Source: a virus
IMG/VR virus record: IMGVR_UViG_3300014050_000017
Coordinates: 16,134 to 80,133 of that record
DNA: 64,000 nucleotides
Strand: one strand, 5' to 3'
Shown here: piece after piece, positions 1 to 64,000 of the stretch
How positions within the stretch are numbered: position 1 is the first letter of the stretch
Layout of the letters: every line of letters starts with the position of its first letter
Notes under the pieces: model-generated
What the model was told of the DNA's origin: nothing
The model's database searches: none
Seen by the model: only the letters and a program-made list of their open reading frames with translations
Program-made: the position numbers and the translations under genes

Positions 1-118
1 TACTATCAAAGACGCCGACGGACAGGTCGTATATCAAGGTTATGGAACAGAACTAAAATTAGAAACTAAAGAAATAAATGAGGAAGTAGATGAAAGTGAA
101 CCAGCAGGAGAGCAATAA
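1..118 (+). CDS. hypothetical protein, 5'-partial
   Basis: Open frame from the window edge (..TIKDADGQVVYQGYG..EPAGEQ*) ending in TAA at 116-118. Confidence 0.5.
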   Translation, partial: TIKDADGQVVYQGYGTELKLETKEINEEVDESEPAGEQ

Positions 119-221
119 TCTTCACAACCCTGAAGACTTCGCCGCCAGCGAAGAACACCTATGCAAAGAGGGTGCAACTATGTGTGATAAATGCCTAGAT
201 AAATATGGAATAGAGAAATAA
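90..221 (+). CDS. small Cys-containing hypothetical protein (43 aa)
   Basis: Read manually: MKVNQQ...CKEGATMCDKC...; GAGG upstream; overlaps the previous gene. Confidence 0.5.
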   Translation: MKVNQQESNNLHNPEDFAASEEHLCKEGATMCDKCLDKYGIEK

Positions 222-237
222 AAAGAAGGAGAAAGAA

Positions 238-336
238 ATGGCACAGTGTAATTGGTGCGGAGATGCTTACGAGAGTAGCCTATGGACTAACCACCTATGT
301 ATTGAACCGAAGGAGAGCGACTATGAAGTGCGCTAA
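238..336 (+). CDS. small CxxC hypothetical protein (32 aa)
   Basis: AAGGAG RBS, then MAQCNWCGDAYESS...; fills the gap between neighbours. Confidence 0.55.
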   Translation: MAQCNWCGDAYESSLWTNHLCIEPKESDYEVR

Positions 337-469
337 GTGCTTCATTGAATACGATAACGGCGAAGTTATTGCCCCTATCGACGAAAGCGCTATTGACGAA
401 GTTAGCGAGATAGGTCTAGGATTTTGCGTAATGTGCGTACCACCAGCAGGTACGCCAGCCCAAGTTTAA
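323..469 (+). CDS. small Zn-finger-like hypothetical protein
   Basis: AAGGAG RBS before ATG at 323 (MKCAKC...FCVMC); two CxxC pairs. Confidence 0.6.
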   Translation: MKCAKCFIEYDNGEVIAPIDESAIDEVSEIGLGFCVMCVPPAGTPAQV

Positions 470-477
470 GGAAACCT

Positions 478-654
478 ATGAAAGAACACGTTAGGCACTA
501 CGGAAGCGGTAAAGCGCATACGTTGTGCGGAGAAAACTATCCTTTATATCTAAAACTATATAAACTTTCTGCCTTATTGGTAAAGTTAAATAAAGTGTGC
601 GGAGAGTGTTACGCACGATTTATGATTAGAGAGTTAGGTTGCACCTGTAAATAA
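478..654 (+). CDS. small Cys/His-rich hypothetical protein
   Basis: AAGGA RBS; HTLCG...VCGECY motif; TAATG overlap with the next gene. Confidence 0.6.
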   Translation: MKEHVRHYGSGKAHTLCGENYPLYLKLYKLSALLVKLNKVCGECYARFMIRELGCTCK

Positions 655-1082
655 TGCAAACCTTCCTACCATACGCAGACTTCACAGAGGTAGCACGCGT
701 ATTAGATTACAGACGCTTAGGTAAGCAACGCGTCGAAGCCTATCAAATAGTAAGAGTATTAGACGGAACTCAACAAAGTAACGCATGGAGAAACCACCCT
801 GCCGTACTCATGTGGAGAGATAATCTCGACGCCCTAAAGATGTACGGCACAGAGATATGCCTAGAGTGGATACGTCGCGGATATAACGATAATCTTATTA
901 GCCACTTCCAACACAAACCCGCGCCCGACATGCCAGCGTGGCTAGGCGACGAGCGGATACATATATCGCACCAAGCAAACCTAGTGCGAAAATTGCCCGA
1001 GTATTATAGGATACACTTCCCAACAGTAGATGAAACCCTGCCGTACCATTGGCCTATCACAAAGGAGAACATACATGGCTAA
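654..1082 (+). CDS. pyrimidine-dimer DNA glycosylase / MSMEG_6728 family (DenV-like)
   Basis: MQTFLPY..LDYRRLGKQRVEAYQI, NHPAVLMW, WIRRGY, SHQANL..K signature of the endonuclease V-like family. Confidence 0.85.
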   Translation: MQTFLPYADFTEVARVLDYRRLGKQRVEAYQIVRVLDGTQQSNAWRNHPAVLMWRDNLDALKMYGTEICLEWIRRGYNDNLISHFQHKPAPDMPAWLGDERIHISHQANLVRKLPEYYRIHFPTVDETLPYHWPITKENIHG

Positions 1083-1380
1083 GAAAGTAGAGCGCACGTT
1101 TAAGGCAACACTTACCCGTAACACCGCAAAGGGCGGTGCGTGGAAAGTAAATTACACAATTACCGAACTACGCCAAAATGGGTTAGGTAGTTATGACGAC
1201 ATTGAAATCGACAACATTACTACCGCATGGTCTAACGCCAGCGCAGGTAAGCGTTGGATTAAAGAGAGAGTCCAGCAGTTGACTCCACGCAAGAGCATTA
1301 AACTTGATATTACTTCCATCGACGAAAATGAGAAGCCAGTCAAGATTCAAGGCACTTTAATATATAAGCAGGAGAGTTAA
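1075..1380 (+). CDS. hypothetical protein
   Basis: AAAGGAG RBS before ATG at 1075 (MAKKVERTF...). Confidence 0.7.
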   Translation: MAKKVERTFKATLTRNTAKGGAWKVNYTITELRQNGLGSYDDIEIDNITTAWSNASAGKRWIKERVQQLTPRKSIKLDITSIDENEKPVKIQGTLIYKQES

Positions 1381-1381
1381 A

Positions 1382-1486
1382 ATGAGTAACCCTATTATCC
1401 CTGAACCAGAGTGGGGTCGTCCTAGCCCTAGCATTAGTGACGACGACGTATTTGAATTTGAAGACGACGATGAAGATGACGAGTAA
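1382..1486 (+). CDS. small acidic hypothetical protein (34 aa)
   Basis: GGAGAG RBS; MSNPIIPEPEWGRPSP...DDDEDDE*. Confidence 0.55.
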   Translation: MSNPIIPEPEWGRPSPSISDDDVFEFEDDDEDDE

Positions 1487-1622
1487 ACTTAATTTAGAAG
1501 CCCTAGTTAAACTTTATAAGCGTAATAGCAAGATGAAGTGGGTAGCATGCCACCACTGCGGTCGCATGTTTATCGTAGATAAGAGAAATATCAGGGTAGA
1601 TACTAAATGTAGTTCATGCTAG
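1476..1622 (+). CDS. small Zn-ribbon protein
   Basis: CHHC...CSSC; overlaps the upstream stop. Confidence 0.55.
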   Translation: MTSKLNLEALVKLYKRNSKMKWVACHHCGRMFIVDKRNIRVDTKCSSC

Positions 1623-1630
1623 GTTTTCAC

Positions 1631-1712
1631 AGGCGTCAAAGCGGGTTCACTTACCTCTCCCGCCAAGGCTATCCATGAAGCCAACCCCTTCGGCTGAGAT
1701 AGACCTGCGCCT
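1631..1712. ncRNA. candidate structured RNA (multi-stem junction) between convergent gene blocks
   Basis: Pairings AGGCG/CGCCT, GCGGG/CCCGC, CTATC/GATAG and AGCC/GGCT in a non-coding gap. Confidence 0.35.
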
Positions 1713-1722
1713 TCATAACAAA

Positions 1723-1760
1723 GAAGCCCCCCTAGACGGCGCTAGGGGGGCTTCATTATT
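1723..1760. terminator. bidirectional intrinsic terminator
   Basis: Perfect 13-bp stem GAAGCCCCCCTAG/CTAGGGGGGCTTC between convergent transcription units, with AT-rich flanks. Confidence 0.85.
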
Positions 1761-1763
1761 TAA

Positions 1764-3788
1764 TTATTTAATTGGTACTTCACAGTAATCATTAGAGCAG
1801 TATTTCTCACCGATTGCATCAGCGGCCATCCCTGCATAGACGTCAGTAAAGTCAATAGGAAGCAATTTAAATGTATATTTATCGTATTCTTCCTTAGTTA
1901 TTTGCGTATATGGCATTTGCGGATAGGTCTCGTTCCCCATTGGCAAGAAAGAAACGGTTTTGAGCTGTCCGTCAAACATGTGCAACACAGTTCCTACGGC
2001 GTCCTTTTCAGTATTTGAATTAAATGATACAGTCACAGATACCGAATTGTCCGACCAATGTCGTTGAGCGGTAGAGGCAAGAGACATCTTTTCAAAGATA
2101 GATACATCTTTCTCCGAACGTAGAGCGCTAGATTCAATAGGGAAGAAGACCACACTTGTAGTTTTAGGTGACTCCGACGCCTTTTCTACTTTATAACCCG
2201 ACGCTTTAAACAAAGGTAGCATTGGGTCATCATTAGAAAAGCGGATTGCACGAAGGAAGTGCTTCCCACCAGGAGTCCAGTGAACCCCAGGAGATTCTCC
2301 AGCAAGGATAGACACAGTTCCGCTTGGTTTTACAGTAGTAGTCTTAATAGATTCGCGGATACCTAACCACTCGGAGTAGGTGCGGTCGTAATCTTGGATA
2401 ACCTTGTAACCAGCGTCCATCCACTCACGAAGCACAGGCAAACCTTCGCGGTCAGCAAAGTTAGCCACACCAGACATAGAGGTTCCGATACGGCGGTTAC
2501 GTTGCATAATCGCATTTGTTTCTTCCCAGTGGGTAGGAAGCAAAGTAACAGTCTTAGCGTATAGATACGCAAACTTTAGAGTACGAAGGTAATCTTCTTT
2601 AGAGTCATGGCGGTTCAGGTAAGTCTCCACCAAGGTACAGCACTCAAAAGATTCCAGCGATTGCTCGGCGCATGGGTTGTAACCCGCGGCTCGCCAGTCC
2701 TTGTTGTTGGGCGGGTCTATGAGTCGACCATATTGACGAGTAACGTCCATCCAGATAACGCCAGGCTCACCATTGAGAGCAATACCCTCAACGATATGTT
2801 CTAAATTAGAGCCAACAGATACTTCAACAGAGTTATTAGACATCCATGCCCAACCAGGGTTGGCAGGGTCATAGGAGTTGCGTTCAGGATATACGGCAGA
2901 GTTCTTTAAATTTAAAAAGTCCTTGTCGTCCAGTCTGCCCATGAGCAGCTCAGCAGAGCGGCGGACGTTACCCGAGACCACACAGACACCTATTAAATTA
3001 CCGATATCCGCAATATCCTTGCGAGTTAACTTTTGAGTAGCCCTACCTTTAAATATATTACGAATATAGTCATGTAATTTAATCAGTGGGTCTGGGCCCG
3101 CGGCCGTGCCTCCGAAGGTCTTGATAGGAACACCAGCAGGACGGATAAGTGAGTAGTCAAATATAGGCGACTTCTTATCAGGCATTAGATAGGAGTTGAT
3201 GAGAAGGCTGACAGATTCAACCCAGCCCTCGCGGGTATCTGGGATGACGATTGGGTCTGTATCTGGATGAGGCTCATAAATAGTAAAATCCTTGTCCGCA
3301 CCCTTGTCGTCAAAGCCAACACCTACGCCCAACATTGATGCTTCCATTAGAAAAGCAAATGGTTTAGCAGGGTCTAATTTAGACATGCTAGAAGTAGACA
3401 CGAAAGCACAGTTCTGCAAGGCCGCGGAGTTCTTGAGCTCATTGACCAGTGGGGTGCCCATAACCCATAGCCCACGTCCAGGTGGAGTCCACTTTAAATT
3501 AAACAGGCGGTCAAACGCTTCCTTAGCAGAAGCCTGGGCCCTGGAATCATTCCAAGGTAGTCGTTGGGATTTGCAGTGGTCTTTCTGTAGGGAGTACATG
3601 CCCTCGATAACTCGTTGGCAAACATCTACCCAAGTCTCTTTGGTTCCGTCCTCTTTCAAACGTGAGTAGGTGCGTAAGAAGGTAATCTCACCAACCGAAT
3701 TACCGCCCGCATCTTTATACCCCCAAGGCACTTTCTTGCTCTTGTAGTCCTTTAGGAAGTCCTCGGTTAGTCTGAAAGATAGTGGCAC
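1764..3788 (-). CDS. nrdJ: class II (adenosylcobalamin-dependent) ribonucleotide reductase, monomeric RTPR type
   Basis: RTYSR, PPGRGLW, NCAF, GNVRRSA, NPCAEQ (catalytic), TTVKPSGT, C-terminal CxxxxC; GTG at 3788 follows GGAG (track start 3800). Confidence 0.93.
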   Translation of the reverse strand: MPLSFRLTEDFLKDYKSKKVPWGYKDAGGNSVGEITFLRTYSRLKEDGTKETWVDVCQRVIEGMYSLQKDHCKSQRLPWNDSRAQASAKEAFDRLFNLKWTPPGRGLWVMGTPLVNELKNSAALQNCAFVSTSSMSKLDPAKPFAFLMEASMLGVGVGFDDKGADKDFTIYEPHPDTDPIVIPDTREGWVESVSLLINSYLMPDKKSPIFDYSLIRPAGVPIKTFGGTAAGPDPLIKLHDYIRNIFKGRATQKLTRKDIADIGNLIGVCVVSGNVRRSAELLMGRLDDKDFLNLKNSAVYPERNSYDPANPGWAWMSNNSVEVSVGSNLEHIVEGIALNGEPGVIWMDVTRQYGRLIDPPNNKDWRAAGYNPCAEQSLESFECCTLVETYLNRHDSKEDYLRTLKFAYLYAKTVTLLPTHWEETNAIMQRNRRIGTSMSGVANFADREGLPVLREWMDAGYKVIQDYDRTYSEWLGIRESIKTTTVKPSGTVSILAGESPGVHWTPGGKHFLRAIRFSNDDPMLPLFKASGYKVEKASESPKTTSVVFFPIESSALRSEKDVSIFEKMSLASTAQRHWSDNSVSVTVSFNSNTEKDAVGTVLHMFDGQLKTVSFLPMGNETYPQMPYTQITKEEYDKYTFKLLPIDFTDVYAGMAADAIGEKYCSNDYCEVPIK

Positions 3789-3897
3789 TTGCGTCTCCAA
3801 TTCTGCGAAAGATGTTAAGTTTAGTCATGAATTACAGCCTACTTCAGACTGTATAAATATCGGTGTTGTGCATGGTTACTATGCTGATAATAAAGTG

Positions 3898-5343
3898 CTA
3901 CTTTTCTTCTATAGATTTGCGTATCACCTCTGTAGTTTCTGCCTCATTGAGGCCGCCTTCAGGCAATTCTTTTAGCACTTGAGCCCTGTCTCCAAAGATA
4001 GAACTCAGTACTCCTGCGGAACCCTGACGCTCTACGGTCATCCTAATAAACTCGCGTGAGTCGTCCAATTCTTTGACGGTCTTGATTAATTTAAACAGTC
4101 TATCTATCTCTTGGGATACGTTCGGGTCTGCGTATCCACCGTTCATTTCTTCAGAAAAACGCATAAAAGCAACCCTTTGCCCCTGCATTTCTATGATTGC
4201 ATTAATCAAAGACTTGAGTTGGTCTTTGCTCTTTACCTCGATTGGTAACTTAAACGCACACATAGATTGAGGCTTAAAAGCAGGGCAGTTGGCGGCTACA
4301 AAGCAGGTATCACACTGACGAAGGGTGCTTGCTTGTGAGGTCACATGGGTGTTATCTGATATAACTCCATCGGCATCTACATCGGTCTTAACCTCGTATC
4401 CAAACACTGGAAGATTGCGTATTTCATCCGAATTACGCGGTTGAAGTTTCCGCATTTCTACACCCTTATTATCAGCATCTAGGGGTGCGATTTCCGCATT
4501 TGAATCACCTGGTTCATCCTGATAATAAGACTCGCCCACCTTGTTTATCCTCTCTTCAAAACGTTCATAAGACCAAACTGCCAAACGGCAAACTTCTCGG
4601 TTGTCGTCCTCTGCGATAAGGTCGGCATCAAGTCCAGCCTTCTCATAGATATGGTTGTACCTTGTCCTAGCCTGTTCCTTCATCCTCTTGGGATATCTAA
4701 CAAGCCTAGTGCCATCCCAAACGATTGTCTCCCCATGGGTCATCGGGGATATCCATGAAAGGGTGTGGGCAGTTTCGGCTTGGATTGAACGAAGGTTATC
4801 TGGCTTGGCACATCCTAGCGCATGGAAGCGAGTTCCGTTGCGCTTGGTGGCGGTTCTGGTGGTGGAGGCTAGGCGGGTCTCTGACTCTATGGCGGCTCCT
4901 GGAATACCCACATCTAAATAATTATTTATAACCCTGTTGAGGTTATCTAAACCTAAATCTGGGTTCCAGACTGGTAGAAACTTGCCAGGCGGCACCTGGG
5001 CCCAAGCTGTCTTCCTCTGTTGGTCTACGAAGGCTGGGTCTACAAATCCATAATTAAGTTCGGCAAATAAAGTTAATCTATCTATGTTGATGGCTACAAA
5101 ATGCTCATAAGCTGCGGCGAACTCCTCCAGCTCCAGGCGTCCTAGCTTGGCATTCATGGGTAGGCCAGGGTATAGATAAATATAGGAATCCTTAGGGAAG
5201 TAGTTATCTAATAGATACTCTTTAGTTTTGGGCATACCTCTGCGTACCAAGCCATGGAAACTGACTCCTAAGTGGTTGGCAGTGGTGGTTTCTAACAGGG
5301 TTCGATTGCTGGGGATTTCGCATCCCATGTATACGATTTTCAC
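3898..5343 (-). CDS. putative TGT/queuine-tRNA-ribosyltransferase-like TIM-barrel protein with C-terminal Cys cluster
   Basis: RFHALG and TLSWISP resemble the TGT-like H(L/G)LG and DSxSW strands; C-terminal CDTC-x5-C-x8-C; canonical DSG is absent. Confidence 0.4.
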   Translation of the reverse strand: MKIVYMGCEIPSNRTLLETTTANHLGVSFHGLVRRGMPKTKEYLLDNYFPKDSYIYLYPGLPMNAKLGRLELEEFAAAYEHFVAINIDRLTLFAELNYGFVDPAFVDQQRKTAWAQVPPGKFLPVWNPDLGLDNLNRVINNYLDVGIPGAAIESETRLASTTRTATKRNGTRFHALGCAKPDNLRSIQAETAHTLSWISPMTHGETIVWDGTRLVRYPKRMKEQARTRYNHIYEKAGLDADLIAEDDNREVCRLAVWSYERFEERINKVGESYYQDEPGDSNAEIAPLDADNKGVEMRKLQPRNSDEIRNLPVFGYEVKTDVDADGVISDNTHVTSQASTLRQCDTCFVAANCPAFKPQSMCAFKLPIEVKSKDQLKSLINAIIEMQGQRVAFMRFSEEMNGGYADPNVSQEIDRLFKLIKTVKELDDSREFIRMTVERQGSAGVLSSIFGDRAQVLKELPEGGLNEAETTEVIRKSIEEK

Positions 5344-5813
5344 TATAAGCGCTCTCGTCGCTCGTCGTTATCGTATTCGTCCTGTTGTTTTATCAGTTCT
5401 TCTTGTATCTGCGCCCAAGGCTTGAATCCCCGTTTAAGGCTATCAGGTCTGAAATTCTCATTGGTATAAATAGGGTGAAGGAACATGATTGCCGTTATGC
5501 CTCTGACCAGTAACTTAACGGCTAAGTCTGGGTCGGAAGTAACTACATACTCAACTGGCCCTTGTGAACGAATCCACTCAACGTGTCGCAGTTTAGGGTC
5601 ATCACCTGGGAACGGCACATCTTCTAGTGCAACTAGGTCATCAAAATTATTAATGCGTTGCTGACGTAGCCAATGGTCGGCTTTATCTTTGTCTTCACAC
5701 AGAATAAGTACGCGGTGTTTTTCTTTAAGTGTTTTATAAAAAGATATGCCCTCTACGATAGGGTGCTTTTTATGGTTGCGTAAAACCTCATCCATAAATA
5801 CAAGTATTGCCAC
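5343..5813 (-). CDS. HAD-like Rossmannoid protein (degenerate motif I)
   Basis: N-terminal hydrophobic strand ILVFMDEVL, P-x-x-EG and a C-terminal YVVTSDP resemble the HAD layout; lacks the first Asp of DxD. Confidence 0.45.
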   Translation of the reverse strand: MAILVFMDEVLRNHKKHPIVEGISFYKTLKEKHRVLILCEDKDKADHWLRQQRINNFDDLVALEDVPFPGDDPKLRHVEWIRSQGPVEYVVTSDPDLAVKLLVRGITAIMFLHPIYTNENFRPDSLKRGFKPWAQIQEELIKQQDEYDNDERRERL

Positions 5814-5825
5814 GACTTAATTCTC

Positions 5826-6761
5826 CTAATTACGTTTATTGGATAACGCTCTCCTGACAAGCGTATCGGCAGACGGTAGTTCTTGTCCATAGGTTGCTGC
5901 CTCAAATACCTGTTTGGATTGTTTTTCAATTTCTTTTAATGCTTTTAGTGCCTGTACAGTTCCAGCAGATTTACCTGCCTGCCAACGATAATTGTGAATA
6001 TCTAAGTACCCTTGACCACTAGGACTAAATGCGTATTTACGTCCTTTATGTATATCTTCAAATAAAGCAGCGCCTTGTTCTACTGCAAGTTTTAATGCAG
6101 CTTCAGCATTACGTCTTGCAACATCTGTTGTTGCTGCACCTATATTAGATAGTGCTTCTGCATATCTTGATAAAATTTCAGTGGCCATTGACGTATCTTG
6201 TGCCACCTTTCTTTCATACATTTTATTAACAGGAACACCGCGAACCTCTGGCTTAACTGTCCAATCATCGTTGGTCAAGTTATACGCTGCATAAGGTTTG
6301 ATAGTCCTGATGTCGGACTGTACATTAACATAAAAAGTTAATTCGTAGGCGTCCATGAAGTTTGTATTTTGACTATTTAATTCAGCACTAAACCCCTCAT
6401 TTAAGGTTTGAGCAATTTGCTTATCGCTGAGCCCTTTTAGTTCTGGGTTTGCCTGACGAAACAGCAGGTAGTTGATACCAACCAAACAATCTAAATCAGC
6501 AGGCTTTCTGGCCGCTGACCACTGGTAGCTCACAGCTGACCCAGCTAGCCAGACCTGTACGTAGGCCTCTGGGTTGTTGTACTTTAGTTTTAAATGGGTA
6601 AATAGGATTCTTAATATAGATGCCCTGATAGACGGGATAACTTTCCCATTTCTAATAAGTCTAGGGTCCAACCCAGCTGATGGGGTTGAGAAGTAGGATG
6701 TCTCTGAAGGCTCTACTGACACTGGCCGTGCCTGTTGCGCCAGCGCTTTGTAGTAGTCCAT
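5826..6761 (-). CDS. nucleotidyltransferase (DNA pol beta superfamily)
   Basis: hG[GS]..DxD motif LAGSAVSYQWS....ADLDCLV, then ELTFYVN and AAYNL..DDW. Confidence 0.75.
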   Translation of the reverse strand: MDYYKALAQQARPVSVEPSETSYFSTPSAGLDPRLIRNGKVIPSIRASILRILFTHLKLKYNNPEAYVQVWLAGSAVSYQWSAARKPADLDCLVGINYLLFRQANPELKGLSDKQIAQTLNEGFSAELNSQNTNFMDAYELTFYVNVQSDIRTIKPYAAYNLTNDDWTVKPEVRGVPVNKMYERKVAQDTSMATEILSRYAEALSNIGAATTDVARRNAEAALKLAVEQGAALFEDIHKGRKYAFSPSGQGYLDIHNYRWQAGKSAGTVQALKALKEIEKQSKQVFEAATYGQELPSADTLVRRALSNKRN

Positions 6762-6765
6762 TTAC

Positions 6766-6993
6766 CTATTCTATATCTTTTTTGTTGCTTTCTTTGTACT
6801 TAACGTCGGTATCCCAGTCGATAACACGATGGTTCTCTGGTTTATCTTTCTTGATACCGCTCATGAAGCCGCACTCTGCATGCGCTGATACAAATTGATT
6901 AGCCCACATGATAACGAGGCCTTCATTTGAATCCTCATTTAAATCGGCTTGGAAACTTGCCTCGCACTTGCATGTCATCTCGATGAATGCCAC
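6766..6993 (-). CDS. hypothetical protein (CxC...HxxC)
   Basis: GTG start after GAGG; MTCKC...AHAECG. Confidence 0.6.
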   Translation of the reverse strand: MAFIEMTCKCEASFQADLNEDSNEGLVIMWANQFVSAHAECGFMSGIKKDKPENHRVIDWDTDVKYKESNKKDIE

Positions 6994-7088
6994 GGTGCCA
7001 CCTCTATCCCTAGTTCTGTACATACAGTATACTCCTGCTGTACGGTCTAATGTCTAGTGTACCGAGGCCAGTTTTGACCCAAATAGGG

Positions 7089-7652
7089 CTATTTGGTGTA
7101 CAGCCCCTTGCTCTGGTTGTGTTTCATCATGTTGTAGGACTTGACGGGGCAGAAATCACACAGGTGCATTTTAGGCATCTTGGAAGGGTCTAAGCCTGCC
7201 TCTCGGCGGTCTTTTGCTGTATCAGCCTTAAGAATCTTTTTATCAGTCTTGTAGTCTGAACACTGACCTTGTGGACGGTTATGTTGTGCAAAACACTTCA
7301 TTGCATCTGCGGAATAGTTGTCTTTGGTTTCGTAGAAGTTGGTACCAAATACATCTAGTCCAGGTGAGCCGCCCTTTTGGAACTGCTCAACAATCTGCTT
7401 TTTTCCGTCTGGATGTTGCCAAACAACAAGGTCTGCATCTGCAAGCATGCCGCGATGATTAGGGTGACGCTCTACCATTGCATGTAGGAATGGGTTGCGG
7501 TTCTGGTCGTGACCAGGTTTATTATCAAAGGGGAAGCGGTCGTCGTAAGGGATTTCATCAACACTCTTGCAGTCGTAACAGGCAAGTAGTAATACCTTAG
7601 GACGGTCTTTAGGGTCCTCTTTGGGATTTAATTTAGAAAGGTCAAGTACCAT
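7089..7652 (-). CDS. hypothetical Cys/His-rich protein (probably leaderless)
   Basis: 187-aa ORF with CYDC, C..HNRP...C and LCDFCP; TAGTCT 6 nt upstream of the ATG. Confidence 0.75.
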   Translation of the reverse strand: MVLDLSKLNPKEDPKDRPKVLLLACYDCKSVDEIPYDDRFPFDNKPGHDQNRNPFLHAMVERHPNHRGMLADADLVVWQHPDGKKQIVEQFQKGGSPGLDVFGTNFYETKDNYSADAMKCFAQHNRPQGQCSDYKTDKKILKADTAKDRREAGLDPSKMPKMHLCDFCPVKSYNMMKHNQSKGLYTK

Positions 7653-7658
7653 GTGGTA

Positions 7659-7664
7659 AGACTA
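7659..7664 (-). promoter_or_regulatory. -10 element (TAGTCT) of a leaderless transcript
   Basis: TANNNT hexamer exactly 6 nt upstream of ATG 7652; no SD. Confidence 0.55.
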
Positions 7665-7671
7665 CCACTAA

Positions 7672-8403
7672 TTAGGAGTATCTACTACCAAATGACGGTA
7701 AATCGTCATCCCCATCTTCAAGTAGGCGACGACGAGCCTCTGCTCTGCGAGCTTTATCTTCGGCTGCTCTGGCTTTTGCCTCTTCTTCAGCGCGTTTCTT
7801 TTCGGCTGCTCTATCCACAGTGGTGTTTGAGCCTGCAAACAAATCAGTCAAATCCTTCTTAACATTGGTTGGAGCAACGGGCTTTGTATATTTCTTAGTA
7901 GGCGCTGGCTCTGACGTAGTAGGGGCTGGCCTTGACGACGGTGCAGCCTTTTTGGTTGCAGGTTTTCTCTTTTTTACAGTTGTTGCCTGTGGTGTAAATG
8001 AAGGGTCTGGAGTATCAAAATCAATTAAACCACCTTCAGTGGTAGCCCCTATTGCCTTAAACTTAGCTTTATACGCCTCGCTTTCAGCAATCCTTTTTGG
8101 AACGCTTACTCCGCGTGAGCTAAGAACAAGGTCTCCATCATTTCCGTTGTTAACAAGCGTATCTAACATATTTTTATGAAGGGCATTGCGGCTATCAAAT
8201 TTAAACCCAATATGCCCTTTAGTACTAGCAGGCTTAGACGTAAAAGGCGTAGTATCTACCCCTTGATAACGTAAAGAATCTTGGTTTTCTTTTACTTTTT
8301 TATTAGTTACAGTATCAACCGTTGGTGTGGAATTAGCTGCCTCATTGAAAGCGTCCATGCGTTTTGCGTTTTCAACAATCTTGCCAATATCTTTTAGTCC
8401 CAT
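7672..8403 (-). CDS. hypothetical low-complexity protein (K/P/T/A-rich)
   Basis: 243-aa ORF; AAGGA RBS; abuts the upstream gene. Confidence 0.7.
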   Translation of the reverse strand: MGLKDIGKIVENAKRMDAFNEAANSTPTVDTVTNKKVKENQDSLRYQGVDTTPFTSKPASTKGHIGFKFDSRNALHKNMLDTLVNNGNDGDLVLSSRGVSVPKRIAESEAYKAKFKAIGATTEGGLIDFDTPDPSFTPQATTVKKRKPATKKAAPSSRPAPTTSEPAPTKKYTKPVAPTNVKKDLTDLFAGSNTTVDRAAEKKRAEEEAKARAAEDKARRAEARRRLLEDGDDDLPSFGSRYS

Positions 8404-8775
8404 TTATTTTCCTTTTGCAGGGTCGGTATTAATCTTAATAACCTCACGCGGTTTACCAGCGTTACGGCGTTCTTCACGTTCCATTGCATCTTTTGCAGTT
8501 GCGCCAGACTTTGCGCGGTTAGTAATAGCAGTGCTGGCCTCATTGTAATCTGCTGGTGACTGAATCCAACGATAGGTGCTACGACGTTCACCTGGTTCTT
8601 GTGGTCGTGTTCTTACGCCGTTCTTTGCTGGGCCAACAAAACCATGGACATAATTAAGGTCTCTGTGACTTTCACCAGTCATGTCTACGCCTCTAAGCGC
8701 AGCGCTACTAGATAAATGCTTTTCTATCTGAGGCACACGAGCAGGGTCGTAGGCGCGGTCGTATGCGTCTGACAT
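8404..8775 (-). CDS. hypothetical protein
   Basis: 123-aa ORF in a tightly packed operon. Confidence 0.7.
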   Translation of the reverse strand: MSDAYDRAYDPARVPQIEKHLSSSAALRGVDMTGESHRDLNYVHGFVGPAKNGVRTRPQEPGERRSTYRWIQSPADYNEASTAITNRAKSGATAKDAMEREERRNAGKPREVIKINTDPAKGK

Positions 8776-8984
8776 TAATTACCCGCTGGGTTTACTTTGC
8801 TTGGTTCCTCTGAATTAATAAAACCGTAGTTCATATATGGGTGAAGACCTGCGCGGTTAGCCTGCACAGTCTGGTCTCCCATACCTGGTTGAACAACAGT
8901 ATTTGGACGGCGCTTGCGGTACTTGCCGTCTGTTGCGCCCTCTGTCATGTCGCCATTGAGGGAACGTGATTGATTAACTGCCAT
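8775..8984 (-). CDS. hypothetical protein
   Basis: MAVNQSRS... with TAATG coupling to the upstream gene. Confidence 0.65.
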   Translation of the reverse strand: MAVNQSRSLNGDMTEGATDGKYRKRRPNTVVQPGMGDQTVQANRAGLHPYMNYGFINSEEPSKVNPAGN

Positions 8985-9217
8985 TATGCCATCCGTCCTT
9001 TGACTAGTCTTGAGGCCTTGATACGGTTGCACTTAGGGCACACGCTTTGGTCTCGTAACGATTCTACAGGGTTCATAGCCCCACCACATGCCTTACAGGA
9101 ACGAGTACCGTTATAAAGGGTGTTTTTTAGCTCTTTCTGGGTAGAAAGGCTGACATCCTCTGCACCAACCATACCTTCTCCTGTGCTATCTGTAAATAGT
9201 CCTGGGTCTTTGCTCAT
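8984..9217 (-). CDS. small Zn-ribbon protein
   Basis: CKAC...CPKC; TAATG coupling. Confidence 0.65.
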   Translation of the reverse strand: MSKDPGLFTDSTGEGMVGAEDVSLSTQKELKNTLYNGTRSCKACGGAMNPVESLRDQSVCPKCNRIKASRLVKGRMA

Positions 9218-9531
9218 TAGTCTAGCTCTCTTTTACCAAATTTAGAATTAACATCATTTTCGTTAGCTTTTCGCATTTCAATGCGTTCTGTAGTCTGCTT
9301 TCTTGCATGTCCAGAACCTTTTACAGCAGAAATAGACTCTTCAGCAGCCTTATTTAAATTCATTTTTCCTGCTATACCTTTATTAAAACCATGTGCTGCA
9401 AATCGTTTTTGAGCGGCGGTATCAGTATCCCAGTTTACAAAAGAACCATCAGATAGGCTGTAACCTCCACCAAATTCGTGATTACCTGCAAAACGACGCT
9501 TTGGGTCATTTTCTCTACGTGGTGCTGCCAT
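9217..9531 (-). CDS. hypothetical protein
   Basis: MAAPRREND... after GGAG (track start 9543). Confidence 0.6.
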   Translation of the reverse strand: MAAPRRENDPKRRFAGNHEFGGGYSLSDGSFVNWDTDTAAQKRFAAHGFNKGIAGKMNLNKAAEESISAVKGSGHARKQTTERIEMRKANENDVNSKFGKRELD

Positions 9532-9532
9532 A

Positions 9533-9913
9533 TTAGACTCCATATCCTAATGAGTTGCGGCTAGTTGACTGCTGGCTGTTAGGAGTGTTGGAGAAATCTG
9601 ACTCCACACGTTGTTCTCTACCAGCAGGTAGTCGAACAATATCTTCAATAGTTAACTCATTCTCAGTATATCCGTAACGGTCTGGGAATAGGTTAATCTG
9701 TGGCAAGTTTGGGCGAACATGCTCTTGGATTTCTTCGCTTGTCATTGTCCAAACGGCGAGCGCCTGGTTTAACAAACGGTCTTGATTAGATTGAAATGGC
9801 CCTAGGTATTCCTGTGGGGGAAACGCAGCCTCTTCAGGTGTGTGATATGGCTTGCGGCCATCATCAGTCCACGGCCTACGACCGTAGGTACCATCTGCAT
9901 ATTTACCTGGCAT
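9533..9913 (-). CDS. hypothetical protein
   Basis: 126-aa ORF; TAATG coupling. Confidence 0.7.
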   Translation of the reverse strand: MPGKYADGTYGRRPWTDDGRKPYHTPEEAAFPPQEYLGPFQSNQDRLLNQALAVWTMTSEEIQEHVRPNLPQINLFPDRYGYTENELTIEDIVRLPAGREQRVESDFSNTPNSQQSTSRNSLGYGV

Positions 9914-10077
9914 TAGTTTTTCTTCTCTTCGCCTCTGTACTTAGCAATGTGTTCTTCAAACTCTTTGTGCCTAGACGCTCTGGCAGTGTTGTGAACCTCT
10001 AATGAATGGTCTTCATCGTTTGCAGTGTGGAAATTATTATCACCGCATGTTGGGCAGCTTACTTTGTAAAGAGGCAT
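9913..10077 (-). CDS. small CxxC/His protein (54 aa, not in the ORF track)
   Basis: Read manually: MPLYKVSCPTCGDNNFH...; exactly fills the gap and ends in a TAATG overlap. Confidence 0.6.
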   Translation of the reverse strand: MPLYKVSCPTCGDNNFHTANDEDHSLEVHNTARASRHKEFEEHIAKYRGEEKKN

Positions 10078-10080
10078 AGT

Positions 10081-10620
10081 TTACTTCCACTGTGGACGCA
10101 TACGCGCCATCTGGTCTTGACGTGCGTTATTTACATACATTGGTGAATCGCTCTTTACAGTTGGGCCAGCCTTACCATCATTTGGTAGATGTGGAGCTGG
10201 CGCAATATCTGCCATGAATACATGGCGAGGACTACGATACACGTTTCCATCTTTTACAGCCTGCGCTTGACGCAAAATGCCAGAGTGTGGCTCTAACCCA
10301 GCTGGATAGTAATAACCCTGCTGGTCGATGCGCTCGCCGCGGTGAACGCCGCGTTGGTAAGAGCGCTGACCTATTCTAACTTTAAGTGAGTCGAGTACAT
10401 TTTCAGATTGGCTGTTTGGTCTTCCACGGTCATCGCGTCGTGTGCGAATGGTGCCTAAATAACCATCAGGATATTCTGCTTGTGGTGCACGACCCACGCC
10501 CAGGCGTAGCTCATCGAGTTCATTTCTCGCAACAGGAACACCACCGCCACCATAGTTGGCATACGTACCGTATAAACCACTGGCGCCTAGGTTCTGTGTA
10601 TTTTGGTGAGGGCTGGGCAT
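10081..10620 (-). CDS. hypothetical protein
   Basis: 179-aa G/R/P-rich ORF (AEYPDGYLGTI..RRDDR, YQRGVHRGERID). Confidence 0.7.
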   Translation of the reverse strand: MPSPHQNTQNLGASGLYGTYANYGGGGVPVARNELDELRLGVGRAPQAEYPDGYLGTIRTRRDDRGRPNSQSENVLDSLKVRIGQRSYQRGVHRGERIDQQGYYYPAGLEPHSGILRQAQAVKDGNVYRSPRHVFMADIAPAPHLPNDGKAGPTVKSDSPMYVNNARQDQMARMRPQWK

Positions 10621-10644
10621 ACCTTAAATGATACGCCCAGTACC

Positions 10645-11670
10645 CTACTTAGACGCGTTAAACTCCTGGCCCTCGTACAGTGCCCAGCCGTCCATAATGT
10701 GGATTGGTTGCAAAGTGAACGAATCATCTGGTCTGACCCACGCAATCATCACTCCCTGTTGCCAATCTTCCCAATGCTTTACTGGACGACCTTGGTCATT
10801 TAAACCAGAGCCGTATGAAGGAACCGCACCATCAATGCGGCATAGGCATCCTGGGCTTGCTGACACGCTACGAATTGGACCGTCCTGGTCATGGACTGTT
10901 TTATATTGCATCTCTTGTCTGTGGACATGGCCAAATACTGTTGAGATGTGCGGATTCTTATTGATATAGGCACTGGCAGTTGAGCCGTTAGAACGTACGG
11001 TGGTTCCGTGAATAGCGCGAAGGTACTTGGTTACCCAGTACTCTCCTGCTGGATAGGACCCCACGTAGTCAACCTTAATATCATCTAAACGTAGAAGGTA
11101 TGGGATGGACATTACAGGCCACTCATCTGGAGTTGCGTTAGCACGCTTAATTCCCTTTGATGCCATTGCGTTCATTACTACGTACTTCTGCATACGGCAA
11201 TCGTGGTTTCCTTCTAACAAAACAATCTTTGAATCTGGGCAAGTGGCTCGCTGCTTTGCTAATAGGTTATGACCGTAATCTAGAGCTGGTTGCACTGTGT
11301 GGGCAAACATCTCTTCCTGTGCGTATTTGCCCATGGTTGGTAAATCTAAATAATCCCCCAAATGGATAATTTCATCTACGCCATATTTTTCTTCAAGGTA
11401 TGCAAGCAATTGGAAGTGAACTTCAATCGCTGCTTCATCGTGGAAGGGGTCTAATGTGCCATCTTCATATTTTCTATACCCAATCTGTGGGTCTGGCACG
11501 AACATAATTAGGCGACCGTCTTTTTTGCCTTTACGTTCTTTATAAGTTGCTGGTTTAATTACTGTGGGTTTTGCTGGCTGCACAGGTGGCCATGCCCACT
11601 CATTATTAATATTAACTAAAACTCTATCAAATATATCTGATACAGATTCTTTTACTTCTGGCATGTGCAA
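10645..11670 (-). CDS. calcineurin-like metallophosphoesterase
   Basis: PDPQ, LGDYLD, GNHD, HG and GHVH metal-binding motifs. Confidence 0.85.
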   Translation of the reverse strand: MHMPEVKESVSDIFDRVLVNINNEWAWPPVQPAKPTVIKPATYKERKGKKDGRLIMFVPDPQIGYRKYEDGTLDPFHDEAAIEVHFQLLAYLEEKYGVDEIIHLGDYLDLPTMGKYAQEEMFAHTVQPALDYGHNLLAKQRATCPDSKIVLLEGNHDCRMQKYVVMNAMASKGIKRANATPDEWPVMSIPYLLRLDDIKVDYVGSYPAGEYWVTKYLRAIHGTTVRSNGSTASAYINKNPHISTVFGHVHRQEMQYKTVHDQDGPIRSVSASPGCLCRIDGAVPSYGSGLNDQGRPVKHWEDWQQGVMIAWVRPDDSFTLQPIHIMDGWALYEGQEFNASK

Positions 11671-11909
11671 TACTCCTTAAAGTGTGAGCGAAAGGCAGTT
11701 AGCTTTGCAGGAATATTGACGCCAGCTTTTACCAGTGCTTCATACAAGTTTTTAATATCTACTTTTCTATTTTCATTCTTTAGGCTGTTAAATTTATCCT
11801 GGTCTTCCTTAGGCAAAGTATTTAGCCACCTTTGTACTTTGCATTTCTTTGGCTGTTTTGCATCAGCAATAAAGCCGTCTAGGATAGAGCCCAGCGTGTC
11901 TTTCGCCAT
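11652..11909 (-). CDS. hypothetical protein (possible HTH, H...CxC end)
   Basis: GAGAGG RBS; ends RSHFKEYCTC; overlaps the phosphoesterase start. Confidence 0.65.
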   Translation of the reverse strand: MAKDTLGSILDGFIADAKQPKKCKVQRWLNTLPKEDQDKFNSLKNENRKVDIKNLYEALVKAGVNIPAKLTAFRSHFKEYCTCQK

Positions 11910-11974
11910 ATGACCTCTCTCTGATTAAGGGGCGATTTCACACACAAGCCTACCAGAGAAAAAACGTTTGTACA

Positions 11975-12008
11975 GCAAAATACCCGCGATTTTGGTCGCG
12001 GGTATTTG
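11975..12008 (-). terminator. intrinsic terminator downstream of hsp20
   Basis: AAATACCCGCGA/TCGCGGGTATTT inverted repeat. Confidence 0.75.
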
Positions 12009-12058
12009 CCTGTTAATAAGGGTCTATCTTGCAATGGTGATAGCAAGATGTGTGGACT

Positions 12059-12580
12059 TCAGTGAATTTTGATTTCCTTTTCCTTCTTCTCCTCAGGAAC
12101 AATTCGCTCAAGGTCAATGGTCAATAGTCCATCAGCAATACGAGCGTCATTGACAACTACATCGTCAGCAATAGCAAACTTCTGTACAAAGTTGCGTGCT
12201 GCAATGCCTTTATAGGCGTAATCCGCGTAGTCTTCTCCGCGGTTGCCTTCAACAGTAATGATGTTTTCTTTATAGGTAATCCTAACATCATTCTTAGTAA
12301 AGCCCGCAATAGCCAGTTCAATCTGGGCTTTGTCATTAGGTAGGTGTTTAATGTTATACGGTGGGTACGAGCTTTTGATACGAACATCTTCTAGTTCCTT
12401 GAACAGGTCTAGATGACGGTCAAACCCAACAGTCCATGGCGCTAGCATATTCTGCAGTGCAGAAAATGGGTCTTGTACAGCAGGTTTTACTGATGGAAAT
12501 TGTTGGATTGTTTTTGGCTTATCCCATGGTTCGTGAGGTGAACCTTTTGGGTAGCCGCCATTAATTGGAAATGTAGCCAT
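12059..12580 (-). CDS. hsp20: small heat shock protein (Hsp20/IbpA family)
   Basis: SYPPYNI, IELAIAGF, YKGIAARNF..KF, DGLLTI.L alpha-crystallin motifs; AAGGAG before ATG 12580. Confidence 0.93.
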   Translation of the reverse strand: MATFPINGGYPKGSPHEPWDKPKTIQQFPSVKPAVQDPFSALQNMLAPWTVGFDRHLDLFKELEDVRIKSSYPPYNIKHLPNDKAQIELAIAGFTKNDVRITYKENIITVEGNRGEDYADYAYKGIAARNFVQKFAIADDVVVNDARIADGLLTIDLERIVPEEKKEKEIKIH

Positions 12581-12644
12581 AATATATCTCCTTAGACGAT
12601 ATAACTTTTTGTGACCCTCCGAATGAGCGGTCAGCAATAGTATA
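12581..12644 (-). promoter_or_regulatory. hsp20 promoter (-10 TATACT) and structured 5' leader
   Basis: TATACT at 12644-12639; two leader hairpins, the second enclosing the AAGGAG SD. Confidence 0.5.
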
Positions 12645-12702
12645 CAACAATCTAAATTAGAATATATTCCCGTAACCTTAGAAAAGGTACATTTAGAAAT
12701 GC

Positions 12703-12729
12703 CAAAGCCCCTCCTAGCGAGGGGCTTTG
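12703..12729 (-). terminator. intrinsic terminator
   Basis: CAAAGCCCCTC/GAGGGGCTTTG stem just after the stop at 12743. Confidence 0.7.
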
Positions 12730-12742
12730 CGCTATTCAGTTG

Positions 12743-13081
12743 TTAATTGTGGTCGGCTTTACCATCAGAGAAGTTAGGCGCGACACGATTTACTGCTGCA
12801 GCAATTATACGCCCATTAGCCTGAGTTGCGCTAGCCTCTGGTGCTACAGACCTCTGGAACTTAACGCGAACACCGTAACGAGCACCGCCAGTGGCAGATA
12901 CGTTGGTGCGAGATGGCTTTGCCTGACGATATGGGTCAGTGCCACCCTTTGCGTTTCCAGTCTTCTTCATGAGCTTGCCCTTAAGTGGGGCAGCTACTTT
13001 TGCTGGTTTTGCACCCGTAGCATTGCTCGCATCACTAGATGTCGGAGCTAATGGCTTCGAGTTCTTAGTTGAATCTTTCAT
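12743..13081 (-). CDS. basic hypothetical protein
   Basis: AAAGGA RBS; K/A/T-rich, 112 aa. Confidence 0.65.
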   Translation of the reverse strand: MKDSTKNSKPLAPTSSDASNATGAKPAKVAAPLKGKLMKKTGNAKGGTDPYRQAKPSRTNVSATGGARYGVRVKFQRSVAPEASATQANGRIIAAAVNRVAPNFSDGKADHN

Positions 13082-13140
13082 TTATATTCCTTTGGCCGAA
13101 GGTATAAACAGAGTAGGGTATTTATTGGGGAAATACAGGG

Positions 13141-13422
13141 TTAACGTGCACTGACATCAAAGACGATGGCTGATATCTGGCCGTCATGGCTCTCAATGCT
13201 GGTAAACCCTGGAATACAGATTAAATCCATACCTCTTGGGGCGGTATACCCACGGGCAATGGCAATGGCTTTTACAGCCTGGTTGATAGCTCCAGCCCCC
13301 ACAGCGCGAATCTTGCAGGCGCGGGTCTCATAGATGCTATGAGCAATGGCTGATGCTACGGCTTGTGGGTTAGACCCAGCGCTTACACGCAGGACCTGGT
13401 CATCTTTCAGTTCTTCTGACAT
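13141..13422 (-). CDS. spoVS: SpoVS family (Alba-like) protein
   Basis: VLRVSAGSNPQAVASAIA...IRAVGAGAINQAVKAIAIARGY..P.G.DL...P.F, the SpoVS signature. Confidence 0.9.
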   Translation of the reverse strand: MSEELKDDQVLRVSAGSNPQAVASAIAHSIYETRACKIRAVGAGAINQAVKAIAIARGYTAPRGMDLICIPGFTSIESHDGQISAIVFDVSAR

Positions 13423-13470
13423 TTGATACTCCTATTAGTGGTACTTATTACGGAGTAATCATTATCTATT

Positions 13471-13896
13471 TTAATTTAAAATATCGCTGGCTAAAACCTC
13501 TTCAACCTTTTTAGCAAGGTTGGCCTTATCCAATCCAATATGGCAGGGATGACAGCGTGCAATATAGTGGTCATAATGCATGCAATATGGGTTTTTTCCA
13601 GCTCCTGGGCGGTTTTTATTAGCGGTTCCTAAAAGGACCTCATCGCACTCGCCTATCCAAGACCAGTCAATAGCTGGTTCCCCACAGTCGTAACAGGGGC
13701 TGTTTGAGGCTAGTCCTTTATCTCTCTTTAACCTGCTGTGCATTCCAAAGTAACTAACAACCTCTTTTTTAGGCCTACCAAAACCAGGACTGCGTAGGTC
13801 TCGTGGTCTTTCATACATCCACCAATGTTGGTAGTGGGTTGAGCACATCTGCCGTGCTTTTGCTTTTTTATCGCAATTTTCAATTGAACAATTCAT
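13471..13896 (-). CDS. HNH-like (His-Me finger) Zn-binding endonuclease
   Basis: N-terminal CSIENC...MCSTHY; Y..MH.RL...G...CYDCG...W; RCHPCH; layout typical of actinophage HNH proteins. Confidence 0.6.
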   Translation of the reverse strand: MNCSIENCDKKAKARQMCSTHYQHWWMYERPRDLRSPGFGRPKKEVVSYFGMHSRLKRDKGLASNSPCYDCGEPAIDWSWIGECDEVLLGTANKNRPGAGKNPYCMHYDHYIARCHPCHIGLDKANLAKKVEEVLASDILN

Positions 13897-14105
13897 GGTC
13901 TGTCTAGCGGCGTTGGGGCCTTAGCATAGGTCCCGCAAATACTGCACTCCATATCTAATAGGTATTGGGATATTTCATAATCTTGAAAACTAGCTTTAAT
14001 GTTCCAAAGACTGGATTCACATACGGGACACTCATGTAGGACTTGGTTTTCATAATCCATAGACCCCGTATAGTCGGGTTTTAAAGCTCTAATGCTCTGT
14101 GTCAT
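13893..14105 (-). CDS. Zn-ribbon protein
   Basis: CPVC...CSICG. Confidence 0.65.
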   Translation of the reverse strand: MTQSIRALKPDYTGSMDYENQVLHECPVCESSLWNIKASFQDYEISQYLLDMECSICGTYAKAPTPLDRP

Positions 14106-14328
14106 GCCTGCAGTTTATAAAGTCGTTTGCTAAATGGCAGGCTATATCCATATAAATTGAAGCGGTTGTAAAAAGGTCTACAGGATGGTGAAGGTCATCA
14201 GCCCCTTTAAATCCCCAGTTACCCTTTAGGTATTCTTTTAAGCCTGGGGTTAACCTATCGATAAAATCATCGATAGTCATCCATCCATCTTGGATTAAAT
14301 CTTTATCCTTGTGGTTCTTCATGGGCAA
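14089..14328 (-). CDS. hypothetical protein
   Basis: Overlapping operon gene. Confidence 0.6.
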   Translation of the reverse strand: MPMKNHKDKDLIQDGWMTIDDFIDRLTPGLKEYLKGNWGFKGADDLHHPVDLFTTASIYMDIACHLANDFINCRHDTEH

Positions 14329-14554
14329 GACCGTGCTCCTTTTTAAAATCGTACAGAGCGTTTAAAAACTTCTCCTTCTCTTGTTCTAAAAGAGCTACCT
14401 CATCCTCAGATAGCTTATCTTTATTTTCTTCGTAAAGCTCTACGCCACGTTTAAACTGCATTTCTAATAGTTTTAACTGCTGTAGTCTGCGTTGTTTAAT
14501 AAAAGCATCTTTCTCTGCTTGACGTTGCGCTATCTTTTCTTGTCGTTTACTCAC
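14303..14554 (-). CDS. hypothetical coiled-coil protein
   Basis: Charged helical 83-aa ORF. Confidence 0.6.
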   Translation of the reverse strand: MSKRQEKIAQRQAEKDAFIKQRRLQQLKLLEMQFKRGVELYEENKDKLSEDEVALLEQEKEKFLNALYDFKKEHGLAHEEPQG

Positions 14555-14735
14555 CTTTAGCTCCTATCACTCTAAGTCCTTCCATAATTCCACCGCAGAA
14601 AACGCAATCCTGCTCTTCCCAGCCACTTTGTACGGCGTACCCATAGCAACGGGCGTCGCATTTAGTACAGAACAGTGCATACTGTCCAGGCTCTATTCCA
14701 AGTTTTCCTTCGCCCATGCCGACCACTCCTCCCAC
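14547..14735 (-). CDS. small Zn-ribbon protein
   Basis: CTKC...CVFCG. Confidence 0.55.
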   Translation of the reverse strand: MGGVVGMGEGKLGIEPGQYALFCTKCDARCYGYAVQSGWEEQDCVFCGGIMEGLRVIGAKGE

Positions 14736-14884
14736 AGCTCTATTACTTCAAGGCTTTCATAACTTTGCTCTTCTAGATGTTCGGCAAAATCATCGTCTAC
14801 AACAATTACAGGCAAACCGTTATATAGCATTCCTGTTTCTTTATCTTTAGCAAGTAGTTCTAGGTAGCTAGTCATTGTCCTCAA
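14693..14884 (-). CDS. small acidic hypothetical protein
   Basis: ORF packed between neighbours. Confidence 0.55.
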   Translation of the reverse strand: MRTMTSYLELLAKDKETGMLYNGLPVIVVDDDFAEHLEEQSYESLEVIELWEEWSAWAKENLE

Positions 14885-15447
14885 ATTTCTCGATATTTAG
14901 GGTCTTGTACCTGTTGGTATACCGCTTTTTCATAAGCTAGCTTACCATCCCCTGAGCATAACCTGGCAAGACCATAAGCATCAGCAGCATTGTCATCTGT
15001 AAATGTCTGTCCCCACTTTTTGTAGGTATGTAGAAGTATTAAATTCTTTTGACCAGTACCCGCGCCTGTTACATATTTTTTTAGGGTATTAGGGGGAATT
15101 ATCAATGGGTATATATCGTGCCTTGCTAAGGCCATCTTTGTTATGCCGCCAAGCTCGCCTAGATGAAACACCTTGCCTTTAGCTCCCATGGCGTAACCTT
15201 CCATGGCTGCGTCAATAACGTTTTTATGCCCCATCCATTCATATACAAAATCTTCAATATCCATGAGGCGACGGATACCGCGGTTATCTGATTTAAATAC
15301 TTCTATGTAGTACTTTTCTTGGTAATACGCACATATAGCAAATCCACTATAGGACTGGTCAATGCCCATGTAAAACGGGCTACTGCCAGCGAGGTCAAGG
15401 CCTCCTTCAATTTTTTTAAGGGGCATATCTATTAAACCCAGTGACAC
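14881..15447 (-). CDS. ruvC: RuvC-like Holliday junction resolvase
   Basis: MGIDQS, AMEGY, LGELGG, P..LKKYVTG.G, DNAADAYGLA catalytic layout. Confidence 0.8.
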   Translation of the reverse strand: MSLGLIDMPLKKIEGGLDLAGSSPFYMGIDQSYSGFAICAYYQEKYYIEVFKSDNRGIRRLMDIEDFVYEWMGHKNVIDAAMEGYAMGAKGKVFHLGELGGITKMALARHDIYPLIIPPNTLKKYVTGAGTGQKNLILLHTYKKWGQTFTDDNAADAYGLARLCSGDGKLAYEKAVYQQVQDPKYREI

Positions 15448-15910
15448 GACTACTAGATGTACGGCGAGTTAGTTCTCGGCTGGTCAATGAGTAATAGCGT
15501 TCAATGTTATCTAGGATAGTACGAATCATCTTGTGATAGGCGCGGGCATAGGCATACGCATCAGCCAGCTCACGCACTGCAGGCTCATTCTCAACCTGGG
15601 CACGTAATAACGTGGCTTTCTCTGATGCTTTGCCAGTGGTCTTAGACAGTAGTCCAGAACCAACCGCATCGTTGTATAGGGTTTCGGACTCTAACTCTGC
15701 CAGTTCAGCACAGGCTGCCTGGGTGCGTAGAAAGTTCATGTTTTCAATGTACTTGCTAGCCATACTCATTAACTCTGTGTCATCCACTAAAGTAATGTCG
15801 TTTGGAAAGTCTGGTAGTTCTAGGTTAAGGGAGCGTTTTAATGGCAACCCTTGTTCTTCTAATTGCCTTAGTACCTGTGCGCTTATTCCTGTGGCCACTA
15901 GTTCAGTCAT
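15416..15910 (-). CDS. helical protein, possible UvsY-like recombination mediator
   Basis: GGAGG before MTELVAT; coiled-coil ending SRELTRR; located in the recombination cluster. Confidence 0.4.
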   Translation of the reverse strand: MTELVATGISAQVLRQLEEQGLPLKRSLNLELPDFPNDITLVDDTELMSMASKYIENMNFLRTQAACAELAELESETLYNDAVGSGLLSKTTGKASEKATLLRAQVENEPAVRELADAYAYARAYHKMIRTILDNIERYYSLTSRELTRRTSSSRVTGFNRYAP

Positions 15911-16760
15911 TGTATCCTCCGCATCGTTCGCAATTACCCCAACCATCAATGTTGCACGGTGGTGGTGTTTGATTTTTTACCGCTTCTACAATTTTAGCAG
16001 CAGCCTCAAACAAAGGCGCAACTGAGAAATCACTCTTAGGTATTACAAACTCTTTGGGTTCCTGTGATGCTTTGTTTTCATAAATAAGAACAGCCTCTTG
16101 CGGTACAACATCAAGATTTAAAAGTTCAGCAAGCTTCATATATATCTGTACTTGATTAATATGGGACTCAAATGGAGCTTTGATGGCAGCAAACGCCTTA
16201 TCTAAATCACCGTTATGCTCCATAAATAAAGATGGGTCTTCCCAACGAATAGTGCCTGCACCAATTGATTTAATCTCCAACATCAATGGCTCACCTAGGT
16301 TTACTAATATGCCATCAGAATGACCATAGATACGAAGTGGCTCGTAAAATAGCGGAACCTCTCTATACTCTAACGGTCCATCATGGCAATCAGAACCGCC
16401 AAAAAACATCTCACCGCACTCTATGCAGTACCACTTACCGTATAGCGTTCCCATATCTTGAAACCATCGTTGCCACTTAGCGTGAATAGCATGGCCTTCA
16501 GCAAATACCGATGCTGTACGTAGAGTCATAGAACGGTTGGCTACAGGAGCCTTACCCATCAAATGGTAATAAGAAGCTCTGTGGCACCACTCTTTTTTAA
16601 CCATATCTGACGGATGCAGTACATCGGTACGACGGCTTAAATCTCGTGGCTTTGCAATTAGATGGCGCTCAAGTGAGCCTAATACACGTGTTTTCTTTCT
16701 AGACACGTCTACAAATGCTTTCAGTGCCCCTGTTACCTGTTGTGGCTTTTGTGCTTTCAT
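15903..16760 (-). CDS. Cas4-like / RecB-family PD-(D/E)xK exonuclease
   Basis: HPS...C.R..YY, GH..H, GHSDG, EIKS, QVQIYM and C-terminal Cys residues (Fe-S staple pattern). Confidence 0.8.
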   Translation of the reverse strand: MKAQKPQQVTGALKAFVDVSRKKTRVLGSLERHLIAKPRDLSRRTDVLHPSDMVKKEWCHRASYYHLMGKAPVANRSMTLRTASVFAEGHAIHAKWQRWFQDMGTLYGKWYCIECGEMFFGGSDCHDGPLEYREVPLFYEPLRIYGHSDGILVNLGEPLMLEIKSIGAGTIRWEDPSLFMEHNGDLDKAFAAIKAPFESHINQVQIYMKLAELLNLDVVPQEAVLIYENKASQEPKEFVIPKSDFSVAPLFEAAAKIVEAVKNQTPPPCNIDGWGNCERCGGYND

Positions 16761-16762
16761 GT

Positions 16763-17080
16763 CTAGACCTTATCATCAAATAGGTGCTCCTTTAAAGTCT
16801 TGCCTTCTTTTTTTAATTTACGCTTTAACGCGTTACGTTCTCGATGGCTAAGACCACCCCAGATACCATGCTGTTCATCCATCTGGTCTGAGTACAACAA
16901 GCACTGCTTGCGTACTGGGCATTCTGGCAGGCCGTCACGGCCAAAGCAGACACCCTTAGATATTGTTGCTACTTTTCTATATTTAGTTTTATCACGTGGT
17001 GGAAACCAAAGTTCGGTGTCCATGCCGCGGCATTTGGCGTTATGTCGCCAACCCTCTACGTGACCTGCGTCGTCGTACAA
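16763..17080 (-). CDS. whiB: WhiB-family Fe-S transcription factor
   Basis: W...AKC, C..CPVRKQCL, GIWGGLS.RER signature. Confidence 0.92.
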   Translation of the reverse strand: MYDDAGHVEGWRHNAKCRGMDTELWFPPRDKTKYRKVATISKGVCFGRDGLPECPVRKQCLLYSDQMDEQHGIWGGLSHRERNALKRKLKKEGKTLKEHLFDDKV

Positions 17081-17397
17081 TTATGCTCCTGAAGGTTCTG
17101 GCGCATTTCCAGAAAATCATCTTCAGTTAGCAATATGTAATTGTTATTGTTAAGACTGAAACCGAGGACGGGTGTCCGACTATCAACGATGGCTTCGTTA
17201 ACAATCTTTTCTAGTACTGCTGCCTTGACAGTTACCTGAGTTTTGCCAGTCCACTTGTGTTCTATTAACAAGTCCTTAGACCTAACATCACCCTTACGAC
17301 TCCAAAACGCGCCACTGGCAGCATTACGCTTACCACCAACAAGCTTTGCTAGTCGAGCCTCGTGCTTCTGAGATTCCTTTTGGCCTTTACTCCTCAT
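17056..17397 (-). CDS. Hjc-like PD-(D/E)xK Holliday junction resolvase
   Basis: HE.RLAK, SGA....GDV, IEHK. Confidence 0.7.
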   Translation of the reverse strand: MRSKGQKESQKHEARLAKLVGGKRNAASGAFWSRKGDVRSKDLLIEHKWTGKTQVTVKAAVLEKIVNEAIVDSRTPVLGFSLNNNNYILLTEDDFLEMRQNLQEHNCTTTQVT

Positions 17398-18436
17398 CAG
17401 CTACGAACTTTGAACCTGCCCGTAGGGCATCTAGTACGTCGCGCTCAAGGGTTTCCTTAAGGTCAATCTCTTCCCGTATGGCTCCAAGCATACCATCTTG
17501 GCCCATCCACTTTCTATCGCCATAGTTGTAGTAGGCGCCTGTGCGCTTAATGACCTTATTAAGGATACCCATGGCCATAATCTCTTTAGCAAAATCCACC
17601 TCGCCAGCAGGGATAAGACCGCCATCAGCAAAGTAGAAGTCAAAGGTAGCCACCTGAGAGGGGGCTGCTGACTTGTTCTTTAATACTCGAACCTTAATTG
17701 ACTGGCCTACACGACGCTTTTCTTGCCCAGCTCCTACCTCAATCCACTCATCACGACGCACTTCACAACGGGTAAAGAAGGCATAGTCCTTGCCTAATCC
17801 ACCTGGGGTGGTACGTGGGTCTCCGTACATGACGCCAATCTTTGAACGCCACTGGTTAATAATGATGCCAATAAATGGGCGCTCTACCTCTACTAGGGAG
17901 CGCTTAGACGCCTTGCCAACCTTGCGGAAGAACTTGTTAGTAAGGAGGGCACCGCGACCTACAGTAGATTCCTCCATCTCCTTATCGTCCTCTGCTGTAG
18001 GGACCAAGGCAGGTAGCGAATCAACAACAATACAATCCACCGCTCTACTTTCTGTAAGTTTGACAACGGCTTCATACGCTTCCTCCATGATGTTAGTTGA
18101 AACTACATACACACGTGAGGTATCAACGCCACACATCTTGGCGTAACTATCTACCCATTGTTCAGCGGCTACCCACACAGTTGTAAACTCTGGGTCACGC
18201 TTTTGATTAGCTGCTACAGTCTTAAGTGCAATAGCGGTCTTTCCATTACTGGCTTCACCAATAAGTTCATGCCACTGGTTTGCAGGCCAGCCACCACCTA
18301 GTGCAACGTCTAACGCCAATGAACCCGATGTAAATCGAGCAGGCTGTTCAATAATTTCTGAACCTAATACAATGGTTCCTTCGCCATACTTTTTGTTAAT
18401 TCCTGTAATTGTTTTAATTAACTCTGCATTTTTCAT
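17387..18436 (-). CDS. recA: RecA recombinase
   Basis: SGSLALDVALGGG, GEASNGKT (Walker A), IVVDS, INQ.R.KIG.MYGDP.TTPGG. Confidence 0.93.
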   Translation of the reverse strand: MKNAELIKTITGINKKYGEGTIVLGSEIIEQPARFTSGSLALDVALGGGWPANQWHELIGEASNGKTAIALKTVAANQKRDPEFTTVWVAAEQWVDSYAKMCGVDTSRVYVVSTNIMEEAYEAVVKLTESRAVDCIVVDSLPALVPTAEDDKEMEESTVGRGALLTNKFFRKVGKASKRSLVEVERPFIGIIINQWRSKIGVMYGDPRTTPGGLGKDYAFFTRCEVRRDEWIEVGAGQEKRRVGQSIKVRVLKNKSAAPSQVATFDFYFADGGLIPAGEVDFAKEIMAMGILNKVIKRTGAYYNYGDRKWMGQDGMLGAIREEIDLKETLERDVLDALRAGSKFVADEE

Positions 18437-18810
18437 TATTCAATCTTTCCTATAATAGTTGTTGGATTCCATCCGCCATTTGCCACTTGTCTTGCTGGCT
18501 GTGGTGCGCCTGCCGTTTGTTGTCCTGAGACAATGCCACGACCCATACCACTGCCTGATTGTACTATTGGGTACCCACAGTCATAACATCTCTTACGAGA
18601 CTCAGGTGTTGCGCCACCATAGTTGTTACTACCACAACCTGGGCAACGCTCTGCTTGTGGTGTTCTTTGTTGACTAGGTGGATATTGGGGTTGCTGTGGC
18701 TGTACATAGGTTGCTGGCTGGGGAGCAACATACGGAGGCTGTGCTGGCTGCTGTGGAGCAGACTGTCCAGCAAGTTTATTTGCCCACCATGATTGATTAC
18801 TCATCGTCAT
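18436..18810 (-). CDS. Q/P-rich Zn-ribbon protein
   Basis: CPGC...CYDCG after a low-complexity Q/P tract. Confidence 0.65.
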   Translation of the reverse strand: MTMSNQSWWANKLAGQSAPQQPAQPPYVAPQPATYVQPQQPQYPPSQQRTPQAERCPGCGSNNYGGATPESRKRCYDCGYPIVQSGSGMGRGIVSGQQTAGAPQPARQVANGGWNPTTIIGKIE

Positions 18811-19267
18811 CCTCTTTCGTATCGGTTAATTCTATCTCACCGTGACTGATAAGGCCTATCTCCATAGCAGCAGAAAAAGCACTCATCAAACTGGTCATAG
18901 CAATAACCTTGTACATGGTGCCCATAGTGGTGGTTTCACGTTTAATCTCTTCTATGTTCTCTGGTTCTTTTTCACTTATCTCTGCCACCTGTATACCAGT
19001 TATGGCGTTAGCAACAATGTCAGCCATTAACTCCATAAAGGGAACTAGGTAAGAAATCTCTTCCATGCGAATATCGCTGTCTTCTTCTTGTTTCTCCTGA
19101 CCTTCTTCACTATCAGGATTTATACCAAGAATACTAGCCATCTCATTAGGGTCGCTTAGACCCGTGTCATAAATAAACCACCTGGCTATATCTGTTACAG
19201 GTATGTCTTTTCTTATGATTTCAAAATCTAAATCTATCTTTTTCTTTTTACGATTAAACCAATTCAC
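18797..19267 (-). CDS. hypothetical protein
   Basis: 156-aa ORF coupled to polA. Confidence 0.65.
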   Translation of the reverse strand: MNWFNRKKKKIDLDFEIIRKDIPVTDIARWFIYDTGLSDPNEMASILGINPDSEEGQEKQEEDSDIRMEEISYLVPFMELMADIVANAITGIQVAEISEKEPENIEEIKRETTTMGTMYKVIAMTSLMSAFSAAMEIGLISHGEIELTDTKEDDDE

Positions 19268-21231
19268 TTTGCCTCACCCCATCGCTGCACAACCGTGACG
19301 TCGGCAATAAGAGGGACATCTAACACGTTGATACCTTCCATAGATTCTCTGATTGCCTCTCTAGTCTCTTCGACCAAACTATCTGGGGTTATAGTTACTA
19401 ATTCATCGTGGACGGTAAGAAGGAGGCTGGCCTCGTTAGGTACCATCTTATGAGCCCTAATCATAGCAAGCTTCATGATGTCTGCGGCAGACCCCTGGAT
19501 ACGGGTATTGAACGCCTGACGCTCAGCGCCCGCACGCTCACCTATATTCCTGCTGTTTATCTCTGGTAGGTAACGTTTACGACCAAATATGGTGGATACG
19601 TAACCAACCTTACGGGTAACCCCTACAACCTTGGCTCTGTAGGCACTTACGTTCTGGAACTTATCGCCAAAGTCTTGTAGTAGTTTCTTTGCCTCATTTA
19701 CAGTGCAGCCAATAGAACGAGCAATCTTATCTGGTCCTACACCATAGGCCATGGAAAGAACAAGAACCTTACCTGCCTGACGGTTAACGCCCATAACATC
19801 TCCTACAGTTGTATAGATGTCGCCACCCTCTTTGTAGTTCTTCATCATGATGGGGTCCATAGACATGGACGCAATGATGCGGGGCTCAATCTGTGAGTAG
19901 TCTGCTACAACTAGTTTGTAACCTTCTGGGGCATAGAACAGGTTTCTAATAGCTTTGCCATGGGCTGTGGCTGGGTTGGGAACATTCTGCAAGTTGGGGT
20001 TACGACTAGAGAAACGACCAGTCTCTGCACCGTGCTGAATGAAGTCAGCATGAATACGGCCATCAACAAGTAGGCTTTCCCTATACTCTGTTTTAGATTT
20101 ACCGCCCGTAGTCTTAGTAACCTCGCCACCAAGATACGGAATAACGTAGGTACTCAACAACTTATTTAAATCTGCATACTCTAATAAAGCCTTAACTAGG
20201 GGGTCGGACTCTCTGTAAGGTTCTAACGCCTCTGCGGAAACAGAGAAGTCATCAGTTGTTAAAGCAAGTCCTTCTGCTTCTTTTTTATTGCCTTTACCAG
20301 TTAGAAGTTTTGGCTTTAGACCACGTCCTTCTGGAACTGGTAGGTATAGCAACTGTTGCTTTTCTCTATTGGAATTAATATTAAACACAGTACCTGCAGC
20401 ACTATAAATCTCACCGCGAGCGCGTTCAATGTCTTCTTCTAGTTGAACATGCAGGCTAGACAAAGCATCTTGGTCAATAGGTGCTCCAGCAAGTTTCATA
20501 GAGCATAAAACTCGTAATACGTCCATCTCCAAATCCATGATGTTGGAAACCCCAGCATCTTCAAGCTTTTGCTTTACTACCTTCCAGAGCATAAAGGTGT
20601 ACTTAGCATCTAAATAGGCGTATTTAGCAACCACGCTGAAGGGGTGAATCTCCACCTGAGCGCCTACGCCCTTCTCCATCTCATACCCAAGTTCGCGCTT
20701 CAAGCAATCATCAAGACCGCATTTGTTTTTATTACGGTTGTCATAAACAAAAGAGCCAACCATGGTGTCAAAGTAAGGGCCGTTAGGAATCTCGCCACCA
20801 AAATATTTAGCAATAGAACATAGGTCAAATACTAAGTTGTGACCTATCTTTGTAGCGTCATTGAAGAACAGGGGACGTAGAGCAGCAAACACCTCTGCTG
20901 GGTATAGCTGAGCAGGTGGCTCTGTAAAAACATGTGTGTGAAGCTTTTTATTTTTAGAATAATCATCATCAGTTATAGTTAGGCCTTTTTCAGCACGCTT
21001 TGCGCCCTGACCAGTAAGCGGCTTTATAACTTCAGCCAGTTCTCCATTTGGATGGCCTAAAGGGATTACATCTCCTCTACCGTATGTAGACAAGCTAATC
21101 CACATAATTTCATTTACAACAGGAACGCCTCGACGTTCGCCAACGGTTTCAGTATCAAAGGCAAAAGCATCTTGTTTTAGATAGTACGCAACCATTTCAT
21201 CTAGTTGCTCACGCGTAGTTATTATGTTCAT
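19264..21231 (-). CDS. polA: DNA polymerase family A (3'-5' exonuclease plus polymerase)
   Basis: FDTET, HN..FD, YA..DA exonuclease motifs; TGRFSS.NPNLQN, DYSQIE.R, K...L...YG, VHDE. Confidence 0.95.
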   Translation of the reverse strand: MNIITTREQLDEMVAYYLKQDAFAFDTETVGERRGVPVVNEIMWISLSTYGRGDVIPLGHPNGELAEVIKPLTGQGAKRAEKGLTITDDDYSKNKKLHTHVFTEPPAQLYPAEVFAALRPLFFNDATKIGHNLVFDLCSIAKYFGGEIPNGPYFDTMVGSFVYDNRNKNKCGLDDCLKRELGYEMEKGVGAQVEIHPFSVVAKYAYLDAKYTFMLWKVVKQKLEDAGVSNIMDLEMDVLRVLCSMKLAGAPIDQDALSSLHVQLEEDIERARGEIYSAAGTVFNINSNREKQQLLYLPVPEGRGLKPKLLTGKGNKKEAEGLALTTDDFSVSAEALEPYRESDPLVKALLEYADLNKLLSTYVIPYLGGEVTKTTGGKSKTEYRESLLVDGRIHADFIQHGAETGRFSSRNPNLQNVPNPATAHGKAIRNLFYAPEGYKLVVADYSQIEPRIIASMSMDPIMMKNYKEGGDIYTTVGDVMGVNRQAGKVLVLSMAYGVGPDKIARSIGCTVNEAKKLLQDFGDKFQNVSAYRAKVVGVTRKVGYVSTIFGRKRYLPEINSRNIGERAGAERQAFNTRIQGSAADIMKLAMIRAHKMVPNEASLLLTVHDELVTITPDSLVEETREAIRESMEGINVLDVPLIADVTVVQRWGEAK

Positions 21232-21239
21232 ATCATCCT

Positions 21240-21285
21240 AAAAAAAGTATAGGCTGGGGACAGAGCACGTTCTACCCCCAGCCTA
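21240..21285 (-). terminator. intrinsic terminator after the SSB gene
   Basis: TAGGCTGGGG/CCCCAGCCTA stem followed by a T-run on the - strand. Confidence 0.7.
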
Positions 21286-21295
21286 ACACTATTGA

Positions 21296-21958
21296 TTAAA
21301 GAAGGGAATTAGCGATTTCTTCTAGCTCTTCCCATGTGTGTTCCTTAATAACGGAACGTGTGTAAGGCTCAATCTTTGCCACTTCTGCTTCTGTCTTATC
21401 AGGGTCAATACCCCAATCCTCCATAAGGTCACGTGACTTGATTGCTTGTAGGTGATAAACAGTCTGCTGCATCTTTCCAGTACGGCTGATTGCCCAATAG
21501 TTCTTGGTCAATGGACCCTGTGGTGAGAACTCTGCTGAGTGCAAGGTCTTATAAAGACGTGGGCTTGCAATTAGCATTTGGCGCTGAACACCAGATGGAG
21601 TAATAACTGCGATGGTAAAGGCACGCTTATCTTCAGGCTTGCTTCCAAGCTTGGTGCACAATGGGTCGTTAGGTCCGAGTGAGACGTAAGACTTTTTGCC
21701 AACAGTCTTCTGTTGTAGGAAGTGCTGCTTGTAGATAGCGAAAGGACCATTTTGGTCGATGAATTTAACTACAGTGAACTCTCCGTCGTTAAATTTAAAC
21801 TCAGTTGGGTAGTCACCTGATGCGGTTGTCAGCTGTTCTGCTGCTGCCCAACCTGATTGAACTGCATTGCTTGATGGTACTGCTGGACGGTCATCAACAC
21901 TTGTGGTTGCAAACGCGTCGGTTGTAGTCATGTACTCTTCGGTACGGTCGACTGCCAT
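21296..21958 (-). CDS. putative single-stranded DNA-binding protein (gp32-like)
   Basis: AGGAG RBS; aromatic OB-like pattern (VKF..PFAIYKQHF, YWAISRTG); position next to polA. Confidence 0.55.
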   Translation of the reverse strand: MAVDRTEEYMTTTDAFATTSVDDRPAVPSSNAVQSGWAAAEQLTTASGDYPTEFKFNDGEFTVVKFIDQNGPFAIYKQHFLQQKTVGKKSYVSLGPNDPLCTKLGSKPEDKRAFTIAVITPSGVQRQMLIASPRLYKTLHSAEFSPQGPLTKNYWAISRTGKMQQTVYHLQAIKSRDLMEDWGIDPDKTEAEVAKIEPYTRSVIKEHTWEELEEIANSLL

Positions 21959-21984
21959 AGATTTTTCTCCTAGTTTCTGTTGTT

Positions 21985-22452
21985 TCATCTATTAAGCTCG
22001 GCACTCTTTATAGAGTCCCAAGCCTCAGCTATTGCGTTAGTCAATTGCTGGTTAGGCCATTGTATCCTAGTTTTATCTAGAAGTCCAGCCTTTCCAAACA
22101 ACTCTACCGCCTTTTCAATCTGAGCCCGCGAGTATAACCTGCGGCCTCTTTGTGTTTCGCCGTTCTTTGTTTCTTTATCAGCCAAACGATATGGCGCCTG
22201 TGGGATATAGCCTTCTTTAATCCAGTAACGGATTGTTACAAGGGGTCTACCCAAAGCCTGCGCTAATGCGCCTACCTGATAAAACTCGTGTAGTTCTCCT
22301 GATGGTAGTTTCCTGAATACAGCAGTAGTAGTCCAGTCAGAACCATCTTTATTTATTCTTTTATTTTTTTCTTTTGTCTCACGACGTTTCTTTTTGCTGC
22401 CTGGATAGTATGTATCCAAGTCAGAAAACATCGCATCAATTTCATCTGACAT
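21985..22452 (-). CDS. MerR-like HTH DNA-binding protein
   Basis: YQVGALAQALGRPLVTIRYWIKEGYIP...RRLYS. Confidence 0.75.
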   Translation of the reverse strand: MSDEIDAMFSDLDTYYPGSKKKRRETKEKNKRINKDGSDWTTTAVFRKLPSGELHEFYQVGALAQALGRPLVTIRYWIKEGYIPQAPYRLADKETKNGETQRGRRLYSRAQIEKAVELFGKAGLLDKTRIQWPNQQLTNAIAEAWDSIKSAELNR

Positions 22453-22453
22453 A

Positions 22454-22846
22454 TTACTTCCCAACGATAAACGCGTAACTCACCTTTGCTGGGAACATGG
22501 TATCAATATCTTCTTCAGATAGATGACCGTTATAAAAAGCAGCCATAATCGCTGCCTCATCTAATGTTGGAACCATTTTAATGCAGGTCTCACGGATACC
22601 TTTTTTGGTAAGAATGATTTCTGCTGCACTGATATCAAGACTCTTTGACACACGCTTTTGTTTCATGATTTGTTCGTTCTCATCTACAGATAGAACGATG
22701 TGTCCTTTTTCATCCTCTGTACCAAACTGTTCAATGTTATCTGTCAGACGCTTTTTAATATCTGACTGACGTTTGGTTAGAAGGTCGACGTTATCTTTCA
22801 ACGCCTTGAATTGGCGGATGTCTTCTTTGATTGCTTCAATGTCCAT
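22454..22846 (-). CDS. hypothetical protein (Gam/gp157-like helical-beta layout possible)
   Basis: N-terminal coiled coil followed by a short beta region. Confidence 0.55.
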   Translation of the reverse strand: MDIEAIKEDIRQFKALKDNVDLLTKRQSDIKKRLTDNIEQFGTEDEKGHIVLSVDENEQIMKQKRVSKSLDISAAEIILTKKGIRETCIKMVPTLDEAAIMAAFYNGHLSEEDIDTMFPAKVSYAFIVGK

Positions 22847-22876
22847 AAGTTTCCTAACGTTTAGCTTGTTAGGCAG

Positions 22877-22905
22877 AACTTAATGGATGACTATGACAGT
22901 GTCAA
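22877..22905 (-). promoter_or_regulatory. sigma70/SigA-type promoter TTGACA-N17-TAAGTT with overlapping palindrome
   Basis: Consensus -35 at 22905-22900, 17-nt spacer, TANNNT -10; TGACA-C-TGTCA palindrome overlaps the -35. Confidence 0.7.
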
Positions 22906-22906
22906 G

Positions 22907-23065
22907 TTACTTACTGACGATGCGTGCTGCTTCTTTTGCGGTGTAGCTGCGATAGCCAGTCTTCTTCTTGTTCATGCTGCCTGGCTTCTTAAACCCAGTG
23001 CCCTTAGGCATGTTGTCCTGTCGCCACTTTAGGGCGGCGGCTATCTTATCTTGGTGTTTCCCCAT
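22907..23065 (-). CDS. small basic hypothetical protein
   Basis: MGKHQDKIAAALKWRQ...FKKPGSMN; starts right after the RHH stop. Confidence 0.6.
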   Translation of the reverse strand: MGKHQDKIAAALKWRQDNMPKGTGFKKPGSMNKKKTGYRSYTAKEAARIVSK

Positions 23066-23066
23066 T

Positions 23067-23216
23067 TTATTTATCTTCTTTAATATAGTTTTGAAGAGCG
23101 CGGATAATAACGCTGGTAACCGTAACCTTCTCAGCTGCAGCTTTTCGTTGCACAGCCGTCCAAAGGTTATCGGACACACGAATAGTACGTGTGGGGGTCT
23201 TAGGCGAGTTAGGCAT
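23067..23216 (-). CDS. ribbon-helix-helix (Arc/CopG) DNA-binding protein, leaderless
   Basis: TPTRTIRVSDNLWTAVQRKAAAEKVTVTSVIIRAL; TACACT 6 nt upstream of the ATG. Confidence 0.75.
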   Translation of the reverse strand: MPNSPKTPTRTIRVSDNLWTAVQRKAAAEKVTVTSVIIRALQNYIKEDK

Positions 23217-23231
23217 TCTTATAGTGTAAGG

Positions 23232-23256
23232 GCACCCAACGATAAATGTTGGGTGT
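23232..23256 (-). terminator. hairpin after the tRNA operon (possible terminator or processing stem)
   Basis: CACCCAAC/GTTGGGTG stem immediately 3' of tRNA-Gln. Confidence 0.45.
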
Positions 23257-23258
23257 AC

Positions 23259-23332
23259 TGGCTCCCCCCCATGGATTCGAACCACAACTGGCGCATCCAG
23301 AGTGCGCTGTCCTACCGTTAGACGAGAGGGGA
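23259..23332 (-). tRNA. tRNA-Gln(CTG)
   Basis: Cloverleaf: TCCCCTC acceptor, GCGCA-CT-CTG-GA-TGCGC anticodon arm, GGTTCGAATCC, encoded CCA. Confidence 0.93.
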
Positions 23333-23333
23333 A

Positions 23334-23409
23334 TGGAGCGGTTGACGGGGCTCAAACCCGCGACCTGTACCTTGGCAAGGTACCGCTCTATCAACTGAGC
23401 TACAACCGC
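23334..23409 (-). tRNA. tRNA-Gly(GCC)
   Basis: GCGGTTG acceptor, GTACC-TT-GCC-AA-GGTAC, T-loop TTTGAGC, TCCA end. Confidence 0.93.
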
Positions 23410-23671
23410 AAGCGGCTAGTAAGTCTACGAGCAGACTAACCTACCAGCCATGATACATGAGGATTTACACAAGCTCGTTGTCCTCCAGCTGTCCTCGTCA
23501 GGAGTCGGTCTTACCGCAACGCAGCCTTAGTACCAAAAATGTCAGGTCGGTTTAAACCACGCCGTAAGGATTAACCGAGTCCCCTGACGAGACCGTCTAA
23601 GCGGCTCTAGAAACCCTTAGATACTTGCGTAAACTTCCAACCAATGAGAAGCCATACAAAGTGTTACTCTG
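23410..23671 (-). ncRNA. candidate structured ncRNA inside the tRNA operon
   Basis: No substantial ORF; several long stems whose G-U pairs favour the - strand; a GCAA tetraloop; flanked directly by tRNAs. Confidence 0.55.
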
Positions 23672-23744
23672 CTGCCCCACCTGGACTCGAACCAGGGACA
23701 CTCGCATTAACAGTGCGATGCTCTGCCAACTGAGCTATAGGGCA
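23672..23744 (-). tRNA. tRNA-Asn(GTT)
   Basis: TGCCCTA acceptor, TCGCA-CT-GTT-AA-TGCGA, GGTTCGAGTCC; no encoded CCA; begins at the base after the helicase stop. Confidence 0.92.
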
Positions 23745-25331
23745 CTAAACGTTGCCGTTAGTCAGGTAGGACCTGAGGCTATCGACCGTCATGGAAAGTT
23801 TATCACCGTCTTCTATGCCATTGCCATCTATGATGGCGTTAGCCACAGAGGACTTCTGTTGAAGCATATCGTGCTGGCGTTCTTCAATAGAGCCAGCCAT
23901 AATTAAATCTTGAATTACGATTGAGGGCCAAGTTGATGATGCTCTTTGTATGCGGCCATTCCTTTGCGTTGCACTGCCCGAAGACCAAGGGAGGTCGTAA
24001 TTGATAAGGAGATTAGCAGCAGGAAGGTCCACACCGTAGCCCCCAGCGTCAGAACTAACCAGTACGCGTACAGCGGGATTAGTATTGAAGTCAGTTTTGT
24101 TAGATTCTTTAGTACGAGCATCCATCCTCCCAGAGTATTGGCGACAGATATCTGCCCCAAGTGCATCGGTAATCTTGTCTAGCATGTCAACGTAGGTAGC
24201 AAATATAACAACCTTATTCTCTTCGCTTTGTTCTAGAAACTCTTGAACATACCTAACTAGGTAATCTAATTTAGGTGAATCCTTGCAGCTATCTAAAACC
24301 CCATTATCGACAAGCTCAGCTATATATGCGGAACCCTCTCCGCCCATTTGTTTAAATTTAGTAGCGCTGCTGCGTAACAAGTCTGGATGAGAGCAGAGCA
24401 TCTTAAGTGCTCCAATCTTAGACATAATCTTTCCACGCATCTCATCCTCTGGGCCACCACGTCGAGATTCCATGCCGTAGTGAGCCATGATGTTAAAGTT
24501 AGAACCAAATAAATCCTGTGCCTCATCTAAGTCTGCAAGCAAGTCTTGAGCTATCTTGGTATAAACCTTTGATGATGCTCTATCAAATATGACAGTAATT
24601 GGGTCTTTGTGAATTGTGTCAGGCAAGAAAGGTGCAACATCTGGGTCTTTTTGTGCCTTACGCACAGAAGCTTCCTTCATCTTATTGTGAAGGGTAGACA
24701 AGTTGCGGTAATACTGGGGTGCGCCCCAAGAGTTTCTTACAATGAAAGCCGCGTCAAAGATATCAAACCTACCAAGTACGCTGGCGTCAACGAATTGCAT
24801 AATGCTATACAACTCTTCTGGACGACCATTCTCAATAGGGGTACCCGTGAGTGCAAACCTATATGGTGTGTTGATAAGTTTTTTGACGGCTTTGGAACGC
24901 TTTGATTTAAATGACTTGATGGCTGTGGCCTCGTCAAGGACGACAAATCCTCTTGGTAAGTCTTTGACGGTATCCCAGTCGTTAACAACTTGCTCATAAT
25001 TAAGGATGATGTAATCAACCCCTGTATTACGCCAGTCTTTCGCAAGGTCGTACTGCTCTGCTCTTTTCTTTGGCGTTCCGTCAACGACCAAAGCACGTGA
25101 AGTACCATCTGTAAATTTCTCTATCTGATTAGCCCACTGATATTTCAATGAGGATAGACAAATTATAAGACCTGGTTCTTTTACTTTCCGCTCATCCATC
25201 AAACGTTCTATAGCCGCAATGGTAAGGACGGTCTTACCTAGTCCGAGGTCATACGCCACTAGAACCTTGCCACGTTCGCACATCTTGTCGACCGCTTCAG
25301 GTTGATAGGGGAGTAGAGTTCCTTTAAACAT
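23745..25331 (-). CDS. SNF2-family helicase
   Basis: YQ, DLGLGKT, LDEA, LTGTP.EN, SPKL, GG.G.DL..AN, QRNGRIQR. Confidence 0.92.
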   Translation of the reverse strand: MFKGTLLPYQPEAVDKMCERGKVLVAYDLGLGKTVLTIAAIERLMDERKVKEPGLIICLSSLKYQWANQIEKFTDGTSRALVVDGTPKKRAEQYDLAKDWRNTGVDYIILNYEQVVNDWDTVKDLPRGFVVLDEATAIKSFKSKRSKAVKKLINTPYRFALTGTPIENGRPEELYSIMQFVDASVLGRFDIFDAAFIVRNSWGAPQYYRNLSTLHNKMKEASVRKAQKDPDVAPFLPDTIHKDPITVIFDRASSKVYTKIAQDLLADLDEAQDLFGSNFNIMAHYGMESRRGGPEDEMRGKIMSKIGALKMLCSHPDLLRSSATKFKQMGGEGSAYIAELVDNGVLDSCKDSPKLDYLVRYVQEFLEQSEENKVVIFATYVDMLDKITDALGADICRQYSGRMDARTKESNKTDFNTNPAVRVLVSSDAGGYGVDLPAANLLINYDLPWSSGSATQRNGRIQRASSTWPSIVIQDLIMAGSIEERQHDMLQQKSSVANAIIDGNGIEDGDKLSMTVDSLRSYLTNGNV

Positions 25332-25866
25332 ATGCCTGCATTCTAGTAACAATCAATAGCTCTAAGTCTTTAAGGCTGCTAGCGTTGACGATGATATGGT
25401 CAAAAGGGTAGTCGTCCATCTGAGTCTCTGATACATGGCCGTTAACAGCAGTTACCCCTGGGCGTTCAACTCTCCACACCTGACCACCAGGCAACTCCCA
25501 GATAGCTGTGGCTTCATTTTTAAACCTAACATCAGTGATAACCCACTTGCCGTATACATCTGTTTTATTTATTGCTTGTTTAATCCAGAAGTCTTCTCCA
25601 AAAACCTTACGGGCAGATACCCCAACAGCTTGTAGGGTGTGGCGAACCTGTGGGTTTTTCTTTGCAGCCTCCCACCCATCACGGTCTACCACATTGCGTA
25701 AAAAGATAGGTTCGTTTGCAACATGGCCAACAATAGGATTGAAGTCATAGCAGAACTCCCTAATGGGGTCAGCAAAGGCTACGCGTTGAAAGCCAAATCT
25801 ACGTACAAGAATCTCTGCAACAGTGTCTTTGCCAGACTGTGCGTATCCCGATAATCCGATAATCAT
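25324..25866 (-). CDS. deoxynucleoside monophosphate kinase (T4 gp1-like)
   Basis: IIGLSGYAQSGKDT, FADP, DVRF.NE, H.SE. Confidence 0.88.
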   Translation of the reverse strand: MIIGLSGYAQSGKDTVAEILVRRFGFQRVAFADPIREFCYDFNPIVGHVANEPIFLRNVVDRDGWEAAKKNPQVRHTLQAVGVSARKVFGEDFWIKQAINKTDVYGKWVITDVRFKNEATAIWELPGGQVWRVERPGVTAVNGHVSETQMDDYPFDHIIVNASSLKDLELLIVTRMQAYV

Positions 25867-26057
25867 TCATGCTCCTCTGGACAACACTCTTTACATGCTC
25901 TAATTAATGTAGCAGAACCTCGTAGGGCTTCCCAATGGTCTGCAGTTGGTTTGTCGCAAAAAGAACAATACTTAGCTCTTTCTTTATTCTCTGCAGAAAC
26001 CTTCTCTAGGTAATCGCGGAGAGGACCAGCTGCCATCCACCTTGTTGTGCCGCTCAT
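25863..26057 (-). CDS. small Zn-finger protein
   Basis: CSFC...CKEC; ATGA coupling. Confidence 0.6.
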   Translation of the reverse strand: MSGTTRWMAAGPLRDYLEKVSAENKERAKYCSFCDKPTADHWEALRGSATLIRACKECCPEEHE

Positions 26058-26965
26058 GGTTGGTACCCTATTAGATGTTTAGCAAATTGCAAACCCCATT
26101 CTATTTCTTTTCTTGACATACCACCAACATCCTTTTGGTCGGTACTGTCGTAGTTAAAGAACCAACAAGGTAGCCCAATATCTAAAGCCATATCTTTAAT
26201 AGCGTTAGTACAAGACTTGCCAGCGTCATCATTATCTAAAGCAAATATAGGTCGCGTAGCTCCGCGAATAAGACTCCATTGCGTTCCTGATATAGCGCAG
26301 CCATAGGTAGCAACCGCCCCCTCTACACCAACGGAGGCTAGCCTTACTACATCTAGTGGTGACTCAACAACAATCATGTCACCGCCCCTGTAGTGCTCAT
26401 AACCAAAAAGGGCTTCGCTCTTCTTTACACCTGTTGAATTTCTAAAGAACCTGGTCTTGTGACCTTTTTCTTGCCAGCCAAGAAGCTTTCCTGACATAGG
26501 GTCACGTATTGGGATAATCCAATTACCCTGTAAAGCGTTCCACTTTATGCCGTACTTATCAACTAAGTTTGGAAGCAGTCCTCGGCTTTTACATACATCT
26601 TCAGGTACAGATTTAAACGCCAAAAGCATGGACTCATGGATAGGAACCATTTCTTCTTGCTCTGGCTTATCGCCTCTTACTAACTGTTTGATTCTTGCAG
26701 TTAAACGAGAAACTGTTCTATCAATATCATCAATCTCTATATCACCAGCACCAAGGTAGTTAACTAAAGTTTTTAAACCACCCTTCCAATCACAAGAGAA
26801 GCAGATAAATAAACCGCTATCTCCGTTAATCCAAAAAGAAGGGTTGTTATCTTCTTTACCAGTTCGCTCTTTGTGAGCGGGGCAGTGCAGTTGAATTTCA
26901 TTGCCGCGAATAGATACTACCTTTAATCCTAAGGTTTCTAGTGTGTCTTCTACATTAGAGGTCAT
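26054..26965 (-). CDS. dnaG: DNA primase (CHC2 Zn finger plus Toprim)
   Basis: CPAH...PSF...CFSC; VVESPLD; DNDDAG; KD. Confidence 0.88.
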   Translation of the reverse strand: MTSNVEDTLETLGLKVVSIRGNEIQLHCPAHKERTGKEDNNPSFWINGDSGLFICFSCDWKGGLKTLVNYLGAGDIEIDDIDRTVSRLTARIKQLVRGDKPEQEEMVPIHESMLLAFKSVPEDVCKSRGLLPNLVDKYGIKWNALQGNWIIPIRDPMSGKLLGWQEKGHKTRFFRNSTGVKKSEALFGYEHYRGGDMIVVESPLDVVRLASVGVEGAVATYGCAISGTQWSLIRGATRPIFALDNDDAGKSCTNAIKDMALDIGLPCWFFNYDSTDQKDVGGMSRKEIEWGLQFAKHLIGYQP

Positions 26966-28181
26966 TGATGTCTATCTCCCTAAACGTACCTGTATCCCAC
27001 GCCCAGATAAGCGATATCTCCATGCGACCAGAGTTACGGCTTTCAAGAACCTTTAGTACACGGGTGTCGTCTACGTTCTCGTCTTCTCTTTGTAAACCAA
27101 ATACCACGTCAGCATCTTGTACGAAAGAAGATGAGTAACCAATAGAGTCTGCAGTAACCTGACCCTTACGCATCTTCCAGTTAAGAACCTGGGTAGTAAT
27201 AATTACTGGAACCTTAAACTTTTGTGCCATGCGCTTAAGCGAACGGGTGATGTTAGTGATGGCCTGTGGAGTGTTGGCTTCTCCAGTCTGCTCATCAATC
27301 ATCAAGTAAACACCATCGATAAACACAATCTCTGGGTGAAGAACCTGTATCTTGCTAGCAATACCTGAAACCGTGGAGCCATTAGCAGAGTCAACCAACC
27401 AGAAAGGCTTACGCATTTGCTCCATAGAATTTAACTTTGCCTGATAACGAGACTCTTCTTCAGCATCCAAAACACCGTTAATTAATCTGGTATGAGATAT
27501 ACGTGCACGCATAGCATCGTAACGAGTTTGCTGTTCGTGGTTACTCATCTCAAAAGATTGGAACATAACTGATTTATCTTGTAGGTGAACGTTCTGTGCA
27601 AACTGCAAAGCAAGAGTTGATTTACCAGTCTTGGGAGGCGCTACGACAACAATTAACTGACCAGGCTGTAGTCCTCCAGTAACCTTATCTACACTAGGAA
27701 ACCCTGTTCCAGTGCCAAGAAGTCCTGGATTGTTCTTACGCCATAGATACTCTTCCCAACGTTTCTTTGGGTCTTCTATGAGGTTCATATCGCTGGTTTT
27801 GCTTAGCCCGTCTTCCTCTAGGCTAATAATTCCAGCTTGGAAAATACGTAATGCTTCTTCGTGGTCACGGCTTTTATCTAGTGCAATAGCCGCTGCCTCT
27901 ATCATCTTTATTACAGAGGCTGCTCTACGTGAGGCTACGACGTTATCTACTAGATAATCGATATTGTCCTGTGATTCATACTGCTTCCATGTAGGGAAGT
28001 TTTGATTGATTACCTCAAGGCTGGGGCACTCTGCGTACTTTGCAAAGTGTTCACGAACAAATACCCAAACACGTCGGACTTCGCTATCGACAAACCAACT
28101 ATCTTTAATACCGCGTTCGTATAAGTATGGAAGGTCGCGGCTCTCTAATATCTTGCTTAGTAATTTATATTCGTTGTTCAT
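26955..28181 (-). CDS. dnaB: replicative DnaB-like helicase
   Basis: TGF..D..TGGLQPGQL, APPKTGKS, FEM, IDG.YLM, SRN. Confidence 0.9.
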   Translation of the reverse strand: MNNEYKLLSKILESRDLPYLYERGIKDSWFVDSEVRRVWVFVREHFAKYAECPSLEVINQNFPTWKQYESQDNIDYLVDNVVASRRAASVIKMIEAAAIALDKSRDHEEALRIFQAGIISLEEDGLSKTSDMNLIEDPKKRWEEYLWRKNNPGLLGTGTGFPSVDKVTGGLQPGQLIVVVAPPKTGKSTLALQFAQNVHLQDKSVMFQSFEMSNHEQQTRYDAMRARISHTRLINGVLDAEEESRYQAKLNSMEQMRKPFWLVDSANGSTVSGIASKIQVLHPEIVFIDGVYLMIDEQTGEANTPQAITNITRSLKRMAQKFKVPVIITTQVLNWKMRKGQVTADSIGYSSSFVQDADVVFGLQREDENVDDTRVLKVLESRNSGRMEISLIWAWDTGTFREIDINDL

Positions 28182-28588
28182 TGTAAGTCAGCGAATGTCC
28201 TTCCCCAGTGTCCGTAACGTAGGAGGCGCGAGTCTACATCAACTACGCCAACTACTTCTGGTCTATAGGGAAGTTCGCTGAGCAAGTGTTTGTCCGATTC
28301 ATACGCCGTGTAGTATCTAAATGGGTTAGTGCCCATATTGTCAAGCATGTCCATAACCTCTTGTAAATCCTCATCCCGTAGGTCAAAGGAAACAAGTTCT
28401 AGGGTAAAGCCAGCTCTGGTTGTAAAAACGTAAAGGTACGACAAAGCGTCGCGTCTAAACTTCTTTTCTATCTTTACAGTCGGGATGATTAATAGTTTCT
28501 TTTTTATATTAATCTCCACGTCCATAATAATGTCGGTGGTAACTAGTATCCTTTTGGGGAGTTCGTTACTGATATCCCCATGCTTCAT
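28178..28588 (-). CDS. hypothetical protein (degenerate HAD-like)
   Basis: MKHGDISNELPKRILV...; coupled to dnaB. Confidence 0.6.
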   Translation of the reverse strand: MKHGDISNELPKRILVTTDIIMDVEINIKKKLLIIPTVKIEKKFRRDALSYLYVFTTRAGFTLELVSFDLRDEDLQEVMDMLDNMGTNPFRYYTAYESDKHLLSELPYRPEVVGVVDVDSRLLRYGHWGRTFADLQ

Positions 28589-28896
28589 TAGAAGACTTCA
28601 ATCTTACCGAACCTAATTACAAAATCTCGGAAGGCTTCTTTTGATGACCTAGCGGTTGCAATATCGTCAGCCTGAGCACGGCTAGAGAACTCTAGCGGGT
28701 AGGTGTCGCCGCCGTTTGCTTTAATGCGAGCGCTGACAAACTTAACATGCTTACAGGTGCTACGTCCTCTGTAGCCAGGGCAGGTGCAATACAACTTGTT
28801 GTTGTCGTCTACAGACACCTCGTAGATGCCAGGACCAGGCGACTGTGTTTGGCTGAGGAACACCTGAACCAACTTTGTATCCATTATTGCACTCAT
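28588..28896 (-). CDS. SWIM Zn-finger protein
   Basis: YEV....CTCPGY...CKH. Confidence 0.75.
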   Translation of the reverse strand: MSAIMDTKLVQVFLSQTQSPGPGIYEVSVDDNNKLYCTCPGYRGRSTCKHVKFVSARIKANGGDTYPLEFSSRAQADDIATARSSKEAFRDFVIRFGKIEVF

Positions 28897-29579
28897 TCTC
28901 GTAGGTCTCCTTTACTCGTAACCATCGGTAGATATGTAAACGCTTCCTTAGCAAAGCTTTCGGTTGCATCGCCGTAAAGACTATTCCAATCTTCAAGCAT
29001 CACGTTGGTGGTCACGATGGTTGGCAGGCCCTGGTTGTATCGCGTACGCAATACATGGTGGAGAACGTTTTTCTGCCATCCACTTAGGCTGGCGTGCTCC
29101 TTACCTACATCATCAATTACTAGAACCCTGATGTTATAGGGGTCGTGCGCTTCGCCTAGAATCCCATAGTAGAGCACCTCCTCCCAGTCTGTCGGGCTAT
29201 CCATCATGCGACCTTGCAGTGCTAGGACGTCATTAAATGTTATGAAATAACAAGGCCTGATTAATACGGACTCTTCCGATACATCAAAGGCCTGTAGGGG
29301 TGAATTAAGCATGATAGTCTGGATAGTTGCTGCTGCAACTGTCGACTTTCCGCGACCAGGTAGCCCAGCCAACAAAAGACCTCGGCCACAATACCTGTTA
29401 CCAGAGGCGCGAACTACTGAGCCTTCGTTAAAAATACTAAGCCAACCACTAATTTCAACGATGTCTTCAGGGTCTGAGTCATTGCAATCTTCAAGAGTCC
29501 AGCCAAGTTTAGATTTAGGTATGCCTGCAGCCTGTATCCATGTGCGACGTCGTACTTTTTGTTTTTCTAATACGTACAT
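28893..29579 (-). CDS. dnaC: DnaC/IstB-like AAA+ helicase loader
   Basis: GLLLAGLPGRGKS, LVIDDVGKE, R.R..GLPTIVTTN. Confidence 0.85.
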   Translation of the reverse strand: MYVLEKQKVRRRTWIQAAGIPKSKLGWTLEDCNDSDPEDIVEISGWLSIFNEGSVVRASGNRYCGRGLLLAGLPGRGKSTVAAATIQTIMLNSPLQAFDVSEESVLIRPCYFITFNDVLALQGRMMDSPTDWEEVLYYGILGEAHDPYNIRVLVIDDVGKEHASLSGWQKNVLHHVLRTRYNQGLPTIVTTNVMLEDWNSLYGDATESFAKEAFTYLPMVTSKGDLRE

Positions 29580-30526
29580 TACTTCCCACCGCTCCTTAAA
29601 TATTCTTCACGTTCCGCACGTGCTTTGGCTCTTGCTGCGGATACTACATCTAAGTCCTCAGGTTTCATAGCACGTCGTACTTCATCAATCTTAGTAGGCG
29701 CATAATTTAAGAAGGTCCAGAACAACTGTTCAGGGTTATATAACTTACGGTGTTCAAACTTGTAACTAGCAATAAACATGTCCAACAGACGCTTATCTAG
29801 CTCGCCGTTAGTGTCGTTGTCTACACGGAACTGATACATAGCTTTTACCAACCTAGGGCGTTGAGTCAGAGCAACCTGCTCTACCTGCCATAGGGTCTTG
29901 CACTGTTCCGCAAAATAATTAATGATGTCGGTAGGAGTCCAACGGTCTACAGTCTTCTTAGCCCTGGCAATCTGGCGCTTCTTAAAATGCTCCTGCGACT
30001 GCTCCTGGCGTTCGCGCTTCTTGCGCTCAGCCTCCTTCTTTAGTTCCTGCTCTAGGTCATCTGGGTCTATTGGCATTGAGCCTAAACTCATGGCTTCTCC
30101 TTCTGTTGTTTCTTCTTTCCGTGCGTGAAAATTCATTTTCACGCCTTGGTTAACTGAATTAGCATATAAACCATACTGCTCTGTGCTATATGGAATATCT
30201 GCTATATAGGTATCAGCTATATTGCTATTCTGTGATATGGAGATGTAGGTTTCACCGTTCGGGAAAACCTGCAACGGTGACCCAGTACTCCAGTCAAAAG
30301 CATAGGCCTTACCCTGGGTGGTCAGCTCTAGGGTATGCCAAAAGGTTCCCTTGGCGGTCTTACCGCTAGAACGGGCTACAAGGCCAATAGAGACCAGTTC
30401 AGTGATGGCTGACTCAGTCTCATACCTACCCCAGCCATTGGCCTCCATAAGGCCCTGTACGCCCCTTGGAGCCCCATATCTGGCTATGGTCAGGAATACA
30501 CCTAGGGTCTTAGGGCTTAGGCTCAT
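29579..30526 (-). CDS. putative replication initiator (N-terminal winged helix)
   Basis: wHTH-like N-terminus (AITELVSIGLVAR...LTTQG); upstream of DnaC/DnaB/primase; internal short repeats. Confidence 0.55.
   Translation of the reverse strand: MSLSPKTLGVFLTIARYGAPRGVQGLMEANGWGRYETESAITELVSIGLVARSSGKTAKGTFWHTLELTTQGKAYAFDWSTGSPLQVFPNGETYISISQNSNIADTYIADIPYSTEQYGLYANSVNQGVKMNFHARKEETTEGEAMSLGSMPIDPDDLEQELKKEAERKKRERQEQSQEHFKKRQIARAKKTVDRWTPTDIINYFAEQCKTLWQVEQVALTQRPRLVKAMYQFRVDNDTNGELDKRLLDMFIASYKFEHRKLYNPEQLFWTFLNYAPTKIDEVRRAMKPEDLDVVSAARAKARAEREEYLRSGGK
30185..30229. repeat. iteron-like GCTAT(A/T) repeats within the initiator gene (candidate origin)
   Basis: GCTATAT at 30185, 30201 and 30216; GCTATT at 30224; AT-rich context. 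Confidence 0.4.
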
Positions 30527-31172
30527 TCTGGGCTTTCCACTCGGCTATGAAGGCGCGAGCAAAGACACGGGCTATTGCTTCGACTCCCGCGTAGATATCT
30601 TCAAAATCTTCGGCTTCTTCTTCGTCGTCTTCGTACTCTTCTTCGTCGTCTTCTTCCTCACCGACTTCTTCTTCCTCCTCATCGTCGTCTTCCTCGCTTT
30701 CTGAGACCATCTCTGCCTCTGGAAACTTAATCTGTTCGGGTTCTGCAATTGATGCTGATGGGGTGATTTCTGATAGTCCGTTGAGTAGGTCGTAGCATTT
30801 GATGCCCGCTGTTGTACAAGCCGCTAGGGTAGCCAGTGATGAGTCGTCACCGTCATCCCACAATAAGAAAGCTGTTGTATCGGAGCCTGCCACTATCTCT
30901 ACAGATTTTTTAATTGGGTCTGCATCGTAGACAATAGATGCCGCTGGCATGTTCGCAACATCTGCGTCTTCCTTAGCAATTAAAACAATCTCTTTGTTTT
31001 TATCCCTAGCAAACTGTGCAACAAAAACCTGTGACGGTGTTGCTTGTTTATCAATAGGAATAATAAGAGTTCCACCATCGCCTTTAGCGTAGTAGTGGTC
31101 TTCCATTAATGCTTCTACGTTTTGCCTACTGGTAGAGCCTTTGCCTGCTACCAAAACATAGTACTTGTTCAT
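30510..31172 (-). CDS. hypothetical alpha/beta protein (possibly SLOG/YspA-like) with a long acidic tract
   Basis: N-terminal YVLVAGKG strand; ~35-residue D/E tract. Confidence 0.6.
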   Translation of the reverse strand: MNKYYVLVAGKGSTSRQNVEALMEDHYYAKGDGGTLIIPIDKQATPSQVFVAQFARDKNKEIVLIAKEDADVANMPAASIVYDADPIKKSVEIVAGSDTTAFLLWDDGDDSSLATLAACTTAGIKCYDLLNGLSEITPSASIAEPEQIKFPEAEMVSESEEDDDEEEEEVGEEEDDEEEYEDDEEEAEDFEDIYAGVEAIARVFARAFIAEWKAQNEPKP

Positions 31173-31203
31173 AGGACCTCCTTAGGTCCCTAGTACCCTA
31201 CCA

Positions 31204-31482
31204 CTAATCTCGGGCAGTGTTAATAACGGCTGGCTTGTATACGGATACCCGTTCCACTATGGCAAGTAAAGATGCTCCTAGGAACGCCCCAGCTACTGTC
31301 CATAGGACATACTGTCGGGTAGTTGAAACTTCAACTAAATATACGGCTACAGCCGAGAATATAATTGAAAGTACAGCATTAATTACGGAAATAGGTATAA
31401 AGATACTTAGTACTTCTACCAGGTTACGAACTGTAGCCAGGAAGAACCCTGTAAAGCACCCCACTAATATAAGCTCCAGCAT
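31204..31482 (-). CDS. small membrane protein (holin-like candidate)
   Basis: Three hydrophobic segments in 92 aa; leaderless TAGGAT-N6-ATG. Confidence 0.5.
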   Translation of the reverse strand: MLELILVGCFTGFFLATVRNLVEVLSIFIPISVINAVLSIIFSAVAVYLVEVSTTRQYVLWTVAGAFLGASLLAIVERVSVYKPAVINTARD

Positions 31483-31494
31483 GGGAGCATCCTA

Positions 31495-34305
31495 CTACGT
31501 TTTTGGCTGTGCGAGGTATATAGCGTAGCTAGAGCCTGAGGTTAGCCATTCGTCCAACGCCCCTTTAGCAAGGCGGTCTGATATGGCTATATAGTTTTTA
31601 TAGTAATGGCTTCGAGAGTTATTAGGTACCTGGCCTTCCCAGAACAACTCGGCGTTAGAACCAAAGCCTTGGTTGCCATCAAAGTACTGTAGGGCAAAAG
31701 GGCTGTTCTCAAATAACGCGTCGTCCACAACAATCTGGTCATTAGCCGCTCCGTTAGTCCAGATAAAGGATACGTTTGCATAAGCCGCATTTTCAGGAGC
31801 AATTGCAGAGGACGAAATTCTTTGCCATGACGTATTGCTATTTATAGTTACTAAAGGTTCAAGCGTGCTAGAGATAGCGGTCTTGGTGCTGTCATACCAG
31901 TAAATTACTGGGCGCACTGTTGGTGCAGTGGTTCCTGTAACACGTTTTACATACACACTAAATGTGTAATATGTAGATGGGTAATGGATATTTAAATAGT
32001 TAACAGACGTTGCTGCTGCTGCAACTTCTGTATTACCAGTAGCAGTTTTGTTAATAATACAAGCGCTTCCTGTTTTTGCTACAGACCCAGATGCTTGTGT
32101 AAATATTACAGATGCACTTGGGCTTACTGTGTAGTCAAAAGTAAAGTCTTGTACACCAGTTATAGTTTTTACCCCAGAGTATGGAGATGGCAAACCAGAT
32201 ACTAAAACTATGTCTCCAATTTTATAAGTATGAACTGTAGACAGGGTAACTGTTGCAGTCGTAGCTGACTGTTGGTACCCCTGAATAGTAAATACGTCTG
32301 CTATAGGGTCAGACTCACTAGCGCTTGCGGTTGCTGTAGCGTTGGTAAATCCCCAAGGAGCAAAGCTATTTGCGCTATTGAACGTTGGGTTTTTAATTTC
32401 ATTGATTCTTGTTGCCTTCATAGTTATATGAACCTGGCGTGCTTCGTCAAAGTCGGTAACTACATTGGCTTTTTCAAATTGAGCAGCGTCAAAATAATGG
32501 CGCTCGCCGCTTGCCGCGTTTCCTACAGCCGATACAGCAATAGCTGGAGCTGCGTAATAACACTCTTGAACTCGCGCAATAGTTACAAGGAATCCAGAAC
32601 CACCAGTGCTGCCAATAGATGCTTTATCAAAAGAGTAAACAGTTGTAGGGTCTGAACCCTTTCCTCCATTAACAATAACGCAGCTTTGTACAACCCCTCC
32701 ACTAATAGAGATGTTGGCTCTAGGTGCTATAGAGAAAGCTTTTCCACTTACGCGAGTTAAAGGCACGTTTGTATAAGCTCCGTCCGTATATCCAGAGCCA
32801 GCAGTACCAAAGAAAGGATTAAGAGTAATAGCGCAAGGCGCTGCGGCTGTTACGGTTGCTCTTGTTGACAGAGAACCAGTTGCATTTGTAGCTGGGTTAC
32901 CAGTGCTTGTAGACATAAATACGCCAAAACGGTCGTACCAGTTAATACCAGCAGTAAAACTTCTAGTAGTACTTAGAGCAGCACTGTACACACTAAATGT
33001 GTATGTATCACCAGAAGTTACTGGTATACCAAGCTGTACTGGGGAAGCGCTTCCACAGTTTATGGTTACTACCTGTGCAGTTCCAGTTGCGTTTGCTAAA
33101 GAAAGAATTCCCTTTGCTTTATTTGGATATAACGCAGGTGCTGTAGGTTCTAAATAAGGAGCTGGGTAAGGTTTAACAATTGGATACGCTTGCGTGTCAA
33201 TGTTTCTTGCATTAGTTAAAGGCTGTTCTGTTGTAGTAACAGATACTTCTATGTAACTAAGAGGGTCTGTTCCTATAATTGTAATAGGGCTTTTGTTCCA
33301 CCCAGGGGTTCTAAAGCCACTGATTGTAATTTTGTCACCAATCTTGTAGCCGTGTGGGCCTACAATCATGCGAAGAACATTGTTATTATTAGTTAGGAAC
33401 TGAGTTACTTCTAGTGTTCCCAACTGGCTTATAGAACCTGTGCTATCTCCTGACACCCAATTTCCAATGCCTTGTTCAAAGGAAGAATCGTTGTAACTAA
33501 GCATTAAGTTATGGCTTACCTGTAACCCTTCAAGCGTTGGATTAGGGGTGCTATCAACAGGAGATGGGCAAGACCATCCAGAAAAAGCTTTAATGTATTC
33601 TCTAATTCCTTGAGTAGAACCTTTTTCTTTTGTTAGCTGAACAGAGTCTCTTACTAGGATGCGAGATTGCTGGTATCCGATTTCAGGCTCTGCAGCTATA
33701 CCAATCTGATTAAGAATAAGTGGGATAGTAGTTCCCGTTACTTTTTCAAAGTTGTAACGGTCAGAGATAAGGTCAATAAGACCACGTGTTTTATCAAACG
33801 CAAAACCAAATAAAGATAAGAAAGCCCTTAGGTCTTCATTGTCGGTTGGTTCAGAAGCTATATTAGGGGTTGTAATCTTGTGGATTAAAGGCATGTATTG
33901 ATACAGCAGGTCACCAGTTCCGTAGTTCTTTACAGACAGTCCTGTGGCTCGCCCAGCCAATACCCATGTAAGTTGAGTTACGTCAAGTACAAAAATTGAG
34001 TAGTAGTAGGTTTTAGTGTTCTTAGTATCAGGTAAAACGTCAGTAAATATTTGAGGGTCGTTTCGTCTTGTGGTTTCAAAAGCTAATTCACCATCAGTAA
34101 AATTAACAGGAAAACCATAAGGGCTACGTACAATCCTCATCTTAGCCCAGTTACCAATAGGGCTAACCCACTTAACAGTTATTTGAGCATAACCTGAAGA
34201 CAGGGTTGTTACAGGCTCCGCATCATAGTTAAGGGGGTTATCGCTACCGTAGTAACTAAGAGGGAAGTCGGAGGAGGAGTAGTAATCAAGACCGTAACGT
34301 GCCAT
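31495..34305 (-). CDS. baseplate wedge / tail protein (gp7/P2 gpI-like) with carbohydrate-binding-like modules
   Basis: Follows baseplate J; FLSLFGF.FD..R, KGS..GI..Y motif; NP.F...W and YTFSVY...D.A.FE CBM-like segments. Confidence 0.7.
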   Translation of the reverse strand: MARYGLDYYSSSDFPLSYYGSDNPLNYDAEPVTTLSSGYAQITVKWVSPIGNWAKMRIVRSPYGFPVNFTDGELAFETTRRNDPQIFTDVLPDTKNTKTYYYSIFVLDVTQLTWVLAGRATGLSVKNYGTGDLLYQYMPLIHKITTPNIASEPTDNEDLRAFLSLFGFAFDKTRGLIDLISDRYNFEKVTGTTIPLILNQIGIAAEPEIGYQQSRILVRDSVQLTKEKGSTQGIREYIKAFSGWSCPSPVDSTPNPTLEGLQVSHNLMLSYNDSSFEQGIGNWVSGDSTGSISQLGTLEVTQFLTNNNNVLRMIVGPHGYKIGDKITISGFRTPGWNKSPITIIGTDPLSYIEVSVTTTEQPLTNARNIDTQAYPIVKPYPAPYLEPTAPALYPNKAKGILSLANATGTAQVVTINCGSASPVQLGIPVTSGDTYTFSVYSAALSTTRSFTAGINWYDRFGVFMSTSTGNPATNATGSLSTRATVTAAAPCAITLNPFFGTAGSGYTDGAYTNVPLTRVSGKAFSIAPRANISISGGVVQSCVIVNGGKGSDPTTVYSFDKASIGSTGGSGFLVTIARVQECYYAAPAIAVSAVGNAASGERHYFDAAQFEKANVVTDFDEARQVHITMKATRINEIKNPTFNSANSFAPWGFTNATATASASESDPIADVFTIQGYQQSATTATVTLSTVHTYKIGDIVLVSGLPSPYSGVKTITGVQDFTFDYTVSPSASVIFTQASGSVAKTGSACIINKTATGNTEVAAAATSVNYLNIHYPSTYYTFSVYVKRVTGTTAPTVRPVIYWYDSTKTAISSTLEPLVTINSNTSWQRISSSAIAPENAAYANVSFIWTNGAANDQIVVDDALFENSPFALQYFDGNQGFGSNAELFWEGQVPNNSRSHYYKNYIAISDRLAKGALDEWLTSGSSYAIYLAQPKT

Positions 34306-36068
34306 TAACTAATGCCTCCACTAGTTGTTAGGTCTAGGCCAATAACAGTAACAACTCCACCAGTTCTTGTTGTTTCTAGTTGAGGTAGCTCTCTCTTAGA
34401 ACATAGGATGTCTTTTACAGTAACCAAAGACGCTTTACCTACAGGAGTTACTGCAGATGAGTTGACGTTGTCACTAACAAGCGCATAGGTAAAGGTATTA
34501 GTGGTTACCCCTGTTATTACAGATGTGCCATCAAATGGAGAACCAACACCCGAGATTAATACTGTTTCTCCAATCCTATAGTTGTGAGTTGCAGACGTGG
34601 TCAAGGTAGCAACGTTGCTAGTTAAAGCCTTATTGCTAATAGAAAAGACCTTGTCTTCATCTTTTCTTACCATCTTAATAAGGGTAGTTCTGCTGATACC
34701 TTCAATTTCCCCAAGGACTTTATATAGGTCAGCTGGGTAGATACTGTCATTAAACGATACGTTATCAAAAGCAAACAACTGATTTATAGCCGAAGTAATA
34801 TTAGCTACTACTTGAGAGCTCTTATACTGTGAAAGAATAACGCAGTCTAATTTAATTCTTACATCTACATAGGTAGGTGGCTGTAGAGTTAGTGAAACCC
34901 CAGGTGGAATTTTATCTGTGAAATAGTCAAACACTACTTCAGAAAGGTTGTTAAATACCACAGAAGATGTGATGCCATCAGCTTGAAGGCCAGAGTCTCC
35001 GTATGGAGCTAAGAATAAAGTTACGCTACTAAATACACCAGCATCAGCAACAGCCTTTGCTACTCCTGGAACTTGGATAGCCAAAGCGGCATAGTCTGCT
35101 AACGACACTGCTCTATTAAGAGACCTTACGCTTTTAGGAGCGTTAACTCTGATTGAGTCCGTAGCTTCTGGGTCAGCTCCGCCAGAGCCTGCTCCAGAGG
35201 TCTCTCCAATATTTGGATTACCTACTGTTAAACCAGCAGTGAAGTTTGTCAATATGTATTTGATACTTCCAGCTGATACGTTTCCAATAGTACCGCCGCC
35301 AATTCTATAATATGCAAAAATCTCTGCACCATTGTTTGGAATACGTCCACTGATGTTATCTCCAAACTGTACAAACGTTTCCCCGTCACTATTAGTGATA
35401 ACAGAGAACACAGGGTCATATCCTTGATAATCAATTAGGTAAGGTACTTGAGTGTACTTAACGCCAGAAACATAAATTTCAACACTGTTATTTACAACAG
35501 GGCTTTCTGGAATCTGAAAGACTTGATATGGAGACCCATCTGAGTCTCCAATCTTTCCATTATCTTCATCAACCCCATACCCTCTAGACTCTCCTTGAGT
35601 AGCGGTTACAGTTACAGAACCGTTTGTAGTACCTACCTTTGCAGGAACCGTAACTTGTGAATCTGTTTCAAAAACTACCTGTACCTGCTGTCCACTAGAG
35701 ATTTGGCTGGTAGCAACCTGGGTTCTCTTTGGTACAACAATAGGGTTAGCGGTTGAGTTAGAAAAGGTGAGAATGACTGAAGCAGCTGTAGAATCAATAG
35801 GCTGATAGCCTAGCAATCTAGCTAGCTTTAATACGTTATCTCTTTGGCTTGCCGTTGTAATAAAAGACTCATTAATAGAACGGTCAATATAATAATTAAG
35901 TTGGTCGCCAATATATGTAAACAGTTCTAGCATGGTCATGCCAAAGTCTGCTGGGTCACGAGTGGTCCACTTAGGGGCAAAGTATGGAATTAGGTCAATT
36001 AACTCTTGCCTCAAGGACTCGTAGTCTCTGGAGGTATAGTCAACCTGCGGGATGTAATTAGTTGCCAT
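34305..36068 (-). CDS. baseplate wedge subunit (baseplate J / T4 gp6-like)
   Basis: DYTSRDYESLR, DFG..MLE, FGD...G.IP, GGADPE...IR..AP, RAVS.ADY. Confidence 0.9.
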   Translation of the reverse strand: MATNYIPQVDYTSRDYESLRQELIDLIPYFAPKWTTRDPADFGMTMLELFTYIGDQLNYYIDRSINESFITTASQRDNVLKLARLLGYQPIDSTAASVILTFSNSTANPIVVPKRTQVATSQISSGQQVQVVFETDSQVTVPAKVGTTNGSVTVTATQGESRGYGVDEDNGKIGDSDGSPYQVFQIPESPVVNNSVEIYVSGVKYTQVPYLIDYQGYDPVFSVITNSDGETFVQFGDNISGRIPNNGAEIFAYYRIGGGTIGNVSAGSIKYILTNFTAGLTVGNPNIGETSGAGSGGADPEATDSIRVNAPKSVRSLNRAVSLADYAALAIQVPGVAKAVADAGVFSSVTLFLAPYGDSGLQADGITSSVVFNNLSEVVFDYFTDKIPPGVSLTLQPPTYVDVRIKLDCVILSQYKSSQVVANITSAINQLFAFDNVSFNDSIYPADLYKVLGEIEGISRTTLIKMVRKDEDKVFSISNKALTSNVATLTTSATHNYRIGETVLISGVGSPFDGTSVITGVTTNTFTYALVSDNVNSSAVTPVGKASLVTVKDILCSKRELPQLETTRTGGVVTVIGLDLTTSGGIS

Positions 36069-36070
36069 TG

Positions 36071-36472
36071 TTATGCCTTCCTGATTAACTCGCCAGACCT
36101 GCTGAAGAATCCGCTAGTCAACTGTAATGATTGAGTCAATGTGACAAGACCCTTTCTATATTCTATCTCAACTTCAATAAGACCATTATCTGTATCTACA
36201 ATTGGGTTAACATTTAATAGCTCTAAACCTGGAAGCCAGGTAGCAAAACAAGTAGCTACTGAGCTTCTAATGGTCTCGGTGCTTTCTTCTATGTTCTCAA
36301 ATAAAGACCTATTTACATCACTACCAAAGTTTGGACGCATAACTCTCTCGCCAAACTTAGTCATAACAGTCAACAGTACTTGGTCTTGGATAATCTTTTT
36401 TTCATCAGTAGTGTAAGCAACTTCTCCAAGAGAGTTAAAAGAAAACGGCAGGGATATAGCACGCTCGCTCAT
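36071..36472 (-). CDS. baseplate wedge gp25/GpW-like protein
   Basis: T..GERVMRPNFGS....LFE. Confidence 0.9.
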   Translation of the reverse strand: MSERAISLPFSFNSLGEVAYTTDEKKIIQDQVLLTVMTKFGERVMRPNFGSDVNRSLFENIEESTETIRSSVATCFATWLPGLELLNVNPIVDTDNGLIEVEIEYRKGLVTLTQSLQLTSGFFSRSGELIRKA

Positions 36473-37029
36473 AGCTCAACTCCCATCCATACTGGAAAAT
36501 TAGGGTCTCCGCCCTCAAACATAACCCACACTTTTTGACCTATCTTAGGTACTAGTCTATGCGGTGTATGCTCAGGTGTCAGGTTTGTCTCCTGGTCATC
36601 GTTCCATTTGTTATCAGTATCAGCAGTTGTTTCATGTTCATGGTCTAGGTTCCATGTGGAGTCTGGGGTTTTACCTGTGTGGTTATTAGTGTGTGCGTCA
36701 TGAGCGTCATGAGCAAGGCTAATTACAACAGGATGAGTATGCGCTGTTCCCGCTGATGCGGCGCCACTGGTAATAGTGGTCGAATGAGAAGCGTGGGTAG
36801 CGTGTGTAGCGTGAGCCTGTAACAAAGCGGCTACCTCAGACGCTAGGTGCTTTTTGTGGTCTGGATGGTTGCTGTTTGACGTAACTGGCAAACAGCCTCT
36901 AGCCCACTCCGTTGGCTCTTCGCCAAGTACCTGGGGTACTTGCAATCTAATACGGTTATCTTTATCAGGGTCTTCAATATCAATAACAACACCCGAATAG
37001 ATTCCGTAAAATCTCTTATCATCAATCAT
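36469..37029 (-). CDS. baseplate central spike (gp5/gpV OB fold) with His-rich insertion
   Basis: YGIYSGVV....DP....RIRLQVPQV, WA..C.P, P.IGQ.VWVMFEGGDP.FPVW. Confidence 0.8.
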   Translation of the reverse strand: MIDDKRFYGIYSGVVIDIEDPDKDNRIRLQVPQVLGEEPTEWARGCLPVTSNSNHPDHKKHLASEVAALLQAHATHATHASHSTTITSGAASAGTAHTHPVVISLAHDAHDAHTNNHTGKTPDSTWNLDHEHETTADTDNKWNDDQETNLTPEHTPHRLVPKIGQKVWVMFEGGDPNFPVWMGVEL

Positions 37030-38366
37030 CGAAGGGCCTTTGCTCTTAATCTGTCAGTAACTGCCTTGGGTTTATTAACCTTAGGAGGTGCTGGTATTTT
37101 AGGGGTAGGGCTAGCAGCTCGCCAAGTAGATGGGGTTCTTACTTTAGTTGTTGTTTTTTTTCTGTTATCAATTTTACCAAAGCTGCCCTGTTTTCTATTA
37201 CTGGTTCTACGGTTACTCTTAATCAGCTTACTGTTAGGGTTTCTTTTAGTTTGCGATACTCCTGGAGAAATAAATCTTGTAGGGGTATCTGGTGGGGATG
37301 TGATTAGAGTGCCATCAGCCCATCTAGTTGCTCCGCCAACAGCGTCAGAACCAACGTTTATATTAGTAGTATATGTGTAAACGTTTCTTTCAGTTTCTAC
37401 AATTACATGCTCTGTGCCTAAGACGGTCCAATATCCAGAATAGGTATCGCCAACTCCCTGAAGATATACAGGAATGTTAGGTCTAATCGATGGGTCTCCC
37501 AAAACAGATGCGCTCCCACGGTATGGAAATGCGGTTCTTGCCTCAGCTGCTTGAGACTCAAACTTGGCAATCTCTGGGTTAGGGGTAACCGCTAAAGACT
37601 CAAACCTATCAAAAAACTCTTCTTGGCTTACGCTTCTTGTCTTAGCGTTTCTTTTTTGTACTGTTTGTTTAACAGGTACCTTAGAAAATCTATCAACACC
37701 AGTTACAGCAACTGCTGCTTTTGGGTTTCCATCCCAATCAATAGACTCACCAATTACTGGTCTGAAAGAGTATAGGGTTGAACCCTTAGGGTTTTGAGCA
37801 TCTCGTAGTATGAACTTAGGGCATTGCGTACGGTATCTTTGGTAGTCTGTAAGTATAGGTTCAAAATACACTTCAGTGTTTTCAGCTCGTAGTGTGTATC
37901 CAACCTGCTTAGCAAGTCTTACAGCCATTTGCCAACCTGTGTAGCCAGCCTGTGATATTTGTTCAAACACTCGTTTGTGAGGCACACCAATAAAGTTTAA
38001 TTTATGCTGTAACGCAATAGCCTTAACCACTTGGTCAGCCGTGTGCTCTCGATACACTTTTTGAGACGCCTGTTTCATAGGAAACGACCCGCCAATAACT
38101 ACTACATCGGTATAGTTTTTACCAGGAGTAATGCTTGGTTGAATGTGATGTACGTATCCAGTAAAATTTCTAGAAGTCTTATCTCCAGTTATAGAAGCTA
38201 GCACTGGAGTACCAGCTTTTATAGTGTTATAAGAGGGGTCCCAATCTCTGTAGGTAAGCACCAACATTTCATGCTCGTATACTTTTTGGTACAAGACAGC
38301 TTTATAAATGAATTGTGGTTCATCAGCATTGCCATCAGGAAAGGTTACCTTTATTGGTTTAAACAT
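37026..38366 (-). CDS. baseplate hub (gp27/gpD/VgrG-like)
   Basis: Position; Q...T.WQ...RLA...GY, G.P.IRP...V.L.G.G..YSG.W.V. Confidence 0.8.
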   Translation of the reverse strand: MFKPIKVTFPDGNADEPQFIYKAVLYQKVYEHEMLVLTYRDWDPSYNTIKAGTPVLASITGDKTSRNFTGYVHHIQPSITPGKNYTDVVVIGGSFPMKQASQKVYREHTADQVVKAIALQHKLNFIGVPHKRVFEQISQAGYTGWQMAVRLAKQVGYTLRAENTEVYFEPILTDYQRYRTQCPKFILRDAQNPKGSTLYSFRPVIGESIDWDGNPKAAVAVTGVDRFSKVPVKQTVQKRNAKTRSVSQEEFFDRFESLAVTPNPEIAKFESQAAEARTAFPYRGSASVLGDPSIRPNIPVYLQGVGDTYSGYWTVLGTEHVIVETERNVYTYTTNINVGSDAVGGATRWADGTLITSPPDTPTRFISPGVSQTKRNPNSKLIKSNRRTSNRKQGSFGKIDNRKKTTTKVRTPSTWRAASPTPKIPAPPKVNKPKAVTDRLRAKALR

Positions 38367-38640
38367 TAGGTATCCTAAGTATTGTTCCAGGAGCTATGTT
38401 TAATGGGTCTGTAATCTCAGGGTTGTAATCTAATATGTACCACCACATTGAAGGACGTCGATAGTATTTATGAGCTATTTGGTCTAGTCTTTCTCCGCTT
38501 GCATACGTGTGAGTAAAAAACGATAAAAAACCTATGTCTGGAAAATCGTAAAATACAGTTGGATTCTCTGGTCCATTAGGCGTTACAGAAAAAAAGTCTA
38601 CGATAGAGTCGTCATATCTAGAGCCAATATAGATTGTCAT
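38359..38640 (-). CDS. LysM / tail X-like baseplate protein
   Basis: GERLDQIAHKYY....WW.I.D.NP...DPL.I.PG..LRIP. Confidence 0.85.
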   Translation of the reverse strand: MTIYIGSRYDDSIVDFFSVTPNGPENPTVFYDFPDIGFLSFFTHTYASGERLDQIAHKYYRRPSMWWYILDYNPEITDPLNIAPGTILRIPNV

Positions 38641-38647
38641 GTTTATC

Positions 38648-39859
38648 CTAAGCGATAGTAGAGCCTGCGAATGCAGCGCAAGAGAAGGATACAGTTGTTC
38701 TAAGAGGAATCATGGTTTCAGTAAACATAATATGATTTATGTTTAAGCTGGTAATCCAACCAACAAACGACAAAGACTTTGTAGCATCTGGTCCAAGTCT
38801 AAAAGCCAATAAGGATGGTGAGAGGAATCCAATATTTGCTGTAGGCTTCTTTAACAATGTGGTCCATGTTTTGTTTTTATCTTTAGGGTCAGAACCAATA
38901 CCTGTTCCGTTCAACGCTTTAAACAAATACTCTAGGTCAGCCATAGTTCCATAAGCTGCAAGGTCTTTAAGTTTTTGCAGCTTTTTGGTTGCACTAGCCT
39001 CTCCATAACCATACTTATAGTAGTTGTCTATAAAGAACTGTAACTTTTCTGGGTTGTTTGCCCACTCTTTAATACAGGCAAAATCGTTTACTCTATCAAG
39101 GGTAATGGTAAAACTATAAGTCTCTTGACCAGGAAAGGCTCCAGCAACGCTTCTAAATCTATCGGCAGATGATGGCGTTACATCCATGTTTCTTTCAATG
39201 TTTTGTTGAATCGTCTCTGGGTTCCAAAGAAATTGAAAACCAAAAGCATAGTTGTTCTTGCCGCTTCGGTCTCCAACTTTACTTTTCTTTTCAGCATCTT
39301 TTTTTGCCTGCTCTGCAGAAGACGTAGTGATTTCTAAAGACTCACTGTCTACAGTAGACACAAGACCACCATCATCCCAATGCCAAATAACTCCACGACG
39401 TTCTCTGTGGATACTATTTCCTAAAGGATTGTTGTTAACAAATATGCCGTCATCTGTCATGCCGTTTCTTAAAACCTCAACGGGTCTTACAGGCAAGCTC
39501 CAAGCATGAGGAGGTAGATTAAATTCATAGTCGTCTGGCGGAGTATTTCCAGGAAGCTTTGGTTCAGCTGGTCCTTTCTTTTTTCTCTTCTTATTTGTTG
39601 TTCCACCAGTGGTGCCTGTTCCATAGGTTTTTTTAATAGCGTCTACTTCTACTTGAGAATACACAGCGGATTGAGGTGGACGTGCTCCTCTTCCAACGGC
39701 AGGACCTACTGTATAGTTAGGGTTAGCAGCGGTCTGGGCAGCAATGGCTTCTGAAGACTGATATCTAATATATCCTCTACCACCTGGGGCGTTTACAGTA
39801 GGAGGTATTAAAACACTTGCAGTCTTTTTGTTTAGCTCTGACGAACTTTTAGATGGCAT
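38648..39859 (-). CDS. tail tube initiator / baseplate hub-associated protein
   Basis: FQFLWNPETI, F.G.I.SL.I.H..F...M.P.R; between the TMP and LysM genes. Confidence 0.6.
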   Translation of the reverse strand: MPSKSSSELNKKTASVLIPPTVNAPGGRGYIRYQSSEAIAAQTAANPNYTVGPAVGRGARPPQSAVYSQVEVDAIKKTYGTGTTGGTTNKKRKKKGPAEPKLPGNTPPDDYEFNLPPHAWSLPVRPVEVLRNGMTDDGIFVNNNPLGNSIHRERRGVIWHWDDGGLVSTVDSESLEITTSSAEQAKKDAEKKSKVGDRSGKNNYAFGFQFLWNPETIQQNIERNMDVTPSSADRFRSVAGAFPGQETYSFTITLDRVNDFACIKEWANNPEKLQFFIDNYYKYGYGEASATKKLQKLKDLAAYGTMADLEYLFKALNGTGIGSDPKDKNKTWTTLLKKPTANIGFLSPSLLAFRLGPDATKSLSFVGWITSLNINHIMFTETMIPLRTTVSFSCAAFAGSTIA

Positions 39860-42126
39860 TAGTTACCTGCTGCTTTCGCTATTGTTTCTTGGCTAGTAAG
39901 AGCCGCCTTGAGAGCAGCTACGTTTGCTTCTGGGTTACCGACACCGCTTAGGTTTACAGTAACTCCTCCGTAGTTATATGTAGTGCTATTAGGCGCCTGT
40001 ACTGGACCAGCACCAATAAAGTCTTTTACAAAACCTGCTAAAAGATTTCTACTAGTATTGTCTCCAGACTTTAAGAAATCTCCCATTGAGAACCTTGCAG
40101 ACTTTTTATCTTCAGATTCTCCACTAGGTCCTCCTTTACCAGGACCTTCACCGTAACCCCCGCCGCTAGAACCAAGCATGCCTTTATAGGTTCCGTCGCC
40201 ACCAGCCTTGCCTGTTCTCCAAGCAGAGTTGTTTACGGCAGTTAGGATTGCTTCTTTGTTACCCTTTTTAATAGCTTCAACAATTGCTGTGTAACCGCGT
40301 TCTTTTGCCTTGTTGCCAGTAAGGGTATCGATAGTTGCATCAAAACCTTGCTCCCAAGATGTATAAGCTTTAACACCTACTGGGTTCATAGACTTAGCGC
40401 CAGTTTTATTAAGTGTAGTGTTTAGTGGATTGAACTCTGCTGTGTTAACCCAGTGTCCTCCCTCAAACCTCATCCAGGTCATCAACGCATCGATGGCCTC
40501 ATTAGTGGGCTTCTTTGCGCCTAGTCTTTTTGCTAATTCTGTTGCCCATGATTTAGCGCTATAGCCACCAGCGGTAACATCCCCGCCGTCTCCTCTAAAT
40601 GGGTAGTTCTTTAATTCATGGTTAGGAACAATACGACCATCAACGTGAGGTACGAATAGCTCTGGTCCGCGCTCGCCGACAACGTATGGGGTTTTATTTT
40701 CTACACTACCGCCGTGCTCACGCTTTAATAGATAGCCTGCCCATGCCGCGTTCATAAATGCGCCAGCACCGCCAGCAACTCCAGAGGATAAGGTTTCTCC
40801 ACCGCTCTTGAAGAATCCAATGGTCTTTAATACTCCAGCAAACCTATCAATAAGGTTAAAGAACCCATTCATGTAACCAAGAATTCGGTTAGCAAATGTA
40901 AATGCCGCAGCCATAGTTGGCGCTACCTGTTGTAAGGTAGTCATAGACTGAGCAGTTCTTTCGCTGATAGAACTTACGGCAGCAGTGGTTGCTCCGTACT
41001 TTTCTCCTAGCTTCTTGAGGTCTCTGCCTGCAAATCGTTGACCACCACTTCGTGCCTTAAGCATAAGGCCATCTTCTATTTGCTTACGAAGAAGGGGGTC
41101 GTTTCCAAAATATTGGTCAAGCATAGATGCAAGAGCATTACCAGGCTGTAAAGATATCTGTACATCTTGTACAGTGATTGGTTCACTGCCCATTTTTTCT
41201 CTGTTTAACTTAGCCCAAATCTCATCAATAATCTGTGGCATAGGCTTAAGGCTGCCGTCCTCACCACGGATACGAATACCGATACCACGTAGCATGTTGA
41301 CGTTACGCGCTTGTTGAATAGAGCCATATGCACGTGCTGAACCTTCAACACCCATACCTGGAGTAATGTTTGACATCTGTGCAGAACCCAAAGCAACGCC
41401 AAGCATGCTAGGACCACCAATACCAAACTGTCGGAAGGTCTCCATCATCTTTGCTGGGTCCATCTTTGAGGTTATGGTTCCCTGCTTTGCAATCTCTTGT
41501 AGAAGAACAGTTGCTTCTTTATACGCTTTATCTTGTGAATTTTTTGTAGCGTCAAGGAACCCAGCAACAGGGTTATTGTTAAATGGCTGAACCTGTCCGT
41601 CAGGTCCGCGACGTCCTAAACCAGCTGCTGTTAAACCAGCCTGCTGTTGGTAAAACACCATACGAGAAGTTGCTAATTGCATTTCAACAGCTTCTTTGGT
41701 TCCTGGCATCATAGCCATGCTGCCAGCTCCTGCAGCAAATAGCGCGGTGCCTCGTGCAAAGGTGCGACCGCTACCGTCTCTATCTATAGGTGTGGCATTT
41801 CCATACTGAACGTTAGATGACCTAACATCAACAGGGTATGGTGGTCTGAAAACTAAATTAGAATCTGGCCCTCCGCCAGGAGGAAATACATTACCTGAAC
41901 CAGTTACAGTAAATACTGGATATGGGGCAACTTGGTTTGAGGCAGGGCCGCCACCATAACCGCCCCCGCTATCTCCAAAGCCTCTTAACTTTCCTAATGC
42001 AGAGGATAGGCTGTTACCCCAACTAGCTGTTGAAGAACCAATGGCTGAGAAGTCACGACGAATATCGGAGGCATAGCTCCGCAACTGTGACAGTAGGTTT
42101 AAAGACTTGATTGGGTCTTCAGCCAT
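39859..42126 (-). CDS. tape measure protein with C-terminal lysozyme-like domain
   Basis: Follows the chaperone; A/G-rich helical; VGERGPELFVP; W..FEGG...FNPLNTT putative muralytic motif. Confidence 0.8.
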   Translation of the reverse strand: MAEDPIKSLNLLSQLRSYASDIRRDFSAIGSSTASWGNSLSSALGKLRGFGDSGGGYGGGPASNQVAPYPVFTVTGSGNVFPPGGGPDSNLVFRPPYPVDVRSSNVQYGNATPIDRDGSGRTFARGTALFAAGAGSMAMMPGTKEAVEMQLATSRMVFYQQQAGLTAAGLGRRGPDGQVQPFNNNPVAGFLDATKNSQDKAYKEATVLLQEIAKQGTITSKMDPAKMMETFRQFGIGGPSMLGVALGSAQMSNITPGMGVEGSARAYGSIQQARNVNMLRGIGIRIRGEDGSLKPMPQIIDEIWAKLNREKMGSEPITVQDVQISLQPGNALASMLDQYFGNDPLLRKQIEDGLMLKARSGGQRFAGRDLKKLGEKYGATTAAVSSISERTAQSMTTLQQVAPTMAAAFTFANRILGYMNGFFNLIDRFAGVLKTIGFFKSGGETLSSGVAGGAGAFMNAAWAGYLLKREHGGSVENKTPYVVGERGPELFVPHVDGRIVPNHELKNYPFRGDGGDVTAGGYSAKSWATELAKRLGAKKPTNEAIDALMTWMRFEGGHWVNTAEFNPLNTTLNKTGAKSMNPVGVKAYTSWEQGFDATIDTLTGNKAKERGYTAIVEAIKKGNKEAILTAVNNSAWRTGKAGGDGTYKGMLGSSGGGYGEGPGKGGPSGESEDKKSARFSMGDFLKSGDNTSRNLLAGFVKDFIGAGPVQAPNSTTYNYGGVTVNLSGVGNPEANVAALKAALTSQETIAKAAGN

Positions 42127-42287
42127 TATGTTCCTCTATATCGTTGTGAACGCTCCAACCAGTTCTTTCTTTCACGAACTGAAAGGTTGCGTATATCTGT
42201 TAGGGTCCAACCAGGAAAGGTTCTTGTTAGAACCTCATACTGGTCCAGAAGGTCTTCGTAATCGGTTTCGCTATATACGAAACAAAT
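42126..42287 (-). CDS. tail assembly chaperone C-terminal extension (start-less, frameshift-fed)
   Basis: Open +1 frame (..YEDLLDQYEVLTRTFPGWTLTDIRNLSVRERKNWLE..) ending TAATG into the TMP; no ATG/GTG; overlaps the chaperone end at TTT-CGT. Confidence 0.7.
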   Translation of the reverse strand: MCFVYSETDYEDLLDQYEVLTRTFPGWTLTDIRNLSVRERKNWLERSQRYRGT

Positions 42288-43065
42288 CTAGCAAGCTAAG
42301 TGGTAGGTCCATTAACTCACCACATGCCTTGCAAGCCTTCTTCACCTCCCCTAGGCGTGGGCCTGGGTTACGTGCGATAATCTCATCGATTATCTTTGTG
42401 CGGTCTGCCATGCCAAGTGCAAGTGCAGTTCCCGCGCCAACAGATGGTGCTCCATTTAGTGAAACAATACAACCAGATAGTAATAGGGTATTAATTTCCG
42501 CTGGCGTCTTATCAACATTTTCCATAAGACGCTTTTGTGTTATTCCGTTAGGAAGTGCAACGACGGCTGTTCCCAGCTTAGTCTTTACCTCCCATTGCCT
42601 ATCTTCAATTGGGTCTTCTAGAGCTTTCACTGGAACATCAGTAGCTAAATCAATAGATGCGGTGTGCTCATCGTTACAGGAGAAGCACCGAACCTTTAGG
42701 TCTACTGTTGGTCCAAATGTTACCTTTCTGATACCCAATAGAATCGCGTCGCGGTCTCCCGCTAGCAAGATATCTAGGTCAGTAGAGGTGGCATTTTTAT
42801 TACCAAGCTTTACTAGACCTCTTTGTAGAAGAGCATTAAGGGCTTTGCCAGAAGAACCAGTCTTAGCAACTGCCTCTTCATCTGAGCCTGTAAGCTCTTT
42901 TACCTCTGCCGTAGTGTGTAGCACACCATCTAGGTCTACAAACCCACCAGGCAGTTGTACCTCAGACTCTGAAGGGGCCAGCGTTTTAATCTGTTTCGCT
43001 GGCTCCTCCATAGCCTGTTCAGCAAACTTAGCTACAAGTTGTGCATCCGTAATAATTTCTGACAT
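42271..43065 (-). CDS. tail assembly chaperone (T4 gp26-like, Zn-binding)
   Basis: V.LPGG, ELTG.DEE, GDRD.ILL.IR..TFG, CFSC, CKACG; between tube and TMP. Confidence 0.8.
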   Translation of the reverse strand: MSEIITDAQLVAKFAEQAMEEPAKQIKTLAPSESEVQLPGGFVDLDGVLHTTAEVKELTGSDEEAVAKTGSSGKALNALLQRGLVKLGNKNATSTDLDILLAGDRDAILLGIRKVTFGPTVDLKVRCFSCNDEHTASIDLATDVPVKALEDPIEDRQWEVKTKLGTAVVALPNGITQKRLMENVDKTPAEINTLLLSGCIVSLNGAPSVGAGTALALGMADRTKIIDEIIARNPGPRLGEVKKACKACGELMDLPLSLLDLFRI

Positions 43066-43090
43066 CTTATACTCCTATTTCATATCGTTA

Positions 43091-43747
43091 TTAAACGATT
43101 GCTTTGCGGTCTTTATCCACGAAGGTGACCGATAGACCTTCATGTACAAGCGACATAGATTCAAATAGAATCGCGCCGTCCGCAGCATTTAGGTCTGTAT
43201 AGTTTAGCGTAGTAATCCAAGCGTTGTGAATCTTGAACGCCATACGAGGAATGTTTGCGCCTTCTTCAGTGATGCCCTTTGTGTTTGGGTGGTCCATTAC
43301 ATAAAGGTTGATATCTACACGGAAGCTCTTAGATGTTGAAGTATCTGAGCGCATTGCGATACCTTCACCAGATGCTGCGGCAAATAGACCACGCATCCAT
43401 GTAATAGCTTGGTCATTGCCAAATAGCACGCCACGCTGGAAGGTAACAGGGGTAAAGGTAGTCATACCAGGAATCTGGTGAACGGTAGTGTTATAGCCAC
43501 CTTCACGATACTGGATAGACTGTGTGTTAATGCTTAGACCAGAAATCTGGCTGAAGCCACCAAGCCAACCGTTGGACTTACCTTCTACGAAAGGGGTCTT
43601 CTTGTCGCTCTGGTTAATTTTTGTGCTAAAAAGATTCTCAGGCTTTCCACCCTCAGCTGCTGCTGGTGAAAACTCTGCAACGAACCGAAACGAGCGTAAC
43701 GGGTCTGACGCTATTGTAGAGAATCTATTGATAATGCTTGTTGTCAT
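43091..43747 (-). CDS. tail tube protein (T4 gp19-like)
   Basis: DPLRSFRF, GFSQISGL, YREGG, PG.T.F..VTFQRG, NAW. Confidence 0.9.
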   Translation of the reverse strand: MTTSIINRFSTIASDPLRSFRFVAEFSPAAAEGGKPENLFSTKINQSDKKTPFVEGKSNGWLGGFSQISGLSINTQSIQYREGGYNTTVHQIPGMTTFTPVTFQRGVLFGNDQAITWMRGLFAAASGEGIAMRSDTSTSKSFRVDINLYVMDHPNTKGITEEGANIPRMAFKIHNAWITTLNYTDLNAADGAILFESMSLVHEGLSVTFVDKDRKAIV

Positions 43748-43761
43748 TTACTGGCTCTCCT

Positions 43762-45264
43762 TTACGCCACAGTAACGGTGGTTCCACCGTCAAACTGACC
43801 AATTTTGATGACCACGAATTCGGCTGGACGCTGTAGAGCAACGCCAACTTCAATGTGTACCTCTCCGTTATCAATAAGGTACTGAGGGTTATTCTCAGCA
43901 TCTACCTTAACGAAGAATGCTTCTGATGGAGTTCCTCCACGAAGACCTCCCTGACTCCAGAACTGGGTCAAGAAAGATGTGCAAGCAGTTTCCAAACGAC
44001 GCCATAGAGCTGGGTCATTAGGCTCAAAGATTGCAAACTCTGTCAAGTCTGTTAGAGACTTGCGTAAGTAAATAAGGCTACGACGTACAGGTACGTACTT
44101 GTCTACATATCCACGCTTTAGTGTTCGTGCACCCATTACAACAAAGCCAGAACCTGGAATAAAACGAATAGCGTTTACAGGAGCTGCTGCGGTGTTAAGG
44201 GCATCAAGGTTTGCGTTTGTAAGTAGGCGTGTTGATACAACACCTGCAAGACGTGCCTGAAGTCCCGCTGGTGCCTTGAATACTCCGCGAGATGTGTCAG
44301 TAGAGGCGATAAGACCAGCAACAGCTGCTCCTGCTCCTACAGTAAGTGTCTTACCTGAGACTGCACCTAGTTCAAGAGTTGGGTCTGAGATAACAAGTGG
44401 TGGATAGTAAACCGCAGCTAAAGAAGATGCAGTGTATGTTCCAGCCAGAGTTAACTGGTTAGCTGGGGTGTCGTTTACGCCATCAACAACAACAAATACG
44501 TCATCGCGTCCTTCAGCATAGCTGATAGCTGCATTAACTACGTTAGCTGATGTCTGACCAGGTAGGTTAAGAACCAAAGATTCTCTAACTGTATCGTGAG
44601 CTGAAAGGCCTGCTGAGTAATCAGTAAGACCTACAGCGTTCCCTGTAGTTCCACCTGATAGAGCTTGGTTAGTTACAACTGCTGGGTTTCTTGTGCTTCC
44701 AGTATTTCCAGAGTTAAGGTCTACAAGAGTGACATAATTAGAAACAGTGTTAACTGTATCTGGTGCATAGCGAGAGTCGGTTGCAGTCATTGAAAGCTGA
44801 GTAAATGTCTCTACGATATCTGCGTCAGTTACTCCGCCGTTATAGATGGTTAGGTCAAAGTATCCAGTTTCAATAGAGTTAGAAACAGAGATGTTTAAAT
44901 CGTTACCCCAACGACCAGCGTTCTTAGCAAGAACCTGTAGTGTTGCAGATGGGCTTACAGCACGGTCGTTCAGAGAGCGTGTAGCTGTCTGTGCGCTTGC
45001 TGCAATGCGGGTTACGTATAGTTGGCTTCCACCATTTGAGAAGAACATATAAACTGCAAGTGGTAGGTCATTGCTTGTGTAAGTATTCCATGAGCCAAAC
45101 TTTGTTACATACTGGCTCCAAGATGTTACCAACGTTGGTGAGCTGATTGGGCCTCGGTCGCTCACGCCGACAAGAGCAGATACAAACTGTGATGCAGCTC
45201 CAGGAAGTGGTTGTACGGGATTTAACGTTTCTTGAACGTATACCCCAGGGCGTTGAAATGCCAT
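43762..45264 (-). CDS. tail sheath protein
   Basis: RPGVYVQE, GVFKAPAG, GARTL, YVPVRR, FEPND..LW, PAEFVVI. Confidence 0.95.
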   Translation of the reverse strand: MAFQRPGVYVQETLNPVQPLPGAASQFVSALVGVSDRGPISSPTLVTSWSQYVTKFGSWNTYTSNDLPLAVYMFFSNGGSQLYVTRIAASAQTATRSLNDRAVSPSATLQVLAKNAGRWGNDLNISVSNSIETGYFDLTIYNGGVTDADIVETFTQLSMTATDSRYAPDTVNTVSNYVTLVDLNSGNTGSTRNPAVVTNQALSGGTTGNAVGLTDYSAGLSAHDTVRESLVLNLPGQTSANVVNAAISYAEGRDDVFVVVDGVNDTPANQLTLAGTYTASSLAAVYYPPLVISDPTLELGAVSGKTLTVGAGAAVAGLIASTDTSRGVFKAPAGLQARLAGVVSTRLLTNANLDALNTAAAPVNAIRFIPGSGFVVMGARTLKRGYVDKYVPVRRSLIYLRKSLTDLTEFAIFEPNDPALWRRLETACTSFLTQFWSQGGLRGGTPSEAFFVKVDAENNPQYLIDNGEVHIEVGVALQRPAEFVVIKIGQFDGGTTVTVA

Positions 45265-45306
45265 TTAGATAATCTCCTTAGTTAGGTTATATATAAAGTC
45301 CATGTA

Positions 45307-45972
45307 TTAAACGATTGTTAGGTCAGAAGGTATAGACGTATTTTCTACTGGATTATTAATGAATACCTCTTCAACAGCCTGAACTCTTTGAGCGGCTACT
45401 GCTGGGGTAAGCTCACTAATTACTCTTACTGTAAAAACGTTACGTAGAAGTCTTCGGTTTCCACTTTCCGAATCCTCAAACGTATCCCTCTTTACATATC
45501 CATCTACAAACATAGAACGCCATCCAGTTTGAGTACCTAGTTGGTTACTTACTGGCAGCTTTCCATATTTAGCTGGAAACTTATTCCACATCTGAAACAG
45601 GATTGCCCTGTCATGTCGTGGGTGTCTTGCGTGTGTGGTTATCTGGTAGATAATGTCAAAAGCAACTGGGATGTCATATTCGTATGTATATCCAGTTTCA
45701 GGCTGCTGGGTTCCCATAAAATCTGTATCAAATAGACGACCTTGATGTTGTCTATCGTTAGCATGAATAATATCCACCAGGTCGATGGTTACAAATGGAA
45801 ACTCTTGCGCTCTAACTTCTACATCTGGATATCCAAACCACACCTTTACTGGTCGGGTTTTGATGGTCCCTGTAGGTCCGTTAGCGGCAGCTGACTTCTC
45901 ATCTGCAACGGTCATTCCTTGAACAAATGTCTTGAGGGCTTCATCCTCAGCGATAAGAAACGGATTACCCAT
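45307..45972 (-). CDS. tail terminator / completion protein
   Basis: Immediately upstream of the sheath; V.VWF..P, FP.VTI.L, YQITT..R. Confidence 0.6.
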   Translation of the reverse strand: MGNPFLIAEDEALKTFVQGMTVADEKSAAANGPTGTIKTRPVKVWFGYPDVEVRAQEFPFVTIDLVDIIHANDRQHQGRLFDTDFMGTQQPETGYTYEYDIPVAFDIIYQITTHARHPRHDRAILFQMWNKFPAKYGKLPVSNQLGTQTGWRSMFVDGYVKRDTFEDSESGNRRLLRNVFTVRVISELTPAVAAQRVQAVEEVFINNPVENTSIPSDLTIV

Positions 45973-46294
45973 GGAAGGCTCTAGTCTCTTCAATGATGGC
46001 GTCAATAACAACGTCATCAATTATCTGGGCTAGGTACTTATCTAAATTGTATGAGAGGGGTCTGATAGCCGCCTTGTGGGGCTCAGACATGGAGCCATAC
46101 TCCGAGTTATAAAACTCTTCTTCTTTGCTCTCTGGATACAGTACTTTGATGTCATCATTTTGATGACCAACCTGCACAGAGTTAATAAGCTCTTCAGACC
46201 ACCCAGATTTTTTGGCGCGGGAACGGAGGTCGTAAGTCATATCGTCTACGACCCTGCTAGCGTTATCTTTAATTAGATTTTCTACGCTTGACAC
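45965..46294 (-). CDS. putative neck/head-tail protein
   Basis: EYG..P...IRP motif; position. Confidence 0.5.
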   Translation of the reverse strand: MSSVENLIKDNASRVVDDMTYDLRSRAKKSGWSEELINSVQVGHQNDDIKVLYPESKEEEFYNSEYGSMSEPHKAAIRPLSYNLDKYLAQIIDDVVIDAIIEETRAFHG

Positions 46295-46427
46295 GCTTAG
46301 TCTTCTTCCCTAATAGGTACCCAGTCACAGCTCCAGCCAACATTGCCGCAGTGTGGGCCTGAGGAATAGCCTTGCCAATCTCTTCTCTGAAATCTGTATC
46401 AGAGGCTGAAGATATTTTTTCAGACAT
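46269..46427 (-). CDS. small hypothetical protein (52 aa, not in the track)
   Basis: MSEKISSASD...AMLAGAVTGYLLGKKTKRVKRRKSN*; fills the gap. Confidence 0.5.
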   Translation of the reverse strand: MSEKISSASDTDFREEIGKAIPQAHTAAMLAGAVTGYLLGKKTKRVKRRKSN

Positions 46428-46504
46428 GGACATCCTAGGTTTTCGCAGGGTACAACGCAGGGGTGAAGCTATGAATCCCGCATGGATTCACTACTAGGAT
46501 AAAG

Positions 46505-46528
46505 CAAAGGGCCCCTTTCGGGGCCCTA
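46505..46528 (-). terminator. intrinsic terminator after the Lys-rich microprotein array
   Basis: AGGGCCCC-GAAA-GGGGCCCT followed by TTGCTTT. Confidence 0.8.
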
Positions 46529-46534
46529 AGCGGA

Positions 46535-46738
46535 TTACTTCTTTTTTATCTTCTTGATAATAGCGGCATCAATCTTCTTGTCTTCCGCCATAGTCTTTGG
46601 CTTCTTCTTTTTGCCATGGGCTTTATCAGCCTTTTCAAACTTTGCCTTCTGAGCAGGGGTCATACCCTTGGTCATCTGGGCATCTTTCTTCTTGTCTTTG
46701 GCTTCTGTGTACTTGCCACTCATAAAACCTTTAGCCAT
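46535..46738 (-). CDS. Lys-rich microprotein 5
   Basis: 67 aa, K/A-rich; TAATG coupling. Confidence 0.75.
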   Translation of the reverse strand: MAKGFMSGKYTEAKDKKKDAQMTKGMTPAQKAKFEKADKAHGKKKKPKTMAEDKKIDAAIIKKIKKK

Positions 46739-46881
46739 TACATGCCCTTCTTTCTGACCATAGATGCTTTCTTAGCCTTTGCAGGTGCACCCTTCTTTGC
46801 AGCAAACTTCTTGTTCGCTGCCTGCAGGGTCTTCATTCCGTGCTTGTTCTTTGGTTGTCCACAGCCGCAAGTCGCGCACAT
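46738..46881 (-). CDS. Lys-rich microprotein 4 with N-terminal CxxCGC
   Basis: MCATCGCGQPKNKHGMKTLQAANKKFAAKKGAPAKAKKASMVRKKGM; TAATG on both sides. Confidence 0.75.
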   Translation of the reverse strand: MCATCGCGQPKNKHGMKTLQAANKKFAAKKGAPAKAKKASMVRKKGM

Positions 46882-47057
46882 TACTTCCTCTTTCCCTTAG
46901 CACGGAGGGCAGCAAAGTCAGAACCTTCTAGCTTTCCATCCTTATCTACATCAAGCTTCTTCTGCTTAGGTGACATGCCCTTTGGAGCAGCCTTCTTAGC
47001 AGCCTTCTTTGCAGGGGCTTTCTTTTTCTTACCCATACATCCACATGTAGCGCACAT
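46881..47057 (-). CDS. Lys-rich microprotein 3 with N-terminal CxxCGC and EF-hand-like loop
   Basis: MCATCGCMGKKKKAPAKKAAKK...LDVDKDGKLEGSDFAALR; TAATG on both sides. Confidence 0.75.
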   Translation of the reverse strand: MCATCGCMGKKKKAPAKKAAKKAAPKGMSPKQKKLDVDKDGKLEGSDFAALRAKGKRK

Positions 47058-47227
47058 TACTTTTTCTTCTTTCTTGCAGCAGCCATGTTGTCTACGAGGT
47101 TAGGATAGGGACGGCCTGCTGCTTTCGCCCTAGCCTTTGCAGATGCTTTCTGCGACTTACTAAGTTTACTGGATTTACCTGGGGTTGGGTCTTTCTTATC
47201 CCAGACTGGCTTATCTTTTTTTGCCAC
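47057..47227 (-). CDS. Lys-rich microprotein 2
   Basis: GTG after AAGGAG; ...KASAKARAKAAGRPYPNLVDNMAAARKKKK. Confidence 0.75.
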   Translation of the reverse strand: MAKKDKPVWDKKDPTPGKSSKLSKSQKASAKARAKAAGRPYPNLVDNMAAARKKKK

Positions 47228-47357
47228 TTGATGCTCCTTTTTTCTTAACTTTTTTAGGAAGAGCCTTACCCTTAGGGGTTTTTTCCTCCCACTCCTTAGC
47301 CATCTCTGGGTGCTTGGCGTACATGAACTTACGCTGCTGTTGAGATTTGAATGGCAT
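47211..47357 (-). CDS. Lys-rich microprotein 1
   Basis: MPFKSQQQRKFMYAKHPEMAKEWEEKTPKGKALPKKVKKK..; TAATG coupling. Confidence 0.75.
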   Translation of the reverse strand: MPFKSQQQRKFMYAKHPEMAKEWEEKTPKGKALPKKVKKKGASSGKKR

Positions 47358-47641
47358 TAGAATACTGTTGAGTAGACTACGGATACTGCGTTAGCACCCG
47401 TGGTGATAGCGGCTACTGCATATAGCTTGTCCCCAGCGTTAAGGTCAAATCTATAAGCAGAATCTTTCTTTACAGTAAGGCCTTTGTCTGCTCCAGAAGT
47501 AGCAACTTGAGCATCGCCAACATAGATAGAGTTATTATCGTCGTTAACGATTGTGACTGTAGTGGTAGGTTCTTTTGGTCCAAGGTGTACAAGTAGGACG
47601 GGAGTAGTTCCTACGGTAAACGCTTGATGATTTAAAGCCAT
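47357..47641 (-). CDS. small beta-rich virion-associated protein
   Basis: GGAGG RBS; beta-strand pattern. Confidence 0.65.
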   Translation of the reverse strand: MALNHQAFTVGTTPVLLVHLGPKEPTTTVTIVNDDNNSIYVGDAQVATSGADKGLTVKKDSAYRFDLNAGDKLYAVAAITTGANAVSVVYSTVF

Positions 47642-47649
47642 ATGGCCTC

Positions 47650-48180
47650 CTATTTAATGTACCCAGCAAGAGCTAGGAACTGTGGGTCATTGACCATTTC
47701 GTCGGCCATAACCTGCATACATTCTACAATGATGAGGGTATATCTTTCAGCAACAATGCCTGCCTGTTGAATAAAATAAGGGCGATAAACCTGGCCCTTC
47801 CATAGGATACGACCACGAGCTTGAAGGTCTGGGTTGCCAATGACTCCTGGTACAACGCGCTCAACATCTTCAGCGTTTAGGGTTAGGTGTAAAGAGTCAG
47901 CCCCATAGTAACCGCGCTGACTGTTCTTAATGCTTCCTTGTTTAATTACTGCACGAATAACAGGTAGGTCAAACGGGCCGCGCCAAATACGTCCACCTGT
48001 AGATGTAGATAGGTCTTGGCCAACATCGTAGATAGGGTCAAGCACAGTTGCTTCTGGGTCCCATACAAACCACTTAGCAGTAGTTCCTACAGGTCTCTTG
48101 AGGTCTTTATCAATACCGTCTAGGACCTTGTTGGTTTCAAAGTCTGCGTCAAAACGACCGCCTGGTGCGTGAGCTCTCAT
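47650..48180 (-). CDS. putative head closure / head-tail joining protein
   Basis: Position in the morphogenesis block; DPIYD.G, RI.W.G..Y. Confidence 0.5.
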   Translation of the reverse strand: MRAHAPGGRFDADFETNKVLDGIDKDLKRPVGTTAKWFVWDPEATVLDPIYDVGQDLSTSTGGRIWRGPFDLPVIRAVIKQGSIKNSQRGYYGADSLHLTLNAEDVERVVPGVIGNPDLQARGRILWKGQVYRPYFIQQAGIVAERYTLIIVECMQVMADEMVNDPQFLALAGYIK

Positions 48181-49235
48181 TCTACTCCCTGTTTGTAGAA
48201 TACAAGGTTACCCACTATTCGTTCGTCTGTAGGGCTCAACTCCGCCGCAGTAGTGCCATACTCAAGTGCTTTTTCTTTCTCTCCAATCATAAACGCACAT
48301 ACGGCTGCTAGGTCGTATGGCTGAGAGCCCCAGGCAAAAGCCTCATTTAAATAGTCCATACTCTTGTGTTTAATATTGATTGCCTTCTTAGCCCACATGT
48401 AACACTCTTCAATGCGTCCTTGGTCGTAGTGGTATTGGGCAAGCTCAACGTAAGCCTCTCGTTTACCAGGCTCTTCTTGAATAGCTAGCTTCCACCACTT
48501 AAGTTTTTCCGATTCTTCTGTAGAACATTTTGCTATGTACCGCATGGATGCGGCTCGTTCAGCTTTCCATATTGCCTTAGGTAAAGACAAATGACGTTTA
48601 AATTCAACTAACGCTTCTTCATATTTGCCATGGAAGAACAGCTCACGAGCGTAGTAGTATGCGTTGCGGTCATTGTGTGGGTCTTCCTCTACAGATAATT
48701 TAAGTAGCGGTAGATACTGTCCACGAGACTTGGTGTCATCAGCCTTGTGCCATAGTCCAAGCTGTGTCCAATATTCTTTTTCTACAAGTCGGTCGGTATA
48801 TAAACATTCGTGGACAGGGTGCATCCATCTATACCCATATCGAGCATGAATCTTGTCTCCACCAAAAGTAAGACCTGGGGTACCATCTGGATTAAAGTTC
48901 CATGTGTAGTTGTAGCGTATACGTGTTGTACCAGCTGGAACTTTCTCCATCTCTTCACGCCAACCAGGAGCAAGCATCTCATCCATATCTAGGGAAATGC
49001 AGTAGTCAATATCATCTGGTAATAAAGCTAGGGCTGCGTTGCGGGCGTCATCGAAGCGCCATGGACGTATGCTAATTTTGTGGCACACAATTCCTAGGGC
49101 TTCAGCCTTACTCACAGTCTCATCAACAGAGCCTGTGTCAGCAATCATTAGGTAGTCAGCTTCTTTAGCTGATTCATACCAGCGTTCTACAAACTGTTCC
49201 TCATTTAATGCGATGGTGTATACGGCTATTTTCAT
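48177..49235 (-). CDS. glycosyltransferase family 2 with TPR repeats
   Basis: YTIALNEE, ADTGS.D, RFD.ARN, LDMDE (DxD), HPVHE; helical TPR C-terminus. Confidence 0.9.
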   Translation of the reverse strand: MKIAVYTIALNEEQFVERWYESAKEADYLMIADTGSVDETVSKAEALGIVCHKISIRPWRFDDARNAALALLPDDIDYCISLDMDEMLAPGWREEMEKVPAGTTRIRYNYTWNFNPDGTPGLTFGGDKIHARYGYRWMHPVHECLYTDRLVEKEYWTQLGLWHKADDTKSRGQYLPLLKLSVEEDPHNDRNAYYYARELFFHGKYEEALVEFKRHLSLPKAIWKAERAASMRYIAKCSTEESEKLKWWKLAIQEEPGKREAYVELAQYHYDQGRIEECYMWAKKAINIKHKSMDYLNEAFAWGSQPYDLAAVCAFMIGEKEKALEYGTTAAELSPTDERIVGNLVFYKQGVE

Positions 49236-49250
49236 AAGTACAGTATAAAT

Positions 49251-49285
49251 TAAAAAACCCCCAGGTTGTAGTCTGGGGGCTTTTC
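49251..49285 (-). terminator. intrinsic terminator
   Basis: CCCCCAG/CTGGGGG stem plus T-run on the - strand. Confidence 0.75.
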
Positions 49286-49294
49286 TAATCTATA

Positions 49295-49678
49295 TTAGAC
49301 GAGGTTTGAGAACTCTAGACGTCCATAGATGGTTGTTCCACCGTCTGGGGAGTAGAAAGTTAAAACTGATGCATTTGTACCAGAAGCAATGGTTGGAGCA
49401 GAGCCGCCATCCCATGTAACTCCGTTAAATGCAACTGCGTTAGCGCCACGGTTACGGACTTCAACCTGCCAACGAGTTCCGTAACCAGAAGGCACGCCTG
49501 TCCAGTTAACAGTTACCGCACCAACAAGGTTGGTGATGCGGATAAATGAACCGTTAGTAGGGTTGATGCTAAGTGTTCCCGTTGCTGCAGAGAAGGTCTG
49601 AAGACGGCCAGTAACCCCCACATTAATGTAGGCATCATTTGACTGAGTCAATACCGTTGGCTGTGAGGAAATTGCCAT
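49295..49678 (-). CDS. tail fibre-associated protein
   Basis: W..G.APT...VL.F...DGG.T.YG fibre-tip-like motif. Confidence 0.55.
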   Translation of the reverse strand: MAISSQPTVLTQSNDAYINVGVTGRLQTFSAATGTLSINPTNGSFIRITNLVGAVTVNWTGVPSGYGTRWQVEVRNRGANAVAFNGVTWDGGSAPTIASGTNASVLTFYSPDGGTTIYGRLEFSNLV

Positions 49679-49956
49679 TACTTGCTCGCTTTCTTTTCTT
49701 CTTTAGGAGCTTCAACTTCCTTTGCGGCTTCTGGGTCATCAAACCCAGCGCCATTCCAAAGGTCTTTAGCTGCGTCTGGGACTGCAGGTGGAAGCCATGC
49801 ACCGTTATGGCGTTCCCAGCCACGTGATGGTTCTGGTTCCAAGCCGTCAATTTGAACTACTTCAAAAAGAAGTCCAAGAGGTCCAAGAGCATCAATATCA
49901 TCAGCAACCTGTACCTGTGTAATTTTATCGTTATCAACGAGTGCGTATTTAGCCAT
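49678..49956 (-). CDS. putative tail fibre assembly protein
   Basis: MAKYALVD...V....GW..G.W.PP motif after the Gly-rich fibre. Confidence 0.55.
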   Translation of the reverse strand: MAKYALVDNDKITQVQVADDIDALGPLGLLFEVVQIDGLEPEPSRGWERHNGAWLPPAVPDAAKDLWNGAGFDDPEAAKEVEAPKEEKKASK

Positions 49957-49967
49957 TATCTATCTCC

Positions 49968-52900
49968 TTAGAGTACTGCCTTGTCGAACCAGCGAATCAT
50001 AGCGTAGCCATCTGCGCCGTTACCGCCGAATGACATGTAGCCGTAGTACTGGCAACCACCAAAGTCAACGTCAATGACATCGCCAGCATCCATGTATAGG
50101 AGCTCCCATGTAACATCGAAGAATGATGCATCTGCTGGAGCTGCCAGTGTCTGCCAGTAACCTGAGGTAGCGCCTGTAGCACCTAAGAAGGTAACAGTGT
50201 TAACACCAGAGAACTGGATATCAAATGGAGGGCGGTCTTCACGAATGATGACGTTGCGGTCATTCTTCCAACGAACTGTTGGACGTACACGCTTTGGCAA
50301 ACCAGTGAACTGGGATGATGTTGCACCACCAGGAGCAGTTGTTAGACGTGCAGCCACACCAGGGAATACTAGTGGGATACGTGGAAGGATTGGGAAGGAC
50401 TGCCATGAGGTTGTTACCTTAGCATTACCTGTATCCTGAATTGTTACACGAAGTGAGTTAGTTCCGTACATGATGGAACCACCAACAATTGAGGTAGAAG
50501 CATTGTAAATTGGATTCCACTTAAAGAATTCAGATGAAAGCGCTTCATAGTTAACCGCTGCGTTAGCAGAGTTGTGGTTAAGCAGTGTGTTAGGTGTGTT
50601 AGTCCAGTTAGAACCACCACCACCGCCACCTGCGCCAGTGTTAGCAATAGCATCAAGACCACGAGCATAGTAGTCACCAGTGGTTGAAGCTTGTGTAATC
50701 AACCATGTTGGAGCACCCTTACCGCCACCGTTCTGGCCAATACCAGGGGTTGCTTGAGTAATAGAGTTAGATGCGTTCCAACCAGCGCCACCGCCGCCAC
50801 CACCAAGTGGAATGCCTTGAGGTGAGCCTGAGTTAAGGCCGTTAAGTAGAACACCAGGACCGCCATGACCAGCTTCACCCATTACGTGGCCGTTGTTGGT
50901 GTTGGAGTTGGTTACTGCGTAACCACCAAGGTGACCGCGTAGAGGCCAGGTCTGAATAGCACCACCAGCAGATGTACGGTAACCATCTTGTGAGTTACCA
51001 CCAGATACACCTACACCGTAGTAACGAGCAGGCTGTCCGTATCCACCAGCACCAGCGCCACCGCCCGCAAGGGTTGTAACAGTGCTACCGCCTTGAATTG
51101 CGTGGCCACCGTTGTTGCCACCTTCAAGACCATACTGCCAGTGACGTGAGTTGGAATTCCAAGTACCACCACCTCCGCCGCCTTCTGCAGCAAGTGTTCC
51201 AAGAGAAGAAACAATTGGAGTCATACCTGGCTGACCAGCGTAGAAGAAGTTGACGTTATCAACTCTCTTGTAGGTAGTAAGGGTAGCTGCTGGTTCAAGC
51301 TGTGGAGCAACGATGTGGTGTTCAATTGCTGAACCAGTTACTGATTGGGCACCGTTAAGCTGCATAATACCAAACTTAGCAAAACGAGCAGTTATTGGTG
51401 ATGTAGCACCATTTACAGTAACACGTACTGGATAGGTAACGTTAGGCATCTGCTGTGTAGATGTTGCTACACCAGAGATTGGCAAGAATACGTTGTTACC
51501 TTCTGTACGAAGTACAGAGTTGTAATCAGCATCAAAATATTCAATGTAGGCACGTACTGGGCGGTATTGATTAGATGTACCAGTAGCAACTACGAATGCA
51601 GAACCTGAGTACTGAGTATTAGGTGATACACGTACAAAGCGGTGAGAAGTCTCAAGGTTTGAACCTGATGCAGAGTTAGTCTGCATAAGCATTGACTGAG
51701 CCTCACGGTACACAGGCATACGCCATGTGGTGCAGGTGTTACCAACTTCAAGCTGTAGGTTATCAATATAATAGTTTACTGAACCTTGCTGGAACACAAT
51801 CACAGGGTGAATAAACTGTGGTGTTGAACCGAACGCATACTGACCATTAGCAAGTGTGGTACCGATTGCTGGGGTTGTGAATGTCGCAGAAATACGGCGC
51901 CATCCTGTCTGACCAGCTGTTGTTGCTGAGCTAAGAATCTGAATGTTGCTTGGGTTAGCAAATGTAACAGTTGTAGAGCTAAGTGGAGACTGGGTAGTCT
52001 TGTTGATACCGATTGTGTTACCAGCAACGCTGCTAACACGAGTATCCGACTGAAGTCCAGAACCAGTAACAACCATACCAATCAAGATACCTGTTGTATC
52101 TGTAACGGTCATTGAGGTTGCGCCATTAGCAGCTGTAGCAGTAGTTGATACAGAACCGCCGTACCCAGCAAGTGGCTGAGGTGTAGCTTGACGGACAAAG
52201 AATCCGTTAGCCTGACCAGCATCAATTGAGTTTGAAGTACCTGAGTTAGAGCCGCCAGTGTAGACAACGTTTGAAACTGCGTTCCAAGAAGCGCCTGCTG
52301 AACGAAGCTGGAATAGAAGTGATGTAGTTTGAGAAACATCAACGTTTGTAGAGATATAGCAGCTCATTGTGTAGCTAGCGCCTGGGATATATGGAACACC
52401 TTGGGTACCTGTAGATGTCTGGGTACCGTTAGATGTTGATGTTGAGTTCATTGTTGAGAACTGAACCCATGTAGCAGCACCGCTAGTTGTTGATACGCTA
52501 GTACCAGCAATAAGCGCGTTAACACCAGATGCGCCTGAGTAAGAAATTGTTACTGCACCATTAGTTGCGTTCTGTGTAGCAGCTGCAGAAACTGTAACCT
52601 GTGTAGAGCTATCAACGCTAAGGATTGTTGTTCCTGTAGCAAACATAGTTCCTACGATGTACATGTTTGGATAAACATCCAAAGTAGAGTTGAGAGTTAC
52701 TGTGGTTGAGGAAAGGGTTGTTGTAGCTGTACGGCTGTATCCACCAACCATTTCTGGAAGCTTAGCTGGTACACCTGTATTAGCTACGGTAAAGGATGCA
52801 AGTGCGGTTCCAAATTGACGTACTAAGTTGTTTGAAACGATTGTAGCATCTTCTAGCTGAGCAACCTGAGGCTGTAGGATGTTGTTTGATAGGTTCTGTG

Positions 52901-53636
52901 TGTATGGAGAACCTGCTGTATTACCAGCCTGTGTGTTATTTGTAATGTCTGAACCAGCAGAAGAGATGTTGTGGAAGAACACGTTTGATGGACGTACAAC
53001 AGACTCACCTTGTGAAAAACCAACAACAGTAGCAACTGTACCTGTGTTAGCCACTGATACGCTAACTACGTTTCCTGAGATACCTACGATGTTAGCGTTA
53101 GCTCCAAGGTTAGTACCAGTTACACGCTGACCTACAGATAGACCAGCAGCATTTGGATACACAGTAATAGCAGATGCACCAGAAACACCAGTTGCTGAAC
53201 GGTAGTATGTAGCTGAATCCCATGACTGAATGCTGTAATCAAAGTCTGGGTTTACAAGAAGGTTTGCAATAGTAATGTTACCAAAAATGGTTGCTGAACC
53301 ATTACCGCCAGGAAGGGTGTTGGTTGTATCAGCAGCACCGTTAATTGCGCCCTGACCACCTTGTCCACCTGCACCAATTGTTACAGAGTAGGTTGTTCCA
53401 GGAACAACTGTTAGGTTACGAACGATTACCTGACCACCAGCGCCACCGCCACCAGCTATGTCTTGAGAACCGCCGCCGCCACCGCCGCCGCCACCAACGA
53501 GGATGACCTGAGCACTGGTTACACCAGCAGGAGCAGTCCAGGTACCACTGGCTGTAAAGGTGGCCTCTTGAATAAACAAACGACCCGAATTGTCATTCGG
53601 GAAGACAATAAAGTCTTTACTTGAGGAGATTGCCAT
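49968..53636 (-). CDS. glycine-rich tail fibre/receptor-binding protein with inserted CBM-like domains
   Basis: FTASGTWTAPAGVT..V.LVGGGGGG, NTGAGGGGG, GG.GADGY..IR; NPDF, YTMS.Y, QLE.G CBM-like segments. Confidence 0.75.
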   Translation of the reverse strand: MAISSSKDFIVFPNDNSGRLFIQEATFTASGTWTAPAGVTSAQVILVGGGGGGGGGSQDIAGGGGAGGQVIVRNLTVVPGTTYSVTIGAGGQGGQGAINGAADTTNTLPGGNGSATIFGNITIANLLVNPDFDYSIQSWDSATYYRSATGVSGASAITVYPNAAGLSVGQRVTGTNLGANANIVGISGNVVSVSVANTGTVATVVGFSQGESVVRPSNVFFHNISSAGSDITNNTQAGNTAGSPYTQNLSNNILQPQVAQLEDATIVSNNLVRQFGTALASFTVANTGVPAKLPEMVGGYSRTATTTLSSTTVTLNSTLDVYPNMYIVGTMFATGTTILSVDSSTQVTVSAAATQNATNGAVTISYSGASGVNALIAGTSVSTTSGAATWVQFSTMNSTSTSNGTQTSTGTQGVPYIPGASYTMSCYISTNVDVSQTTSLLFQLRSAGASWNAVSNVVYTGGSNSGTSNSIDAGQANGFFVRQATPQPLAGYGGSVSTTATAANGATSMTVTDTTGILIGMVVTGSGLQSDTRVSSVAGNTIGINKTTQSPLSSTTVTFANPSNIQILSSATTAGQTGWRRISATFTTPAIGTTLANGQYAFGSTPQFIHPVIVFQQGSVNYYIDNLQLEVGNTCTTWRMPVYREAQSMLMQTNSASGSNLETSHRFVRVSPNTQYSGSAFVVATGTSNQYRPVRAYIEYFDADYNSVLRTEGNNVFLPISGVATSTQQMPNVTYPVRVTVNGATSPITARFAKFGIMQLNGAQSVTGSAIEHHIVAPQLEPAATLTTYKRVDNVNFFYAGQPGMTPIVSSLGTLAAEGGGGGGTWNSNSRHWQYGLEGGNNGGHAIQGGSTVTTLAGGGAGAGGYGQPARYYGVGVSGGNSQDGYRTSAGGAIQTWPLRGHLGGYAVTNSNTNNGHVMGEAGHGGPGVLLNGLNSGSPQGIPLGGGGGGAGWNASNSITQATPGIGQNGGGKGAPTWLITQASTTGDYYARGLDAIANTGAGGGGGGSNWTNTPNTLLNHNSANAAVNYEALSSEFFKWNPIYNASTSIVGGSIMYGTNSLRVTIQDTGNAKVTTSWQSFPILPRIPLVFPGVAARLTTAPGGATSSQFTGLPKRVRPTVRWKNDRNVIIREDRPPFDIQFSGVNTVTFLGATGATSGYWQTLAAPADASFFDVTWELLYMDAGDVIDVDFGGCQYYGYMSFGGNGADGYAMIRWFDKAVL

Positions 53637-53660
53637 TTATATACCTGTCCTTTTCCTTTA

Positions 53661-53966
53661 TTAAGAAATCAATACGCCTGAAATCAAAACGTCAACTGCA
53701 GAACCAACGTCTGCTGTGACTGAAATTGTTTCAGCTGCGTTCAAAACTACGCGAGCATCAAAGTTTACAGTGCCGTTTGCTGGTACTTGTAGACCCTGGC
53801 AAAACGCAAAACCACCAGTTGTGACGGTCACTGTTCTTGTTGCTGCAGTCTTATTTGCTAAGACCACATTTGTGATAATTGCTGTGTTAAGAGCTGGAAC
53901 CGAATAAGCGCTGCCATCCGTGGTTCCAGCGGTAAGTGCCCTAAAGCGGGTTACGGTTGTAGGCAT
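53661..53966 (-). CDS. small virion protein
   Basis: YSVPA...I..V.LAN; beta-rich. Confidence 0.6.
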   Translation of the reverse strand: MPTTVTRFRALTAGTTDGSAYSVPALNTAIITNVVLANKTAATRTVTVTTGGFAFCQGLQVPANGTVNFDARVVLNAAETISVTADVGSAVDVLISGVLIS

Positions 53967-54304
53967 TAGTCGAGTACTCCTATATACGCTAGTACGGTTA
54001 AGTTATCAGCTGCTGCATTTACTGCAGCAAGCCTGCTTGCTCCTGCAGCATTTACTGCAGAGACCTGTGTTGTGCCTGCGGTGTTAACAGCAGTTACCTG
54101 TGTTGTACCAGCAGTTGTGATTGCTGTTACGCGGTCAGCGGTTGCAGCAACAATATCGTTGACACCGAGAAGGGTGCCCATAGTTTCAAGAGCTTTAGCA
54201 ACATAGATGAGGTCTTGTGCAGTATATGTACTAGCGTTTAAGCTAGCAGTAATTTCTGACTTAACCGCCTCAATCTGCGTGCTAAGCGATGTATAGTCTG
54301 GCAT
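53966..54304 (-). CDS. fibre-associated protein with AGTTQV repeats
   Basis: Tandem 11-aa repeats (TAGTTQVTAVN). Confidence 0.6.
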   Translation of the reverse strand: MPDYTSLSTQIEAVKSEITASLNASTYTAQDLIYVAKALETMGTLLGVNDIVAATADRVTAITTAGTTQVTAVNTAGTTQVSAVNAAGASRLAAVNAAADNLTVLAYIGVLD

Positions 54305-54378
54305 ACGGGATTACCTACCTTCCGAGGTCATTAAAAGTATAGCGTTTTTAAATATAGGGTCACCGTAAACCATAGATA

Positions 54379-57300
54379 TTATGCCTGAGCTTCTGTCCAT
54401 GAGATACGGGCTGAGATGTTGGAAGCCGCAGTTCCAATGTTAGTAGCCGTCAAAACCAGGACGTCTGGGCCGTTAGGGTAGGACGGGCTAGATACGTTGC
54501 CGTCACCAGAGATAATGGAGTTACCAAGGTCTCGAATAGAACGAAGGTCGTAGTTAGAGACGTTGTAGTTGGTTCCACCACCGCCGTTTTCTGTGAAGAA
54601 TGAGGCTACAGAGTCACCACCAATAACGCGTCCAGAGGCAGCTTGAACGTTACCTGCTCCAGGGCCAGAGTTATCAAAGTAGATAATCTGGGCTAGAGAA
54701 CCAGAACCAACTTGGTCACGGGTCCAGTCATCTGGTAGACCTACGTAGCCACGCTGAGGGGTGAAGGTAATAACGCCTGAAACAGTACCTGAGTTAGCCA
54801 CAGAAAGGGTAACAATGTTAGCTGCTACAGATGCAATCTGTGCTCCAGTTCCAATACCTGAACCAGTTACTGTCATACCTGGAACAATACCCACAGTACC
54901 TGTCGTGTCGTTAATAGTAATGGTGTTTTGTCCAGCGCTTCCAGTTACGCTTGAACGTGTAGAGTTAAGTGATGATGGGTTTGTATAGTTGGTATAAAGA
55001 ATCTGTGAAGGATTCAAGATTCCATCGATACGGAACTGTCCGTTGGTAGAAACACCGATTGAGTTCATCTGCAACTGCATGCGGTTAACAAGTTCACGCA
55101 CACCAAAGTTACGAGCAATAGCGTTATCTACAGAAGGAGCTAGACGTACTGCAAGTAGCGGACGGGTAACACCAGCTGCTACAGAAAGAAGCTTGGTCAT
55201 ACCACCAGTAAAGATAAAGTTTACGTCGTTATCAAAACGACCATCCATCATAACTGAAGAACCCCAGTGGCTGATGATTGGGGCGCAGTTTTGAAGAATA
55301 GACTGAACGGCAACCTGAGCGTCTCCACCCACACCTGTAATAGATGAGTCTGGAGTAAACACTACTGAAGTCGTAGTTCCTGAGAATGTAAATGGTTGGT
55401 CTGGATAGACGTTTGTAATAGATGCGCGACGCTGAGAGATATTAATTGGCCATCCGCGCTTGACTGAGTCATATGCCCCAATAGATGAGTAGCGCATGAT
55501 TTCGCAATTAGTAGCGTCACGAACATAGATGAATCCTGCTGGAGGAAATGAAGAAGCGTCTTCTACGTACATCACTGTATCGTTGGCCCCAAGCTGTGTT
55601 CCAAGGTTTCCTGTAGGACCAGCAACCATTTTTGTAAAGATTGATGGGTCATTAACAACTTCATAACGAGCAGGCAAGTTACCTGAACGCTGGTAAGCGC
55701 CGTTGTTAACGTTATTCATAGGTACACGGTGGCACCAGATAATCTTTCCATTAACACCGCGCATACCCCAACGAATGGTTCCTGCACCGTACCATGTGTA
55801 GTCGATGTAAACCATCTGCATACGACCAACGTCCATCTTAAAGCCAGATGGTCCTAGACCATCAAACTTGTCAATGTTCCACTGGTCTTGAGGAAAACGG
55901 TCGCTCTGTGTAATAAGGTAACGAGTACGAACACCTGTAGCACCGCGGTAAGCAGGTGCAACGTTTAGAGAGGTGTCGCTGTTAATAGAGATAACTTTGT
56001 AAGAAGAACCCTTGATAACAATTGACTGACCAACTGTAAGTTGTTTACGGAACTGGGTGTTAAGACCAGTAACAAAGCTTGAGTTTCTTGTTACGTTAAT
56101 ACGTCCAATTCCTTCTTTTTCTGAGTGACGGCGTACTGCATACATCTTTTGTCCATCGTACTCAAAGTAGAAACCGTTCTGCTCATCAAACATACCGCAA
56201 CGGGTAACCGCACCGTACCACTTACGAGCGTGTACGTATACGTTAGTACCAGCAGGGCTCTGGTCAATAGTTGGAAGGGTCTGTGTAAGAGTTACTTGAT
56301 ATTCAAATGTATTAACATCAACAATACGAGTAACAAGAATATCGTTACCGTTAAATGGATTGTAGGTATAGCGAGTTTTAACGCCTTCAATATCAATTGT
56401 TACGCCAGCCTGCATACCGTGGTCTTGTACTGTTCTAACAGTGACTGTATTAAGCCCAATAGAGCCGCCAGAAATAATCATGCTTTCTACGTCAAATACA
56501 GGAGTTAGCTGTGCACCTGTTGAGAACTGCATTCCCTTACCTGACTGGTAACGGAAGTAGCGGCGGGTTTGACGAATAACTTGAGAACCCATTGAGTTGG
56601 TTGCAGTAGAGATAGAAACACCACCGTCAAATGGGCGTTGTACAACATAGCTATCACCCTTAGTCATAATCAAAGCAGTCTGTGGAACTGATACCGCTGA
56701 TTGCTGACGTGATAATGCAAATTCAAGAGTTGTCTGAGTAGGAACTTTAGTTACCTGCCAGTTACCATCAATGCTGTTAGTACCAGATACAACGATAAGG
56801 TTTCCTGGGAACACGCCGTGTGGCTGGTCAAAGATAGCAGTTACAGTTGAGATTGGGGCTGCACCATCAACAGTAGCTCTCCAACGAGCAAGGTTGTTTG
56901 TTCCACCGATTGGGAAGTTACCGCCAGGGATATGAGCGCCATCAAAGATATCTCCACCATAGATAGATGTAAGAGTACCTGAGGCAATATCACCTGATAC
57001 AACACCACGAGCCTGGTATTGGAAAGTGGTTGTTGTAGGAACTGCTGCTACAAGAGATGTACCTTCTGCAAGGAAGTTAAGGGTTTCTTGTACAGAAACA
57101 ATCTGTCCTACAGAAAGTCCATGAGGAAGAGCTGTTGTTACTGTGATAGTTGAACGTGGGCGTACGCCGTCACCAATAACTGATACAACGTCAAATGAGT
57201 TACCACCAGAACCCTTAGCAAAGAAGGATGGGTATCCGTTAGCTAGGAATAGCGCTTCCCACTTAGATGGCTGTACAGAGTATTCAAAGTCTGTATCCAT

Positions 57301-57675
57301 AAGTGACTGTGGGTTTGAAGTACGAAGCTTCTGTGCACCATCAATAAACGTGTCATCAAATGTGACCTTTTGGTGCTCATCATCAACAACAATCTGAATT
57401 GTGTCGTTGGCAGTCATGCCAGTTGTATCAACGCTATTGCTTAGTTGAATTACAGTCTGGGTTACAGTACTGCCTTGAGGGTTAGCAATATTTGCATCTG
57501 GATAGTTATATGTTACAGAGCAGGTCTGGGTAGGGTCAGAAAAGTTAAATAAGACTTTATTGACAGTAGCGTTGACGATTAGGAAGAAATGGATTTTCTT
57601 AATATAACGGTCGATGACAATCTGTTTGGTTGTCGGATTAAATGTGTAATACTCAGGCGCAATATTGCGTGCCAT
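54379..57675 (-). CDS. large virion structural protein (fibre/baseplate appendage)
   Basis: 1098 aa; S.PQSL.DTDFEY..Q..KWE, RQTRRYFRYQSGKG, HWG.SV.MDG.FD. Confidence 0.7.
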   Translation of the reverse strand: MARNIAPEYYTFNPTTKQIVIDRYIKKIHFFLIVNATVNKVLFNFSDPTQTCSVTYNYPDANIANPQGSTVTQTVIQLSNSVDTTGMTANDTIQIVVDDEHQKVTFDDTFIDGAQKLRTSNPQSLMDTDFEYSVQPSKWEALFLANGYPSFFAKGSGGNSFDVVSVIGDGVRPRSTITVTTALPHGLSVGQIVSVQETLNFLAEGTSLVAAVPTTTTFQYQARGVVSGDIASGTLTSIYGGDIFDGAHIPGGNFPIGGTNNLARWRATVDGAAPISTVTAIFDQPHGVFPGNLIVVSGTNSIDGNWQVTKVPTQTTLEFALSRQQSAVSVPQTALIMTKGDSYVVQRPFDGGVSISTATNSMGSQVIRQTRRYFRYQSGKGMQFSTGAQLTPVFDVESMIISGGSIGLNTVTVRTVQDHGMQAGVTIDIEGVKTRYTYNPFNGNDILVTRIVDVNTFEYQVTLTQTLPTIDQSPAGTNVYVHARKWYGAVTRCGMFDEQNGFYFEYDGQKMYAVRRHSEKEGIGRINVTRNSSFVTGLNTQFRKQLTVGQSIVIKGSSYKVISINSDTSLNVAPAYRGATGVRTRYLITQSDRFPQDQWNIDKFDGLGPSGFKMDVGRMQMVYIDYTWYGAGTIRWGMRGVNGKIIWCHRVPMNNVNNGAYQRSGNLPARYEVVNDPSIFTKMVAGPTGNLGTQLGANDTVMYVEDASSFPPAGFIYVRDATNCEIMRYSSIGAYDSVKRGWPINISQRRASITNVYPDQPFTFSGTTTSVVFTPDSSITGVGGDAQVAVQSILQNCAPIISHWGSSVMMDGRFDNDVNFIFTGGMTKLLSVAAGVTRPLLAVRLAPSVDNAIARNFGVRELVNRMQLQMNSIGVSTNGQFRIDGILNPSQILYTNYTNPSSLNSTRSSVTGSAGQNTITINDTTGTVGIVPGMTVTGSGIGTGAQIASVAANIVTLSVANSGTVSGVITFTPQRGYVGLPDDWTRDQVGSGSLAQIIYFDNSGPGAGNVQAASGRVIGGDSVASFFTENGGGGTNYNVSNYDLRSIRDLGNSIISGDGNVSSPSYPNGPDVLVLTATNIGTAASNISARISWTEAQA

Positions 57676-57687
57676 TCATTTACCTTC

Positions 57688-58101
57688 CTATATCAACGAA
57701 ATCGGTGGTATCACTGTTTGTACCACTGTCGTGTAGTTAGTGACTGCTCCGACTGGAAAATAAATTCCAGTTTTTAACAGCGCATCGTTAAGAAGTAGTT
57801 GTCCTACTCCACCATCACCAGCAGGTCCTTGAGCACCTGTTGGGCCGCGTTCTCCTGTTGGTCCAGCGACTCCGTTTACACCAGCAGGTCCAGTAGCACC
57901 ATTAGCACCAGCTGCACCAGCAGGTCCAGTTGGGCCTTGAATACCAGATGCATATACTAACGCATTCCAGTTCTGTGTACCATTACCAACCTTGAACTTT
58001 CCAGTATCAAGCTCAAGACCTAGTTCACCTTCCGCAAGCAGAGGGTTTGCTGATGACCATTGCGCCGCGGTTCCGCGACGTAACTGTACTTTAATTGCCA
58101 T
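57688..58101 (-). CDS. minor tail protein (Mtd-N/hyaluronidase-N-like domain plus short collagen)
   Basis: [11 protein letters not shown]...NP.LAEGE.GLE.DTGKFK.GNG...W..L; Gly-X-Y run. Confidence 0.75.
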
Positions 58102-60605
58102 TACTGAATGACTCCTCCGCTGTCAATGACGTCAACCCCACCGTAATTACTTGTCGGACTGCCAGCATCTACGTTCAATAGTGTAGTGCCTGTAGGACCT
58201 GTTGGACCTAGTAAACCTTGGCTTCCTGTAGGACCTGTAACTCCTTGAGGACCTGTTGCACCAGTAGGCCCTTGATTACCTTGAGGACCAATTACACCTT
58301 GTGGACCTGTTGGTCCAATAGCTGCCGCAACAATAACTAACCAGTTTGTTGGGTCATCTACAGGGGTAACTCCTGCGGTAGAAACGCTATTTCTACGAAC
58401 ATAAGTACCTTTAAGAGTAGAAGTGTCGTAGAAAACAGCTTGTCCAGGTGAGTAGCTAAGTCCTGCTTGCCATGTACCAATTAATGTAAATGGCTGTGGA
58501 CCAGTTGGACCTGTAGAACCTGTAGGTCCAGTTATTGAAAGACCTTGAGCACCAGTTGGTCCAGTTGGTCCCAGAGGACCTACAGCACCTGTTGGTCCTT
58601 GAATAGCACCAGAGTTAGTCCACTGAGTACCAGTCCAAATAAATAGATTTCCAGATACTAAATATGGGTCTCCAACATTTGGTGTTGGAACTGCTGCAAT
58701 TAAATCTTGGAAAGTATTAAATGAATTTATGATATTTAGGCCACGGCCTTGAGGACCTGTTGGTCCTTGAATACCTTGTGGTCCTGTTGGACCAAGATTA
58801 CCTTGTGGACCTGTTGGACCAGGAACGGTTGATACAGGACCTGTAGAACCTGTTGGACCAATAGGACCAACAACACCTTGAATACCTTGTAAACCTTGGC
58901 TACCTTGCGGACCAGTTGCTCCAACTAAACCTTGTGGACCTTGTGGTCCAGTTGCACCCGTAGGTCCTTGGATTGCACCAGCACTAGCCCATGCAGAACC
59001 AGCCCATACAAATAGAACACCATTAACAAGATAACCATCACCAGTTGCTCCAACTGGACGGGCTGCTTGTAGTTCTGCTAATGAGTTGTAAGAACCAAGA
59101 ACATAGATAGAAGCACCAGCAGGACCAATAGCACCTGTTGCACCAGTTGCACCAGTAGGACCTTGTGAACCAGCTGCACCAGGAGTACCTGCTGCACCTT
59201 GAATACCTTGTGGGCCTTGTGGACCAGTAGGTCCTTGTACACCAGGAGCACCAGCAATACCTTGATTACCCTGTGGTCCAGTTGCACCTACAGGTCCTTG
59301 TGGGCCAGTGGCACCAGCAGGTCCTGTAGGACCAGGGACCGTTGACGGAGCACCAGTAGAACCAGTAGGACCAGTTGCTCCCGTTGGACCAACAGCACCA
59401 ACAGAACCTGTTGCACCAGTTGGTCCTGTTGGACCAGGTGTAGTTGATACAGGTCCCTGTGCACCTGTAGGACCTGTAGGTCCTTGTGCACCTGTAAAGC
59501 CAGGCTCACCAGCAATAGTAAATGACCAAGTGCTGAAGATTTCTCCACCAGCAGCACCTTGGAAAATAAATACATCTAAAGTTATCTGTGCGCCATTTAC
59601 CGTTCTAACAGTTCCATCTAAGAAGACGTTGTTGTTTGCTACAGCTCTAACAACAGAGTTAACAATAAATGGGTGGTCAGCAACGCTAAGAGTAAATGTC
59701 TTTAAACCAGTCGCTAAGCTGACTGGGGTAGAAGACGTGATTCCAGCAAAACCTTGACCACGTGCACCAGTAGCACCAGTAGCACCAGTTGGACCAGTAG
59801 CACCTGTAGCACCTTGTAAACCAGAGAAACCACGTTCACCTTGTGGACCAGTGTCACCTTTAGGACCAGCTAAACCAGTAGGACCAGTAGGTCCTGTTGG
59901 ACCTGTGTCACCTTGCGGACCCTGATTTCCAAGAAAACCTTGAGCACCACGAGGACCTGTAGGACCAGTTGGACCCGCCGCTCCGCTTGGTCCTGTTGGG
60001 CCTTCTAGGTTACCAACGTTCTTCCAATCAGAAGTTACGGTGTCCCAAATAATTAAATTGCCATTAGCAAGTAACCAAGCATCTCCTGCAGCACCTGTTG
60101 GATGTGCAAGTTGAAGAGCAGCAAGTGTTGGATATTCACCAAGAATATTTAAACCTTGACCAGGAGCACCTGTAGGACCAGTAGCACCTGCAAGACCAGA
60201 TACGCCTCGGGCACCAGTTGGGCCTTGAGGTCCTGCAGCGCCTTGGTTTCCTTGAGGACCAGTAGCACCTGTTCGTCCTGTAGGACCAGTTGCTCCAGTC
60301 GCTCCTGTTGGTAAAGTTAGAGTGTCATATACCCAAGCATTATTACTACGACGATATAAACGTAGCTGTGTTGCATTTCCATTTACACGAACAAACGCCC
60401 AGTTAGTTGGGACTGGGTTTGGGTATGCTGTTTGTAGGTCAGCAAGTGTGTCATAAACACCAAGATAACGAGAGTAATCTCCCTGAGGACCTGTAGGTCC
60501 AGTTGCACCTGTTGGACCTGTTGGGCCGTTTAATGGACCAGAAGGCCCAGTAGGTGTGGGATACCAATTACCGCTATCGGGTGGAACTATAATAATATCT
60601 GGCAT
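58101..60605 (-). CDS. collagen-like fibre protein
   Basis: Extensive GPT/GAT/GPQ triplets interrupted by four homologous globular modules. Confidence 0.88.
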
Positions 60606-60606
60606 A

Positions 60607-61668
60607 TCACTCCACCGTTGTTACTTGCTGAGTCACGAAAGTCTGTCCCCTTAGGAAAGTTCTTTGGAAAGTATCGTCCACAGTTGATGTGGCCTGTAGG
60701 TCCCAAAATCCTCTAACTGGTAGATAGCGAGTTTCCTGTTGTGGTAGCGATATTCTGATACGTCCAGTAGGGGCGTCAACAATTGTAACATCGAAGGCCG
60801 CCCATCTAGTAGGTGAATTTGGATAGGTTCTAATCTCTGCAGAAAACTCTAATCCTGTTACAGAAGAGCCAAGAATAAACTCTTGAGAGTAGCTATCTCC
60901 CTGGTTCATAACTAAGTCATATACCTGAATGGTAGATGGGAAGGTCTGGCGACCAATCATGTCATTCTGTATATACACGCGTTCTGGCTTACGTCCATCG
61001 TCAAACTCTTGTGGCATGTAGATAGGTACAAGCTTATTGGTGCGCTTAGATGCTCTACGTAGATTACCAACTTGAATGCGCCAAAGACCAATGTTTAGTT
61101 GTGCACATAGTTCACGATACTGCTGTTGGCGTTGAGCAATCATGCCTGTTAACTGTGCATAGCGCTCGCTACGTGGAATTACTACTCCGTCTGGAGCAGT
61201 GATGTTAATATCAAATGCGGCATCTGTAGCCAATACCCATAGAGCTTCAATAGTTGCCAAGATAGCTATTGGGTACTCTTCTACAGCTGGAAGGGTTGCT
61301 AGAGTAACTCTGCTTCCATATGCATCTGTTCTTTCATAAGTATGCTGTTCAATAGCTGTGTTAATAAAGCGTGTGATATCAGCATCTGAAAAATAACGAT
61401 AAGCAGTGCCATTTACAGTAAGCACTTCACCAGCAGATACTGGGTTTAAAAATCTAATAATTCCAGTATCAACCTCTAGCTTATAGCCAGTAGGGGCTGG
61501 AACAAATGTTTGAGAAACTCTTACTAAAAGAGTGAAAGGGTCTACAGGTTTATTATTTAGGTAGTAGGCAGTAGTAGTTCCATCGCTTGTTGCGACGAAC
61601 TGAAACTCCTTTGGCTGGTCACCCAACTCAAGACGAGTTCTAGAGATTAGGTCCGATAAGAGGGCCAC
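60607..61668 (-). CDS. head-tail adaptor / neck protein with C-terminal BppU-like domain
   Basis: [18 protein letters not shown]; C-terminal QGDSY...AEIR...G.I.ISL...T..L...WDLQ. Confidence 0.6.
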
Positions 61669-61693
61669 TCAACTACTCCTAACGATAGTAACG

Positions 61694-61722
61694 AAAAAGC
61701 GGGCAACATAAGTGTGCCCGCT
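61694..61722 (-). terminator. intrinsic terminator after the capsid operon
   Basis: AGCGGGCA/TGCCCGCT stem plus TTTT on the - strand. Confidence 0.75.
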
Positions 61723-61739
61723 GATTCGCCCATTAAATG

Positions 61740-62105
61740 CTAGATAACTCCAGCGAGGTAGCCCTTTTCCTGTAGGTGTTGAGCTACGTGTTTGGACACT
61801 TTGTACTTCTGTCCAGCTTTGAAGCTATAGAAGTTACCAACTCCAAGTGTCATGTTTTCAATGTCTTCAACGACACGGATGACAACTGAGTCTTCTTCTT
61901 TTCCTGCTACTACTGTTACCTCGTCAGCAATCACCGTTGCTCTGTTAGGGATAGTAGCGTCTACAACTTCATCAAGTTTAATCTGGGCTTCAGCGGACGC
62001 CATAGACATCTCAGCAGCACGTGCTTGAAGAGCTTCCTGGTTTTCAGCAATCTGCTTCTCACGAGAGCGGCCTGTAACATCCTGTGGCTTTACTTGTCTT
62101 GCCAT
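61740..62105 (-). CDS. hypothetical capsid-associated protein
   Basis: AGGAG RBS; directly after the major capsid gene. Confidence 0.65.
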   Translation of the reverse strand: MARQVKPQDVTGRSREKQIAENQEALQARAAEMSMASAEAQIKLDEVVDATIPNRATVIADEVTVVAGKEEDSVVIRVVEDIENMTLGVGNFYSFKAGQKYKVSKHVAQHLQEKGYLAGVI

Positions 62106-62169
62106 GTGTATTCTCCTAATTAGTATCTGTTATAAGTGGGCAGTTTTTAGACGTGCCCAGGTCTGAGGA

Positions 62170-63240
62170 TTAGTTGGTTTCTGCAATAACAACAGACTGG
62201 TCAGTAATAAGACCAAGACCGAAGATTGAGTACCAAGCAAGTGCATGCTCACGACCGAAGTCGAGGATACCACCGTCACGAAGTTCGACTGGTAGTGAGA
62301 TAGCGTGACCGAATGCGTTATCTCCAATGAAGATAGCATCGTAGCGGTCAGACTGTCCGTTACCTGTGAACTGTGCAGGGGTGATGTAACCTCCACCAGG
62401 TGTAACAGTTGGGTTAGCAACTGCGCTGTCAGCGGTGTAGTTAGTACCAGCACCACCAGCAACCTTACGTACCTGTGTGGTCTCGATGAATACGCAGTCG
62501 TACAAACGACCAACTTCACCAAGCATGAAGTTACCAGGAGCAGCGTACTTGGTTACTTCGATAAACTCTGGGTTATCACGAAGCTGACGGCTCTGGTGTG
62601 GGTGGATGAACGCAACATAAGTTTCGCCCAACCGTGGGATGTTCTTGGTTGCAAGTGTCTCAACGACGTCCTTGACAGTGTGAGGTGTCAAGTAGTAGCC
62701 ACCAGTCATAGAAGCACGTGATGTGCCCTTTGTACCGTATGCGTACCAGTTGTTGACTGCTGAGAGGTTAGTGCGGTCTTCACCGTAAAGGGTTGAAGTC
62801 GCTGCATAGAGTGTGTCGCGTGATAGCTGGTCAAGATAGATAGCCATGTTACGACCGAGAAGACGTGAGGCTGATGCCATGACGTCATCGAATGATGCAT
62901 TGAGCAAGAGCTCTGATACAGCAAGAGCATAACCATGCTCTGTTACTGTGATTGAGAACTGCTGTGCAGTTAATGCGTTGGTCTGCATACGAACACCTTC
63001 GACAAGTGCATTAGCAAAGCCGAGGTTGTTGTAACGCAGGAAGTTAATCTGTAGACCAGGTGCAACACCAAGTTCAGTCTTCTTGACTGCAAACTGCTCA
63101 AAGCGAAGGATAGGCATTGCCTGGAACAAGATTTCCTTGGACCAGATAACCTGAATCGCCTGAGTAAGCTGGGTGTTAGTACCTGAGTATGCTGTTGGGG
63201 CTGCGGCTAGATTGCCAGTACCCGTAATACCAGATGCCAT
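62170..63240 (-). CDS. major capsid protein (HK97 fold, N4-gp56-like family)
   Basis: AAGGAG RBS; follows the scaffold; F.RY, L.EG, EHG, YVAFIHP, GEVG...V.FIET. Confidence 0.85.
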   Translation of the reverse strand: MASGITGTGNLAAAPTAYSGTNTQLTQAIQVIWSKEILFQAMPILRFEQFAVKKTELGVAPGLQINFLRYNNLGFANALVEGVRMQTNALTAQQFSITVTEHGYALAVSELLLNASFDDVMASASRLLGRNMAIYLDQLSRDTLYAATSTLYGEDRTNLSAVNNWYAYGTKGTSRASMTGGYYLTPHTVKDVVETLATKNIPRLGETYVAFIHPHQSRQLRDNPEFIEVTKYAAPGNFMLGEVGRLYDCVFIETTQVRKVAGGAGTNYTADSAVANPTVTPGGGYITPAQFTGNGQSDRYDAIFIGDNAFGHAISLPVELRDGGILDFGREHALAWYSIFGLGLITDQSVVIAETN

Positions 63241-63283
63241 AGTAGCTTGTTACTCCTTAGTAGGTTGGATTTGGATTGTGGGT

Positions 63284-64000
63284 TTACCCGAACAAACCGC
63301 GAGCCTTACCACGGGCAGTTGCGCCCAAGATACGCTCTCTGTATTTTGCATAATCATTCATCGACATTGACTGAATATCTTCAGCCGTTAACGAGCGTGA
63401 GTCCGTATTGATATCCATTGGTTCGAGCGGGGGCGTGGTAACCCTGGTCCCCGTCATTTCTTTGCGGGCATTTTGCATTGCAAACTGCGCCGACTCTAGA
63501 ATCTTGTTAGAACGCTCTTTCAAGCTCTCAACACTTGCGTCTACTTCTTCGCGGGTATTGCCGCTAATCAGGTCGACAAGTTCTGGGATAATGTTGTCGC
63601 GTTCTTGTTCTACTCGTTGTTGACGGTAGTTCTGGAGGTCAGCAAAAGTTCTTTCGCGTTCCAGAAGAGCAAAGGCACGTTCACGCTCTTGGCGCTCACG
63701 CTCCAACTGCTCCTGCCACTCTGTTTCCTTAGCCTTAAGCAAAGAGCGAACATCCATATCGTTCTCAAGAGCTTCTTGCTGAGCTTTAGCTTTCGCCTCT
63801 TCTTCAGCCGCACGTGCTGCAAGTTCTGCTTCACGTTCTCTCTTGATAGTATCGAGTTCATCCTTCAGCTTATCAATCTGAGGATAGAGTTTTTCCTTCT
63901 CCTGGCTACGTACACGTGCCAGGTCATCTTCCGTATAAAACTTGGAAGTTGCCTTAGTAGTAGGTGCGTCAGCGACAACAGAGTTGCCTGACGACTCAGC
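63284..64000 (-). CDS. capsid scaffolding protein (5' end outside the window)
   Basis: Frame stays open to the window edge (FYTEDDLARVRSQEKEKLYPQI...); coiled coil; C-terminal MS..DY.KYR; upstream of the MCP. Confidence 0.75.
   Translation of the reverse strand, partial: AESSGNSVVADAPTTKATSKFYTEDDLARVRSQEKEKLYPQIDKLKDELDTIKREREAELAARAAEEEAKAKAQQEALENDMDVRSLLKAKETEWQEQLERERQERERAFALLERERTFADLQNYRQQRVEQERDNIIPELVDLISGNTREEVDASVESLKERSNKILESAQFAMQNARKEMTGTRVTTPPLEPMDINTDSRSLTAEDIQSMSMNDYAKYRERILGATARGKARGLFG

Follow-up and report, generated by a model that had tools for sequence, protein, structure and literature searches.

The 261-nt spacer between tRNA-Asn and tRNA-Gly in the lake phage analysed here is, as judged by comparison with related phages, an insertion, and sequence and structural alignment assigns its first ∼134 nt, as a short form, to a structured-RNA family not catalogued before. 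Our preferred explanation, which we hold to be moderately probable, is that the phage acquired the spacer horizontally, as the gene of a passenger non-coding RNA that is carried in a three-tRNA operon, is released by tRNA processing and acts in trans.

The spacer as an insertion in a tRNA array

The window (the whole 64,000-nucleotide stretch of DNA that was analysed) belongs to an IMG/VR virus record of 80 kb, about 83% complete, from an uncultured lake phage. The genes that define the locus are:

23745-25352, minus strand: SNF2-type helicase gene (PHROGs); tRNA-Asn begins 1 nt past the helicase stop
23671..23744, minus strand: tRNA-Asn(gtt) (ARAGORN; Rfam tRNA, 66.5 bits); CCA not encoded; sets the 5′ boundary of the passenger RNA
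23334..23409, minus strand: tRNA-Gly(gcc) (ARAGORN and Rfam); CCA encoded; its 5′ end, the RNase P site, would set the 3′ end of the passenger RNA
23259..23332, minus strand: tRNA-Gln(ctg) (ARAGORN and Rfam); final gene of the three-tRNA array

A preliminary description of this DNA placed a structured RNA between tRNA-Asn and tRNA-Gly, and the position holds: ARAGORN and Rfam delimit a spacer of 261 nt at 23410-23670, on the minus strand like both tRNAs. Its statement that the spacer lacks a credible open reading frame is also upheld, both by a check of the window, which found no credible ORF in 23410-23670, and by the frames of all family members described below: stops occur in every frame of every member, and no small conserved ORF was found. 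A scan for promoters and terminators called no such site within the spacer.

A search with the helicase recovered 80 related phage loci (76-88% amino-acid identity). The Asn and Gly genes are separated by 3 nt (33 loci) or 6 nt (4 loci) in 37 of the 80; among the rest, one has Asn followed directly by Gln, four end after Asn and 38 are without tRNAs at this place. The window tRNA-Asn is near-identical to the tRNA-Asn of these helicase-linked relatives and the junction is clean: where the relatives read ..GGGGCAGC-GAT-GCGGTTG.., the window has 261 nt replacing GAT. Neither nhmmer nor covariance models matched the element in any of the 80 helicase-linked loci, and its occurrence in the window's phage group is one in 81 loci. 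On this comparison the spacer is an insertion: a sporadic, recently acquired cassette and not part of the core of this phage lineage. Absence from close relatives had been named beforehand as a reason to doubt an RNA gene, and absence is indeed what we find in the 37 relatives that carry the Asn-Gly pair; the conservation and covariation seen in other phages weigh more heavily.

The array evidently accepts cassettes between its tRNAs, because other relatives carry protein genes at the Gly/Gln junction. In locus L016 (5741-6328; also in L017-L021, L026, L028, L030, L031 and L038) a 535-nt insert at that junction encodes a cobalamin adenosyltransferase (PF01923, E 1e-56), the frame of which is stop-free up to the tRNA and in this subgroup extends 53 nt into tRNA-Gln, so that cutting by RNase P would yield a non-stop message. 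Locus L025 (2047-2526) has a 503-nt insert at the Gly/Gln junction with a Cys-rich HNH-like ORF, without a Pfam match, that also reads into the tRNA-Gln gene.

A tRNA-linked RNA family in lake phages

Homologues of spacer nt 1-134 were found by pattern scans and by a scan anchored on an HSP20 gene, the first of them in IMG/VR and JGI lake metagenomes. With the window included, the family comprises nine distinct sequences that are 74-97% identical, all from lake-metagenome phage contigs. Family elements measure 143-167 nt and are present as one copy per phage record. The window copy is:

23537..23670 (∼134 nt), minus strand: family element, short form without P1b (model R2, 125.8 bits, E 4e-29; nhmmer; alignments)

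This segment aligns to model positions 1-164, that is, to the whole covariance model, although the match is partly circular in that the window is one seed row of R1 (A3) and of R2 (A4). Its score of 125.8 bits is the lowest in the family, against 150-196 bits elsewhere, and its closest relatives are the elements of L197 (85%) and L082 (84%). The preliminary description had treated the spacer as one unit of ∼260 nt; what we find instead is a ∼134-nt family member joined to a ∼126-nt extension unique to this phage.

The placement of the element is regular: in all instances it begins 4 nt past the discriminator of a CCA-less tRNA-Asn or tRNA-Met, and in nearly all it ends 2-5 nt ahead of the next tRNA, with a tRNA-like sequence in L175 and a small ORF in L131 instead. 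The window element follows the 5′ rule, after tRNA-Asn; at its 3′ side there are 126 extra nt before tRNA-Gly. Seven different tRNA combinations flank the elements. Those of L209 (Met/Asn) and L177 (Asn/Gln) are 93% identical in different tRNA contexts, which argues that the unit moves, or is reshuffled, as a tRNA-bounded cassette. In the other element-bearing phage groups it occurs in about 9 of 47 loci.

Beyond the lake phages, two pattern scans of 185,579 prokaryotic species genomes gave 0 matches and 4 chance matches, none confirmed by the covariance model, and the covariance model found no element in 151 sampled Actinomycetota genomes. No gene for a partner protein was found to co-occur with the element.

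The host can be approached through neighbouring genes. DUF7455 is a mainly actinobacterial domain, and in L131 a gene for an 81-aa DUF7455 protein (1785-2030, minus strand; E 1e-19), with its own ribosome-binding site, stands in the tRNA's place after the element; the nearest cultured relatives of the window helicase are Streptomyces phages, at ∼39% identity. On the strength of these two observations, the host of the window phage is likely to belong to the Actinomycetota, and the hosts of the family-bearing lake phages are probably Actinomycetota.

Several further features of these loci deserve record. A phage gene for an HSP20 small heat-shock protein lies directly upstream of the tRNA array in most of the other element-bearing phages (e.g., L082, 3339-3854); in the window the HSP20 gene (12059-12637, minus strand) is 11 kb from the array. 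The tRNA-like sequence that follows the element in L175 (∼1797-1880) has a 7-bp acceptor stem and a UUCGAUU T-loop and is not called by ARAGORN. In L082 (3992-4158; the same in L084) a second, different structured spacer of 167 nt (z -2.6) occupies the Asn/Met junction directly upstream of the element. Its ends resemble those of the element (5′ GGAGUA, 3′ GCUGACACAU) and it has a P3-like terminal hairpin; despite the similar ends it is no more than a possible relative of the family, the covariance model giving a non-significant -1.9 bits. Finally, the abiF RNA motif (RF03085) is matched below threshold (31.1 bits, gathering score 37) at 3308-3343 of L083, immediately upstream of the tRNA-Met preceding the element; the match may represent a phage-borne antitoxin-like RNA.

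At the gathering score Rfam returns only the three tRNAs from the window, and at E <= 10 it returns tRNAs plus noise from the window and six full-length members. There was no match at E <= 10 to hammerhead, twister, pistol, hatchet, HDV-like, GOLLD, ROOL, 6S, SRP, RNase P or tmRNA models (Rfam/ARAGORN), and none to group I or group II introns by either program. These searches bear out the first reading of the sequence, in which no tmRNA, RNase P, SRP or intron motif had been recognised; the comparison with Rfam that it proposed yields no family for the window copy or for the full-length members. The only non-tRNA Rfam match near the spacer is to YrlA (RF02553), a bacterial Y RNA; it is small and structured and includes a tRNA-like module. 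The match (23362-23458) reaches 23.1 bits, where the gathering score is 69, and lies mostly on tRNA-Gly; it is carried by the D-arm of that tRNA and not by the spacer, and a Ro/Rsr gene was not noted nearby.

Closer parallels are found in position than in sequence. RNAC and RNAD of phage T4 (species 1 and 2 RNAs) belong to the tRNA gene cluster of that phage and derive from the tRNA transcripts. Both are small, non-coding and without a known function (PMC9697503). The spacer element is likewise encoded in a phage tRNA cluster on the tRNA strand, but it differs from the T4 RNAs in its fold, its phage group (uncultured lake phages) and its probable host, and it is a sporadic cassette rather than a fixed part of the cluster. 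When the region was compared by blastn with 50,697 phage records, assumed to include T4-like phages, only tRNAs matched and no homology to RNAC or RNAD was found. GOLLD and ROOL are structured RNAs of phages or prophages, also without known function, that often lie by tRNA islands and self-assemble via kissing loops; GOLLD env-38 is found downstream of a tRNA-Met (PMC12286853). The lake-phage element resembles them in following tRNA-Met or tRNA-Asn and in keeping a self-complementary loop. However, GOLLD and ROOL are 3-6 times larger (about 500-800+ nt), the element gives no Rfam match, and it is solely the palindrome that suggests its oligomerisation. The family is new and uncatalogued: it shares its niche and likely maturation with T4 RNAC/RNAD and GOLLD/ROOL, without similarity to them in sequence or model.

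Conserved fold and the window-specific extension

RNAalifold, applied to seven sequences, gave three helices with compensatory changes, and the fold was revised after the short forms L197 and L210 were added. In the revised consensus 98.4% of cells are paired and 11 pairs are changed on both sides; neither value was reached in any of 500 shuffles, and slid controls had 25-43% of cells paired. Homologues, for which the preliminary description had proposed to search, exist and show compensatory changes (nine distinct sequences, 11 compensated pairs, 0/500 shuffles). The parts of the fold, in window coordinates, are:

23657-23662 with 23623-27, minus strand: P0 (ACUUUG/CAAGU; ACUUG/CAAGU in the family), almost invariant, with one wobble and one mismatch; encloses P1a
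23648-23652 with 23633-23637, minus strand: P1a (GCUUC/GAAGU), three pairs fully compensated between long and short forms
P1b: optional hairpin of the long forms only, absent from the window
23616-23620 with 23597-23601, minus strand: P2 (CUAAG/CUUAG), three pairs with compensatory changes; variable tip
23597..23620, minus strand: P2 arm, with the palindromic tip UCUAGA at 23606-23611
23541..23594, minus strand: conserved core and P3, with internal loop GGGGACU
23583-23588 with 23541-23546, minus strand: P3a, first pair G-C, A-U or G-U
23573-23578 with 23547-23552, minus strand: P3b (alignments)
23568-23570 with 23556-23558, minus strand: P3c, outermost pair A-U, G-C or U-G across members

P1a is spelled GCAGU/ACUGU in the long forms and GCUUC/GAAGU in the short forms. 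In the window row all pairs of P1a, P2, P3a and P3b are standard, the sole exception in the fold being the outermost pair of P3c, which is U-U. Within the covarying helices G-U and U-G pairs fit the tRNA-sense strand only, in keeping with the earlier remark that such pairs favour the minus strand. The comparative data support helices P1a, P1b, P2 and P3, in a small family in which P3a and P3b are almost invariant and hence hardly tested by covariation. One helix of the initial RNAalifold prediction (55-60/99-104 of A3) was discarded: three of its six pairs are broken in the short forms.

A 25-nt core, ACGGUCUCGUCAGGGGACUCGGUUA, extends over the P3 5′ strand and the internal loop. It has three variable positions across the nine members and is invariant in the window, L082, L083, L171 and L175. 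This is conservation beyond the needs of pairing, from which we infer contact with a partner. Sites in the phage genome that might pair with the core in trans were sought by a gapless scan. Apart from the complement of the core itself, on the opposite strand (0 mismatches), it gave chance matches with 5 mismatches and nothing else; the bulged cis partner in the 3′ extension was not among its results.

The tip of P2 is spelled UCUAGA (or UUCUAGAA) in most members, GCUAGC in L197 and L210, and CUCGAG in L171, and a perfect palindrome of 6-8 nt is kept in all three spellings. The small hairpin that RNAalifold places at the tip is broken in the spellings of L197/L210 and of L171, with self-complementarity kept. 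Co-folding gives two P2 arms an advantage of 8-13 kcal/mol as a duplex. The pattern suggests, by analogy with OLE, ROOL and GOLLD (PMC12286853), that the tip may mediate a kissing-loop homodimer, although a 6-nt palindrome arises in ∼20% of shuffled tips and only two independent variant types were observed.

Folded on its own, the minus-strand RNA of the window spacer has a minimum free energy (MFE) of -91.7 kcal/mol (z = -3.29; none of 200 shuffles folds as well), and the plus strand gives z = -1.40. This agrees with the earlier claim that the spacer folds on the minus strand, and the strand-specific fold together with the covariation supports its wider conclusion of a structured non-coding RNA on the tRNA strand. 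P0, P1a and P2 are all present in the window's own MFE structure. The particular fold proposed earlier agrees only in part with the comparative data. Its first domain, closed by GGCT/AGCC and containing TTGGA..TCTAA, is absent from both the MFE structure and the family consensus; where it was drawn, the relatives support GCUUC/GAAGU (P1a) and CUAAG/CUUAG (P2). The UAC-GCAA-GUA hairpin with a GNRA loop does exist in the window sequence, but its stem or its GNRA loop is broken in four of nine family variants, and it was rejected as a conserved feature. The two remaining domains recur in the MFE structure: a bulged stem of ∼17 bp joining 23573-23591 to 23494-23510 (as 23581-23591 with 23494-23504 and 23573-23578 with 23505-23510) and a 3′ hairpin (as 12 bp, 23438-23449 with 23414-23425). 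Both are the thermodynamics of one sequence, and no homologue of either domain was found in any collection searched.

These two domains involve the segment that distinguishes the window copy. Other members terminate after P3; in the window a U5 run, found in no other member, comes after P3, and the RNA continues for 126 nt:

23491..23536, minus strand: first part of the extension; in the MFE structure pairs with 23573-23591 (17 bp, 2-nt bulge) and with 23554-23564, displacing the family P3
23410..23490, minus strand: remainder of the extension; in the MFE structure a small hairpin (23459-23485) and a 12-bp hairpin (23414-23449) with three G-U pairs; ends 4 nt before tRNA-Gly

No homologue of these 3′ ∼126 nt was found by nhmmer, and exact 18-mers gave 0 matches in IMG/VR. 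Judged by eye, the segment 23497-23525 looks like the P3 3′ strand in a second, diverged version, extended such that it pairs with 17 nt of the P3 5′ strand. For the full RNA the free energy is -91.7 kcal/mol with the long-range stem and -81.4 kcal/mol with the family fold enforced, a cost of ∼10 kcal/mol, such that at equilibrium the conserved P3 would be re-paired into a long hairpin of ∼100 nt. The competing 3′ strands, known from a singleton and from thermodynamics, may be either a built-in switch or a by-product of partial duplication. A complementarity of 11 nt between the 5′ end (23663-23673) and the loop of the 3′ hairpin (23430-23440) was discounted: we estimate that ∼0.3 such pairs are expected by chance.

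Maturation, function and rival explanations

Polycistronic tRNA precursors are processed by RNase P and RNase Z. Because the element sits between tRNAs, release by tRNA processing is the natural route for its maturation. According to the passenger-RNA explanation, the RNA would be transcribed within the helicase-tRNA message; its 5′ end would be freed by RNase Z-type cleavage after the upstream tRNA, which lacks CCA, and its 3′ end by RNase P, cutting where the downstream tRNA begins. The liberated RNA may then act in trans as a folded particle, perhaps by presenting the invariant internal and apical loops of P3 to a protein or RNA partner; it is also conceivable that it pairs with a second copy through the palindromic tip of P2. 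In the window copy, the 126-nt extension would supply a second, stronger partner for the P3 5′ strand. A bolder version of the same idea strikes us as a long shot: a self-dimerising cassette that moves among the tRNA junctions of lake actinophages, is processed by the host and sequesters a host factor (for example, a tRNA-directed defence or processing protein) via the P3 loop, with the window copy a two-state form.

It is possible, though rather unlikely, that the family is functional and the window copy is a decaying or hybrid relic, made by partial tandem duplication of the 3′ strand plus junk, with P3 masked and the RNA inert. The 3′ 126 nt without homologue, the long-range stem that beats the family fold by ∼10 kcal/mol, the missing GAAAGA part of the P3 3′ internal loop and a covariance score below that of every other member (125.8 vs 150-196 bits) are all in line with decay. 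Yet the window copy retains every family helix and an intact 25-nt core, and its short form is common to L197 and L210, so the missing P1b is not decay; moreover, the extension too is highly structured and its G-U pairs fall on the same strand, and in co-transcriptional folding the family P3 would form first. A cis-acting spacer, the fold of which tunes the processing or yield of neighbouring tRNAs or provides tRNA-Gly and tRNA-Gln with an attenuator or a two-state switch, with no life after excision, is distinctly improbable. The precise boundaries (4 nt and 2-5 nt from the tRNA ends) and, in the window, a P3 followed by a U5 run and two competing 3′ strands are what such a device might show; against this, the same tRNAs are matured with a 3-6-nt spacer in 37 relatives, the element adjoins seven different tRNA combinations, its loops are conserved far above what a spacer would need, the U run is missing from all other members and a terminator-like site was not called.

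Sporadic presence (1/81 and 9/47 loci), 93% identical elements behind different tRNAs (L209 vs L177) and palindromic hexamers might also describe a selfish mobile DNA cassette directed at tRNA junctions, or a DNA site there at which recombination takes place or a protein binds, with the palindromes as protein sites. We give this little credence: the junctions are without terminal inverted repeats or target duplications (just two internal inverted repeats were listed), no transposase or endonuclease accompanies the element, and compensatory changes with G-U wobble on one strand only point to selection on RNA; a protein site, furthermore, would keep its sequence and not vary while remaining palindromic. 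Least credible is a diverged member of a described RNA class missed by Rfam, such as a self-cleaving ribozyme, a Y-RNA-like RNA or a GOLLD/ROOL-type fragment. The sub-threshold YrlA match (23362-23458, 23.1 bits) and CUGACGAG-like words, read by eye in the extension and on the opposite strand, are what speaks for it; but the YrlA match is mostly on tRNA-Gly and far under the gathering score of 69, and the window and six full-length members gave no ribozyme, GOLLD, ROOL, 6S, SRP, RNase P or tmRNA match at E <= 10.

Phage tRNA clusters are emerging as islands of orphan structured RNAs (T4 RNAC/RNAD, GOLLD, ROOL), none of which has a known function. The family described here is compact (∼150 nt) and comes with a comparative structure, and should be experimentally tractable. 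In our view its almost invariant 25-nt core must contact something; in the P2 loop, self-complementarity is the sole conserved property. The cassette-like presence and absence of the element in close relatives provides natural pairs of phages with and without it. If its partner is found, this could reveal the purpose of a whole class of tRNA-linked phage RNAs.

Follow-up and report, generated by a model that had tools for sequence, protein, structure and literature searches.

Lysine-rich microproteins with a HypB-type N-terminal cysteine motif in the virion gene block of a freshwater actinophage

A run of five microprotein genes in a phage structural block

Five genes for small lysine-rich proteins lie in a row on the minus strand of the analyzed window, a stretch of 64,000 nucleotides that comprises bases 16134-80133 of one linear IMG/VR virus record of 80,133 bp. 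The first gene of the run (47211..47357) encodes a 48-aa microprotein that is kept in related loci. The second one (47057..47227) has a GTG start and encodes a 56-aa microprotein that matches phrog_34011 (E 2e-19); its family also occurs in arrays of other phage lineages. The third and fourth genes encode two microproteins that begin with the residues MCATCGC, hereafter the head. In the 58-aa protein (46881..47057, net charge +14), the head is followed by an AKK-type linker, an EF-hand/dockerin-type loop-helix and a poly-lysine end. In the 47-aa protein (46738..46881, net charge +13), it is followed by an invariant histidine at position 14 and a Lys/Ala-rich tail. The last gene (46535..46738) encodes a 67-aa protein that is headless in the window, as are the 48-aa and 56-aa proteins; in some relatives, the head is present on its homologues. 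All five products have masses of 4.9-7.5 kDa, net charges of +12 to +15 and isoelectric points of 10.1-10.6. Hydrophobic residues make up about 10% of these proteins, and an amphipathic design is absent.

The genes of the run are tightly coupled. At four of the five starts the sequence TAATG overlaps the start with the preceding stop codon, and the fifth start is the GTG codon, which follows GGAG. The run is closed by an intrinsic terminator (46508..46527, minus strand) with an 8-bp stem, including seven GC pairs, and a T-rich tail. A gene for a glycosyltransferase with GT2 and TPR parts is located three genes upstream of the run, and the same region includes a 176-aa gene and a 94-aa gene. 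Since a terminator-like hairpin (49252..49285, minus strand) is found upstream, these three genes and the five microprotein genes probably constitute one transcription unit. In comparison with solved structures, the TPR part alone of the GT2-TPR protein gives matches.

The run is flanked by homologues of gp142 and gp139 of Streptomyces phage BRock and lies within the block of head-to-tail virion genes. In BRock itself, small genes are missing between those for the capsid and the sheath; hence, the microproteins are not needed for building this kind of phage capsid.

The window contains a myovirus structural block, and nearly all genes are on the minus strand. The block includes the genes for the major capsid protein (62170..63240) and the tail sheath (43762..45264), tube, tape measure and baseplate genes, and genes for large fibre or virion proteins, including collagen-like ones. 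The completeness of the record is estimated by CheckV at 83%. The phage encodes a WhiB protein (Pfam, 61 bits). Relative to the Streptomyces phage BRock group, the capsid protein is 72% and the tail sheath about 38% identical. Based on WhiB and the capsid protein, the phage is an actinophage. At the DNA level, the genome has no similarity to cultured phages. Two other assignments were rejected. Kinship with Synechococcus phage S-EIV1 was dropped, the DNA polymerase being the sole match. A cyanophage host was suggested by a cyanomyovirus-like virion protein of 1098 aa, whereas the similarities of WhiB, capsid and sheath proteins point to Actinobacteria. WhiB was not found in the short flanks searched at other head-bearing loci.

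The MCATCGC head and the EF-hand-type loop

The initial annotation, made from the sequence alone, reported that both open reading frames begin with MCATCGC and that they encode it by differing synonymous codons, TGCGCGACTTGCGGCTGT and TGCGCTACATGTGGATGT. Both observations can be read directly from the DNA. The head codons 1-7 occupy positions 46861..46881 in the gene for the 47-aa protein and 47037..47057 in the gene for the 58-aa protein, both on the minus strand. No further CxxCGC string exists in a six-frame translation of the complete 80,133-bp record.

Among 5.8 billion clustered proteins, we identified 190 homologous clusters (at 90% identity) for the 58-aa protein, 164 for the 47-aa protein and 280 for the headless 67-aa protein. 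All the matches are metagenomic and nameless. The cysteines of the head are kept in these homologues: an MCxxCGC start is present in 114 of the 120 homologues listed for the 47-aa protein and in 96 of the 120 listed for the 58-aa protein, and most of the exceptions appear to be gene calls that start too late, at an internal methionine. In the alignment of the 47-aa family the invariant residues are M1, C2, T4, C5, G6, C7, P10, K13, H14 and G15. M1, C2, C5 and C7 never vary in the 58-aa family (alignment A1), and G6 hardly does.

The head is encoded by 23 distinct 24-nt sequences in the window and 29 related viral loci. The codons TGT and TGC alternate at every cysteine, and three glycine codons are used at G6. 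Protein-level selection, which had been proposed from the two copies in the window, is thus evident across the related loci, where C2, C5, G6 and C7 are fixed despite synonymous change. The 23 synonymous codings rule out an RNA or DNA signal as well as chance. Both open reading frames are real genes, and their head is selected as protein.

The 47-aa and 58-aa proteins fall into no Pfam or PHROG family, and the ESM Atlas contains only nameless clusters among their matches. A tblastn search of 50,697 phage records (August 2025 collection) with both microproteins and two non-basic head peptides found no cultured relatives; the low-complexity filter of BLAST may mask lysine-rich matches in such a search. 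A full-text literature search found no mention of the head motif in a phage context, and its one match was an unrelated primer paper. The AF2 model of the 47-aa protein has low confidence (pLDDT 60) and contains one helix at residues 19-31.

The proposed identity of the head as a HypB-type motif is supported by three lines of evidence. The NCBIfam model HypB_prefix_1 (NF053667) is the top match of both head proteins, with 22.1 bits (E 3e-4) for the 47-aa protein and 20.0 bits (E 1.3e-3) for the 58-aa protein; these scores are under the cut-off of 30, as only the first 30 or so of the 72 model positions align. The three headless neighbours have no NCBIfam matches. The second line comes from a scan of prokaryotic genomes, with one genome for each of 185,579 species, for exact codings of MCATCGC. 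It yielded at least 120 matches, and 74 of the 120 among the matches listed are starts of HypB-like proteins, many of them from Nocardia, Mycobacterium, Pseudonocardia and other Actinomycetota. Gly8 is present in 37 of these 74 HypB starts among the matches listed, and the 47-aa protein likewise has Gly8. The third line is the identification of the phage itself as an actinophage. At the level of sequence, the head is therefore made of the same seven residues, often eight, as the nickel site of HypB in the host phylum.

The chemistry of this site had been given in the initial annotation in agreement with the published data. The N-terminal CxxCGC motif of Escherichia coli HypB holds Ni(II) at picomolar affinity and in a square-planar arrangement, via the N-terminal amine together with the Cys2, Cys5 and Cys7 thiolates, and a short peptide containing this motif can by itself bind Ni(II) and Zn(II) (PMC12284835). 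By analogy with these peptides, there is a strong case that the microproteins would bind metal. Neither of them is a HypB. The record, which is 83% complete, has no match anywhere to a CobW/HypB/UreG-type GTPase (PF02492) or to HypA, and there was no Ni-dependent enzyme or processing peptidase among the 40 open reading frames scanned.

The second feature pointed out in the initial annotation, an EF-hand-like loop in the 58-aa protein (DVDKDGKLEGSDF), also proved to be real. It spans residues 36-48 (46914..46952, minus strand). Residues 36-47 fit the 12-residue calcium loop, with oxygen ligands at loop positions 1, 3, 5 and 12, glycine at position 6 and a hydrophobic residue at position 8. The loop is the only six-frame match to an EF-hand regular expression modelled on the PROSITE PS00018 pattern, and 119 of the 120 homologues listed fit the same expression, with Asp and Asn swapping at loop positions 3 and 5. 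The single loop has Pfam scores of 16.8 bits for Dockerin_1 (gathering threshold 22.9) and 14.9 bits for EF-hand_1 (gathering threshold 25.4). When 1.84 billion proteins were searched with a profile of the 58-aa family, 445 representatives had E values up to 1e-3. Many of these are longer proteins with two copies of the loop module and E down to 1e-14, and several such two-copy relatives exceed the Pfam cut-offs of Dockerin_1, EF-hand_7 and EF-hand_1. The top PDB sequence matches of the 58-aa protein are nearly all EF-hand or dockerin proteins, none of them individually significant. In the AF2 model, which has low confidence (pLDDT 59), helices at residues 30-34 and 45-55 surround the loop. 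Taken together, the sequence comparisons indicate that the loop at the end of the 58-aa tail is a genuine, single one of the EF-hand/dockerin type.

EF-hand loops function pairwise. With one loop per peptide, pairing in the 58-aa protein would require dimerisation. In remoter relatives the loop is longer and the Asp ligands are missing, and thus calcium binding is not universal in the family.

Distribution of the head among tails and phage lineages

To characterize the gene context, 29 loci were gathered via the neighbouring 176-aa gene, that is, blind to the head. All 27 loci that reach far enough downstream (27/27) keep at least one head, and usually two. The tail that carries the head varies among the loci; it is the EF-hand tail, a tail of the 47-aa type, or a homologue of the 67-aa protein. 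The latter combination was observed in loci L025, L027, L028, L029 and, with a GTG start, L019. Other N-terminal or C-terminal cysteine clusters were found in 13 of the 120 homologues listed for the 67-aa protein, one of them at the C-terminus. Some relatives have enlarged heads with six to eight cysteines in about 20-27 residues, arranged in CxC and CxxC motifs.

A scan of IMG/VR for exact codings of the head identified at least 120 stretches; the query demanded Ala-Thr, so that the sample is biased in this respect. In total, 147 viral loci contain at least 225 heads on at least 181 distinct peptides, every one of which is 19-84 aa long. The start overlaps the upstream stop in at least 149 head genes of these 147 loci. 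About 109 of the 147 loci belong to the BRock-like lineage, and at least two further lineages, whose capsid genes are different, are represented among the remaining 38. In these other lineages the head is placed on Pro/Asn/Met-rich, Gly/Asn-rich or acidic tails, and the head genes are still located within coupled small-gene arrays adjoining capsid genes. The head is shared among at least three basic tail families, in addition to the non-basic tails elsewhere, and the unrelated tail families with the head number at least eight. Its occurrence on non-basic and acidic tails implies that the role of the head is not tied to DNA binding alone. No partner gene that co-occurs with heads across all lineages was found in the 147 viral loci.

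Beyond the seven residues of the head, one more position stands out. Residue 14 is histidine in 78 and cysteine in 23 peptides, in total 101 of the at least 181 distinct head peptides, and this preference spans at least six unrelated tail types. Positions 8-20 show no other enrichment of His or Cys, save Cys9 and Cys18 of the large heads. A constant ligand spacing at position 14 is predicted for a folded metal site and is hard to reconcile with disulfide chemistry. In the window, the candidate extra metal ligand is His14 of the 47-aa protein, encoded by CAC at 46840..46842 (minus strand); the 58-aa protein lacks His14 and has no histidine at all. His14 probably adds a metal ligand in the 47-aa protein. 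By analogy with HypB, we consider it very likely that the head would bind a transition-metal ion in the way the HypB tip does, with His14 participating in the 47-aa protein.

Possible roles and known counterparts

As the best explanation, we tentatively propose, at a probability of about 45%, that the head proteins are metal-capped late polycations acting on packaged DNA. The polycations of 47 and 58 residues would be translated late, along with the virion proteins. After removal of the initiator methionine, Cys2 could hold one Ni(II) or Zn(II) through its free amine and its thiolate, with Cys5 and Cys7 supplying the other two thiolates. The Lys/Ala-rich tails, whose composition suggests DNA binding, would attach to a polyanion, most probably the DNA of the phage. 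The gene context is suggestive of packaging into the virion, and the peptides may travel with the DNA as protamine-like or nucleocapsid-like counter-ions. The Ca2+ loop of the 58-aa protein would pair only by joining a second copy. Outside the cell, under oxidising conditions and high Ca2+, the metal head and the calcium loop would stabilise or link the peptides, and these links would loosen in the reducing, low-Ca2+ cytoplasm.

Several observations count for this explanation, among them the HypB-type head, the extra ligand at position 14, the heads with six to eight cysteines, the retention of the head in 27/27 loci, the net charge of the tails and the placement in the virion block. Mammalian protamines, the protamine-like core proteins of eukaryotic dsDNA viruses and the retroviral nucleocapsid protein serve as precedents. 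On the other side, a site of one amine and three thiolates is saturated by one peptide and makes no cross-link by itself, and BRock manages without such genes with a closely related capsid protein. The non-basic and acidic tails, the loops without ligands, the HypB_prefix_1 scores below the cut-off and the low-confidence AF2 models count against it as well.

A broader and more doubtful possibility is that the head is a portable N-terminal metallo-tag that loads Ni or Zn onto cargo peptides, and that its carriers represent a new class of phage microproteins. The tag might then be in use in several unrelated lineages of uncultured aquatic phages, and the tagged peptides might either be packed with the DNA or copy the tip of the host HypB to tap nickel. 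If true, this would be a phage metallopeptide system without a described counterpart in tailed phages.

The same variety of carriers could be read differently, with the head as a sorting or anchoring tag that brings varying small cargo to one partner, such as the procapsid interior, the portal or the scaffold, and with metal binding as a means of docking or an incidental property; such a tag would be comparable to the capsid-targeting sequence of the T4 internal proteins. The same seven residues indeed occur on tails of at least eight unrelated families, some of them acidic or Pro/Asn-rich, the carriers of 19-84 aa are encoded in coupled arrays adjoining capsid genes in at least three phage lineages, and at least one head is kept per array despite the change of carrier; the heads on non-basic tails favour such a tag in particular. 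A strong preference is also seen for Ala3 and Thr4, neither of which is a ligand (148 of 214 heads in two families), as would suit docking. However, the Ala-Thr preference is common to actinobacterial HypB and so fits chemistry rather than docking, the sample is biased since the viral scan demanded Ala-Thr, and no gene family accompanies the heads in all lineages. We regard a sorting tag as unlikely. A role of the heads as metal-free thiols, which would form disulfides outside the cell and be reduced on entry as a redox latch, or would act as DNA-tethered sacrificial thiols that shield packaged DNA from radicals in sunlit water, is in our opinion distinctly unlikely. Such a role would account for the variation of the heads from three to eight cysteines, has a precedent in the disulfide locking of protamines (PMC8230241), and agrees with the odd number of cysteines in the short head, which leaves one for an intermolecular bond. 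But the spacing and the invariant Gly6 match a known metal site exactly, the fixed histidine at position 14 suits metal and not a disulfide, and the cellular proteins that have such heads carry them as the HypB nickel site.

It is also conceivable that the peptides mimic HypB and traffic metal in the infected cell, taking host nickel or zinc late in infection and thereby starving host Ni enzymes or gathering metal for the phage or carrying it to the next host. The start of actinobacterial HypB with the same seven residues, and with Gly8 in 37/74 of the starts among the matches listed, is in line with such mimicry, as is the transfer of Ni from SlyD to the HypB tip in E. coli (PMC12284835). Yet the HypB G-domain, HypA and a recognisable Ni enzyme were not found in the record (83% complete), and both the lysine-rich tails and the placement in the virion block would be superfluous for a mimic, which makes this role improbable. 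The peptides being small, cationic and encoded at the end of a late unit, one could further think of lysis or envelope-active peptides, or of precursors whose cysteines are modified by the co-transcribed GT2-TPR glycosyltransferase; the gene for the latter is three genes upstream in the same terminator-bounded unit, and in certain other lineages small membrane proteins precede the arrays. To this we give very little credence: the tails have nearly no hydrophobic residues and are not amphipathic, the glycosyltransferase gene is missing beside the arrays of other lineages, and conservation is confined to seven N-terminal residues, unlike in a leader of usual length. S-glycosylation of cysteine by the GT2-TPR protein was rejected as a specific candidate, given that the protein has no match to solved S-glycosyltransferases and its gene is absent from other lineages.

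The family is real, strongly conserved and, it seems, undescribed, and represents a known metal-binding motif in a new setting. It spans hundreds of public-metagenome clusters and at least three phage lineages. The general view is that tailed phages pack naked DNA, charge-balanced by small ions and polyamines, along with a few internal proteins. If the polycations do act with a metal site, they would be a new component of phage particles or of late infection, and would tie phage biology to the trace-metal (Ni, Zn) and calcium chemistry of lakes.

Among the known systems, the internal proteins of phage T4 are variable, share a common capsid-targeting sequence and are encoded with late genes. 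The arrays described here resemble them as a locus whose small proteins vary and have no more than a short conserved N-terminus in common. The T4 tag differs in that it has no cysteines and is removed by the prohead protease, whereas neither a cleavage site nor a link to a protease is seen for the phage head. The enlarged heads of some relatives, with six to eight cysteines in CxC and CxxC motifs, are reminiscent of bacterial metallothioneins; in contrast, the proteins of the window have three cysteines each and no sequence similarity to known metallothionein families. The loop of the 58-aa protein is similar to EF-hand and type I dockerin loops in having Asp or Asn at positions 1, 3 and 5, Gly6, Leu8 and Asp12 followed by a helix, and is unlike them in that the peptide has one copy, set in poly-lysine.

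Small basic viral proteins with a metal site are known from retroviruses. The nucleocapsid protein combines a zinc knuckle with binding and condensation of nucleic acid (PMC11209390). Like the HIV-1 protein, the 47-aa protein is small, basic and viral, and it has C2, C5, C7 and H14. The spacing is different, C-x2-C-x-C-x6-H compared with C-x2-C-x4-H-x4-C in the retroviral CCHC knuckle; moreover, the 47-aa protein belongs to a dsDNA phage and is not cleaved from a polyprotein. In mammalian protamines, cysteine disulfides lock the protein on DNA, and protamine P2 binds one Zn (PMC8230241). Small basic proteins also condense the genome of eukaryotic dsDNA viruses (PMC6163548, PMC10548178). The phage peptides share with protamines, baculovirus P6.9 and adenovirus protein VII the small size (4.9-7.5 kDa), the strongly basic character and the low complexity. 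Unlike protamines, which are Arg-rich, they are Lys-rich. Our literature search found no report of protamine-like proteins in tailed phages.

The comparison with HypB concerns the head itself. Cys2, Cys5 and Cys7, together with Gly6, directly follow the initiator methionine in the phage microproteins, as they do in HypB. The microproteins differ from HypB by the lack of the GTPase domain and of the His-rich linker, by their length of 47 and 58 aa with a Lys-rich tail, and by their position in a phage virion gene block with no association with hyp or hydrogenase genes. The length of the peptides permits their synthesis, and they would offer bioinorganic chemistry a natural minimal peptide with an amine-plus-three-thiolate site outside hydrogenase maturation.

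Gene exchange and start codons in the microprotein arrays

The array of small Lys-rich genes is shuffled gene by gene. In several close relatives, a gene for a basic protein of 46-49 aa with two conserved cysteines stands in place of the run's second gene (L004:5587-5736, L020:4532-4681, L022:4961-5101). The headless 67-aa protein has a homologue at locus L029 (3148-3429, plus strand) that carries a large Cys-rich head, with nine cysteines in about 27 residues. The sole in-frame start ahead of the first of these cysteines is an ATT located immediately 3' of the upstream stop codon. At L019 (5150-5374, plus strand), the head is preceded by a GTG that overlaps the upstream stop (TAGTG). The ATT and GTG codons suggest that re-initiation in these coupled arrays takes place at non-ATG codons. 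The microprotein run apparently shares its transcript with a gene that encodes a fusion of a GT2 glycosyltransferase with TPR repeats (window 48177-49235, minus strand; phrog_13126, E 3e-109); this gene is absent beside the arrays of other lineages of head-bearing phages, which have different capsid genes.

A family beside the arrays of other lineages, and the EF-hand-type module in longer proteins

Directly upstream of their head-bearing arrays, 18 loci of other lineages encode a protein family of 83-160 aa whose N-terminus has a Cys cluster and whose C-terminal part is conserved (e.g. L033:5520-5771, L050:4675-5004, L043, L110, and L105, where the gene is on the minus strand just upstream of its array); the family has no Pfam match. 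In longer proteins retrieved by the profile search, the EF-hand-type module, the loop-helix of the 58-aa microprotein, often adjoins a zinc-ribbon-like Cys cluster. The cluster lies ahead of the module in the representatives P0361 and P0383, and behind it in P0372. The combination of Cys cluster and this Ca loop therefore recurs beyond the microproteins.

MCATCGC starts in cellular genomes

A microprotein of ~52 aa with the same MCATCGC head at its N-terminus is conserved in Methanothrix genomes (L194:4189-4350, plus strand; also L165, L236, L242, L258). The head is followed by a zinc ribbon; similarity to HypA is weak (E about 0.001-0.01, below the cut-offs). At L194, the neighboring genes encode a transposase and a DUF2099 protein, and hyp genes are not among the neighbors. 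The archaeal microprotein thus resembles a head-plus-ribbon peptide that stands on its own. A 28-codon ORF with an MCATCGC start also recurs (L175, L178, L200, L231, L235, L262, L264, L267), in genomes including Roseobacter, Pararhodobacter and Vannielia, and has about 12 open codons upstream. Instead of encoding a genuine peptide, this ORF may represent another reading frame of a conserved gene.

Relationship to cultured phages

A WhiB-family transcription factor gene (window 16763-17080, minus strand; Pfam PF02467, 61 bits) marks the window phage as an actinophage. The capsid and sheath proteins resemble Streptomyces phage proteins, unlike the 1098-aa virion protein (window 54379-57675, minus strand), whose best cultured relatives are from the marine Synechococcus myoviruses S-CAM1, S-PM2 and S-RIM44 (33-37% identity); the structural block is therefore mosaic. 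The arrays of other lineages also contain a basic protein family of ~87 aa (L033:6989-7252, plus strand) that is shared with cultured roseophages (CRP-4, a Roseobacter phage, L151:3495-3764; CRP-5; SIO1-like phages), Celeribacter and Lentibacter phages, and the cyanophages S-CBS2 and KBS-S-2A. In the cultured phages, this gene is followed by small Lys-rich genes that lack the Cys heads.
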